64,000 nt of DNA, taken from positions 744,001 through 808,000 of the forward strand of contig NW_026782196.1 of NCBI RefSeq assembly GCF_031769215.1. The letters are read 5' to 3'. How positions within the stretch are numbered: the first letter of the stretch is position 1; each line of letters begins with the position of its first letter. The position numbers and the translations under genes are program-made. Shown here in pieces: positions 1 to 64,000 of this stretch. This DNA is from Ylistrum balloti (lineage: Eukaryota). A model generated the notes under the pieces. That model had not been told where the DNA came from. It saw nothing but the letters and a program-made list of their open reading frames with translations, and searched no databases.

Positions 1-69
1 GTGAGTGTAACAGATGTCATTATTTTATTGCAATGCTTCAAGCATGATTGGAAACTGGGACATCTGTCT

Positions 70-357
70 TACTAGTCTTATGCTGAAATCATCGCACTTA
101 AAGATCTCTCTAGCTGAGCTGTATATTACATCTTGGTATTGACCAGAACCATTGCACTCCCCCTTCTGGAAAGAACTCATCCTCGAGTTTCCAGTGATTA
201 CAGTGATGTCTATGAGGCATGGCCAAGTATTATTCCTGATTCCTGATGGGTGCCAAGGTAACAGAGGTATTCTTTATTTCAAAACCTCTGCTAGGATTTG
301 AACTGGGGACCTCTGGCTTGCTAATCTTACGCTCTACTTAGCAATATGCAACAGCTA
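70..357 (-). mobile_element. Probable tRNA-derived SINE in the OSBPL8-like intron
   Basis: Minus strand of about 283-357 reads ...AGTAGAGCGTAAGATTAGCAAGCCAGAGGTCCCCAGTTCAAATCCTAGC, a tRNA-like head with a B-box (GTTCAAATC), followed by a non-tRNA body. Boundaries approximate. Confidence 0.45.
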
Positions 358-486
358 GATATTTACATAAGTTTTATTAATTTATTGATTTCTGAAATGA
401 AATTGACATTTTCTGACCTAAACATGTGATATAAAAGTGGACAGATATATTCCACATGGCACTACAGTGGTGGTCGTATATTGTAG

Positions 487-1253
487 TATGAGGCCGTGGG
501 ATCCCAGTAATGATCTGCTGCAGTATGAGTCCAACTACTGTATTCAAACATGGACACGTCACAAGACTCCAGTTGTGCGTACATGTAGCATTGCAAGTCT
601 GGAGCAGCAACCGGTGGCCACCGGTGGTCGGCTTGCACCCTGTATCCATCGAAGCTCTGTGAAGAGGCTACGTATTGTGGGAGAAGAGAGTGAAAGTTCA
701 ACGCCAGAGATTGACACTCGACACAACAGCGATTCATCTGACCAAACTAAAGGTAAGCATGCGTTTAAACAAACCTCAGCTGAAGGTGTGGACATAATGA
801 TCATGTTAAAGGTCAGATCAAATTAAATTCTGATGTAACATTTTTGTAGAATATTCATGGGAATTGATTGCATTTATTGTGTGACTGTATTGCATAAAGT
901 ATGTGTATATGTGTCCTTGGTGTTGTAAAACCAAACTTTTTCGTATTTGCTTATCATTTCCTTTTTGCAATTGTCAGTCTGTTGATTTCTTTTCAGCTCG
1001 ACGAATCCAGCGCACGGCTTCCAACAACAAGAGCCGTTTATCAGAAGATGCGCTTGTGAAAGCCCTGCAGCCATTGATAGACATGCAAAAAGAGACCAAC
1101 CAATCAGTTCAGCTATTACAAAAGCAAATGTTTTCCTTAAGGAAGGAGAAAGAGGAACCTCAAGGGAACAGTTCACTTGTCCAGAATCGTGATATACTCG
1201 TCGTGCTTGCTGTTGTCCTATGCCAGGTCCTGCTGCAGCTGCTGTGGAAATGA
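487..1253 (+). CDS. OSBPL8: Last two coding exons (487-752, 997-1253) of an ORP5/ORP8-type oxysterol-binding protein; gene begins upstream of the window
   Basis: MRPWDPSNDLLQYESNYCIQTWTRHKTP matches the end of the ORP8 lipid-binding domain as I recall it (TRPWDPLNDMIQFEKDGVIQTKVKHRTP). A coiled coil (LQPLIDMQKETNQSVQLLQKQMFSLR) and a C-terminal TM anchor (RDILVVLAVVLCQVLLQLLWK*) follow. Acceptor ttgtag/487, donor 752/gtaag, acceptor tttcag/997; phases agree. The window starts at a GTGAGT donor. Confidence 0.85.
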
Positions 1254-4200
1254 TCTGTTGTTAGAAATGTTTATTTAAAAATATATTTAGCTGTGATTTT
1301 CACTTTTACTAAACCATGTATGATCACAATTATTATTATCGAATGTGCAATAGCGATGATGAGCCTTGTTAACTGATGATTATTGAAACTTGATAGTTCT
1401 AACTACCATGGATAGCATTATATGTGTCTGGTGCAACTTCTTTGGTAAAGAGAGAACTACTCAAGGATGTGATATGGCAATATGTTTATGGCTTTTGGAT
1501 GTGTGGAAAATGTAATATTTGTTTGAAATTAGTGAAATTCGGGAAGAAAAGTGATCTGGAATAGTGTTCGTTAATTTGAAAATCTTACATGATTTTTTGG
1601 CAACAGTATTATACATACTTTGTATACATAATAATAAAAGAGCTCAATTAAGTAGTAATTCTTCAGTATCAAAAAATAATTTTTAACTTGAACATTCTCA
1701 CATTTCAATATTCCTCTTTAATTATTTAAAATTTTGTTTAAAATAATTGATCATTTCATGTCAATATTAGATAATTAGGACAGAAGAAATAGATATTGAC
1801 ATTGGTAAATTTACACTAGCTACTTTCCCCACTGATTTAGATATGTGCTTTTACAAAGTGATTTACAGATAATGAGGAAACCCTCAACCTGACTTTAATA
1901 GTTGAAAGTTGTCTGTGATAATAGGGAATGGCAACATACCAGTTATAACATGTTTGTATAATACTGTTTGCTAAAAAATAATGTATATTGGGGGGCACTT
2001 GTTATTGACAAGCTGATTAACCAGTTGTCAGTGGCAATCTTGCTGTCTGCACAATACATTAAGAAAAAAGGCGTTTTGCCCGGCCTGATATACACTCACC
2101 CCACACCTCACATTGTGGAGCTGCAATATTGTTATTGAATTGTTACCAAGGTAATGTTATATAATTAACTGGGCGTTAACTCAGTAGACTGTCAGTTGAT
2201 GTACTTAAATGTGTAATGACCAAAGGGAAATTCTTGTCTTCTTCGCTGCTGATCTGATTTGGTTACTGTTTATGTACAATAATTTCTGCTGTACTTTGGT
2301 TTTTTACAAAAGCAATGTTATTACAGGGTCTGTACTTGATATTGAAACATTCTTTATGGAAACAATATTCTCAATTTTGGTATTATTAATTTAAAGATTG
2401 AAATAGTTGAGTAGATATATTGTACATGTATTATGCAATTTTATGAAAACACACATATTTCTTGATCACATCAGTATGACATACTTTGTTAACATCATAT
2501 ACAATTAATATATTCTATGGCCTTTATATTCAGTTATTAAAAAGAAATCTCAGTGTGTAATTCAGTACCATATGCAGTACCAAAGTTTATTAAGACATGT
2601 TTAATCAATTTTTGTCTGATTTTTATTTGTGTTCAGTTTTTGTGCAATTTAAGATATATTCTGATATTTGTTTGATTTTTTTTAATTATATGTTATTTTG
2701 AACTTTCACTACAATATATTTCTTTATTGTGTCAATATGTATTTATCTCTACATACATCTAACACTTATCACTGTGTGTATGCAGCACGATTGTACAAAT
2801 ATAAGTACTTGAAACACCAGTTGTAATAACGAGCTGAATCGCACATTTAATACATAATGTATTTTAGACATTTTCATTATCAGCTGAAATCCAAGCGCCT
2901 AAGCAATTACGATATTTCACTTTTAACACTATGAAAATTATTGCTATATTGTGTGTTTGTTTTTTTTGTATTTCACACACATACTACTTTCACAAGTTTT
3001 TTGTTTTGGGAATCACTGATATAAGATATTCTTGTGAATTTCAGTAGTATTGCAAATTCACTCAGAGGTAGTACAAAGCAATATGAGGTTACATTACATA
3101 TCAGTTATACGTTTTCTTTATATTTACATGTCTTCATAGACAATAGTCATAATACCAGTAGGACACATTCTCTTTATATCTGACCAATTTCAACTATTCT
3201 AATGATTCGATCAACTACTAAAACATATTGATATATCTCTAAATTTTGTTATAAACTGTTGTTGATGTGCAGTAAGAATCTTTTTGACAAGACTGAGGGA
3301 CCTAGTATAATTTTACATTATATGTTATCTAGTCGTGTTGGTACTAAGTCAAATATTTCTGCTGTTTTAGCGCTCAAGGCACATGGATCTTGATAAGACT
3401 TTTGATATGTTACAGTTATGTTGATTAAAGTATTTATTGGCTGAGCGAAAAAAAAAAGTAAAAACAGAAAGTATTCAGTGATGTGCCTTTATCAATTGCT
3501 AATTTATTTCACTATGGCTGTGATATTTAACAAAATGGATACAGCAATATTTTGTCCTCTTGTGCTTCATTTGAAATCTTTGTGCAGAACTTTCAGAATG
3601 TTGACAAAACTTAATACTCGGCCATCAACATTGATACAAAATTTAATCTCTAAACTGTTATGACAGAATTATATCTCATAAGTGCTCATGCTGAAACGAT
3701 GTTTCATTCAATTAGAAGATACATTTTCTATCTGTCTCATTCTGTCAGGGAGAATTTTTCATAAACATTTGATATGTTGAATGCAACAAAAATTACTGTA
3801 TAAAGATTAATATTTTTCGTATGCCAGAAACGTTTGAAGATTTGTGACCAGATTTAAGTTGGTAGTACAGAAAATCCTTATTTTATTGGTCGTGTGTTTT
3901 TTTTATCCCAGGAAGTGCAATTTCTGCCCATATTTATAAATATGTTGTTAATGAAAATAACCCTGTTTATGTGTTGATGTGATACGCATCAATAAGAGGT
4001 CTTTGTTGCTTTCTACATTTAATGTTATACTGGGTATTTAAAAATGAAAATGCTCATGTGTAAAGATATCGTTTGATGAATTGAAGGAAAGTCCTTCATA
4101 TGCTATCAATGTAGAATAGATCATATCAATGCATAATGCAAGTTCTCATTCAAAGCATATAACAATTTACATAGAGAAAGTACCTCAAAATACTGGTAGC

Positions 4201-4339
4201 TATAGTTTTGTGATGTGTGGATCTGGGACCAGAAAATAGGACTGCTTGTAATTATGGGATCTAGTTACAATAATTATAATCATGGGACTGTGAAGTGACA
4301 CTGACTAGGATTTAGTGAGTGTCATTATGGGGTCTTCCT

Positions 4340-6570
4340 AGTGATAATAACTGTAATTACGGAGACTGCTTAGTGACAATGACTGTAATTACAGGGACTG
4401 TTTAGTGACAATGATTGTAATTACAGGGACTGTTTAGTGACAATGACTGTAATTACAGGGACTGTTTAGTGACAATGACTGTAATTACAGGGACTGCTTA
4501 GTGACAATGACTGTAATTACAGGGACTGTTTAGTGACAATGACTGTAATTACAGGGACTGCTTAGTGACAATGACTGTAATTACAGGGACTGTTTAGTGA
4601 CAATGACTGTAATTACAGGGACTGTTTAGTGACAATGACTGTAATTACAGGGACATTTTAATGACAATGACTGTAATTACAGGGACTGTTTAGTGACAAT
4701 GGCTGTAATTACAGGGACTGCTTAGTGACAATGACTGTAATTACAGGGACTGTTTAGTGACTCATTGTAATTACAGGGACTGTTTAGTGACTCATTGTAA
4801 TTACAGGGACTGTTTAGTGACAATGACTGTAATTACAGGGACTGTTTAGTGACAATGACTGTAATTACAGGGACTGTTTAGTGACTCATTGTAATTACAG
4901 GGACTGTTTAGTGACAATGACTGTAATTACAGGGACTGCTTAGTGACAATGACTGTAATTACAGGGACTGTTTAGTGACAATGACTGTAATTACAGGGAC
5001 ATTTTAGTGACAATGACTGTAATTACAGGGACATTTTAGTGACAATGACTGTAATTACAGGGACTGTTTAGTGACAATGGCTGTAATTACAGGGACTGTT
5101 TAGTGACAATGACTGTAATTACAGGGACTGTTTAGTGACAATGACTGTAATTACAGGGACTGCTTAGTGACAATGACTGTAATTACAGGGACTGCTTAGT
5201 GACAATGACTGTAATTACAGGGACTGTTTAGTGACTGATTGTAATTACAGGGACTGCTTAGTGACAATGATTGTAATTACAGGGACTGTTTAGTGACAAT
5301 GATTGTAATTACAGGGACTGCTTAGTGACAATGACTGTAATTACAGGGACTGTTTAGTGACAATGACTGTAATTACAGGGACTGCTTAGTGACAATGACT
5401 GTAATTACAGGGACTGTTTAGTGACAATGACTGTAATTACAGGGACTGTTTAGTGACAATGGCTGTAATTACAGGGACTGTTTAGTGACTCATTGTAATT
5501 ACAGGGACTGTTTAGTGACAATGATTGTAATTACAGGGACTGTTTAGTGACTCATTGTAATTACAGGGACTGTTTAGTGACAATGACTGTAATTACAGGG
5601 ACTGTTTAGTGGCAATGACTGTAATTACAGGGACTGTTTAGTGACAATGGCTGTAATTACAGGGACTGTTTAGTGACTCATTGTAATTACAGGGACTGTT
5701 TAGTAACAATGACTGTAATTACAGGGACTGCTTAGTGACAATGATTGTAATTACAGGGACTGCTTAGTGACAATGATTGTAATTACAGGGACTGCTTAGT
5801 GACAATGACTGTAATTACAGGGACTGCTTAGTGACAATGACTGTAATTACAGGGACTGTTTAGTGACAATGACTGTAATTACAGGGACTGTTTAGTGACA
5901 ATGACTGTAATTACAGGGACTGTTTAGTGACAATGACTAATTACAGGGACTGTTTAGTGACAATGGCTGTAATTACAGGGACTGTTTAGTGACAATGACT
6001 GTAATTACAGGGACATTTTAGTGACAATGATTGTAATTACATGGACTGTTTAGTAACAATGACTGTAATTACAGGGACTGCTTAGTGACAATGACTGTAA
6101 TTACAGGGACTGTTTAGTGACAATGACTGTAATTACAGGGACTGCTTAGTGACAATGACTGTAATTACAGGGACTGTTTAGTGACAATGACTGTAATTAC
6201 AGGGACTGTTTAGTGACAATGACTGTAATTACAGGGACTGCTTAGTGACAATGACTGTAATTACAGGGACTGTTTAGTGACTGATTGTAATTACAGGGAC
6301 TGCTTAGTGACAATGACTGTAATTACAGGGACTGTTTAGTGACAATGACTGTAATTACAGGGACTGTTTAGTGACAATGACTGTAATTACAGGGACTGCT
6401 TAGTGACAATGACTGTAATTACAGGGACTGCTTAGTGACAATGACTGTAATTACAGGGACTGCTTAGTGACAATGACTGTAATTACAGGGACTGTTTAGT
6501 GATAATAACTGTAATTACGGAGACTGCTTAGTGACAATGACTGTAATTACAGGGACTGCTTAGTGACCAA
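4340..6570. repeat. 32-bp minisatellite, about 69 copies
   Basis: Unit GTGACAATGACTGTAATTACAGGGACTG(T/C)TTA; contains the 12-bp palindrome CTGTAATTACAG. Confidence 0.97.
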
Positions 6571-9500
6571 TGTAAGGAGAGAGATATTGGTGTCCCACTC
6601 CCAGGCCATAGTCATCTGGATCAGATATCTTAATTCTCTAATTATAAAAAATCCTATTGGTTCTGTACTTTCTGTGTTGGGTCTATTACTTGCCAGGTAA
6701 ATATTTATACAATGTATATCTAAGTTTATGATTGGTTTATGATGAATATCCTGATCACTTTTTACCACAGCCATTGTTCTTTTACTGGTCATATTTCAAC
6801 CAATCAGAATCTATGAATAAAGAAACACATATAACATGTATTTATCATGAATGACTTTTTCAGGTATGCTTTAATTCTCTTCATTATTCACAGATTTTGC
6901 AACAGTTGAAAGTGTTGCACCGCTTTGCTGTTACTGCTTACTGTTAGTTATTAAGGTCTGCATGGGTATGGGGCTAATAAGAAGGTGTAGGTAAGACATC
7001 CAACATCCATCCTGTGAATATAGAACAGTCCATAGGCTCTAACACTGCAGCATTTGATAATTCTGTAAGGCTCCTTGCTGTACTAGATACTGGACGACAA
7101 CACCCACAGGTAAATTCCCAATTATTCTTACATTCTACTAATCAGACTGATATATCATAGATATTCACATTTAATGCACACTTTTTAGCCTAAATATAGC
7201 TTCTCTAAATAGTGATGGGCACAATTCAAGGGATATTCATTATTAAAGGATGCCAGGATTATTAGTTTTTTTTCCTTATACAAGTAGTAAAAAGATGATA
7301 AACATCAAGATTGGGACTAGAAAAAAGCAAGGTGAGGGTTGTTGTTAGCTTAGGTTTGGGGTCATTTATTTTTTAAATTTTTTTCTTTACCATGAAGCGA
7401 TACATTTAACTTGAAATACCAAGGTCAACTCTAATGAAGATTTAATGAAAGCTTGTCAATAAGAGATGTTGAATTTCAATGAATTAGTGGTACAGAGGTT
7501 TACAATAGTTTTTATTATTTAAATCTCATTTGGTTAAAAGTAAAGGTATACATGTAGACTGTCAACAAAGAAGTAGAGTTGTGTGTAACTTGTCATTCAC
7601 ATGGCTTCTGTTAAAAAAATGTATACAGTAAATAAAAAGCTTAAAATAAATTTTTAAAAAAATCCAAAATTTTCTGTCTTGAAGAACTGCTTTTTTTTGT
7701 AATTAAAACTCAGAAGTGTATGTAATATCTACCTTCATGTTTTTAATACTGGAAAACTGTTTGCCTGTGGTATTTTGTACTGCAGTGTGTCCCTTGGTTC
7801 TTTTTATACATATAATGGATTATCTACAATAATATGTCTACAAAATAATAAAAACTAAGAACTGTTGACAATTGGAGGATGGTAAAGAAACTCACAGTAA
7901 GTACAGCCTTGATGCAAGCACATGCAGAAATTGTTCAATAGTGGATGTCTGTTAACTTATATTGGAACGTAGTGCTGTATTTTGTTGGTGTTATGTAATA
8001 TACAATTTGCCATTTTAAATCATTTATTATGTTTCCAGGTTGTCAAATATTTGACCAATTTATGAATAAAACATGGTCCAACTTGCCTGATGGATTTTTT
8101 GTTTTCATTATCTTCCATACGAGACCCAGTAACTTATGAAGTGAATCTTAGTCAGCTAGAGTCTCCAGTAGTGGACAATTCTTAATCATCAATATACTGG
8201 TACCCAGAATGTTTGTTTTTAGCTCACCTGTCTGAAAGATCAAGTGAGCTTATTTTTCCCTTGTGTAGCATCTGTCATCCATCCAGCATCATCTTTTACT
8301 TTTAAATGACTTCTTAATGACCAAGAGGTCCACGATATTGATATTGGACTTCTAATATGCTGGAATGAAGGGCTGTCATTTTGTTCACCTTGACTCACTT
8401 TCTAGGTCACACGGGTATGTGTTGAAAAATCTTTCAACAATTTCTTAACAATACAAATCAGCAAATTACACCCCTCTCCACTAAATATGAAATTACAATG
8501 CCAAGAATGAAATTTAAATATATCCATGCCCCAAGTAAAAAGTTCTGGTAACTAATAGTGTAGGAGATGGAGTCAAACAACCTGATTTCTTTGATGTAGA
8601 TCAAAAGTCAAAATGAAGGTCATACTGACCTACTTCTAATACACCAGACACCACTTTATGAAGGTGAACCTATACTCCAAGTGATAAGTTCCAGTTACTA
8701 GTAGTGTAAGAGATAAAGCCAAGACAATTTATTTTCCTTACCATAGCTAAAAAGTCAAAATGTGGGTCACAGTGACCTAATTTTGATAATGACACTGCCT
8801 CATCAAGATGAACTGATAACAAAAGTATAAACTTCCGGAAATAAGTAGTGTAGGAGATGAAGCCTAAAACAAGATGGAATAAGTATGAATGGAAGGACAC
8901 TGCAGTTCCTACTAGGGGACTAAAACCCAAGTGGCACAGGATATCGATATTGAGTCTGTAGCATGCATTGATGAAGGGCAATCAAATTTGTATAGAAGAA
9001 TGACTTTGACCCACTTTCAAGATCATAGAAGTCAAATCTTTAAACCATATATTCTCAATAACCTAAATGCCTTGGGTCATGGTAATAGGCCGGAACTAAA
9101 ATCAACAAAGCTTGTTCAATTGAATTACTTGACTATCAAGGTTACAGTAGTCAAATATATTAAGAAGTTAACTTCTTTGCAATAACAATGATATTTGTGA
9201 AGTAGCTTGCTTTAAGAGAGGCTTTTTAGTTTGCAGAAATTGTTTTAGGGACAAAAGTCTTCTTTTTAAGCTGTCTAATATGTAAGCAATTCAGGCCCAT
9301 TAGGTGCATTATTAATGTGGTGTATGTAATAATCTTCAAGTGCCTATGGTTTCTTACCTATAAGCTACATCTTTAAACACAAAATTCAGCAACATAGCCA
9401 GCAATGTGCATGCCATATTTTTGGCTTCAGTGGGTTTGAATTGTGACATTTGATGTTTGTTCCAACCATTTACATTGTATAAAAAAACTACTGAGATGAA

Positions 9501-10153
9501 ATTTTGAGACACAATCACTATAGAACCTAGATAAGCAGGACATTGTTTTATATTTCATCTTGTAAATACTGGTATATGTTGTTGATTGTGTGATCTTGGA
9601 TTGTGGCAGTGCTAAAACCATTAAAATACCCCAACAATGAGGGGCATTTAATTTAGATATTTGAGTTCTTGCCATGAGGAGGATTGCATAAAACAAACAT
9701 GGAAATGGAGGTTGAACATTTCCATTTCTATTTAGGTAAAACATTACATTGAAATTAAGCAATAAATATGAAAAGTTTAGTGTAAAAAAACACACTACTA
9801 AAATCCACACCAAAAATTGTAATATATGTCGGAATATATTCACATTAATCTGCATATGTCTTTTCATCTTCACTTACCACGGAATATAATCCATTCCCTT
9901 TAAGGAGAAGTGTTGTATGGAACACCCATGGTTAGTGAAAACATGATATTTCCACAAAGTGTCACCCATTTAAATCAAATCTGTGGGTACTAATTCCCAC
10001 CAATTCTATTGCAAAACAGTACCATGCCAATTGTATACTGTTATGTTATTGAGACATGAATGTAAGTAGAATATTGTCTCCACACACATCAATGTTACCA
10101 AATTGCAAAAACAAAATGAAACATTCTAAAATTTCTTTCTTTAATTTAAATAG

Positions 10154-13100
10154 CTAATCATCATCGTCACTACTGTCATCATTCCTGTTTATTTTTCGAT
10201 GGCCAAAAATTGTCTTCTTTGTGTTGAACTCCTCTGGAATGTCAATCACTCCTGAAAACAAAAATGGCATCATAATTGAATACTAAGTATTATATTTTTT
10301 GCCTTTGTATTCATTATCAAGCATACTATTAAGAACTGCATGAAAGTCAGTCAATCACACCAAAATAACAACATGTAGAGGCTATATTGAAGTTTGGTAT
10401 TTAGCCCTATTATTACACATGGTTAAAAAGGGAGGAGAGGGAAACCTACATTATACATTAAGTCCATATACATGTACCACATATATATAACAAAATGAAG
10501 TACCTGTTATATATTGTATAACTTACCTGATTTTCCTAGCCTTTTCTCTAGCACAATTGTCTGGAAGCTGTCAGTGTTTCCAAGGTCTTCAAACCCAATC
10601 ACTCTGGAACAGAAAATGATTATTATTGAATAACTAGACCAATGTCGAGGAAGGGCCCCGCATAATACCTACCCCTTATGATTGAGTTTCTTAATATTAA
10701 GAAATATATGGACAGGTGTCAAGTATTGAAAGCAACTTTCATCAAAATCCAATGAAAATGGACAGATGGACAGATATATGGATCGACGGACAGGGAAACG
10801 GACGGACAGACAGACGGACAGGGTGAACATTGAACTCGAATGAGGGGCTTATGTACCAAGTATCACAAAGCAATTTTTAAAGAAATCCCAAATCATTCCT
10901 TCAGAAGAAATTCTCTGTAAAACATTCAGCCAATCAGATTGCAGCAGCCTCATTAAATATGCGCAGAATTTGGCGAACATCGAACTTGAGCGAGGGACTT
11001 ATGTACCAAGTATCATAAGCAAGTTTCATCGAAATCTCATCATTCCTTCTCAAGATATCGTGCGGAAAGCGAAACGGACAGACAGACGGCGGGACAGACG
11101 GACAAGGTGATTACTATAGGGCACCCGCATCGCGATGCGGGGCCCTAACTATTGCATAACACCATCCTCTAACAACAGATTCGTTAATGTATATATGAGT
11201 ATAAAACTACAGGCAGTTTCTTTTCGTCACAGGAAAATTAGCAACAAATGTTATGTAACAGCAGCTATGTGTAAAATGACATAAATATGACAAAAGTCAT
11301 TAGAGATATTGTTATAAGATTAATGAAATCTAAATAGTTTATTTAAAGATAAATTACTAAAGCAGGTAGACATAAGTTACGTCATGTCTTATTTCAAATA
11401 ACAATGCATTTTCATTCTCATTTTCAGGGAATTTATCATTTTGATGATCAGTTTCACATTTAGATTTTTAAAAGAAGAGAGAAATTGACTCTTACAAAAA
11501 AGTACCTAACTAGTCAACAATTACAATTAAACAGCTACAAAAATTATTATTTGTTGTTGGTATCAATATGACATTTACTTGAACTGGTATAAAATAAAAG
11601 TAAACAAAAAGACCTATAACAAATAACCAAATTGAGAATAAAATATAATTTGAACTCACCTGTCACAAACAATGCCTTTGTTAAAACATATGAGGGCTGG
11701 CAACATCCGGATTTTTAGTTTTTCCACAAAGAATTTTGCATTGTCTACATTTATTTTTGCAAACTTTGTTTCGAAATATATCTTTGATAATTTCTGAAGA
11801 AAAAAGAAGGAAAAAATATGTAATATTAATGTAATTGAACAATTCAAGATGCAAAACTAGTATCCTCAAAGCGTCACACTCAAATTTTCTACATGTTGTG
11901 CTATAAAAACTTTAATTCGAAAGCCAGTATCAGTTATATATGTACAAGAGGGCATACATACATGTAATTCAAAAGAAAATTTGCAAAACAGTGTAACCTA
12001 TCATTATCTTTTTTCCTGATATAGATCATAAATCTTATATCCACCTGTCATTCAAGTTATTTTAAAAGTCATTATAATCATATTAAGTTTGTTAATGTAA
12101 CTGTGATTATATATAAAAAACAAGTTAATACAAAGACATTCTCTTAAACATCAGTCTGTTTGGCAAGAATACAAATGAATCAGAAAGTGCAAAGCTACTA
12201 GTAACCTCTAAATGTGTATCCATTATTGCACATCGTCTAAAGTCAGCATGGAAGAAATGAACAACACATCTATCTTCACTTGTTGTCATGTCCAAAAACT
12301 GTTTTTCCTCCATAATCTCTCTGAAATCATAAGGCAATATCAATTGTACAATATTCAATTTTAACCACAGTTAGCTAAGTAATGTATTTCACACTTAACG
12401 TTTTTCTTATCATTACAAATTTAATCTATCTACTATATAGAAGACATGTGACTGTGGGAGCTAGGTATATATTACTTGTTTTATTGTTAATGTGTTCTAG
12501 ATGTTGCATATGGTGATGTGAACATCTTTGGATTCTAGAGGAGGAACTGGAATACTTGTTATAGATGATAGTCTCGGTCTCATTTCAGATTTATGACATA
12601 ATCGAGAAATGGTAAAAGTCATAAAGTTTTTTTTTTTTTACTTACGTGTACATGCCATGACTTTTTTCTTTCATTAGTTTAAATTGTTCAGCCTCACTCT
12701 TAAGACTCTGCAGTCGGGCTTCTCGTAAATGTGCAGGGATTTCCTCATTCTCTAACTCTTCAAGAAGTTTCTAGATGACAAAACATTTGTTATTAGCAAC
12801 TGATCATGATTAATATTCCTTAGGTCATGATTGCCAATTCCAAATAAATTCAACGGATAAATAATCTAAATATCCTAAACGTCTCGTTGTCGCGAGAAAA
12901 CCAAATACGAAACCCATCAAAATAAACCATCTTTTGTGTAGACAAAACCTCTGCCAGTCAAAACATGTTGTGTAGACAAATATGCACGTCACTTCATAAT
13001 TCATCCTCCAAAACACTTGACTACTTCATGGTATTTAGTGTCTTTACAGATATCCCTTTCAATTGTTCAACTATAATTAAGTAGTATAAGATATATTTAT

Positions 13101-13199
13101 ATCCAATCACAAACTAGTTTAAAACCACAATACCTCTTCTGCAAGAGCTTCGTCGTCGAGGATCTCGTTTGCTCGATCGAGTGTCGTCGCGGCCGCCAT
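10154..13199 (-). CDS. Phosducin-like thioredoxin-fold protein of the PhLP3 (TXNDC9/Plp1) family, 6 exons
   Basis: Exons 13199-13134, 12770-12646, 12320-12206, 11793-11660, 10603-10527, 10251-10154, all GT-AG and in phase. Protein: MAAATTLDRANEILDDEALAEEKLLEELENEEIPAHLREARLQSLK...CVVHFFHADFRRCAIMDTHLEKLSKIYFETKFAKINVDNAKFFVEKLKIRMLPALICFNKG...VIGFEDLGNTDSFQTIVLEKRL...DDSSDDDD*. Confidence 0.9.
10631..11147 (+). mobile_element. Non-autonomous HINE/DINE-1-like (Helentron-associated) element in intron 4 of the PhLP3 gene
   Basis: Subterminal inverted repeat GGGCCCCGCAT (10653-10663) / ATGCGGGGCCC (11135-11145); perfect 18-bp palindrome CCCGCATCGCGATGCGGG (11124-11141); GACA/GACG microsatellite tracts; two internal ~150-bp related units containing CTTATGTACCAAGTATCA. 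Confidence 0.6.
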
Positions 13200-13620
13200 T
13201 TTCAAACAAAATGTGACTCAATATAGGGCGATAACTCTGCTAGTACTTCCTGTTTATAGCAAATTATTTTTCGATAAGATCATAATAAAATAAATCACCG
13301 TGATTATTCTAAAACTTGGTACAGAATAATGTAGTAGGACACAGACATGAGGGTACAGTTATGCATGCTTGAAATATTTATCTGATTTTTATCCCGGATA
13401 AATATGACCGAATACGTTTCCGTTTTAGTGGTTGGTAAATGCCATCCGTGTAAACAATAAATAAACGAGGGTGACGTTGATGCCAAAAATATTTTTCCAC
13501 ACTTCTTTCTATGAGATGGAATGGCTATTTCAAAAAACAGATTTAAGATTTAATTCCATTAACACCTGCGTTGAATGTCATGTTAATTGACATACGGGAC
13601 CGATACAGAAAGCAAGGTAC
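13200..13620. promoter_or_regulatory. Probable bidirectional promoter, PhLP3 (-) / F-box-LRR (+)
   Basis: Divergent starts under 800 bp apart; local CpG enrichment; YY1-like CCGCCATTTT over the PhLP3 ATG; ETS-like ACTTCCTG near 13244; possible F-box 5'UTR donor AAG/GTAC near 13616 and acceptor TGTAG at 13985. Confidence 0.5.
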
Positions 13621-13986
13621 ATGTAATATGAATATATTTTGCAAATGTCAACTGTCATGTGATACTTTTTGTAGGAAAATAGCTGACATTTAAAAGTTTT
13701 TAACAGAAACAGATGTTAACTGAAGAAACCTTATACACTTTTTAAAGGTAAGCATGAAATATGAACATTACGAAAATGTTTTTTTTTCTCATACATATTT
13801 TCCTGGTTTATTTAAGGTTTTACTTTTTTCTCACATCAGTTCATAAACCCTCTTGCTATAGATCAAACGTATGCATTAGATAAAAATAGTTTTCTGTGTT
13901 TACCATCACCACCTTTCTGTATTCTTTATATCGTATCTAAGTATCTTATTGTTTTTAAAATTTTAAGTGCTCTTTTAATTTGTAGA

Positions 13987-16900
13987 ATGCACACTGATAC
14001 TAATTCAGATGATGGTGACCTTTATAGTAGAACTGATTATACAACAGACAAGGAACGCCATTGTCGTCAAGGGGCTTCTGAAGAAAAAGTCCAATTCAGA
14101 CATGGAGCAGATGGTGTGTATAGTTCAGCCATGACAGATCTATCAACAGTCAGCGTGTCTTCTAAAAATGTCACCCAGAAAGACTTCACTCTCCAATCAG
14201 ATATGAACACTGAGATGTCATCATGTCATCTGAATGATGAGAAAACCTTTGCAAAAATTAATACAGAAAATTCATTTGATCATTATGAATGTGATAAAGA
14301 GACTGAAACTGGGGAAGAGGTGGATTATACACATTTAGTATCTGTTGTAGAAAATGACATAAAAAATATAAGTAATAGGATTAGCACTGCTGTGATTGAC
14401 TTCAGTTTCTCTTGTCAAGAAAAGGGAGAAGAAAATGGATCGCACTGTAATCATTTTGATTTTGTCCCAAATGAGATTATTCTGAAAATATTTTCCTATT
14501 TTGACCCCTTGGATTTATGTAAACAGATTTCACTTGTTAGTAAGCGATGGCGAAAGCTTGCGTACGATGTTAGTTTGTGGACTTTACTTGACTTGAATTG
14601 GAATCCACATTTATCATCAGTCAATTTGTGCTGGATCATCAAACGACTTGGATGTATTCGAAAACTTTGCCTTCAAAGCCGACAGATGCTGAGTGTTTCA
14701 GAAGTGTCTGTGTTTACAGAGTTCTGTCCCTTGCTAACAGATGTTGACCTGGGTTTTTGCAGTACTTGTTCTGCTGATATTCTTGAGTATTTTGTCCTCA
14801 ATTGTGAAAACCTGGAAAGAATCAATGTTGAAGGCTGTCACATGGTAGCTGATGAATGCTGTGAAGTACTGGCAAAGGCCAAAAGATTGAAACATTTGAA
14901 TTTTTCCCACTGTATTATAACAGATGCTGGCTTGTGTCACTTAGCTAGGAATTTGTCACAAATTGTCTCCCTCAATATTGATGGAATCGGATGGATAAAT
15001 GATAAGTAAGCATCTATTATTTGTTAATTATCGTTATATTCAGTGAAGCATTATTTGATATATATAAAAAAATTTTTTTTTTCAAATTGTCTTTTAAATG
15101 AGACACAAAGGAATTGAGGTCATTGAGAATTAGTGTTAGGATAGATGGCATTTTAAATAGGAATCATATATACTGAATTTTGCTATATTTGTCAAAGAGG
15201 TTGTGCAGGGGTTTTGCTATTATTTTGTTTTTGTCTTATAATAAACACATGGGGCTAATTCATATTCTCTTACTTAAAATTGGGAATTCAGTTGGCCTAT
15301 GTCTAGGGCCAGTGTTCCCATTGCCTTTTGAAACTTAAAGTATACTGCACTTATTGTGGGGTTTTGTATACTCATTTGGGGGTAATACGGAAACATTCCA
15401 GGGTTATACCTGTATTAGGGTTATTAGGACCTACCAAACCTGGGTTATTGCCTGATAAATGCAGTGATAGGACTAATAGCCAAAGCTATAAGTTATTTTT
15501 CCATTAATTGCATCATGTATACAATACCACTATTTTTTTTTCTGCCTATGATTTCCCTGAAGGAGTATGATAACTTTGGTAGAGCATCACCATGAAAACT
15601 TGAAATGGCTGGACATTGATGGTGCTGAGTTGACTGATCGGTCCATTGAAGCCGTAGCAGGTTGTTCTGGATTAGAGAGACTAACGGTGTCCTTCTGTGA
15701 ACTACTGACTGATACCTCGCTTCGAGAAGTATCGGTAAATATTCCTTTTTTTTTTCTCTCAATAGAGTTTCTCTCTTTCAATTTTATGTCAAGCAAGCAG
15801 ATCCCTAAACTGTTTGAGAGTAATCAGTCAGATTTGTTCTTTTGGAATATACATTCAAAAACTCATAGTTACAAGTTTTCACTGGTTGACAGTTTGTTTT
15901 CCTTACATGACAGAAAATGACTAAGCTAAACTGCTTGTCTCTGAGGAAAGGTACAGAGCTGACCAATGCAGGAGTGGTTGAGCTGTTCTCCACAGATGCC
16001 ATGTCAAATCTGACCTGCCTAGACCTATCTGATTGTGGAGACCTAAAAGATTCAGCTGTGCTACAAATCCTCAAATGGTAAAATTGTATCTAGTTACAGT
16101 AGTATCATCAACTATTACATATTTTCATAATCTCTGATACTTTATAGAAAAAAAGGATAATGCATTTATTTTATCTGTATGTTTGATGATTGTTTTGGCA
16201 AATATCTATGGAGTTTACCTGTATGTTTGATGATTGTTTTGGCAGATATGTATGGAATTTACCTGTATGTTTGCTGATTGTTTTGGCAGATATGTATGGA
16301 GTTTACCTGTATGTTTGATGATTGTTTTGGCAGATATGTATGGAATTTACCTGTATGTTTGCTTATTGTTTTGGCAAATATCTATGGAGTTTACCTGTAT
16401 GTTTGATGATTGTTTTGGCAGATATGTATGGAGTTTACCTGTATGTTTGCTGATTGTTTTGGCAGATATGTATGGAGTTTACCTGTATGTTTGATGATTG
16501 TTTTGGCAGATATGTATGGAGTTTACCTGTATGTTTGATGATTGTTTTGGCAGATATGTATGGAGTTTACCTGTATGTTTGATGATTGTTTTGGCAGATA
16601 TGTATGGAGTTTACCTGTATGTTTGATGATTGTTTTGGCAGATATGTATGGAGTTTACCTGTATGTTTGCTGATTGTTTTGGCAGATATGTATGGAATTT
16701 ACCTGTATGTATAATGAAACCATAATGTCATATGAACTTGAATGTATGTTGATATGTAGATAATCAGCATCTATTGAATGTATAGGTTACCTGGATATTT
16801 AACAATTTTATGGTATCATTACAGCGAAACTGTATTGATATCAGTTGTGAATTATCCTCTCATGAACTGCCAATGGTGTGGGAATATATAGCAAACAATA

Positions 16901-19464
16901 TTAACAAATTGAGGTTGTCTCCCCTTGTAATAAGCTGATACTGCTTTAGTAAACGTTCTAGGGCATTGGGAATACCAACTGTATCATGGCAAATTAAACA
17001 AGAAATGCTGATGCACTTAATTGGATTTTAACACCCACTTGTACTGGCATTTATATTGCCCATGAATGCAGTACCATGTGAAAGTACAAACTAGTATGTA
17101 GTGTATGCATGCGCCATTAAGATGATAACTTTTTTGGTTGGTTTATTTTGAGGTTACCTGTATGTTGATGTTGAGTTATTGTATTGATGTATTTGATGTG
17201 TACTTGTATGTCCTTATATGGTGATACATGGTTTCTTTGGAGGATACCTGTATGTCCTTATATGGTGATACATGTTGTCTTCGGAGGATACCTGTATGTC
17301 CTTATATGGTGATACATGTTGTCTTTGGAGGATACCTGTATGTCCTTATATGGTGATACATGGTTTCTTTGGAGGATACCTGTATGTCCTTATATGGTGA
17401 TACATGTTGTCTTTGGAGGATACCTGTATGTCCTTATATGGTGATACATGGTTTCTTTGGAGGATACCTGTATGTCCTTATATGGTGATACATGTTGTCT
17501 TTGAAGGATACCTGTACGTCCTTATATGGTGTTACATGGTTTCTTTGGAGGATACCTATATGTCCATATCTGGTGATACATGGTTTCTTTGGCGGATACC
17601 TGTATGTCCTTATATGGTGTAACTTGTATGTAGTAGCAACAGATTTCCATAAACACACAGATTTGTTACATTAGAGAGGTTACATAGTTTTCTGTCACTG
17701 ATACCTGTGAATGGTGAATGAGTTGGATTTTTCCTTGATTGTGAATGGATGACTATTTTTAGACAAATGTGCCTGAGTTTGATGTCATTCTGTTTACTGT
17801 TGTTTTACACAATTTTCTTGTTATATCATCTTTTTGTGTTTATACACAGCTGTGGTAGGAATCTACGACAGCTTAGATTGTGCTGGTGCTGCAGTCTACA
17901 GGAGGAATCCGTCACCGCCATTGTAGATACCTGCAGGTAATTTTATACCTTCCTCTAAGTTTTGACCAGTTTTATTTCAAGAATAGCTGGGATGGGAAAC
18001 TAGTTTGATTTATCATTAGCTATCTACGTTTTTTTTATTTACATGTTCACATATTTCCTACCACTTTTATCTGCTAATAAGGCTTTGGATGGTAATAATC
18101 ACACACTTCAATGTACCACTGTTCAGTAAATTTACTAAATCAGTGACATTTTAAAGAAAATATTTTATATTATGACTTCTAACATACACATTTGTGCTAG
18201 TGACTATTTCTGATGCATTTTTCATTGAACAGCTCATTGGAAACTTTGGATTTGGTTGGGCTACACAAGATTTTTGGAAAATGTTTCGATAGAATACCCA
18301 AATGTATGCCCAAACTAACATTACTCGACCTTCGGCAGTGTAACAAGGTAAGATAATTATGCATGGGAAGGTTTTAAATCTGGACACCTAGGTTTTCTTT
18401 GTAAGATTATATCTGTATGTAATTGTTTGTTTCTTAAAAGCAGTTTTAAAATACAATGTATGACTGGTAAACCAGACATTTTGATTAAATATGGTATATC
18501 AAATAGCTAGGACACATATCTGTAAAAATTCACTGAAGATAAGAAGCTACATACATGTGCAGAATCAAGTTTTCTGATTTTTTTTTTCATGCTCATGGAA
18601 ATTTTTATATTTGGGGGAGAGGGCAATATAGTTGCTGCTCTGTTCATCCATCTGTCAGTCCATCTGTTCTTTTGTGTCTACATTTGAGCAAGGATCATGA
18701 AATTTGGTAAAAATGTTAGCCATGATAAGAAAATATGCAGTGTACTGAAATCAGATCCTGAAAGTTATAAAGTTATTGCCGTTTGTTAAAATTTAGTATC
18801 TGTAGCATAACTTTCATTTAAACTAGGATAATGAAACTTGGTGTATATATTGGTCATATTAACAGGATGTGCAGTATAAGAAATTCAGGTTTGAAACCCC
18901 TTAATTACTGAATTTTTACGCTGCGTTAATATTTTGTGTCCATTAAATTTGCTTTTGGGGAGCATTCATAGGTTTCATTGATACTCTAGTTTTATTTTGT
19001 ATTGTTAGAGAAAGTGATTTGCTGCCCTGGAGAACCTCTGAAATGGATTATCTACTGTAAAACTGGTTCTTAAGAACCCAACAAAACCTCAGAAGACAAA
19101 TCTGTTCAGGAAAAGACTTTCTTGTATTTTTTTTTTCAAAAACTTATACTTTAAAAAAATAGGTAGGCTTAGTAATAAATTCCCTGGAGTAGATAAATGT
19201 TCATTGGACAATAGTAAAGTTTTCTATGGTAATACTTTAATGCAGACATTGAAGCTCAAAAGATCGATAATTTTTTGACTGGGATAAATAGCTGAACAGT
19301 GTTTGCATGTCTATTGCAAGAACAACCAGTAACTATTCTTATCGATTTGAATTTGTTTATTCCAGATCAATGATAATTTGATTAGAGAAATGCTGTGTAA
19401 GAAATCCGACCTAAAAGCCTTTGACTACTACGGAGAAGACTTTCGAATCCAGCTACAGTCCTAG
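13987..19464 (+). CDS. F-box / leucine-rich-repeat protein (FBXL family), 6 coding exons
   Basis: Exons 13987-15005, 15563-15734, 15914-16077, 17850-17936, 18233-18347, 19366-19464 join in frame. F-box FDFVPNEIILKIFSYFDPLDLCKQISLVSKRWRKLAYDVSLW, then cysteine-containing LRRs (LTDVDLGFC, LERINVEGC, LKHLNFSHC, LKWLDIDG, LTCLDLSDC, LRQLRLCWC, LETLDLVGL, LTLLDLRQC); ends ...KAFDYYGEDFRIQLQS*. Confidence 0.9.
16175..16710. repeat. 44-bp minisatellite A, about 12 copies, FBXL intron 3
   Basis: Unit TGATGATTGTTTTGGCAGATATGTATGGAGTTTACCTGTATGTT. Confidence 0.95.
17205..17620. repeat. 44-bp minisatellite B, about 9 copies, FBXL intron 3
   Basis: Unit GGAGGATACCTGTATGTCCTTATATGGTGATACATG(GTTT/TTGT)CTTT. 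Confidence 0.95.
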
Positions 19465-22400
19465 TTCAACATTTTGGACTTGGAGATAAATTAACACCTG
19501 AGTCAAAGTGTTCTTTGTGCTGCCATTTTGACCCCTGTTTATGTCAAAGCTTTCTACTTTACTTTATAAATCTTGTTACCTAAATTGCTTCATGAAAGGG
19601 GTGTGCATTGCAGGTGAAACATACATCCTGGTGTCAGTTTCTGTGTTTGCTGTACAAACTTAAGTTATGACTTTTTTTACAATATGTGTGTAGCTTACAA
19701 AGTGGCTTGTAACTACATGTATGTGCTTGTCAGTCAAAGTGAAGATTAAATAGATCAGCATTATATAGAGACCTATTTACTGAAAGATAAAAATGTAATT
19801 TATCATGGTGGCCATGTTGCATGGTTGGAGTAATATTCTTTGTGATATATTTATTGTTTATAACTTATCTGTGAATGAGACCAGTTAAATAACAGGTCTG
19901 GTGCATCTATATTGTAGGTACTAAAAATAGTGTCATTTTTTTGTTGAACAGAGACATCATTTTTTAGAAATAAAAAACCTTCATATTTTTTCATATATAC
20001 TCTTAATGCGATCTCTTTTTGTCCGGCATTGTGCATTGTAAACTTTTAACATTTTCGACTTCTTGTGGCAAACTCCTGAGGGTCAAATTTATTGAAACTT
20101 AAAAAATCTTCTCATATCCCAGGTATGATAAAATCAAGTACTCATCATGGATAGAAAGGCCTTCAGATGCTTTACCAAAATTGTAAATTTCATCACCCTA
20201 GGGTCTCACATTTGTATTATGTGTACATTATAATTAAAGTTATATTATTATGTGTACATTATAATTAAAGTTATATAACTTTTTTAAACAAAATTATTTC
20301 TATGACGTTACAAGAACCATTATGACCCAGTTGACCATTAAGGCCCTTGAGCCACTTGGGTTTTTTTTTCACAATGTCCTAGTTTGTCTTGATCGTTCAT
20401 AAAACATATTTAACATAAAAACATTAAACATATTAGAGGAATGATATTTGGCTGGTATGTTCTTAAGATAAACCAAACAAGGGGTGTGAAAAGAAAACTT
20501 ACCTTGACTTATGTTCAAGGTCACAGGGGTCAAATTTGTTGAAACTTTCAAACAACTTTTACACATGGACTAAAAAGCCTGGAGGCATGATATTCAGATG
20601 GTATATATTAGGATGAATCTCAACAAATTTTGCAAAAGGAAATGACCATGATTCAAAGCCGCAGGTGTTAATTTTCTTATTTGTTATTGCACTAATGTAG
20701 CCATGGTAACAATTCAAAATATGTATAATTTATGGAAGTATGAAAATTTTGTCAAATTTGTCAATTTTTTACCTTATATATACCAGATGAGTGCTGCAGT
20801 ATGTAATATTGCCAGCATTGTCGAAAATTGGAACTGGATCCTAACAAACTAATGCTTGTTTGATATGGTGTAATTTATGTAATAGTCTGTGTCTTATTTT
20901 GTATCTTGATAAACGAGCAGATTGCCAGGAAAATTTGACAACTCATTCGTCTCTTGTTGTTATTACTTCACTGATTATATATTTAAGATAAAAATTTGAA
21001 ACATTTCTGATTAGTAAAACATTACAAATTTTAACTTTCTAATATATCTATACATGTACAAGGACACAATTAATTGTCATGTCTAGTTAAATTATTTCTG
21101 TAGCTTTAAATACAGAAAATTCAATCGAATATGTACATTTAGAGGTAGCAATGAATGGTTTCCTTACAAAAAACACTTAAATGGTCAAATATTACTGTAA
21201 AGTGTAGTAAGTGCTGTTATGATGTTCTTGTTTAGCAGGTACTATAGATAAATCTAAATGAAATATATACCTGGTGTTATTATGAATTTCGAAATTTTCC
21301 ATCTGTGAGGGCTGATACAATTATCTCAGATGTCTTTATTGCATTCCAATGCAAAGGATTAAGAAGCAGAAGATTCTAACACGGCGATAAAGAAGAATAA
21401 AAGGTGACTAACAACAAAAACCCTAAGGGGAGACAACTAACGTAAAGTGAAAGCTTCATGCAATAAAATTCGAAAAAAGAATTAAACAAAAGGTAAAAAA
21501 ACAAATCAAACTTTCCAGAATGATTGCAGGGGCAAGGTGCTTTAAATGTTTTTTATCCTATATCAGCGGGTTCAGTAGTTTTTGTATGATGAGCATGTAA
21601 TTGTGGTGTGAGAAGCAAATAAGTAAATAAAAGAACTGCTTCAGGAGTCAACAGTGAGTACAGATCCTATATCTCGTGTACTTTGTATGGAGAATGCAAA
21701 TCTCTAATGAATATCATGTTTCAATTATATTTGCTATTTCCATTTGTGGCAGACATATTTTACTGATATTGTTCGGTTATTTAACCCCATATCTACCTCC
21801 CATGACGGTTTTAACTGGACATGCATTTTAAGTCAGTTGAACAACAATATGACAAACACAACTACTTACCACTTTAGAATCAATAGCTATCAATATATCT
21901 GTCTAAAAAATTTCATATGTCTTCAGTACCCTTTATAAATGATTCCACTATGAACAGCTACCATGGCGAGCTAGTTAGACTTGTAAATAAACCACAAAGA
22001 CTCAATATGAATTGAAATTGGCCGTTTTTATTAACGACATATATATATAAATGTACATATGTAAACTCTCATGAACATACATCATATACCAAATGTTCTT
22101 GTTAACAATGTTATGAAAAAAACATTAAACAAGTCTAAGATGGGGATCAGAAAATGCCACAGAGATAACTTTCCCTAGGTGCAACCTATGGGTAAGGAAT
22201 CTCTCCCCCATCTGCTGCCATGGAAGTTGGGAGAAACTATGAAATCAGAAAGGTTAAATAAATAGTTGCCAAATATGGTAATACACATGTTCTAAAATAC
22301 ACAAGATATGACAGAAAATATATAACCAAAAATTATTACAATACAATAGATATAATGTGCCATTAAAAGCAAGGGGGGAATTTTTGCACAAGCTTAACTC

Positions 22401-22953
22401 TATCTCAGGTGACCAGTAGACCCCATGACTAAAGGTACGACAAATGTTGAAGGAATAAATAATGTATCATTCAAAATTAAAACACCAATCAAACACTGAA
22501 GGCAGACAAATATACTGTTTAAAGGCCAACTACTGCCACCTGCCCATCTGCTGTATCTCATCATCAGAAACACCACGCGATGCTGCATAGCTAGCAGCAC
22601 CAATTCGGATAACTGTGCGGAGTAATCCATAGATGAGAAAGGCCTGCCCAGCCCAAGGATTGCTTGAGACTGTCACAGAAAAAGGCATAAGAAACAGCCT
22701 GCCCACCAGGAAAACAAAAAAGTGGGCCAGAAATCTGGCCACAAAGCTGCAGATATTGTCGCATCGCAAGGACAGGGCATAAAGTCTGATTTTGCCTGGC
22801 AGCAGCAATGGCTAGCGTAATAGGACGTATGTTATAATGTCCTTTGAAGGAATGAAATGTCAATTCCAGTTGGCCAAGAGGGCAGGAAGAATTTGTGAGC
22901 ACCTTAAGATCTGCAAACTGTAACACATTGCCAGCTGATTTACTCTATGTCAT

Positions 22954-23792
22954 TGTCACGTAAGCATGTATAGTTTGTCTATAAATGGTAAGTTTTAATT
23001 TGAGTTTGTTTTGCGGTGTAAGGACTCTTAATTGTCCGCACCACTGGGCGGATATACGTCACGGGCTTGACCGGTTGTGCACGGAATGGACACTTGTTTA
23101 CGGTCCACAGTTTTGTGAGTTCGTGTAGCCGATATGTAAATATAGCTGTTTCCGATATTGTGAACAAGGCACAGACGACAGATTGTGCTTCACATAACGG
23201 ACTAGGATTCTCAGCTAGCAAGCCAGGACCAGTCAGCTGTGCCAACTCATTGTGACTCCAGTGTCAGGACCGACCGGATAAGTTCTCTTCGCCAGGGTCA
23301 AGGTCAGCATGGAATACATGTGTTGGGTCGTTACGTAGGCCAGGGTCAGCGACTTGCTTGGAGGCTGAGTCACAGTATATCTACTATTGGGATGGCTGTC
23401 GTGTCAAGGACACTAGTGTGTACATCCCAGCTTTCCTGTCGTGTCTTGGACACTAGTGAGTTTGCCATTTTGGGCGTTTCAAGCAAGCATGGTGCTGCTT
23501 GATGTGTTTATACCTCTTGGCTCTGGATTGAGCGTGGTTGCAGGTTAGCGACTGTCTTGCACCGGAACTGTACCAGGATCCCATTCGTCGTTGTGTGTGT
23601 AGCTACAGACTGTAACTTGTAATAATTGTGTTTGTGAATGAGTGAATTAGTGAGTGTGACGTGTGGGTATTATAGGTTTTTTTTATTTAATCTCTTTATT
23701 GTCATCATTGTAAATAAACATTTGTCATTGAAATCAATCTTTTCGGTGTTCATTTCCCCGGATTGCTGACCGACGCTCGTTCCACGTTAACA
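22954..23792 (+). mobile_element. Solo LTR (839 bp) with 5-bp target-site duplication
   Basis: Starts TGTCACG, ends CGTTAACA; flanked by GTCAT at 22949-22953 and 23793-23797; AATAAA at 23713-23718 near the 3' end; removing it rejoins the recombinase frame. Confidence 0.85.
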
Positions 23793-24039
23793 GTCATCTC
23801 ACCCACACGCAAGAAAGCATGGAAAGCCAATAAATACATGGCATTAATTAAATGAAGGTGATAAGGTGACGACGTAGTATACCTTTGGGAGGCAACCAAT
23901 TGAGTGAGGATCTCAGGTGTGATAGGTAAATGATTATCGGATTGGTGAGTACCCCGATGAACCGAATTAAGCAGCTTTTTTATCAAAAATGACTGAACGG
24001 GATCGCCGTAACCACAGAGCCTGTTTATATAACCAATAG

Positions 24040-24508
24040 CCGTGACATATGTAGAAATAGTAGCTGGCTCTAACACCTATAGCCGCGACATAAGTAGAAA
24101 TAGTAGCTGGCGCTAACCCCTATAGCCGCGACATATGTAGAAATAGTAACTGGCGCTAACCCCTATAGCCGCGACATATGTAGAAACAGTAGCTGGCGCT
24201 AACCCCTATAGCCACGACATAAGTAGAAATAGTAGCTGGCGCTAACCCCTATAGCCGCGACATATGTAGAAACAGCAGCTGGCGCTAACCCCTATAGCCG
24301 CGACATAAGTAGAAATAGCAGCTGGCGCTAACCCCTATAGCCGCGACATATGTAGAAATAGTAGCTGGCGCTAACCCCTATAGCCGCGACATATGTAGGA
24401 ACAGTAGCTGGCGCTAACCCCTATAGCTGCGACATATGTAGAAATAGTAGCTGGCGCTAACCCCTATAGCTGCGACATATGTAGAAATAGTAGCTGGCGC
24501 TAACCCCT
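24040..24508. repeat. 43-bp minisatellite, about 11 copies, derived from recombinase coding sequence
   Basis: Unit TATAGCCGCGACATATGTAGAAATAGTAGCTGGCGCTAACCCC; minus strand encodes GLAPATISTYVAAI plus 1 nt. Confidence 0.93.
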
Positions 24509-26113
24509 GCTGGAATAAGTGAGCAACAAATTATGCAAGTATATTGTATGAGGTAGATAAAACTGGGGTACCTGTAAACACAGTACCAACAAACTGACAT
24601 AATCATAAGCACTATTATAAGTGAGGGAAGTCTGTGCCGATGTAGCTTGTAACAGCAACGCTCCGATTGTTTTAGTTAAATTTTCATGGACCGGGGTGTT
24701 TCTATAGATGTATGGTGTGTATATAGATGTATGGTGTGTATATAGATGTATGGTGTGTATATAAGTGTATGATGTTTATATAGATGTATGGTGTGTATAT
24801 AAGTGTATGATGTTTATATAGATGTATGGTGTGTATATATTTGTATGAATTTAAAATTTAGTGAATTCAGACATTGCCATAATGACCACAGTTAGTAACC
24901 ACTCACCAAATGCACAGAAGTGATTATCAATAGGTACAGTTCGACTAAATGGGTGAAAGCAAGACTTTGGTATTACATAGGCCAGATTTTTAAACTTTTT
25001 TCTGTGTATAAAATGAATTATCCAAGATCAAATCACTCAATCACAGTAAATGATTAATAAACACCATATTTGGAATATCTTGGCCACAGTATTTAATGAT
25101 ATAAAAATACATGTATACTGTACACCGTAGCTGACGTAAAAAAAAACAACAATGCTATTTATCATGACAATCCTGGGGACAGACATCCCCTTGACATTAA
25201 GTCTATATAATTAAACAAAATCAATGCTTGCTTCCTATCTTGGAATCTTCAACAATTATAATACTGATCTCCTTTGCGTAGCGACACCCACCTTTTCTTG
25301 CCCATCATACATATTCTTCAAGAATGAGTGCAGGTAAAATATAGACAATTATTTGTTCACCTGATAAGGCCTTATTACACATACACAATTGAAACGCTGT
25401 TTATTTGATAACTGTCTGCCACACAGAATATCATGTCTCACTGATGAGAAAGGACTGTGATGGACAAGAATGCTAAAAAATATGAGAGAAAGAAATAAAC
25501 AAAGCAAACAACAGCTTCATACAAAATTGGCAAATTATTCCATTTCTAATAATAGGGTGTGGCGGGTGCATTTTTACATTGTTTTATTTGGATGCTAAAG
25601 ATTACCCGCCTGAATTTCTGCTCTTCCTTGTCTTCTGTCTCTCTTTCCTAGCTAGCAAAAAAATGCAAACAAGGGCAGTAACTCTTTTTGATTGACTGGA
25701 GGAAAATGCTGTTAACAACCATCTGCAATTTGCCTTTGATAATGTAATTTATGTATAAAGCATACCTGTTATTAATGTGACACATTGATTATGCAATGTT
25801 CTCGAGTAATGCTCTGTTTATTCCGTCTGTATTCGTTTTCACTTGAATAGATATGGCATGTTCACTTGAATAGATATGGCATGTTCAATCACTTGAATAG
25901 ATATGGCATGTTCAATCACTTGAATAGATATGGCATGTTCGTTCACTTGAATAGATATGACATGAACACGTTAGCAGCAAATTATGTTCACAAATTAATC
26001 TCCTATCAGGTCTCTCACTTAAATGCCTTTTTCATTCATTTGGTGACATATTTTTACCATGTTATACACTCAATTCAGCGTAGCTGACACTGAGAGAACA
26101 GAGAATTTTTTCT

Positions 26114-29100
26114 TCAACACAAATGCTTCTTGAGAAAGTCTACTGATAGCTGCCATGCGTTCCTTTGTGCTGCGGCGTGCTCCTTGGGATATCCTCCAGA
26201 CAGCAATAGATTATCTGAACATGATGTTTATAGATCACATTAGAACAAATGGTTTTCTTACAACTTTTCCATACATTTCATCATATTTTCTTCATATGAT
26301 AATTCATATTTAGCATAGGGCAATCTTTTTCTAAAACCTGAATGAAGTAATTATGTAGGAATATCATTTCTATGACAAAACATGGATATCTCAAATTGTC
26401 GTCCATAGTTGGTAAAAGATTTCTGAGGAAACTTCGCCTACAGTATAACTGTCATCGGTATATGTAAGTTCACCTGTTTGCTGTAGCAGCATTCAATAAA
26501 AACATAATGTCAAAATGTCAACAAAACTGATAATAGATATTAGCAGGAGTAAACAGCATACTATGAATGCAATGACTTCAAAATTTTACTTTGCTGAATG
26601 TCATGATTCAGATATTATCGAAACTGCTGTGTTCAAAAGCTTGAATTTCATGAATTTGATATTATCGAAACTGCCTATCAGAGAGTTTGTTCATCTTATA
26701 AGCATTAAAACAAAATTTAATCAGCCTAAAAATTAAATATATACAAATAAATACTTTCTTAGAGATACAATGTTTAAATATCCAAATCCTAGATGAATCC
26801 TGTAAATCCTCTTGTTATTTCGACAGTTCTGCAGCGTAAATAAACCTTCAGTACTAAAGATTAACCTATACATTATTTCGAGTCAAAATACAAAATCAGT
26901 ATCACACGTAAAAATGTAAAAAAAAATATGCATATGAGAACTTACAACTAGCACTCATGAATGGTCAACTCAGTGTGTGATAATGTATTACTGATGTTTT
27001 GTAGGAACTATTATGTCAACTGTTTGTATGAACTATTATGTCGACTATTGATGTTATGAATGGCGTCTTTGAAAAACTCACTATGTTGGTGTACGGGATT
27101 CTGTAGATGTAATGCCTGTTGGATCCTGTTAGCTGCCTCGACAACACGACACACTGGGGCGTGTGGCACCTCTATCAGATGTCCAGCTCCAGGATATACT
27201 ACAAACTCTGTTTTCTTTTGGCGATAATCTTGTGGCATGAATTCCTCATATAAGCGAACATTATATTCCATACGGGTCATGAGGTCATCGCCGCCGGATA
27301 TTGTCAGGAGGTGGGCGCCATGTGTCCAAGGCTACAAGAATACATGCATTCATTTCCTGACATAACTGTACATTCAAACATTCAAAGTAAGATATCAACA
27401 AGCGATCCAAGAGGGATATTAGCACCAACCAATGTATGATCTTTACTTGTTCTTTAGAAGTTGGATAATTTCTCCTTCTTTTCTCTTCTCTCCTCTGCTT
27501 TTGCTCTTAATGATACAAAATTACTTGGCAGAAATAGCAATAATAATCACCTGTCAAATCAAAGATGGCTGCCTGTCAGCCATTTTGTTTTTCTGATCAG
27601 TCCCAAAGTTACATTGGAACAACTAGAGTCCAAGGGGAAGCTACACATGAAATTTGAGAAAGATCTATGAAACATTTTTCAAGAAATAGCGGTAACAATC
27701 TTGCAAAGTCAAAATTCAAGACACCTGCCTATCGGCCATTTTGTTTATCTGATCAGGCCTAAATCTGAAAATAAGGACAAAGGGGAACCTTCATATGAAA
27801 GTTGGGAGAGCTCCATCCTGTACTTCCCAAGAAATATGTTAACAAATTTGCAAAGTCAAAATCCAAGGTGGCCACCTGTCGGCCATTTTGTTTTTCTGAT
27901 CAGACCCAAAATCAAATGAGCACAACTGTGGACCTAGGGGAACCTATATATATAATTTGAGAGAGATCCATTCAGTGATGTTTAAGAAATAGCAATAACA
28001 AACTTTCAAAGTCATGAGATCCATCAAGTTCTTAAGAAAAATAGTGATCAGTCCCAAACTCTATGGTACACATCTAGGGATGATGGGGTCCTACATAAGA
28101 AATATGAGAACTTCTGATGATGGTGGGCTGAAAAACAGCTGGAAATAAAGTTGGTCTAGAAACTGTCTCCAAAATTAGAGATGCTGTTTATGCTTTATTT
28201 CCTTCCATTTTTACTGATGATAAATTCAAAGTCTTTAATTTAGATATATACCAATCAGACATTTAGGTGAGGACACCTATAATTCAGTGTATGAGTGGCC
28301 AACTGACACTGCGGCTCAGTGGTATTAACTGAAACCATCTGAAAAGTCTTGACAACTATTTCTGAACAGAATTATTGTATGCTGATTTCACTTACTAGAT
28401 AGGTATTCAGTTTCTTTGTTCCAAACTCACCTTTAAAAAGGATTCGTCATGAACCACAAACATGTCCCTGACCGACAAACCTTCCTCCATTTTTTTAAAT
28501 CGTTCTATGTCGATCCTAGAAGGACAAAAACAACAAAGCAATATTGACATGTTCACAAAATATTTCTTCCTATTCACCGTAGATGTGAAAAAGGGCAAAA
28601 TATAAACAAGAGGAAGATTCACATAAAAATTCATGAATGTGAAAAGAAAATAACACCTGGCATTGTGGAAGGGTATTTCTTCTGCCCACCTCATGATTTT
28701 ATCACAAATCAATCACAGTTATGCCATATAAAAATGAGAACGAGGTTCATAACAACAAGACTACCAGACATACTGATGAGCATATAACATATCTAAAGAC
28801 AGCAAATTTTCCATTGAGATTGACAACCATTTAATACTATCTTAGTACCCATCATACTGCATCTCAGCTGAAGCCCTGTATTTTCAGTTTTTCTATCAGC
28901 TATGGATTTATGTTATGGAAACTGTGATACACCCTAAGTATAAATTGACTGTGATAGGTTGAAATGACAGTAAACATAATGTATTATAGAAAGAGAACAA
29001 TGGAGACATCACTATTCATGATGCTCTCAGTATTAAATAAATTGTACACAAATTGTCTGTGATAGGTTGAAATGACAGAAAACATAATGTATTATAGAAA

Positions 29101-32100
29101 GAGAACGATGGAGAGATCACTCTTCGTGACGCTCTCAGTAGCCATTTACAAAAGTGAAAATATACATGTAATGCAGTCATTTATAGATTGTTAAAAATTG
29201 AAAATAGTTTTAAGTGTAATTACTCCAGTGTTCTATTGATCAACAATGCTAAAAACACAAACACATCCTCTACACTGTATTAAGGAAGTAGATCAAGCAG
29301 TTACCAAGTTTTACATCCAATGTCAATTTTATTGTACGTCCAATTACTGTGAGTGTATGGCATTCCATTGATATTAACCACTGCTCTGACCTGGAATGAG
29401 AGGAATCTTTGTATTAATGAGTGAATCATCATATCTAAAAAAAGACTTGGTTCATATTAACTTCTCAACCCAACTGGGACGAAGGTCATAAATTTTATAG
29501 CACACCATCTAATCTCCTTACTATAATTTGTGTCACCTGTGGTGTATAAACAAAAACTGATTTCCACACACAAAGGATTGGGTTTTTGTATATAGACACA
29601 GATTTAATCAAAGCCTTCACTACAACATCAATCAACATATGAATTTGGAAGAGGGGAACTTACTCCCTGAATTATGTAACAGGTAAACATACGTTTGGAA
29701 TAGTCTGAGCCATCCACAATGCCATCGTTCCACCGAGACACAAAGACAACACACCAAGGCCATCTGAACGTACTTCTGGTAAACTAGCAAACCAATTTGC
29801 CGCATCCTGTATCACAAATTGAACAGCTTTTCTTTATTCTCCAATGAAGACAGGATTTAAGCACATCATACGATACATGTAGGTAAATCATGTGTCAATC
29901 ATGATATCTCGTCCTAAGCCCTAATTCTCCTTTACACACATGAAAACATACATGAAATATGCGTTTTAGAGTTTATATGTACATCTTTACTTGTGGAAAT
30001 AATTCCTACATCATTACATTGAATTTTCCTTTCGTATAATCTAGGCTGATCAACACAAATCTCATCTTCAGGATTCAAAACATTTTTGATTTTTGCCATA
30101 AGCCCATCAATGACATCATTATGGATTCTTTCTTCAAATGTAAATCTTTCAAAGAAAGCGTGCTTTATTGATTACCTCAAAATAATTTAGTTCGATGTTG
30201 AGCATTGTCTGTGGCAGATTCTTTCCGTTAACATATGACAAGGACAGAGTGGCAAATCCCTTGGATGCAAGCAGCGCTGCCCGTCCCTCCACGATTGCCA
30301 CCAGGCCACCGTACATATCAATGACCCCCGGGAAGGGACCTGGACCTGTGGTAGGAGTATCATATTAACTAGAATCAATCACAAATACCGTATAATTTTA
30401 CTAGACAAGATCGAAATCATCAATCTTCATTTCTATTATGCATATATATATAATTCAAAAAAGATAAAAACTTTGTGTATCGTATATATAGAAAATCAAA
30501 ACATTCACATGGCAAATAAAATCGTATGAAATCGCTGCTAACATTTTCCACAAGGCCGGAAAACATTAGCGGCCATTTCATACGATTTTATTTGCCATGT
30601 TAATATGTGAGAGATTGCCAGCCTTCACTTCAAGATCTCTCAATCATCACAATCAGCGAGAGATTGACAGCCTTCACTTCAAGATCTGTCAATCATCACA
30701 ATCAGTGACAGATTGACAGTCTTCACTTCAAGATCTGTCAATCATCACAATCAGTGAGAGATTGACAGCCTTCACTTCAAGATCTGTCAATCATCACAAT
30801 CAGTGACAGATTGACAGCCTTCACTTCAAGATCTGTCAATCATCACAATCAGTGAGAGATTGACAGTCTTCACTTCAAGATCTGTCAATCATCACAATCA
30901 GTGAGAGATTGACAGCCTTCACTTCAAGATCTGTCAATCATCACAATCAGTGAGAGATTGACAGCCTTCACTTCAAGATCTGTCAATCATCACAATCAGT
31001 GAGAGATTGACAGCCTTCACTTCAAGATCTGTCAATCATCACAATCAGTGAGAGATTGACAGCCTTCACTTCAAGATCTGTCAATCATCACAATCAGTGA
31101 GAGATTGACAGCCTTCACTTCAAGATCTGTCAATCATCACAAACAGTGAGAGATTGACAGCCTTCACTTCAAGATCTGTCAATCATCACAAACAGTGAGA
31201 GATTGACAGCCTTCACTTCAAGATCTGTCAATCATCACAATCAGTGAGAGATTGACAGCCTTCACTTCAAGATCTGTCAATCATCACAATCAGTGAGAGA
31301 CTGACAGCCTTCACTTCAAGATCTGTCAATCATCACAATCAGTGAGAGATTGACAGCCTTCACTTCAAGATCTGTCAATCTACTCGACCCAAACTCAAAC
31401 TGGCACAACTAGGATCCTAAAGGAACCTATACATAAAATTTGAGAAAGATCTATTCAGTAGTTCTCAAGATATAGTGATAACAAACATTCAAAGTCAAAA
31501 TCCAAGATGGCCACTTGTGGGCCATTTTGATTTTCTGATCAGACCCAAAATAACATGGGCACAACTAGAGACCAAGTGGAACCTACATATAAAATTTGAG
31601 AGAGATCCATCCTTGACTTTTTTGAGGAAATAGCGAAAACAAACTTCATTGAAAAAGTCCAAGATGGCTGCCTGTTGGCCAATTTTCTTGTTTTGATCAG
31701 TCCCAAAATTAAAATGGGCACAACTAGAGACCAAGGGAAACTTACATATACAATTTGAGAAAGGTCCATCCAGTGCTTCTCAAAAAAAATAGCCATAACA
31801 AATATTGTTTATGGATAGAATGATGCAGAGCGATTTGAATTGCCCACCATCTGATCAGAGTGGGCTAAAAAGATATGTAAATTTCTGTTTTAGAACAGCA
31901 ACGACATGAAAGTTTGGCAGCCATTACATTGAGGAAACAAATCCTGCTACCTTCACAGTTAAAACATAAAAGATCAAAGAATCTCTTGTTAGTACTAAAA
32001 AGGCCAGAAATCATCACATTTGTGAATCAGAAAAATGATCACACAATTGTCAATGTCAAAACATAAAAGATTAAGGACTAACTTCTGAGTCTAAACGTGA

Positions 32101-35100
32101 TAGATCGGGAAAATTCACAGTCATAAACAATAATGCAAACCTTAATAAAGATAATGTTATAAATGAGGTAGAGACACTTCAACAAATCTCAACGGTCAAC
32201 TTGTAAAGAGGCAGTCATCAGTCAGGTCGGGAATGTTAAGCAATCTCCACAGTCAAAAAGTTATAGATGAGCAATCATCAAATTTGGAACATAAAAAATC
32301 CTACAACATTCCATGAAAACATAGCTCATTTTCACAATCTAAATGAGAAAGTTAAAGGTCAGGCAATCTTCACAGTCAAATTGTGACACTTCACCAATTA
32401 TTACAGTGAGAAAATGTGAGAGATTAGGCAATGCTCACCATTACAATGTAAAACAATCCTCATATCGTGAAAGTGAAAGATACATAACACCTTGTCATAT
32501 AAATTTTGGATTAGATACAGTAGTGACAAACAATGAATTAAATACATCAAATAGCTGTTTCGCCCTTCTTAGACTCGTCAGTAATGGTATATCATACAGC
32601 TGTTTCATCCTTCTAGGATCCTTCAATATGTCCTACCTGCATAAATATGTTGTTGAATCTTAACTCTTCTGTTGAAATAGAAGTGAAATAAAACAAACTG
32701 AAGGCATACCTTCTGGTAGAAAGACAGTGCCTTGGAGTCGTGGATGTTCAACAGGTATTCGTCTTGTATCAGAAGATTTGTACCATCTTTTATGCTCAAC
32801 AGATGCGAACATTTTCGTTCTATCTTTGAGGTACTGACTTGGATCATCTGATTCTGGGAACACACTAAAGGTAAATATCCTTGGCTTGATAGCTCTGGCT
32901 TGGAACATGCGCCAATGTGCTGGTAACCATGGTGCTGCCACCATACTCCAAATTAAGCCTACAGGATCTGCTTCTGTTGGTGAAAACCATTTAACATTAA
33001 AGAGATACGAAGTTGAGTGATTTATACTTATCATAGATTAAATAATAACAGTGGGATAATATCTCAGATCTACTCAATATTTAGGCATTTTCTGACCAAC
33101 AAACTACGAAATCTAACCAGCTGCTAGACCATGTAGTTCTAGGAAATTTGAAAAAACAAATCTCCTTTGTCTGCTCTTTATTGTATTATGGAATAAAAAT
33201 AATGTGGAACATCAAATGGGTATTTTTTTTCTTGTCCTTTACTATCGTTACATCATGGAAAAAACAGATACTTTTCATTTCAATATTACTTCTAGATATC
33301 TTAGTCTTTTGTTATCTGTGGATTTCCCCTAGACCCTCCAGTAAGTCTTTTGTTATCTGTGGATTTCCCCAAGACCCTCCAGTAAGTCTTTTGTTATCTG
33401 TGGATTTCCCCTAGACCCTCCAGTAAGTCTTTTGTTATCGGTGGATTTCCCCAAGACCCTCCAGTAAGTCTTTTGTTATCTGTGGATTTCCCCTAGACCC
33501 TCCAGTAAGTCTTTTGTTATCTGTGGATTTCCCCTAGACCCTCCAGTAAGTCTTTTGTTATCTGTGGATTTCCCCTAGACCCTCCAGTAAGTCTTTTGTT
33601 ATCTGTGGATTTCCCCTAGACCCTCCAGTAAGTCTTTTGTTATCGGTGGATTTCCCCAAGACCCTCCAGTAAGTCTTTTGTTATCTGTGGATTTCCCCTA
33701 GACCCTCCAGTAAGTCTTTTGTTATCTGTGGATTTCCCCTAGACCCTCCAGTAAGTCTTTTGTTATCTGTGGATTTCCCCTAGACCCTCCATAAGTCTTT
33801 TGTCAGAATATACATTGCCTATATGATACTCTGATAAGTTAAACACCATTTTTATACAAGCCTCTCAATATTTAAGCATACATCTATAGACATCTGTTGA
33901 GAAGAGTTAAAGGTTTCCATATAACAATCCTTCATACCATCATAACTGCCGCTAATTGGTGTATCCGTGCTAAGATCTACAACACCACTGTCATTGGCTC
34001 GAAATACACCATGTGACCAAAAGAGATTTCCATCTATTTCTGTCGTAGCCAGGATTGTGACTTTTTCGCTTGGAGTCAATTTGGAAACTTTCACAACAAT
34101 GTCCTCATCCATCAAACACTCTGATTTGTCCACATTTAGTCCAATGCCTCGAATGAATGATGAAAAATGTCGAATAGGTTGAGTACATGTAGAATGGCAC
34201 TTTTGTAAGTGCAGTGCACATGATAAATTTTCATGAGCCAATGAACACATAAGTCGTCGTATAGTCTTTCGAGTCTGTAAAAAAAGAAAATGTTTTCACA
34301 TACTGAGCAAAGCAGAAATGAACTCCAGGGTACCACTCAATCATTAACCTTCCCCAAAAATTAAACACCATAATAATTAACGTGATTATGGACATATAAC
34401 CCAAATCAAGTCGTAATAGACAACATTTATTTCTCATTTGTATCTGTATTTACTACAATGTAGAAATGATATGATACACCACAGGTTATTTACTACAAAC
34501 AGGGGTCTATAAAGTAGAAAGGGGTTCTTTTCTATAGTAACACATGTATAAGGAAAGGTATGCAGAGTCATGCTCCATTTTGACTATTTCTATTACGTAA
34601 TTTACAGTGACAGATACTATGGACAGTAAAACCTTGACACCAGTGAGGTGTTCGCCATTTTGGTTGTATATCTGGCTGTGATAGATGCTGGACCATGTTT
34701 AGCCATTCATGGTCACTGTTATTAATTCAGTCTACAGCACACCTTATCTTCTTTCATGGGTGATCATGACTACATGACCATGAAAGTGGTTGTGTGCAGT
34801 AAACTGTTGCAACACAAAACAATAAGAAAATACCATTCTGTCAACATGACTGTTGCCTAAATTCAATAAAACTAGGGAACAAAAGAAAAAATAACACAGT
34901 GACTCACAAAACATCAGCAGAACTAATGCCAAATCAAGGAAGAAAAAAGTCCAAATAACGAAATGTTCATGTCAGTAGAACTATGATCAACATGAACAAA
35001 TCTGTAATTTACTTTTAAGAAAATGAAGTTATCTAGTTTTTTTCTGAACCATGTACGATTTATGCACTCTACATGGACCTGAGAATTTCACATAGGTACA

Positions 35101-35530
35101 GTCTAGGTTGATGATACACATGTTGTATATAGACAGTACTTTTAAACATCGTGTGTACTTATATGTGACGCAATGTCGCTTGCATAGAAATCTTTACTGG
35201 AAGTTAAAATTCTATACAATGCTTAGACATGTCCTTTTTCAAAATTACTGTAATCAAATCTGGCTTTCCGCTGATACTTTAGAACTTTAACCTACGCATG
35301 TTCATTTGTGTATCTGTGTGTACTGTGTGTAATTGTTGTATCTAACTAAACATTGTACGTACGTACCTCGACTCTTTTTAGTTGTAAATCTTAATCGACA
35401 GATGTTATTTGATAACAGCACACTCATGTTATTAGTTAAATTCCCATTGTACAAATGTCAAAATGGATACCTGCGAGTAATTCCATGAACGTCTCGGACA
35501 CAGTCCTAAAATTGAACAGCGTCTGAACAT
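26114..35530 (-). CDS. Type I acyl-CoA thioesterase / BAAT-family alpha/beta hydrolase, 9 exons, Cys nucleophile, predicted mitochondrial presequence
   Basis: Exons 35530-35471, 34274-33938, 32973-32710, 30345-30176, 29806-29693, 29390-29305, 28515-28431, 27331-27082, 26214-26114, all in phase. Motifs: DPVGLIWSM; GPGPFPGVIDMYGG...EGRAALLASKGFATLSLSY; GLGVLSLCLGG; VRAVVNING; ISGGDD (Asp); YPGAGHLIE (His); GGYPKEHAAAQRNAW. Exon 1 is less certain than the rest. Confidence 0.9.
27540..28090 (+). mobile_element. Non-autonomous dispersed repeat with ~135-bp internal subunits (copy 1)
   Basis: Recurring module CAAAGTCAAAATCCAAG(A/G)TGGC...GGCCATTTTGTTTTTCTGATCAG...CCCAAA; related to 31385-31865 and 52860-53830. 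Confidence 0.65.
30610..31380. repeat. 49-bp minisatellite with internal hairpin, about 15 copies
   Basis: Unit GAGAGATTGACAGCCTTCACTTCAAGATCTGTCAATCATCACAATCAGT; GATTGACAG and CTGTCAATC are reverse complements. Confidence 0.95.
31385..31865 (+). mobile_element. Non-autonomous dispersed repeat (copy 2)
   Basis: Same modules as 27540-28090 (AACTAG..CCAAGGGAAC, AAAGTCAAAATCCAAGATGGC, CTGATCAG.CCCAAAAT). Confidence 0.65.
33305..33800. repeat. 41-bp minisatellite, about 12 copies
   Basis: Unit TAGACCCTCCAGTAAGTCTTTTGTTATCTGTGGATTTCCCC. Confidence 0.95.
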
Positions 35531-35984
35531 CGTGGATCGTGAAATGGTCAGCCTTCACACATATCAGACTGACCCAGTGACCTCTTCCTCTCGTGACTTA
35601 GGTACGCTACGAATAACAAACTCCTAGTGTTAAAACTTTACAGAAAAGATTACAATTGGTCTGCAGACATATTTTCCAACTCAATAATAAAAAAGGAAGA
35701 AAAATATTTGTATATCTCATTGGAAAGAAAAATAACCGCCAAGGTTTCGTATTTTTCGAGGCATGAACAAACAGAAAGTGAAAATAGAATAGCATAGTTC
35801 TGTCATTTGGCTGACAGTGTGTGCGCGGCGCTTCATCTGACAAATTATAAAAACAAGTATGATAAGATAATATTTAAGAAGAGATATATATTTGTACTGA
35901 ATGTGTGTATTGTGTAGTGTATGTCCTGTAACTATATATTTGTACTGAATGTGTGTATTGTGTAGTGTGTGTCCTGTAACTAAC

Positions 35985-37630
35985 TCCTCATCCCACTGCT
36001 AGTTTGACCAATCCGGCTACCGTAGCGGCCTCAGGAGATAAACTCCAACCGGCACAGCTCTCACTACCAGCTTCAGAGGAGATAGTCTGGATAAAAAGAA
36101 AGAGTTGATAGCCCCTGCTTGAAGGATACCAAGTCAGGGGCCTCAGCTGCAGTGGCTGGGAGAGAGTTCCAAAGTGGGATAGTAGATGGAAAGAAACTGT
36201 ACCTGAAAGTGCTTTTGGATGAGGGGAGATGAGAGAACTTTAGTGAGTGGTTCCTACGAGTGCAAGTTGTAGATGGTGTTAAGTAGGTTTCTGTTGTGAT
36301 ATCCACTAACTTGTGGGCAATCTTGTACATGATGGCGAGCTGGATCTTAAGCCGTCTTGATTTCAGTGTCTCCCATTGTAGAGTCTGCATCATCTCAGAT
36401 ACACTGCTGGTATTGCGAAATCTGTTGGTGGTGTACAGCACCGCTCTCCTTTGGACCATCTCAAGTTGGTCCACTTGTTTCTTGGTGTGTGGGCTCCACA
36501 CTGATGAGCAGTACTCTAAGGTTGGGCGAACAAATGTATAGTATGCGCGTGCCTTTATATCCTCATTGGAGATCTACAGGTTTCTTCTGAGGAAGCCAAG
36601 AGTGCTGTTTGCTTTCTTGCGTACTCTATCTATGTGGTGGTTCCAAGTTAAGTCTGCTGAGATATCCACCCTGAGATACTTGCTGGAATTAGTCTCCTCA
36701 AGTAAGTGTCCTTTAAGATGGTACCAGGCTTGGATGGTCTTCCTGTTCTTAGTGACCCTCAGAACACTACACTTGTCTGGGTGGAACTCCATACCCCACA
36801 GTTTTTCCCACTTTGCCAGCTCTGAAAGATCTGTTTTCAGTGTGTCAACATCTTCTTCTCCTCTCACTGTTCTGTAGACTATGCAGTCATCTGCGAAAAG
36901 TCTGACCTGGGACACTATGTTGTTGGGGAGGTCATTGATGAACAGTAGGAAGAGAAGAAGTCCGAGACAAGTCCCCTGAGGGACACCGCTGACAACTGGG
37001 GCTTCCTCCGACAACTTGCCCTCTACCATGACCTGCTGGGTTCGTCCTTCCAAGAAGCTCCTTATCCAGGATTGTGTCGGTCCTCTGATACCACAGAAGT
37101 CTAACTTCCTAAGCAACCGTCGGTGAGGTACCTGGTCAAAGGCTTTTGAAAAGTCCAGGATAATGAGATCTGTCTGGAGTCCCCTGTCGATGTTATTTGC
37201 CAGGTCATGGCATAGGGTGAGAAGTTGGGTCTCCCAGTCTCTTCTGGCCCTAAATCCATGCTGACAATCATTCAGGATGCTGTGCCTGTCTAGGTGGGAC
37301 ATTCGTCTTCTTCCACTCAGATGGTAATATTCCAGTGCTGAAGCAGCTGTGGTATATTCTTGTATATTCTTCCTCAGCAAGATTCTTTAGTAGCCTGGCA
37401 GAGATGTTGTCTGGACCGCTGGCCTTACTAAGATTGATGTTAAGCAGTAACTTTGTAACCCCTCTCTCTTCTATGGTGATGTTCTCTATGGAAGGATATG
37501 GTGTTCCTGGCAGTCCTGGGACAGATGACTGGTCCTCCTTAGTAAATACTGATTGGTACTGCCTATTGACGATGTTAGCCTTGTCCAAAGCATCTGAATG
37601 TAACTTCCCATCATCCTTCAAGGAGGCTAT
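35985..37630 (-). mobile_element. 5'-truncated CR1/L2-group LINE: ORF2 reverse-transcriptase fragment and 3' UTR
   Basis: KASGPDNISARLLK; QHGFR; DLIILDFSKAFDQVPH; GVPQGTCLGLLLFLLFINDL; LFADDC; KANSTLGFLRRNL; YTFVRPTLEYCSSVWSP; YSFFPSTIPLWNSLP. One in-frame stop near 36574 and an internal deletion with frameshift near 37290. Confidence 0.92.
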
Positions 37631-38029
37631 GTAATTACAATTATTAGTTTAAAAGATATTTTTTTATTAAATATTCACCAATTTTACACATAGATATGAT
37701 ACTTAAATGGGATGAGAAAAGAAGATTAGAACTTACCTTAATTCCAAGTTCAGTGTAACGGAATGAGCATGTTGTCCATATGATACCAGTGACAGCAAGG
37801 AAAACACAATGTTTACATTATTTACGACATTTATTTCCTATGTACAATATGAACAATAGCTACAAACATTTTCACCATTTACACTCGCACTCACATATCA
37901 ACCTAAGAATACAACACAAACGTTATAAGCATCATACTAAGTAATATTAGTTCATTGATGGGGTGTTTTCCATTATGATAATGCACTGTAAAACAGTCAA
38001 TATCGGCGGGCAGCATTCCACCTCGGAGC

Positions 38030-38215
38030 AAGTCACAATGCCACGTCACAATGCCACGTCACAACACCAGGTCACAATGCCACGTCACAACGCCATGTCA
38101 CAACATCAAGTCACAACGCCGCGTTATGCCACGTCACAACGCCACGTCACAACACCACGTCACAACACCAAGTCACAACGCCACGTCACAACACCATGTC
38201 ACAACACCACGTCAT
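38030..38215. repeat. Degenerate ~11-bp tandem repeat (CCACGTCACAA-like)
   Basis: Repeated CACGTCACAA(C/T) motif. Confidence 0.8.
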
Positions 38216-38304
38216 TGATACCACATCGCTGGGTACCACAAAGGATATCAAAGGACACAGTTTCACTCCACCAACGGTCTGGTCATGTCTAAATACTAAG
38301 TATC

Positions 38305-39495
38305 TACACCAGTTCAACATGGAACTCCTTAACACATCAAAATACCTCATCAGATCCCTATCCTGGTCATTGTCCTGATCCACCAGTTCACCATGGAACT
38401 CCTTAACACATCAAAATACCTCATCAGACCCCTATCCTGGTCATTGTCCTGATCCACCAGTTCACCATGGAACTCCTTAACACATCAAAATACCTCATCA
38501 GACCCCTATCCTGGTCATTGTCCTGATCCACCAGTTCACCATAGAACTCCTTAACACATCAAAATACCTCATCAGACCCCTATCCTGGTCATTGTCCTGA
38601 TCCACCAGTTCACCATAGAACTCCTTAACACATCAAAATACCTCATCAGACCCCTATCCTGGTCATTGTCCTGATCCACCAGTTCACCATAGAACTCCTT
38701 AACACATCAAAATACCTCATCAGACCCCTATCCTGGTCATTGTCCTGATCCACCAGTTCACCATAGAACTCCTTAACACATCAAAATACCTCATCAGACC
38801 CCTATCCTGGTCATTGTCCTGATCCACCAGTTCACCATAGAACTCCTTAACACATCAAAATACCTCATCAGACCCCTATCCTGGTCATTGTCCTGATCCA
38901 CCAGTTCACCATAGAACTCCTTAACACATCAAAATACCTCATCAGACCCCTATCCTGGTCATTGTCCTGATCCACCAGTTCACCATAGAACTCCTTAACA
39001 CATCAAAATACCTCATCAGACCCCTATCCTGGTCATTGTCCTGATCCACCAGTTCACCATGGAACTCCTTAACACATCAAAATACCTCATCAGACCCCTA
39101 TCCTGGTCATTGTCATGATCCACCAGTTCACATGGAACTCCTTAACACATCAAAATACCTCATCAGACCCCTATCCTGGTCATTGTCATGATCCACCAGT
39201 TCACCATGGAACTCCTTAACACATCAAAATACCTCATCAGACCCCTATCCTGGTCATTGTCCTGATCCACCAGTTCACCATGGAACTCCTTAACACATCA
39301 AAATACCTCATCAGACCCCTATCCTGGTCATTGTCATGATCCACCAGTTCACCATGGAACTCCTTAACACATCAAAATACCTCATCAGACCCCTAACTTG
39401 GTCATTGTCCTGATCCACCAGTTCACCATAGAACTCCTTAACACATCAAAATAGATCATCAGACCCCTATCCTGGTCATTGTCATGATCCACCAG
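38305..39495. repeat. 74-bp minisatellite, about 16 near-identical copies
   Basis: Unit CCAGTTCACCAT(A/G)GAACTCCTTAACACATCAAAATACCTCATCAGACCCCTATCCTGGTCATTGTC(C/A)TGATCCA; starts at 38383 and 38457 are 74 bp apart. Confidence 0.96.
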
Positions 39496-39882
39496 ATCAT
39501 CCATGGACTGAAGCCTGGCATATAACTTTACTAGTCCTCACTGGACATAACTACAATTAAATGGAAATTCTCCTTTATGTACTTCCAAAACCACCTATTA
39601 TACACTATGTTCTAAATTCATCCCTAATCAAATTACATATTTACAATTACTTCTCTACTCTGTTAATGATTATGCATAAATACAGCACAGGACACCTTAA
39701 TATACCAATGTGGCCCACATTACAGGCATGAAAACACATCACTAGACTAATGACACTAATATCATACTGACATTTGACGCTATACACAACATCAACTGAC
39801 GTATAATAATCCTAGAATACCACAAAATATCTGTAACTTCCACATAAAACACTGTATATTGCATAAAAGCTAATAATAGCAC

Positions 39883-39919
<37 letters not shown>

Positions 39920-40909
39920 ATATATGGTAACTTCACCGTGTCCAGAAAACATATAAAAACTAAAAAAAACTGGAAAATACGATCTTTTACAGCTCAATGT
40001 GTTTTCCAGTTTTTTTAAGTTTATATGAATAACTATCCAAACAACCTGTGGCTTTTTATCTACACAGCAGCTTCCAAACGTATACAAATGATATTTACAA
40101 ATGGGTTTACATGTACAGTATTCACTGCAAGCTGTAGTTTGCATGGAAATGTCCAATATACAGGTATTTGCAGTAGTTGATGCTACACATATGCTCCTTT
40201 GGTTACCGTACAAGATCATGTTTCTCCGTGTATTCCCCGCTCAGATATCAACATCTGGCGCAAGCAGTTCCTGCGTGTGAAATATAAATATGGGCAAGTA
40301 ATAGTATGTTACAGTCTGTGACTTTATAGTGAAAACTGTGTTGTTGGTACATGTAGTTTGATCTGTTGTAAAAGTTATTCAAAAGTGCTCTTCTGGTACC
40401 AGAGTGTTTGCATAGACAAAAGATTTAATTCAATATTAACACATATCCTGCTAACTTTACCTAGTCTGAACGTGAAATATTCATTATCAGATGAAAGCAT
40501 GATACAGATAGTTTTCATATTAATCAAGATTACACAATTCTCCGTCACCCAGCCACTTGATCTCTTTAAAAACATTTTTAGAGATGGTTAAACGAAACTC
40601 TTTCTTCACTGGAGTATTGGTACATGGACCATACCATTATATTTCATAACATATTTTTGAAGAGCTACATGATACTATGGGGTCTGGCATCTAGGAGCTG
40701 AAGTCTGTCAGAGTGCCCAAGTGGGAATGTCTAAGCTTTTTGAAAAAGAGCACAGAAGATAATAGCATCCCGATGGTTAGATTTAGCTTAGCATTAAGGA
40801 CTATTTAAACAGGAAATTTAAAGGGGCTTCCAATATATTATAGACTTATCTGGATTCACATAGGTTCTCATCCTCTTCCTTCCTGTTTTTGACTGGTCTT
40901 CTTCTGTGA

Positions 40910-42825
40910 TGTATACCACATGTACAAGTCTTCTTCTGTGATGTACACCATGTGTACAAGTCCTCTATGTCTGTATATCACCACGTGTACAAGTCCTATG
41001 TCTATACATCACCATGTGTACAAGTCCTCTGTGTCTATATATCACCATGTGTACAAGTCCTCTGTCTGTATATCACCATGTGTACAAGTCCTCTATGTCT
41101 GTATATCACCACGTGTACAAGTCCTATGTCTATACATCACCATGTGTACAAGTCCTATGTCTATATATCACCATGTGTACAAGTCCTCTGTGTCTATATA
41201 TCACCATGTGTACAAGTCCTCTGTGTCTATATATCACCATGTTTACAAGTCCTCTATGTCTGTATATCACCACGTGTACAAGTCCTATGTCTATATATCA
41301 CCATGTGTACAAGTCCTATGTCTATATATCACCATGTGTACAAGTCCTCTGTGTCTATATATCACCATGTGTACAAGTCCTCTGTGTCTATATATCACCA
41401 TGTGTACAAGCCCTTTGTGTCTATATATCACCATGTGTACAAGTCCTCTGTGTCTATATATCACCATGTGTACAAGTCCTCTGTGTCTATATCACCATGT
41501 GTACAAGTCCTCTATGTCTGTATATCATCATGTGTACAAGTCCTCTGTATCTGTATATCACCATGTTTACAATTCCTTTGTGTCTATATATCACCATGTG
41601 TACAAGTCCTCTGTGTCTATATATCACCATGTGTACAAGTCCTCTGTGACTGTATATCACCATGTGTACACGTCCTCTGTCTGTATATCACCATGTGTAC
41701 AAGTCCTCTATGTCTGTATATCACCATGTTTAGTCCTCTTTGTCTATATATCACCATGTGTACAAGTCCTCTGTGTCTATATACCACCATGTGTACAAGT
41801 CCTCTGTCTGTATATCACCATGTGTTCAAGTCCTCTATGTCTGTATATCACCATGTGTACAAGTCCTCTGTATCTGTATATCACCATGTGTACAAGTCCA
41901 CTGTGTCTATATATCACCATGTGTACAATTCCTCTGTGTCTATATATCACCATGTGTACAAGTCCTCTGTGTCTATATATCACCATGTGTACAAGTCCTC
42001 TGTGTCTATATATCACCATGAGTACAAGTCCTCTGTGTCTATATCACCATGTGTACAAGTCCTCTATGTCTGTATATCACCATGTTTACAAGTCCACTGT
42101 GTCTATATATCACCATGTGTACAATTCCTTTGTGTCTATATATCACCATGTGTACAAGTCCTCTGTGTCTATATATCACCATGTGTACAAGTCCTCTGTG
42201 ACTGTATATCACCATGTGTACACGTCCTCTGTCTGTATATCACCATGTTTAGTCCTCTGTGTCTATATATCACCATGTGTACAAGTCCTCTGTGTCTATA
42301 TATCACCATGTGTACAAGTCCTCTGTCTGTATATCACCATGTATTCAAGTCCTCTATGTCTGCATATCACCATGTGTACAAGTCCTCTGTATCTGTATAT
42401 CACCATGTTTACAAGTCCACTGTGTCTATATATCACCATGTGTACAATTCCTCTGTGTCTATATATCACCATGTGTACAAGTCCTCTGTGTCTATATATC
42501 ACCATGTGTACAAGTCCTCTGTCTGTATATCACCATGTGTAAAAGTCCTCTATGTCTGTATATCACCATGTTTAGTCCTGTGTCTATATATCACCATGTG
42601 TACAAGTCCTCTGTGTCTATATATCACCATGTGTACAAGTCCTCTGTCTGTATATCACCATGCTTACAAGTCCTCTGTGTCTATATATCACCATGTTTAC
42701 AAGTCCTCTGTGTCTATATATCACCATGTTTACATGTCCTCTGTGTCTATATATCACCATGTGTACAAGTCCTCTGTGTCTATATATCACCATGTGTACA
42801 AGTCCTGTGTGTGTAGATATCACCA
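40910..42825. repeat. ~31-35-bp minisatellite (core 33 bp), about 58 copies, with higher-order duplication
   Basis: Unit ATCACCATGTGTACAAGTCCTCTGTGTCTATAT plus length variants; source of the spurious 540- and 625-aa ORFs. Confidence 0.96.
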
Positions 42826-43711
42826 GTGAACAACCAACAGAGCTTCTCACTAGTAAGCTGGAGGTTTCTGGTTTTAGGCACACTAATTGTTTTCATGTTG
42901 CCATAGCATTGTTAACAATAAGCTCCCAATTGTTCAAATGCTGGTTAAAGAGTGGTTGGTGAAAATTTTTGCAACATTGATCAATAGATATTGGGAATAT
43001 TCTCTTTCGTTTCACAGTTGTAGATTTGATTAGACAGGTCAGATTTATATATTTCAAGTGGTAGCTTTCCTTTTGTTTATTTATTACCAACAATTCAGAT
43101 TTTTTCATTACCAGCTGATTAACTAACCTTTCAGCAAAATATTTCAGTTTGACAATCTGAAATAGATCAACCAATTAGAGACTCAGTTTCTGTAACCGTG
43201 GCAACAATTTGTAAAAAATCAAGACCTAAAGACACAACACCAGAGCTTGCTTCTGTTAAATGTAAAGTTTAGTTATATTAGCCTACAAGTATCTGAGTAG
43301 TTGTCTGTGCAAACATTGATATATTATTTGACAAAGCCCGATAGCTCCATAAGAAAATATCAGAATGAAAAAATTACACTCAAAGAGTGTAGAACAACTG
43401 ATCTATATGCAATAATTAAGATATATGTGAAGTTTCATTGAAAACTGACTAAGAGAGTAGGAAAATTCTTAGGTTAAGTTCTGTCAACAGATAGACTGAA
43501 AGACAGACAAGCTGATATCAGTATAACTCCCCATCCTAACTACATTACAAGGGTATGACAATATGTTAGTTGTCGGTATTTTACAAATATTCTATAATTA
43601 CAACAGATCACATAGCATATGTTTGATACCAGTAACCAACCATGTAGTTCTCTATAACAAAAAGGTGAAAGAAATAAGCTATTCAACAACATTATATTTA
43701 TTGATAAAAAA

Positions 43712-47238
<3,527 letters not shown>

Positions 47239-47239
47239 G

Positions 47240-47730
47240 ACGTTTGCAAAAGGTACTAGTATCCGCAACAGATGGAGGAAATCGCTCTGCACCGGTATAC
47301 TTCACGTGTTTTCACCAGTTATTTACCCGGAAGTTAGTGTTTGTTCTACTTCCGTTTTTTATACTCTAGAAAGCAAAACATTTTAGTTTCACAATAATTA
47401 ATTGTTACAGTTCATGATATGACAAGGTACTAAAAGTTAATACATATATGATTTTCATGTAAATAAAAATGATAAAAGTCTTGATTGATGTAATTGTCTA
47501 ACTCATTTGCTCTTTCGACCGATGCAGTAATTTAAGTTAGAGAGTAAGGATGTGACATGTCACCAACCACAACTTTCCGCTTGGTCCTGACTAGGGTTGT
47601 TTGATACAACAGCATGCTCCGAAGGTAACAATATTAATTATCGACTTATAGATAAAATTGACCGCGTGCGTCAGTTAATTCTAACCGATTGTCGTCGAAG
47701 AAAATAGTACATAACCATTTTAATCACATT
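47240..47730. promoter_or_regulatory. Probable bidirectional promoter, METTL1 (-) / MFSD5 (+)
   Basis: Divergent orientation; ETS/GABP-type CCGGAAGT at 47327-47334 and CTTCCG near 47349; local CpG enrichment; MFSD5 5'UTR acceptor TTATAG near 48287. Confidence 0.55.
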
Positions 47731-48380
47731 TGCTAGTATTAGCACGGATGCATGTTTCTGAGGGATTTAAGGGAGGGTGCTTGACCACAGACAGGGCATG
47801 TAGCCCAAGACTCCCAACAAGACCCAGTTACCAAAGACATCAAATTTTCAAAATCTCAATATCAGCCTCCTCTTCCCTAGACATCAAAATTGTTGTGTTG
47901 TCAAGACTGTTGACATACAACATTGTAGCTACAATTACTTATATACCGACTACTGTTTTTTTTATTAGATATATTGTAAAAGTAACGGGTCGGTGTGGCA
48001 TGTACAAAGTGTTTGATACGGTCGCTGTCACTCAGTTGACAGTTGACAATTTGCTGTTAGCTAAAACTGAACCTACTCAGTCTGATATATATACACACAG
48101 ATACCTACACAAACTCAGTTACTCATAATCCTTAATTTTTAACATCTTTCTGTTCAAAACCCAAATAAATATATGCATATGCTTTTATGACATTTCAAAT
48201 TGAAGAAATGGTTTTCACTTGAAGCCATTACTTTAGTAGCTAAATTTATGTCTGATCTGTACTTATTGTTTTTATATTACTTATAGGTTGCAATTTGTAT
48301 GGTCAAAAGGCGAGCAATACATCTCCTGAATCAGCTATTTTTTAAAGATCTGAAGAAGGGGATATTACCAGAATTAAAAG

Positions 48381-49739
48381 ATGATTGCTATAACCTACAT
48401 CACCTTTGTGGTAATGCTATGTCTTTGTGGAGCATTTCAGTTTTTGGCATACCAAAGAAGGAAAGACTTCTCGGAGGGAAACAATCCACAGTTCCTAAAA
48501 TTCCAGCATGGCTATTTTGCGGCATACCTTATGGCTGTGTTTGCTGATTGGTTGCAGGGCCCTTACTTGTACAAGCTATATTCATATTATGGGTACCAAG
48601 AGGCACAGATAGCAACTCTATATGCAGTGGGATTTGCTTCAACCATAATTCTTGGTACATGGACTCCAATCGCTGCAGATCAATTCGGACGCAAGAAACT
48701 GTGTCTGCTATTCACAGTCCTGTATTCCATTTCCTGTCTGATGAAACTATCCACTGGGTATGGTATTTTATTGATAGGAAGAATTGTCGGTGGAATTGCT
48801 ACCTCTGTGTTGTTTTCTGCTTTTGAAGCCTGGTACATTCACGAACATTTAGAAACTCATGACTTTCCAAAAGAATGGATTTCAGTCACATTTGCCAAAG
48901 CTTCTACATGGAATGGTGTTCTGGCGGTATTAGCTGGAGTGTCTTCCAATTTGGTGTCAGAAGGATTTGGATTAGGGCCAGTCGCTCCCTATATGCTTGC
49001 CATTCCATTTCTCATTTTCTCTGGTATAATGGTGTCCACACACTGGACAGAAAATTACAGTGTTAATAAAATTAAATTCAAAAAATTATGTGGTGAAGGC
49101 TTTAAGATGATAGTGACAAAGGAAGAAATTTTCATGTTGGGAGCTATTGAGGCTCTGTTTGAAAGTGTGATCTACATTGTGATCTTCCTGTGGACACCTA
49201 TATTGCAGTCTGGTAATCCTTCTCTTGGAATTGTGTTTTCAAGTTTTATGGCTAGCATATTAGTAGGGCAAGGATTTTTCTCAGTAGTATCAACTTCAAG
49301 ACGTTTCCAACCTTCTGCTTTACTCATGGTATCTATAGTAATGGCAGTGATCGCAAACCTTCTGCTTATTATATCCACACACCCTGAGAAGAGGGATGCA
49401 TCACTCTCGTTCTCTGCTTTGACTTTATTTGAGGTTGCAGTAGGAATATATTTTCCAGCAATGGGATACCTGCGGAGTCGTATTATTCCAGATTCCCATC
49501 GTTGGGGAGTGATCAATTGGTTCCGTGTGCCTATAAATCTGATCGCTTGTGTGATATTGATGCTACTACATGAAGATATTTTTCAGCATGGCAACAGAAT
49601 GATCTTTGTCCTCTGCCTTTTCCTTCTCCTTCTTGCTGTTGCAAGTGGAGCTAGATTTCTCAAGGTCACCAAAGACGATGACCGGTTGAAACAGGAAGCA
49701 GCATGGCTTGAGAGTGACCACATACACAACATCTTCTGA
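48381..49739 (+). CDS. MFSD5: Molybdate-anion transporter (MFS family), single coding exon, 452 aa
   Basis: NPQFLKFQ..YFAAYLMAVFADWLQGPYLYKLYSYYG; LIGRIVGGIATSVLFSAFEAWYIHEH; LFESVIYIVIFLWTP; GIYFPAMGYLRSRIIP; INWFRVPIN; many TM helices. Confidence 0.95.
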   Translation: MIAITYITFVVMLCLCGAFQFLAYQRRKDFSEGNNPQFLKFQHGYFAAYLMAVFADWLQGPYLYKLYSYYGYQEAQIATLYAVGFASTIILGTWTPIAADQFGRKKLCLLFTVLYSISCLMKLSTGYGILLIGRIVGGIATSVLFSAFEAWYIHEHLETHDFPKEWISVTFAKASTWNGVLAVLAGVSSNLVSEGFGLGPVAPYMLAIPFLIFSGIMVSTHWTENYSVNKIKFKKLCGEGFKMIVTKEEIFMLGAIEALFESVIYIVIFLWTPILQSGNPSLGIVFSSFMASILVGQGFFSVVSTSRRFQPSALLMVSIVMAVIANLLLIISTHPEKRDASLSFSALTLFEVAVGIYFPAMGYLRSRIIPDSHRWGVINWFRVPINLIACVILMLLHEDIFQHGNRMIFVLCLFLLLLAVASGARFLKVTKDDDRLKQEAAWLESDHIHNIF

Positions 49740-50524
49740 TTCTAACTAGATATGTGATATGGATGGAAATTTGTAGATGGCAAATAGAAGATAACAGGGG
49801 TGTGCAATTCAATTCTTGAGTACAGATTTTGAGATTCGAATGAGTGCTTAATTTTTTCAGCCCTGTTTAAAAGGAACTAGCCATAGCATCGGCTGCTGGA
49901 ATTGTTCTCTCCTGACACCATGTATTAATATGATAAATCTATATATATTTACATATCTGTTTTGCTACTGCTAATGGTAGCTTAAAATAAAGTTGTTGTG
50001 TATGTATGTATGTATGGTGACCTTTTCATAGTTCATACGAAAAGGTACAAAAATGGCATTGTATTTCAGGTGATGTACAGATGTTTGACATTTGGGTAGT
50101 CACCAAACAATCATTATTTGAACAAGAAAAACTGATGTGTAAATGTGTATGGAATAATAACACAAGTGCTGAATAATTATATGGATGTATGTGCACATCT
50201 AATGTATTTATTAAAATCTTATTTTAAATTTTGTGTTTCTTTTTTTCTCTCTCATACCTGTAGCAAGGTCTTTGTTATTTACTTAATATTGAAGTGTAAA
50301 TATATACGGTACCTGGCAAATCCAGTGCTGCTGAACATCTTACTACTAATAAGTAAATCTCCCTCAATGATAATGATAGTCCTGGATGATTTTGATGGTA
50401 GATTTTTGAAAAGTATTCAACGCTGTGTCTTGGAATTTCATAGAAAAGTTGAATCGTTCTGAGAATTTTCCACTTTTGCAAGAATATTTTAAAGTGCTTT
50501 AACATGTTACAACATCTTGTCATC

Positions 50525-51600
50525 AAGACGACCAAGTAGCCCCTTATATCTTTATTCTATGTGCTGCAGTTTTAGCAATTCATTTAAGAAAAAATAGTGG
50601 TATAAATGTAATTAGGACAGAAAATTTTGAGATTCTGACATCCCAGTATGCAGATGACTCTTTTCTGTCTTTAGATGGATCAGACATGTCACTCTGTGAA
50701 ACTTTAAGAGAATCGCATATTTTTGAAAATGTATCTGGTTTAAAAATGAACGTAGAAAAAGCGAAAATGATTTGGATTGGAAGCATGAAATATATAGTAA
50801 TGATACCATGCTTCCAGAATTTTAATCTTAATTACAAAAAGGATCATTATTGATGAAATGCTTTTGGCATAATAAAGATGTAACTGATGCAGGTAAACCT
50901 AATTCTTACAAATCATGGTATAGATTAGGAAAACATACGATTGCGGTTCTCCTAAGGGATTCAGATAGTATTTCTTTCTTTACATTTGAAGAACTTTCAC
51001 AAAAATATCACTTGCATTCAAATTTTCTTCAGGTCATAATATCTACAGTTTGCAAATGTCTGCCGGACGGTTTACCTCAAAGTATCCTAGTTATTCATCC
51101 GCTCCTACCTCAGAATATACAGACTTTTCTACACAGTTACAATGATCCATAATTCTTTTACAAAAAAAAACATTTTTAACAAAACAGATACTGTAGCCAC
51201 TGGTCAATTAAAATGGCAAAAACAGATTTTATTTGCTGAAGGGGAATGGTATAAAATACACAAAATTCCACATAGAGGAACGAAAAATACTAAACTTTAA
51301 TGGCTTCAATAATGCATATCTCGTCATATCCTTACCACAAACTCCAAGTTATTCAAATTTGTTATAGTAGTTAATCTAATGTGCACTTTCCTATTTGGGT
51401 TTACAAGTAATATCAATAATAATAAGGTTGATAATACAGTAATTCTTATCATTAAACATTACATTTATAGAACCAGATGTCTATACAAATCTCTAAATAT
51501 AAATCCATTGGCCAGTAGCATGAAAGAATATTACAACATACAGAAGTATCTATCAAATGCTCAAAACTTTCTTACATTTAGCTAGGTAAAGTGTGGATAC
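50525..51600 (+). mobile_element. Degenerate L1/Tx1-clade LINE, 3' part of ORF2
   Basis: Manual translation: SPYIFILCAAVLAIHLRKNSGI...EILTSQYADDSFLSLDGS...FENVSGLKMNVEKAKMIWIGS (YADD at 50647-50658); later KLxWLQ...HILTTNSKLFK; many stops and frameshifts. Confidence 0.75.
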
Positions 51601-52859
51601 TTTCAGATTGCTAAGGTTAAAATCACCAATCAATGACAGCTCTTTGTTAGCCATTGCCGTCTCCTCTAAGTGAGCTCTTGATGGATTTTGATCAAATATT
51701 GCATTACGAGGAAAAATGGAACACCACCGAAGAGTTTGTTTTTGCAAGAATCAATATAATTTCTTCATTGTTATTGATCTATCATCAACTTAGCATCCTG
51801 AAGAGTAAAAGTCATAAGCAATCCTTGATTTTAAGGGAAAAAATGGTCAGTGTTGGCCTCTTGGGCTTTATGAGCCTTCTTTGTCAGTAGGAAAGATTGG
51901 ATTTTCTCCCAATTTGATCTGAAGCATTCCTGGGTTTAGGGAGATCAATTTGTATAAAGGGTAGGTCTTGGCCTCCTGGAGCAGGAGAGGTAGGGTCAAA
52001 TAGGGTAAAAATAGAAAAAAGTTAATTAAAATCCTTCTTTTTCTTTAGAAATGCCTGCATTCTGTCCCAATTTGGTCATAGCGTCCAGGATTCTGTCCCA
52101 ATTTGGTCATAGCATCCTTGGGTGTTGACTGGGTCAGGGTGGTATTGTTAACATAGACTGAGAGTTTTTAAGTGATGTTTTTAATGGATGCTTAGTAGTG
52201 CTATTTAACAAAGTCACAGTAGTAGTGTTGTTCATTTAAGTCAGGGTGAAAGTGTTATACAGAGTTAGAAAGGTGGTGTTAATTGAGTCAAAGTGGAGGT
52301 TTTACAGAGTTGGGGTCAGCAGGCGTTGTTAATTGAATCCGTGTGGTGGTAATTAGAGTTGGATTTGTGGTGTCAATTGAGTCTGAGTTGTGGAGTTAGT
52401 AGAGTCAAAAGTAGCAACGTTTACAGTCACAGTGATGGTGTTGATCTGAAGTTTTGATTGTAATCTATTGGATTTGTTATTCTAACTGGTTCATGCATGC
52501 ATTTGGTATTAACAGTTCTATACAACTACAGTAATGTCCACCCCTTGGTAGTGGACCTGTTGCTGAAAGATTTCCAAACAGTGTATATTGCTCTTTTTGA
52601 TGTGTATTTTGTCCTCATTAAGTTAATGTGAACAATTTACAAAATAAGGTCTATGCACCATACCAGTAGATTTTACCCCCAGCTTTGGTATAACCTGTCT
52701 GGAGATTCCATAGTAACCATTCGGAATAGAACCACACCCACCTGCAAGCATGCTTCTGCATGTGTAGATGTACAAATATACCCTGTTATACATTTTTAGT
52801 CCACCATCATTAGATGGTGGGCTATTCAAATTGCCCTACGTCCATGTCCATCTGTCTAT

Positions 52860-53830
52860 AAACAATTTTTGTTATCGCTATTTCTTTAGAAGTATTGGAT
52901 GGATCAAATTTCAGATGTAGGTTCCCCTTGGTTCCTAGTTGTGCCCGTTTGATTTTGGGACCGGTCAGAAAAACAAAATGACATTTTAGGTATTATCAAC
53001 GAGGTTTGGTATCCTTGTATCCTAAAAAGAACTCCATGGATCTCTCCTAAATTTCCCATGTAGGTTCCTCTTTGTCCCTAGTTGTGCCCATTTAATTTTG
53101 AGGCTGATCAGAAAAAACAATGGCCGATAGGCATCTGTCCTGGATTTTGGCTTTGCAAGTTTGTTATCACTATTTCTGAAGAAGTACTGGATGGATATCT
53201 CTCAAACTTCGTATTTAGGTTCCCCTTTGTCCCTAATTGTGCCCATTTAATTTTGGGACTGATCAGAAAAAACGAAATAGCCGACAGGTGGCCATACTTG
53301 ATTTTGACTTTGCAAGTTTGTTATCATCGTTTCTTTAGAAGTTCTTGACAAGTCTTTCTTGAATTTCATATGTATGTTTCCCTTGATCCCTAGTTGTTTG
53401 ATTTTGGTAATGATCAGAAAAACAAAATGGCCTCCAGGAGGTCGTCTTGGATATGACTTTGAAAGTTCATTATCATGATCGCTGGAGAAATACTGCATAA
53501 ATCTTTTTCAAATTTCATTAGTATGTTCCTCTTGGTCCCTTTTTGTACCTGGATGGGTTTGGGACTGATCAGAAAAACAAAATGGCAGACTGGCAGCCAT
53601 CTTGGATTTCACCTATTAAAGATTGTTGTCTTTTAAATTTCATACGTATGTTCCCTTTGGTCTCTACTTGTTCATGTTTGATTTTGGTCAGTGGAAACAA
53701 AATGGCTTCCAGGCACCCATTTTGGATTGGGCAGGTAAAGATTATCATTGCTATTTCTACAAAGGAATGTTCAAATTTCTTATCATTTAGAGCAAAAACT
53801 GAGAAGAGAAGGGAATAGATCCAACTTTCA
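52860..53830 (-). mobile_element. Non-autonomous dispersed repeat (copy 3, reverse orientation, more subunits)
   Basis: Reverse complement of the 27.5 and 31.4 kb modules (TTTTGGGACTGATCAGAAAAACAAAATGGC...CTTGGATTTTGACTTTG). Confidence 0.65.
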
Positions 53831-56800
53831 AAGAGCATATAACAATCAAACAATGGTTGTCACCAAGATCTCTCTGGGATTACTTGTTTTTCTAATCCCT
53901 TCAGTCACATATTTATCATCTGATGGATAACTACATATTTCACTTCCAAGAATGTACAACAAATGACAAAATGTTAGTTTCTTTAACTTAATATTTATTC
54001 CATACAGAAAAGTATTTGAAATATTGCTGACAGGACAAACTCTAGCTGATATAGGTACAAAGGCAGTGTTTGTAATAATGAACTTCTGCTCAAACTTGTA
54101 AATCATTTCACTTCTAGGATAAAGTTAATATATTCATAACTCAATTTTCATCATGAATATTCATGAATTGATTTCCTACAAATCTAACAGTTCTACAGTC
54201 ACTATGACCATTCATCATTTGAACAAAGAAACTCTGGAATATGTACCGCTAAAATTGAAGTGACTTACAGAAACAGCACAAGCTTTTTCTACTATATAAA
54301 CCAACAAATAATTTAGGAGGTTACAATAACATCAAAGAAAACATGATTCATGTAAATGCTACACGTACCAAAACAACAACTCCATACAGACAACTTAATC
54401 ACATAATGGATACTAGCATGATTTCTCATATACAAGGACTAACAACCAAACAAAGCCAGTAAAGGGAGGTAATCTGGAAATAACATTCTCTACTCATAAC
54501 AAACCATTTGTATTGTTAAATAACATTTGAAATATCTGCTGAAAAAGGTAAATGATTATATGTTCACTAATGAGTACCAAGTACGAAGCTTGTGGCAAAC
54601 TTAGCCGAGGGAAAGAGTTGAAAATAATTTTTTGAATTTTACTCATCAGTCCAATGTATTGGGTTCTTTGAGTTCTTTTCACAGTAGCAGATTTTTAGAT
54701 AAAATATTAATAGATTAAAAAAAGCTGAAAACTTTAACATTACAGACATTATCAGTAACCTGTGAAACAAAACTATCCTTATATTTTAAAAGTGTACAAC
54801 TTTGACAAGTGACAGATTATCACATGCAAGTTTGTGTATGGAGAAATTCCTTTGTACAATTTGATAATACAGTGACATATACTTGACACCTTGCAGCAAT
54901 GAAATCAAGATCAATATGCTATCACGAAAATTGCTTTTTCAATGGAGTTTTTTTTACATCTACTTTTATTTTTTTTTTGCCATTTTCTATGAGTAGATTA
55001 ACGCCAAAAGCATTGAATAAAACTGGACACATTTAAAAGCTTATAATTAAATTTCAGATTTTTGGAAACCTTTAAAATAGGAAGATCTCTGATTATGAAT
55101 ACCGCTAAATGCTCAAATGCTGTTGAATATATGGGTTACTTCTGTCAGAATACAAGCAGTGGAGTTATATCACCTTTACTCTTTCTATATCAAATCTTAC
55201 TGATATAGCACATACAGAATGTAAACCACCCACAATGTTCAATTCATTTTCTCCAACAACAAGTTATAGTCACAAATACATCATTACACAGATCCAAAGA
55301 CAATCAGCTGTTAAGACTTTTATTTTCTTCAAAATTCCCACAGAACACACACACCCAACGTTTGTCAGAACTAGGTACTGGAGATTTTGAATGAGGAAAA
55401 ATACTTATACAAGTTCAGATCTGTAAACTAGAAAACAAAAAAAACTTGACCTTCACAATAATTCATACATCACATTCAAATACAAAGTACTTTAAAAACC
55501 TCCCACCTACATATGTAATTAATAAATGGTATAGGATCTACAGACGTTAAAACTCCAAATATTGTAAATATATACCTTCTCCTTAGAGTCAGATAAAATA
55601 AAAGATTCTGAATATTCATTAAGATTTCTATAATCTAAAGCTTCAATTCAACACTGAAGATTAATCCTACTTATATTTTGTAACATCTAAGGCATAATAT
55701 TGGGGTAGAAATTGGTTTTACAAATTTAGTAACCATTCATCATGAATATAAATGATGCAATTTCCACTGACACAAATTAAACAGTTCAAGCTCAGGAACA
55801 AACTCGCATAACAATATTTTTTCACATATACATGATTTGCAGAACCATCTGGGCACAGTAACCCTCAGACTAATGGGCACAGTAACCCTCAGACTAAGTG
55901 GAGTGTTTGGTATCTTAACATGGGGAGACAGATCTAGACCCATTGTGTACATCATTACGTAGAGTCAGAGATCGTAGGTTACAGACAAATACATGGGTAG
56001 GTTAAGCTATATTATCTGTAAATATTTCAAGAACAGCAGTATTTATCTTCTGGTTATTTCATCTTAAGTATCATTACCATAGAATGATAAATGAAGTTAA
56101 AGACATGTACAAAATGTTTGATAATGGAACATCAAACTCCGCACATCCAATTTTACACACAACATCACTGATAAAAAAAATTATCGCACAATTACAGAGA
56201 TCTTTCTTATATATAATGGAAGGTGTGTTTGTAGACTGATGCACATCTACGAAATATTTTTGTCATAAAGTTTCTAATTGTTAGCTTTATGAAGGTATAA
56301 ATCCATCAGATCATATCACTGTTTTTTAAATCTAAATTGACATCTTTGGTACCACCTAAAACAGGAGTTATTGTCCATAGATGTTTGAGGATTCTGTGAC
56401 AAGAGATTCATTTACCTTAACACACTGCAGGAAAGGCACCGACAAAATTTATAGCCAATTTTAATGAAAGCTACAGATCCAACAGGCTTCTAGTGTCTTA
56501 ATGGTTTAAATACTGGGTAGAAACCAGGTTCATCTTCCATCTATTTCTCATATGGCACCTGATGAACGAATCTCATCAGGTGCTCCAAGACATAGCCTGA
56601 TGTTCATTAGTAACGACACACAAATACAACCAGTTTATAATAATATGGAAGTACATAATGTTACAATTGTAATTAAAGTTTATATAATTAAACTGACTGA
56701 CACTGAGAGCTTCAGGTTTTGATTGATTCTGACGGACCCTACAAATCCAATTCTCTACCCTCAATATATATATAATATACACAAAAAATGTTAAAATCCT

Positions 56801-57095
56801 AGTTTGAAGTTGAGAAAAAGTAGTTCTTTTATGTGTATAATATATATATACATATATATATATATTCATGTCAAGAACAAACTGAAAATGCTACTACCCT
56901 CATTGGAGACATTCCACAGATAACTTTACAATCCCTGACTTTGACCTTGACAGGACCTTGACCTGCTGCACATACTAACAATAAAAGCGTTTATCAGTTA
57001 CTGCTGCATATTCATGAAATAAAACAGATCTGTCTCTGTCCCTCATGGCCCCTGTAACCCCATCTAATCCAGTTTTCAGCTTCAACCTTTGTCCT

Positions 57096-60000
57096 TTACC
57101 AGATACCATCTGACCTTCCGCCAGGTGGGTTTAGCGTACGTGTGGAGGACTTTCGAACCTGTTTGTCATCATATTGAGCACCTGTGAAAAGAGAAAAATG
57201 AAGACTCTGTGTAAATATGATTTGATTTCAATATCCCTGTCACCTCAGAAAGCTAAAATAATCCAAGATATTCCACAAACCATGCAGCGGTTTTACCATC
57301 CCTGTTAGTGTAGGTGTTATATCTGTTCCATTTCTTCAGTGAATTCAGTTTTGATGATTGGAAATTAAAGACAAACCAAGAATTACATATAGATTTTGTA
57401 ACCTAATTAAACACTCTCAATTTTAAACAGTTTTCAGTTCTGTTCTTCAGAAGCTTCAAATTTTTTATGTTTACTTTTAAAAATGTCACCAGGAAAAAAA
57501 TTATGTACCATTCAAAAATTTTTTGAAAAAGATTGTGTTCTTAAACTTTAACTCAAACCTAATCCTTATGCTTCAATAAATCTAAGACAGGTAAAACATA
57601 GTATATTGAGTGAAATTTATCCTCATCTTTTCTCAGGTTTTTGCAAACATCAGAGTTGAGGAGAAAATGCAATAAATCATGGAGAGGATTCCAATACATG
57701 TGATGTATGTTGTGACATTTAATATGTAATTGAAAACCTATATAAAATAATATAAAAATGGTTCAACATTTATACTTTAATTCACCAAAAGGTCAAAATC
57801 AAAGAAGTTGGAACAAATAAAGAAAGTACATCAAAGTATAAACTGATAGCCCACAAAGTTAGCGTTAACACTGTGTTAGTGGCTGCATTAGGTGTGGTAA
57901 CGTATAAAGACACAATTACATGACAAGCTCTCTACCTGCTAGTGTCCATTACACATCGCAGACATATCACAAAAAAGATTTCATATCCCAAACATTACCA
58001 AGATCAGATGGAACATTTTTGCTTTAACTTTATAATCAATGATGTCTGCCCGATTTTTTTACATGTATTTAAAATGCCAGCATAAGCCTTTTGCATGATA
58101 GCATGTCATATCACGTTTCACCAGTATCTGAATTTCATACCAAGCATTCTTAACCTGGACAGTTTTTAGAACACATTGATAGGTGTATGAATCACCCTAT
58201 ATACAAAACAGGGATAATGACATATACAATTTTCAGTGAAACATAGAAAGTCACTTTGAACTATTAAATACAGCATAGTATGATACCATGTGCTTTTCAC
58301 TTTTCAACTTTTCCTTATGTACTACTTTTTAAAATCAGATCTCACCGTGTGATATTATTCTCTAGAAAATTTATCCATAAGCTTTATACACAAGTACACT
58401 ACAAAAATTTGACCAAGATGAAGATACTTCCCTATTCAAGACAAAAATAAAACATGGAGAAAAATTTGCAGATTTTCCAATATAGAGCATTTAACAATGA
58501 CGCTGTCATACTGTGTCTTTAACGGAGCTCAGTGCACCTCTTGTGTAGTGGTTTTGTGAAGTGTGAGAGCCTTGGGGTTAGTAGCGTTCCGAGTAACTTA
58601 CAGGGATTTTCTTAATACAATGGTATATTTCAGAATCTTAATATATCGTTTCCAACTCATTTATCAGAAATACCTCAGAGATGTATCTTATTAAAAACAT
58701 TATTTATCAGAAATTTTGAAAAGAACACTTTAGACGGGCGGAAATTTGAGCTTTTCCCCTAACTCTATATTGATTACTTAATATCTCAATGATTTAATAT
58801 CACTACATTGATCACTCTAAAATGATCATATGATTTTTCATTTAACAACATTCGACCGCATTTTCTGGTGAAATCTTCAACATGTATTTGAATACAAGGT
58901 AGTGTGTATTCACTGGTAAAGTTCTGTCAATAAATTAGATAAGCTGGCGCAACACTATATAAAAATGTAACAGTACACACTAGACTATAAATAGATCAAA
59001 ATTCAAGGTCACATGGTTTGGAATCTTAATGAGTTGATCATCACTTTTTATTGGTGTTTAGTTCAATGTTAGTATATCTTACATTTTACATGCAGCAAGT
59101 TAGTAAAGTTTGACTAGGTCACTGTGATTGTAGTTGTGACTTGAATTTAACTTTTATTGAATATCAGTTTACGGTAAAACACTGACTTCATCAAATAACA
59201 CGATTTATAACAAGAGATATATTTAAATCAATGAATTCAGTCACATAAACTAAGATTAAAAAAAAAAATATTGGTTTTACAGAATTTATACAGATAATAG
59301 AAAAATTAGGATATTTATTTACATATTTATTTTCTAATTTACGTATAAGGGGAAAAGATTTAAAGAGATCATGTTCTGCTCAAACTAGATATAAGGATAG
59401 ATGTTGTGTGTTGATTGTAAATGAGTAGACCCCTGAGGTGCACTGAGCTTCCCTGATCTTACCACTGAGGCTAAAGCTAGAGTCATGAAGGTTTCTCCCA
59501 CCACTGCTGGTAGCTGGCCGACAGTGAGAGTTAAACTTGTCTGATCCTGCGTCGGCAGACAAGATTGGGTTGCTTGTCTTGGTGATGACCTCAGGCACAT
59601 TTCCGTCCACCTTTACAACTGGTCCATCATATCCTTCTCTCTCAACCTTACAAGGCTTACAGGTCTGTGAAAGGAAATTAAAAGAAATCAACTTTCTCTT
59701 TTTAAGTCATGAATGTATATTTTAACAGCACTGAAGTCAAACATGTAGAAAAGTGCTTTGTTTATGAATTATTTCCACTGAACTTTGAAAAGAAGGCATC
59801 TTCAAAACTTGAGTTCTATTTCAATTAACAATTCAAAAAGATAAGAGAGAGAAAAAAAAACCCACACATACGTGAAAAAAGGAAAACAAAGACAATGAAA
59901 ACACAGTAAGAAATAACTTTTTGAAAAATGTCATCAACGACTGCAATTTTAGAAATATATGTCAGACATGCAGTCATCATGGAAGTAATTGACAATGACT

Positions 60001-63000
60001 TCATGTTCTTTTTTAGCAAATGGAATATCAAAGAGTGTCAAGAACAATTGTTTACACATATGTCACAATACATACCCTCTCCCTTTCTCTGATTCGGCTA
60101 AATGCAATTTCTGAGTTACAAGGTGTTGGAATAAAACGTCCCATTCCCTGTGTTACCCGCAACTGAAAACACAAATTTTTAATGTATTCTGCCATATCAT
60201 ACTGCTCATCAGTGTCATTCATCAATTTAACAATAATTCTGATTTCCTGTAAAGAACGTAGCATAATTCTCTGACCAAGGTAATAACATCTCCCACCAGC
60301 TCTCTTTCAAAATACTTCTGTTAGGTGAGACAAAAGTAACCAAATGCTGTAATTACACACATAGCTTGATATTCAAGCAAGAAGTGGCTGAATCATAGAA
60401 CATCACAGTGATGTCCTTATTAGGAACCATACAGTCTGAAAAAGTGAAAACCTAAATATATTTTTGTAAGCTAATGTTTGAGGGTCTAATTTAGATTTTT
60501 TACATTTATTTCACAGGTTATACTCCAATAATATCTTTATAAAAACTAGAATTCACTGAAGGAAGACTACCCATGAACCCTACTAGTTGGTGATAATGTC
60601 CCCTGAACTCTGCTAGTTTGTGTTAAGATATGAAAGAAAGCAGTCTTACCTGTCCCTCGTCTAACACCACATGTCCGTTAGTGATAACATACTCGGGCAC
60701 ACCATGACATGTCATGCCCTCAAATATATTGAAGTCTACAGCCTGGTGGTGAGTCTTGGCAGAAATAGTCCTAGTCGCATTGGGGTTCCAGATTACAATA
60801 TCTGCATCAGATCCTACTGCAATACGGCCCTACAGAAACAATAAACAACTTTATCTTGTGTAAAAAATAGGAAATGTGTTACATTACCAAAACTTACTCT
60901 AACATAATTATTACCGCTGTTTACAGCAACTGTCTGGATTATTTTTATCTTAAGCAATTCTTTTTGAGAATGAAAATTTTATATGAAAAGAAATCTTTAT
61001 GCAATCATGTTTCATCTGGGTTTCTTCAATCATGTACTGATATTTCTATAAACTAGAAAATTCATCTTCCATTAAACTAGATTTGTGCCACTTCTTGTTA
61101 TATCTTTAGTGAATAGATGACAAAATGTTCTCCATCTGTATATAGTATACTTGCTCAGTCTATCCTTATGTACACTGAGATTTACTCTCTATTTTACTGT
61201 ACTAACTAATTGTCAGTACCACAGTGGGACTCCAGATATTTGAGTCCTGGACTCACAACAGTGGGACTCACCGAGATTCTGAAGACCTACAATATCTCTT
61301 AGTGTTGGGACTCATCAAAATTTTAGAAATAGTGTACTATACTTACCTGAAAAAATGTTTATGATAAACACATATCTTACCTTTTGAGGATAAATGTTGA
61401 AGATCTTGGCAGCATTGGTACTAGTTACAGCTACAAACCTACAGGGGTCCATCTTACCAGATGCCTGTAAAACATCACATATATAACTGTACAAATGTAC
61501 ATTTAATTAAGAACTACACTTGTTTGTGACAGTGTTGAGTAATGAAAGCAACATGTCACTGTTTCAAATCAATGTTTCCTTTATACAAGGGTATCTAGCT
61601 ATAGAAAAAGTAACCAGGTACCTACATGTAGTTTACAGTGTGTGGATTAATAGCATACTACTGTCACCATAATCTGGTAACAAGAATGCCACAGTGGTTT
61701 GATAACAAGAATGCCACAGCGACTTGGTAACAAGAATGCCACAGCGATTTGGTAACAAGAATGCCACAGTGGTTTGGTAACAAGAATGCCACAGTGGTTT
61801 GATAACAAGAATGCCACAGTGGTTTTATCACAAGAATGCCACAGTGGTTTGATAACAAGAATGCCACAATGGTTTGATAACAAGAATGCCACAGCGATTT
61901 GGTAACAAGAATGCCACAGTGGTTTTATGACAAGAATGCCACAGTGGTTTTATGACAAAAATGCCACAGTGGTTTGATAACAAGAATGCCACAGTCGTTT
62001 GATAACAAGAATGCCACAGCTATTTGGTAATACCAAGTAAGTTAACACTAAATCCATTTTCATACACTTAAACTGGAAAATAATTTTGGTAACAGAAAAC
62101 CAACAGACTGTAGGAAGCTGTTAGTCTATCACAGTACTTACAAGCCCTTCTCCTACCGACATTTTTAAACCCATATCAACAGATTGTAGGAAGCTGTTAG
62201 TCTATCACAGTACTTACAACGCCCTTCTCCTACATGACTGACATTCTTAAACCCATACCAACAGACTGTAGGAAGCTGTTAGTCTATCACAGTACTTACA
62301 ACGCCCTTCTCTTACATGACAGATATTCTTAAACCCATACCAACAGACTGTAGGAAGCTGTTAGTCTATCACAGTACTTACAACGCCCTTCTCTTACATG
62401 ACAGATATTCTTAAACCCATACCAACAGACTGTAGGAAGCTGTTAGTCTATCACAGTACTTACAACGCCCTTCTCCTACATGACTGACATTCTTAAACCC
62501 ATACCAACAGACTGTAGGAAGCTGTTAGTCTATCACAGTACTTACAACGCCCTTCTCCTACATGACTGACATTCTTAAACCCATACCAACAGACTGTAGG
62601 AAGCTGTTAGTCTATCACAGTACTTACAACGCCCTTCTCCTACATGACTGACATTCTTAAACCCATACCAACAGACTGTAGGAAGCTGTTAGTCTATCAC
62701 AGTACTTACAACGCCCTTCTCCTACTGACATTCTTAAACCCATATCAACAGACTGTAGGAAGCTGTTAGTCTTTCACAGTACTTACAACGCCCTTCTCCC
62801 AGATGACGGACATTCTGTCCTCTACACCATTCACACCATTAGGGATCTTTCTAAAATCGTCCTTGCCCAATGCCTTCTGGTCAGCATTAAATGTACAGTT
62901 ATCTGTTCCGGTCACTTGAAGGTCGTTACTGAAAGGCAGTCACACTTAATTAAAGCACTACTTTTCAGCATCAATTACAGTTCCAGTATCAGTAATATAT

Positions 63001-63501
63001 AACGATATACAATGACTACAGTTAGATAATAATCAAGTGTAAATATGTAGGATAATATAAGCATCAAATAGACTGTAGATATAAATTAAAACATAAGATA
63101 TACATCCGTGGAAATGTGTATTGAATAAATTTCACTTGTTGAACAGATAGATTACAATCTTACTTTCAAATAACTACGTCTTGCTTCTTTTTTGCAAGCA
63201 GGTTCCAGGAGATTAACAGGACTATGAATTAACCTGAAATTCTAACCAGCCTTACAGAATTTTAAATATTCACTCAGTGCTAATATTTGACAGATAACAT
63301 GGGGTCATCTCAGGTATTAATTATAGCCCCTGTTCTTAACCTACTTTGCTAGCAAGTCCATCAAATACCCTGGTGTGGTTGGATCTGGTCTAAGGGGTGG
63401 GCCCATCACATGCCCTGCCCCGTGTCTCCAACACTTGTTCCAGTAGTGAGTCCCATCTGTACCTAGACTAGCAGCGATGGGTTCCCCGAACACAACATTA
63501 C
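57096..63501 (-). CDS. DPYS: Dihydropyrimidinase / CRMP-family protein, last 7 coding exons; 5' part lies beyond the window
   Basis: Exons 63501-63345, 62928-62787, 61464-61381, 60829-60650, 60162-60076, 59664-59463, 57181-57096. [21 protein letters not shown]; [10 protein letters not shown]; [45 protein letters not shown]; [33 protein letters not shown]; ends [11 protein letters not shown]. Confidence 0.93.
61670..62035. repeat. 25-bp minisatellite, about 14 copies
   Basis: Unit TAACAAGAATGCCACAGTGGTTTGA with variants. Confidence 0.92.
62100..62800. repeat. 82-bp minisatellite spanning a DPYS exon/intron boundary, 9 donor-containing blocks
   Basis: Unit ACAGACTGTAGGAAGCTGTTAGTCTATCACAGTACTTACAACGCCCTTCTCCTACATGACTGACATTCTTAAACCCATACCA; block starts at about 62103, 62179, 62261, 62343, 62425, 62507, 62589, 62671, 62748. 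Confidence 0.95.
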
Positions 63502-63819
63502 CTGGAACAGTTACAACTCTTTGTAAACACAACCATGTTATATATTATGGTATATTACTGGTAATGTAGTATAAAGGCATGCTATGTATTGTAGATTTTC
63601 CAACTTACATAAATTTCTTGCTTGATGGAAAATTGTTAAAATACAGATTCAGTAACCAAAAGGCTTGGAATATTACAATTAAGCAATTTGACAATGTCTT
63701 GAATTTATACCACATTGTTAACATTATGTTCTGGTACCACAGGGCAGAACAACAATCATTTTTACTGTAAAAATCATTAAATTTTATGGGTTGTTTTCAT
63801 TGATTAAGTGGGTACTCTT

Positions 63820-64000
63820 TATCCATGAACTGTTAGAATCAGTGAACTGTTAGAATAAGTGTAAGTATTGTGATGTCTTTATCCATGAACTGTTAGAATA
63901 AGTGTAAATATTGTGCTGTCTTCATCCATGAACTGTTAGAATAAGTGTAAGTATTGTGATGTCTTCATCCATGAACTGTTAGAATAAGTGTAAGTATTGT
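63820..64000. repeat. 43-bp tandem repeat running off the window end
   Basis: ATCCATGAACTGTTAGAATAAGTGTAAGTATTGTGATGTCTT(C/T) recurring at 63881, 63924, 63967. Confidence 0.85.

What the first reader, a model, noticed from the sequence alone, without database searches (positions are those of the whole stretch)
29693..29806. ACOT-family enzyme with the BAAT-type S-x-C-x-G cysteine nucleophile in an invertebrate
Seen: exon 5 encodes GLGVLSLCLGGTMALWMA (Ser codon 29746-29744, Cys codon TGT 29740-29738), and the triad Asp (GGDD) and His (GAGHLIE) are intact. Established: type I ACOTs use G-x-S-x-G, whereas bile acid-CoA:amino acid N-acyltransferase (BAAT) uses S-x-C-x-G, and Cys-to-Ser substitution shifts BAAT toward thioesterase activity; the related mouse ACNAT1 makes N-acyl taurines. 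Inference: this may be an acyl-CoA:amino acid (taurine/glycine) N-acyltransferase in an animal without vertebrate bile acids. Marine molluscs are taurine-rich, so N-acyl-taurine synthesis or acyl detoxification is plausible, either by convergence or as an ancient BAAT-like lineage.
Basis: partly seen in the sequence, partly recalled or inferred. Interest (0 to 1): 0.7.

Follow-up and report, generated by a model that had tools for sequence, protein, structure and literature searches.

The report
Scallop acyl-CoA enzyme with cysteine nucleophile
This scallop gene encodes an acyl-CoA thioesterase/BAAT-family enzyme whose catalytic serine is replaced by cysteine; it belongs to an old, uncharacterised group found across bivalves that acquired the cysteine independently of vertebrate bile-acid conjugating enzymes and is a testable candidate for making fatty acid-taurine amides.

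Summary
Exon 29806-29693 (minus strand) encodes S-L-C-L-G. The Cys codon TGT (29740-29738) aligns with the nucleophile Ser of human ACOT2, and the Asp and His are intact.

The gene has 9 coding exons (35530-26114, 1467 nt, all GT-AG). It carries both family domains, PF04775 and PF08840. The genome is Ylistrum balloti.

The cysteine is neither an error nor unique. A second Cys-type paralogue and four Ser-type paralogues lie in the same genome. The gene falls in one bivalve clade (scallops, unionids, venerids, Mya, Mactra, Dreissena): 21 Cys and 3 Ser among 24 sampled.

All 24 members share three further changes:
- a remodelled glycine loop (G-x-x-G-G becomes G-G-[LIV]-V-x);
- a 9-14 residue insert after the His loop;
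- loss of the peroxisomal C-terminal signal.

The clade nests among Ser-type mollusc genes. AU tests reject joining it to the vertebrate BAAT/ACNAT clade, so this is convergence with BAAT, not an ancient BAAT lineage.

N-acyltransferase activity is plausible but untested. Nucleophile identity is a poor predictor: mouse ACNAT1 uses Ser, and mammalian BAAT toggles between Cys and Ser.

NCBI already labels relatives "BAAT-like".

The parts
35471..35530 (-). Probable coding exon 1. It starts with ATG and encodes 20 basic, acid-free residues of the N-terminal extension.
   Evidence: ORF followed by a GT donor in phase 0. Weak tblastn similarity to the N-termini of scallop relatives P0098, P0102 and P0001. 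This is the least certain exon.
33938..34274 (-). Coding exon 2: the rest of the N-terminal extension and the first half of the Bile_Hydr_Trans domain.
   Evidence: PF04775 positions 1-58, E 2.4e-14. tblastn with scallop proteins. AG/GT splice sites.
32710..32973 (-). Coding exon 3: second half of the Bile_Hydr_Trans domain, up to F-L-P-E.
   Evidence: PF04775 positions 60-125. 79-84% identity to the closest scallop relatives P0001, P0098 and P0099.
30176..30345 (-). Coding exon 4: start of the alpha/beta-hydrolase domain.
   Evidence: tblastn 81-86% identity to scallop proteins P0001, P0098, P0099 and P0101. Splice sites.
30296..30310 (-). Remodelled loop G-G-L-V-A, where nearly all other family members have x-x-G-G-x. 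It is the presumed oxyanion-hole loop after strand beta3.
   Evidence: Alignment of 106 family members: all 24 of the bivalve Cys clade have V at the first G-G position, and none of the other 82 does. In the model of orthologue P0099 the segment lies between strand 230-236 and helix 246-252. The oxyanion role is inferred from general alpha/beta-hydrolase topology.
29693..29806 (-).
29738..29740 (-). TGT, the catalytic cysteine at the nucleophile elbow.
   Evidence: Aligned with the Ser of ACOT2 G-I-S-K-G. In the model of orthologue P0099 the equivalent Cys305 sits between strand 294-304 and helix 306-317.
29305..29390 (-). Coding exon 6.
   Evidence: tblastn 70-79% identity to P0098, P0099 and P0101. 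Splice phases.
28431..28515 (-). Coding exon 7.
   Evidence: tblastn 47-60% identity. Splice phases.
27082..27331 (-). Coding exon 8, holding the catalytic Asp (GAC 27286-27284) and His (CAT 27181-27179).
   Evidence: PF08840 positions 115-174. Alignment to ACOT4 GQDD and GTGHYIE. Codons.
27098..27139 (-). Clade-specific insert of about 14 residues after the His loop (after P-V-C-R-V-V).
   Evidence: Present, at 9-14 residues, in every bivalve Cys-clade member shown in the alignment and in none of the other family members shown there. Predicted as short helices with pLDDT 86-91 in the P0099 model.
26114..26214 (-). Coding exon 9: C-terminal helix, ending H-L-C then TGA. No PTS1.
   Evidence: PF08840 positions 181-208. 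Stop codon.

Best explanation
SHOWN. This is an intact 9-exon gene of the type I acyl-CoA thioesterase/BAAT family in the scallop Ylistrum balloti, encoding 488 residues. It has the N-terminal Bile_Hydr_Trans domain and the C-terminal alpha/beta-hydrolase domain, with a Cys-Asp-His triad.

It belongs to a bivalve-wide subfamily that shares four features:
- Cys as nucleophile, with occasional reversion to Ser;
- a remodelled glycine loop next to the active site;
- an insert after the His loop;
- loss of the peroxisomal C-terminal signal.

The subfamily arose inside the Ser-type mollusc genes, independently of vertebrate BAAT.

INFERRED. The enzyme takes the acyl group of an acyl-CoA onto the cysteine as a thioester acyl-enzyme. 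It then passes the acyl group to an amine acceptor abundant in bivalve cells (taurine, glycine or a relative), making N-acyl amino acids, rather than to water. I put about 50% on amine transfer as the main outcome, about 35% on plain thioesterase activity, and the rest on other acceptors or substrates.

The basic, disordered N-terminal extension of about 65 residues suggests a mitochondrial location for this paralogue. The lack of PTS1 argues against a peroxisomal one.
For: Gene and family:
- Gene model and splice phases.
- Family domains on the separate exons.
- Triad alignment to ACOT2 and ACOT4.
- The model of orthologue P0099 (pLDDT 89, pTM 0.86) puts Cys at the strand-helix elbow and matches ACOT2/ACOT4 at TM 0.90-0.92.

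The cysteine is real and conserved:
- Same genome: a second Cys-type gene on C6, identical to NCBI's "BAAT-like [Ylistrum balloti]" P0104, plus four Ser-type genes.
- One bivalve Cys clade (SH-aLRT 95) with 21 Cys and 3 Ser, branching roughly as bivalve orders do.

The subfamily is distinct:
- Shared loop change, insert and non-PTS1 ends.
- Not a BAAT lineage: AU p 0.0001 and 0.008.

For amine transfer:
- The only characterised Cys enzymes of the family are transferases. The BAAT Cys-to-Ser mutant gains hydrolase activity (PMC6934887).
- Thioester acyl-enzymes favour aminolysis over hydrolysis (general enzymology, my knowledge).
- N-palmitoyltaurine was putatively detected in a scallop (PMC8703567).
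- The invertebrate N-acyl taurine synthase is stated to be unknown (PMC13050040).
Against: - There is no biochemical datum for any member of the clade.
- Cys is not needed for transfer (mouse ACNAT1 has Ser) and does not predict conjugation in mammals (PMC6934887).
- Three clade members reverted to Ser, including the closest relative of this gene found here (P0098).
- Cys also toggles in fish ACOT-like paralogues of unknown function.
- Cys-His-Asp alpha/beta hydrolases that simply hydrolyse exist (dienelactone hydrolase; weak DLH match).
- The fatty acyl taurine-type detergents and N-acyl taurines cited for invertebrates (crustacean intestinal detergent, a sea urchin, a sponge) come from groups in which I saw only Ser-type members or none. 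So this clade cannot be the general invertebrate enzyme.
- The oxyanion-loop assignment and the mitochondrial targeting are inferences.
- Transcription and the codon in RNA were not checked for this species.
Confidence: 0.5

Rival explanations
1. It is simply an acyl-CoA thioesterase that uses Cys instead of Ser. Water resolves the acyl-thioester intermediate, and the Cys/Ser choice is nearly neutral or tunes the rate or redox sensitivity.
For: - Thioesterase is the family's default activity, and the closest solved structures are thioesterases.
- Ser and Cys interchange at least 10-11 times on the trees, including within the clade and between recent fish paralogues.
- The closest relative found here, in Pecten maximus, has Ser in the same motif.
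- Cys-type hydrolases such as dienelactone hydrolase exist in the same fold.
Against: - Cys has been kept in 21 of 24 members since before the bivalve orders split.
- Nearly all sampled members outside the BAAT clade, the bivalve Cys clade and a few scattered Cys lineages keep Ser.
- The change came with a remodelled active-site loop and an insert shared by the whole clade, which argues for a changed reaction or substrate rather than drift.
- In BAAT the Ser variant is the more hydrolytic one (PMC6934887).
Confidence: 0.35
2. It is an acyl-transfer or hydrolytic enzyme acting on other substrates or acceptors. Examples are conjugation of dietary or xenobiotic carboxylic acids for detoxification, transfer to alcohols or other amines, or lactone/ester hydrolysis as in dienelactone hydrolases.
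For: - Lineage-specific expansion: at least 5 copies in Mercenaria, 3 in Mya and 2-3 in scallops. This is typical of detoxification families.
- The remodelled loop and insert are compatible with a new substrate pocket.
- There is weak DLH-family similarity at the nucleophile exon.
Against: - The N-terminal Bile_Hydr_Trans domain is conserved, and the overall fold matches the ACOT2 and ACOT4 structures closely.
- The DLH match is below Pfam's cut-off (16.7 against 21 bits).
Confidence: 0.12
3. The cysteine codon is a sequencing, assembly or individual-specific variant, or the gene is an unexpressed pseudogene.
For: No RNA or read evidence could be obtained for this species. The closest relative found has Ser, one base away (TCT against TGT).
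Against: - All nine exons are open, with canonical splice sites and consistent phases.
- A paralogue in the same genome and orthologues in Mizuhopecten and Argopecten carry Cys.
- Full-length Cys-type proteins of relatives sit on Logan contigs of 1.5-1.9 kb. For genes with 8 introns these can only be spliced transcripts. This last step is an inference.
Confidence: 0.03

Closest known systems
[quoted passage not shown]
   Same: Same two-domain family (PF04775 plus PF08840). Same triad positions. The same S-x-C-x-G motif as placental BAAT. Cys/Ser toggling among close relatives, as in mammalian BAAT/BAATP1.
   Different: - Not the same lineage: AU tests reject a joint clade.
- BAAT keeps the G-G loop and lacks the insert.
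- Most sampled BAAT and BAAT-like sequences end in a PTS1-type tripeptide (-SQL, -SKL, -NKL), whereas this protein ends -HLC and has a long N-terminal extension.
- The activity of the scallop protein is unknown.
[quoted passage not shown]
   Same: Same family. It catalyses the reaction proposed here for the scallop enzyme (fatty acyl-CoA plus taurine).
   Different: ACNAT1 has Ser, not Cys, at the nucleophile and is an orthologue of human BAATP1 (PMC6934887). It belongs to the vertebrate BAAT clade. It is peroxisomal (title of Reilly et al. 2007, as cited).
Human ACOT2 and ACOT4 (type I acyl-CoA thioesterases; PDB 3HLK, 3K2I)
   Same: Closest solved structures: E 1.4e-54 and TM 0.90-0.92 for orthologue P0099. 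ACOT2 is deposited as the mitochondrial enzyme; that it, too, carries an N-terminal leader is from my memory.
   Different: ACOT2 and ACOT4 have a Ser nucleophile in G-x-S-x-G and an intact G-G-G loop, and they lack the insert after the His loop. They are hydrolases.
Dienelactone hydrolases (Cys-His-Asp alpha/beta hydrolases, PF01738)
   Same: Same fold. A Cys nucleophile in a C-x-G-G context: m3DLH reads F-C-F-G-G-T opposite this exon's L-C-L-G-G-T.
   Different: They are single-domain, mostly bacterial enzymes that hydrolyse lactones. The match is below Pfam's cut-off and structural similarity is far lower (TM about 0.65 on the target).

Membership tests
Type I ACOT/BAAT family (Pfam PF04775 + PF08840) | N-terminal Bile_Hydr_Trans domain | tested here: met
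   Exons 2 and 3 match PF04775 positions 1-58 (53.7 bits) and 60-125 (31 bits), both over the 27-bit cut-off.
Type I ACOT/BAAT family (Pfam PF04775 + PF08840) | C-terminal BAAT_C alpha/beta-hydrolase domain | tested here: met
   Exons 5, 8 and 9 match PF08840 positions 8-43, 115-174 and 181-208, each over the 20.9-bit cut-off. The orthologue model matches ACOT2/ACOT4 at TM 0.90-0.92.
Type I ACOT/BAAT family (Pfam PF04775 + PF08840) | Nucleophile-Asp-His triad at the conserved positions | tested here: met
   Cys (29740-29738), Asp (27286-27284) and His (27181-27179) align with the ACOT2/ACOT4 triad positions. The nucleophile is Cys rather than Ser.
Vertebrate BAAT/ACNAT clade | Common descent with BAAT/ACNAT to the exclusion of the thioesterase clades | tested here: not met
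   The bivalve Cys clade nests among mollusc Ser-type genes. Holding it together with the BAAT/ACNAT clade costs 72 and 81 log-likelihood units, p-AU 0.0001 and 0.008. The window protein itself was placed through its per-exon best matches, not as a joined sequence.
Vertebrate BAAT/ACNAT clade | S-x-C-x-G nucleophile motif | tested here: met
   The window has S-L-C-L-G. Placental BAAT reads S-[IV]-C-K-G. The motif is not constant within the BAAT clade: marsupials have S-V-S-[QR]-G and birds, turtles and hedgehog have G-V-S-K-G.
Vertebrate BAAT/ACNAT clade | Peroxisomal targeting signal 1 at the C-terminus | tested here: not met
   The protein ends H-L-C. None of the 24 clade members has an [SAC]-[KRH]-[LM] end, whereas most Ser-type mollusc members and BAATs do.
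Vertebrate BAAT/ACNAT clade | [quoted passage not shown] | not testable with these tools
   This needs the recombinant enzyme assayed with acyl-CoA with and without taurine or glycine.
   The window exons show L-C-L-G-G, M-Y-G-G-L-V-A, the insert after P-V-C-R-V-V, and the -HLC end.
Dienelactone hydrolase family (PF01738) | Pfam DLH domain over the cut-off | tested here: not met
   The nucleophile exon scores 16.7 bits against a 21-bit cut-off. The resemblance is analogy of fold and nucleophile, not membership.

The most novel reading that the evidence does not exclude
The bivalve Cys-type subfamily to which this gene belongs is a convergently evolved, non-peroxisomal acyl-CoA:taurine/glycine N-acyltransferase. 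That would make it a missing invertebrate N-acyl amino acid (N-acyl taurine) synthase, built on the same scaffold as BAAT but with its own active-site remodelling (loss of the G-G loop and a new insert).
Probability: 0.4. Interest if true: 0.7.

Novelty: new variant of a known kind. Interest (0 to 1): 0.5.

Why it matters
N-acyl taurines and related fatty acid-amino acid amides are signalling lipids and detergents. A 2026 paper (PMC13050040) states that the BAAT/FATP5 conjugation machinery is vertebrate-only and that the enzyme making such conjugates in invertebrates is unknown.

A conserved, expanded, cysteine-type branch of the same enzyme family in taurine-rich bivalves gives that question a concrete candidate, testable with a simple assay.

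It would also be a natural experiment in how a serine thioesterase scaffold is converted to a cysteine enzyme twice. In vertebrates the change is at the nucleophile alone. In bivalves it comes with a remodelled loop and an insert.

If the enzymes prove to be plain thioesterases, the finding reduces to a sequence curiosity in a family where Ser and Cys interchange often.

Tried and rejected
The codon in RNA therefore remains unchecked.
- Joined protein model. Exons were searched one by one by reference. Database proteins of relatives (P0098, P0099, P0104 and others) stood in for the whole protein in the trees and the fold.
- Sequencing error or pseudogene. Rejected on the grounds of the paralogue, the orthologues and the intact frame.
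- Ancient BAAT-like lineage. Rejected by the tree and the AU tests.
- Single origin of Cys in all molluscs. Not settled: joining the bivalve clade to the heterobranch gastropod Cys clade is not rejected (p-AU 0.43), but those gastropod proteins lack the insert and two of the three keep the G-G loop.
- Sites shared convergently by the bivalve Cys clade and the BAAT clade. The strict scan flagged only two clade-specific columns, and at both the BAAT clade keeps the common residue. Position -2 (S or A instead of G) is shared by scallops and many BAAT-clade members but not by the rest of the bivalve clade.
- Literature. Searches for a described mollusc Cys-type ACOT/BAAT enzyme, for an ACOT2 oxyanion-hole description and for invertebrate taurine N-acyltransferase found nothing usable in the held library.
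- Earlier scan notes. The notes near this place concern other genes, and a word search found nothing.
Full report
**1. The observation**

On the minus strand, 29806-29693 is an open exon bounded by AG and GT.

The exon matches Pfam BAAT_C positions 8-43 over the curated cut-off. It aligns to residues 228-260 of human ACOT2, with the Cys opposite the Ser of G-I-S-K-G. Exon 27331-27082 carries G-G-D-D and G-A-G-H-L-I-E, which align with G-Q-D-D and G-T-G-H-Y-I-E of ACOT4. The invariant Asp is GAC 27286-27284 and the His is CAT 27181-27179.

**2. The gene**

Open stretches, splice sites and tblastn with scallop proteins give nine coding exons on the minus strand:

| Exon | Coordinates |
|---|---|
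| 1 | 35530-35471 |
| 2 | 34274-33938 |
| 3 | 32973-32710 |
| 4 | 30345-30176 |
| 5 | 29806-29693 |
| 6 | 29390-29305 |
| 7 | 28515-28431 |
| 8 | 27331-27082 |
| 9 | 26214-26114 |

All introns are GT-AG and the phases are consistent. The total is 1467 nt, or 488 codons plus TGA. Exon 1 rests on weak similarity and is the least certain.

Exons 2 and 3 match Bile_Hydr_Trans (PF04775). Exons 5, 8 and 9 match BAAT_C (PF08840).

I did not send a joined model to any search or folding tool; database proteins of relatives stood in for the whole protein.

**3. Whose genome, and how many copies**

A search of the window's own assembly found six family genes:
- this gene, on contig C339;
- one on C6;
- three in a cluster on C763;
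- one on C144.

Their nucleophile exons read S-L-C-L-G (window, TGT), S-L-C-L-G (C6, TGC), and G-L-S-K-G, G-V-S-K-G, A-T-S-K-G and A-N-S-K-G (all TCY).

[quoted passage not shown] The animal is therefore that scallop. The cysteine is a property of two genes in this genome, not a base-calling slip.

**4. Relatives**

An exhaustive HMMER search with exon 2 and three word-seeded searches gave about 350 family proteins. The window gene is closest to Pecten maximus P0098 (about 73% identity summed over the exons), followed by Mizuhopecten P0099 and Argopecten P0101/P0146.

I read the residue aligned with the Cys in every protein. Cys occurs in:
- scallops (Mizuhopecten twice, Argopecten, Ylistrum twice, one transcript contig);
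- unionids (Sinanodonta, Potamilus; two genes each);
- venerids (Mercenaria, four genes; Ruditapes, two);
- Mya (three genes), Mactra and Dreissena;
- three heterobranch gastropods (Aplysia, Biomphalaria, Elysia);
- a brittle star;
- several teleost ACOT-like paralogues;
- frogs, and placental BAAT (sloth, aardvark, elephant shrew).

Ser occurs in P0098 of Pecten maximus, in an otherwise near-identical motif, in Mizuhopecten P0103 and in Mercenaria P0291.

NCBI's pipeline already calls many of these proteins "BAAT-like" or "ACNAT-like". Those are best-hit names, not tests.

**5. Phylogeny**

The nucleophile residue was masked in both trees.

The 76-row tree (LG+C20 PMSF, quick search) gave these groupings:
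- Scallops plus unionids form a starred clade, nested in a mollusc clade of Ser-type genes.
- The vertebrate BAAT/ACNAT clade groups with vertebrate ACOT1-like and crustacean genes.

The 106-row tree (LG+G4, quick search) agrees on that placement and adds:
- There is one bivalve Cys clade (SH-aLRT 95; 21 Cys, 3 Ser).
- Inside it, scallops branch first, and unionids are sister to the Dreissena, Mya, Mactra and venerid genes. That is roughly the order of the bivalve groups themselves.
- Its sister is a Ser-type group containing Octopus.

AU tests:

| Grouping held together | Log-likelihood cost | p-AU |
|---|---|---|
| Bivalve Cys clade + vertebrate BAAT/ACNAT clade (76 rows) | 72 | 0.0001 |
| Bivalve Cys clade + vertebrate BAAT/ACNAT clade (106 rows) | 81 | 0.008 |
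| Bivalve Cys clade + heterobranch gastropod Cys clade | 3.95 | 0.43 |

The whole tree needs at least 10-11 Ser/Cys changes.

So the cysteine is old within bivalves, predating the split of scallops, unionids and the Dreissena-Mya-Mactra-venerid group. It was gained independently of BAAT. Both trees are quick searches with SH-aLRT support only.

**6. What else defines the clade**

In the 106-protein alignment, all 24 clade members, including the three Ser revertants, share further changes:
- G-G-[LIV]-V-x replaces the usual x-x-G-G-x in the loop after the strand F-P-G-V-I-D-M. All 24 have V at the first G-G position, and none of the other 82 proteins, animal or bacterial, does.
- Every clade member displayed has an insert of 9-14 residues after the His loop, and no other displayed member has it.
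- No clade member ends in a PTS1-like tripeptide, whereas most Ser-type mollusc members end -SKL, -SRL or -SQL.

The window gene has all of these: M-Y-G-G-L-V-A at 30296-30310, the insert at 27139-27098, and the end -H-L-C.

An AlphaFold2 model of orthologue P0099 (pLDDT 89, pTM 0.86) gives the following picture:
- The Cys sits at the classic strand-nucleophile-helix elbow.
- The changed loop lies between strand 230-236 and helix 246-252.
- The insert forms short helices.
- Residues 1-57 are disordered.

Foldseek puts ACOT2 and ACOT4 far ahead of everything else (TM 0.90-0.92).

That the changed loop is the oxyanion-hole loop is my inference from general alpha/beta-hydrolase topology. I found no paper in the library to confirm it for this family.

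The first 73 residues of the window protein (all of exon 1 and the first 53 residues of exon 2) hold 12 Lys/Arg and 3 Asp/Glu. That is compatible with a mitochondrial presequence, as in ACOT2, but I had no predictor to test it.

**7. How it most likely works**

Shown: an intact Cys-Asp-His triad on the ACOT fold.

Inferred: acyl-CoA acylates the Cys to give a thioester intermediate, which is resolved by an amine or by water.

For amine transfer:
- The only characterised Cys members, the BAATs, are transferases. The human C235S mutant loses glycine conjugation and gains hydrolase activity (PMC6934887).
- Thioester acyl-enzymes generally favour aminolysis (my knowledge).
- Cys has been kept in most clade members, together with a remodelled active-site surround.
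- Bivalve tissues are rich in taurine and glycine (my knowledge).
- N-palmitoyltaurine was putatively found in the scallop Mimachlamys varia (PMC8703567).
- A 2026 paper states that BAAT and FATP5 are vertebrate-only and that other enzymes must make invertebrate conjugates (PMC13050040).

Against:
- Mouse ACNAT1 transfers to taurine using Ser.
- In 118 mammals, Cys or Ser predicts the conjugation pattern poorly (PMC6934887).
- Ser revertants occur inside the clade.
- Cys hydrolases exist in this fold.
- The sources cited for invertebrate fatty acyl taurine-type compounds (crustacean detergent, a sea urchin, a sponge) are groups where I saw only Ser-type genes or none.
[quoted passage not shown] That family is an alternative source of such amides in molluscs.

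My estimate is about 50% amine transfer, 35% thioesterase and 15% other.

**8. Comparison and novelty**

The gene is a member of the type I ACOT/BAAT family. It is not a member of the BAAT/ACNAT lineage, although it shares the S-x-C-x-G motif with placental BAAT.

The sequences are public and automatically named. I found no paper that describes or assays the mollusc Cys-type branch.

I rate it a new variant of a known kind: a convergent Cys-type subfamily with its own active-site remodelling and a different cellular address, and with its function open.

**9. Limits**

- No RNA or read evidence could be obtained.
- The absence of Cys-type genes from oysters and mussels is only "not among the listed hits".

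Noticed in passing
window 30607-31380, 33303-33803 and 38307-39507: There are three well-kept minisatellites: 49 bp x 15.8 and 41 bp x 12.2 copies in introns of this gene (both 97% matches), and 74 bp x 16.2 copies (98% matches) about 3 kb upstream of exon 1. The 41-bp array produces the repeated open frames seen.
   Followed up: no
window 36574-37380 (-): A reverse-transcriptase fragment (RVT_1, E 5e-24) lies about 1 kb upstream of the probable first exon. It is a retroelement remnant in the promoter region.
   Followed up: no
window 13987-15009 (+) and 48381-49739 (+): Two neighbouring genes. One is a 340-aa open frame with an F-box and the start of leucine-rich repeats. The other is a 452-aa single open frame matching MFS_5 (E 1e-75), an MFSD5-type transporter.
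   Followed up: no
window 40920-42829 (+): There are overlapping open frames of 540 and 625 aa with no Pfam match. Their nature is unknown; they may belong to a mobile element.
   Followed up: no
database proteins P0001 (Pecten maximus) and P0100 (Mizuhopecten yessoensis): These annotated models of clade members skip the nucleophile exon (P0001 also skips the next one), so the predicted proteins lack the catalytic residue. They are either mis-predictions or nucleophile-less isoforms.
   Followed up: partly
database proteins P0173 (Haliotis rufescens) and P0348 (Pelusios castaneus): These family members have Ala or Gly at the nucleophile position while keeping Asp and His. They may be pseudo-enzymes or sequence errors.
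   Followed up: no
database proteins P0323, P0333, P0349 (Aplysia, Biomphalaria, Elysia) and P0179 (Amphiura): These are further invertebrate Cys-nucleophile members outside the bivalve clade. The three heterobranch gastropod proteins form their own clade (SH-aLRT 100), and the brittle-star protein ends -SKL. All lack the bivalve insert.
   Followed up: partly
G000 contig C763, about 582-628 kb: Three Ser-type family genes lie in a tandem cluster in the same genome. Their nucleophile motifs are G-L-S-K-G, G-V-S-K-G and A-T-S-K-G.
   Followed up: partly
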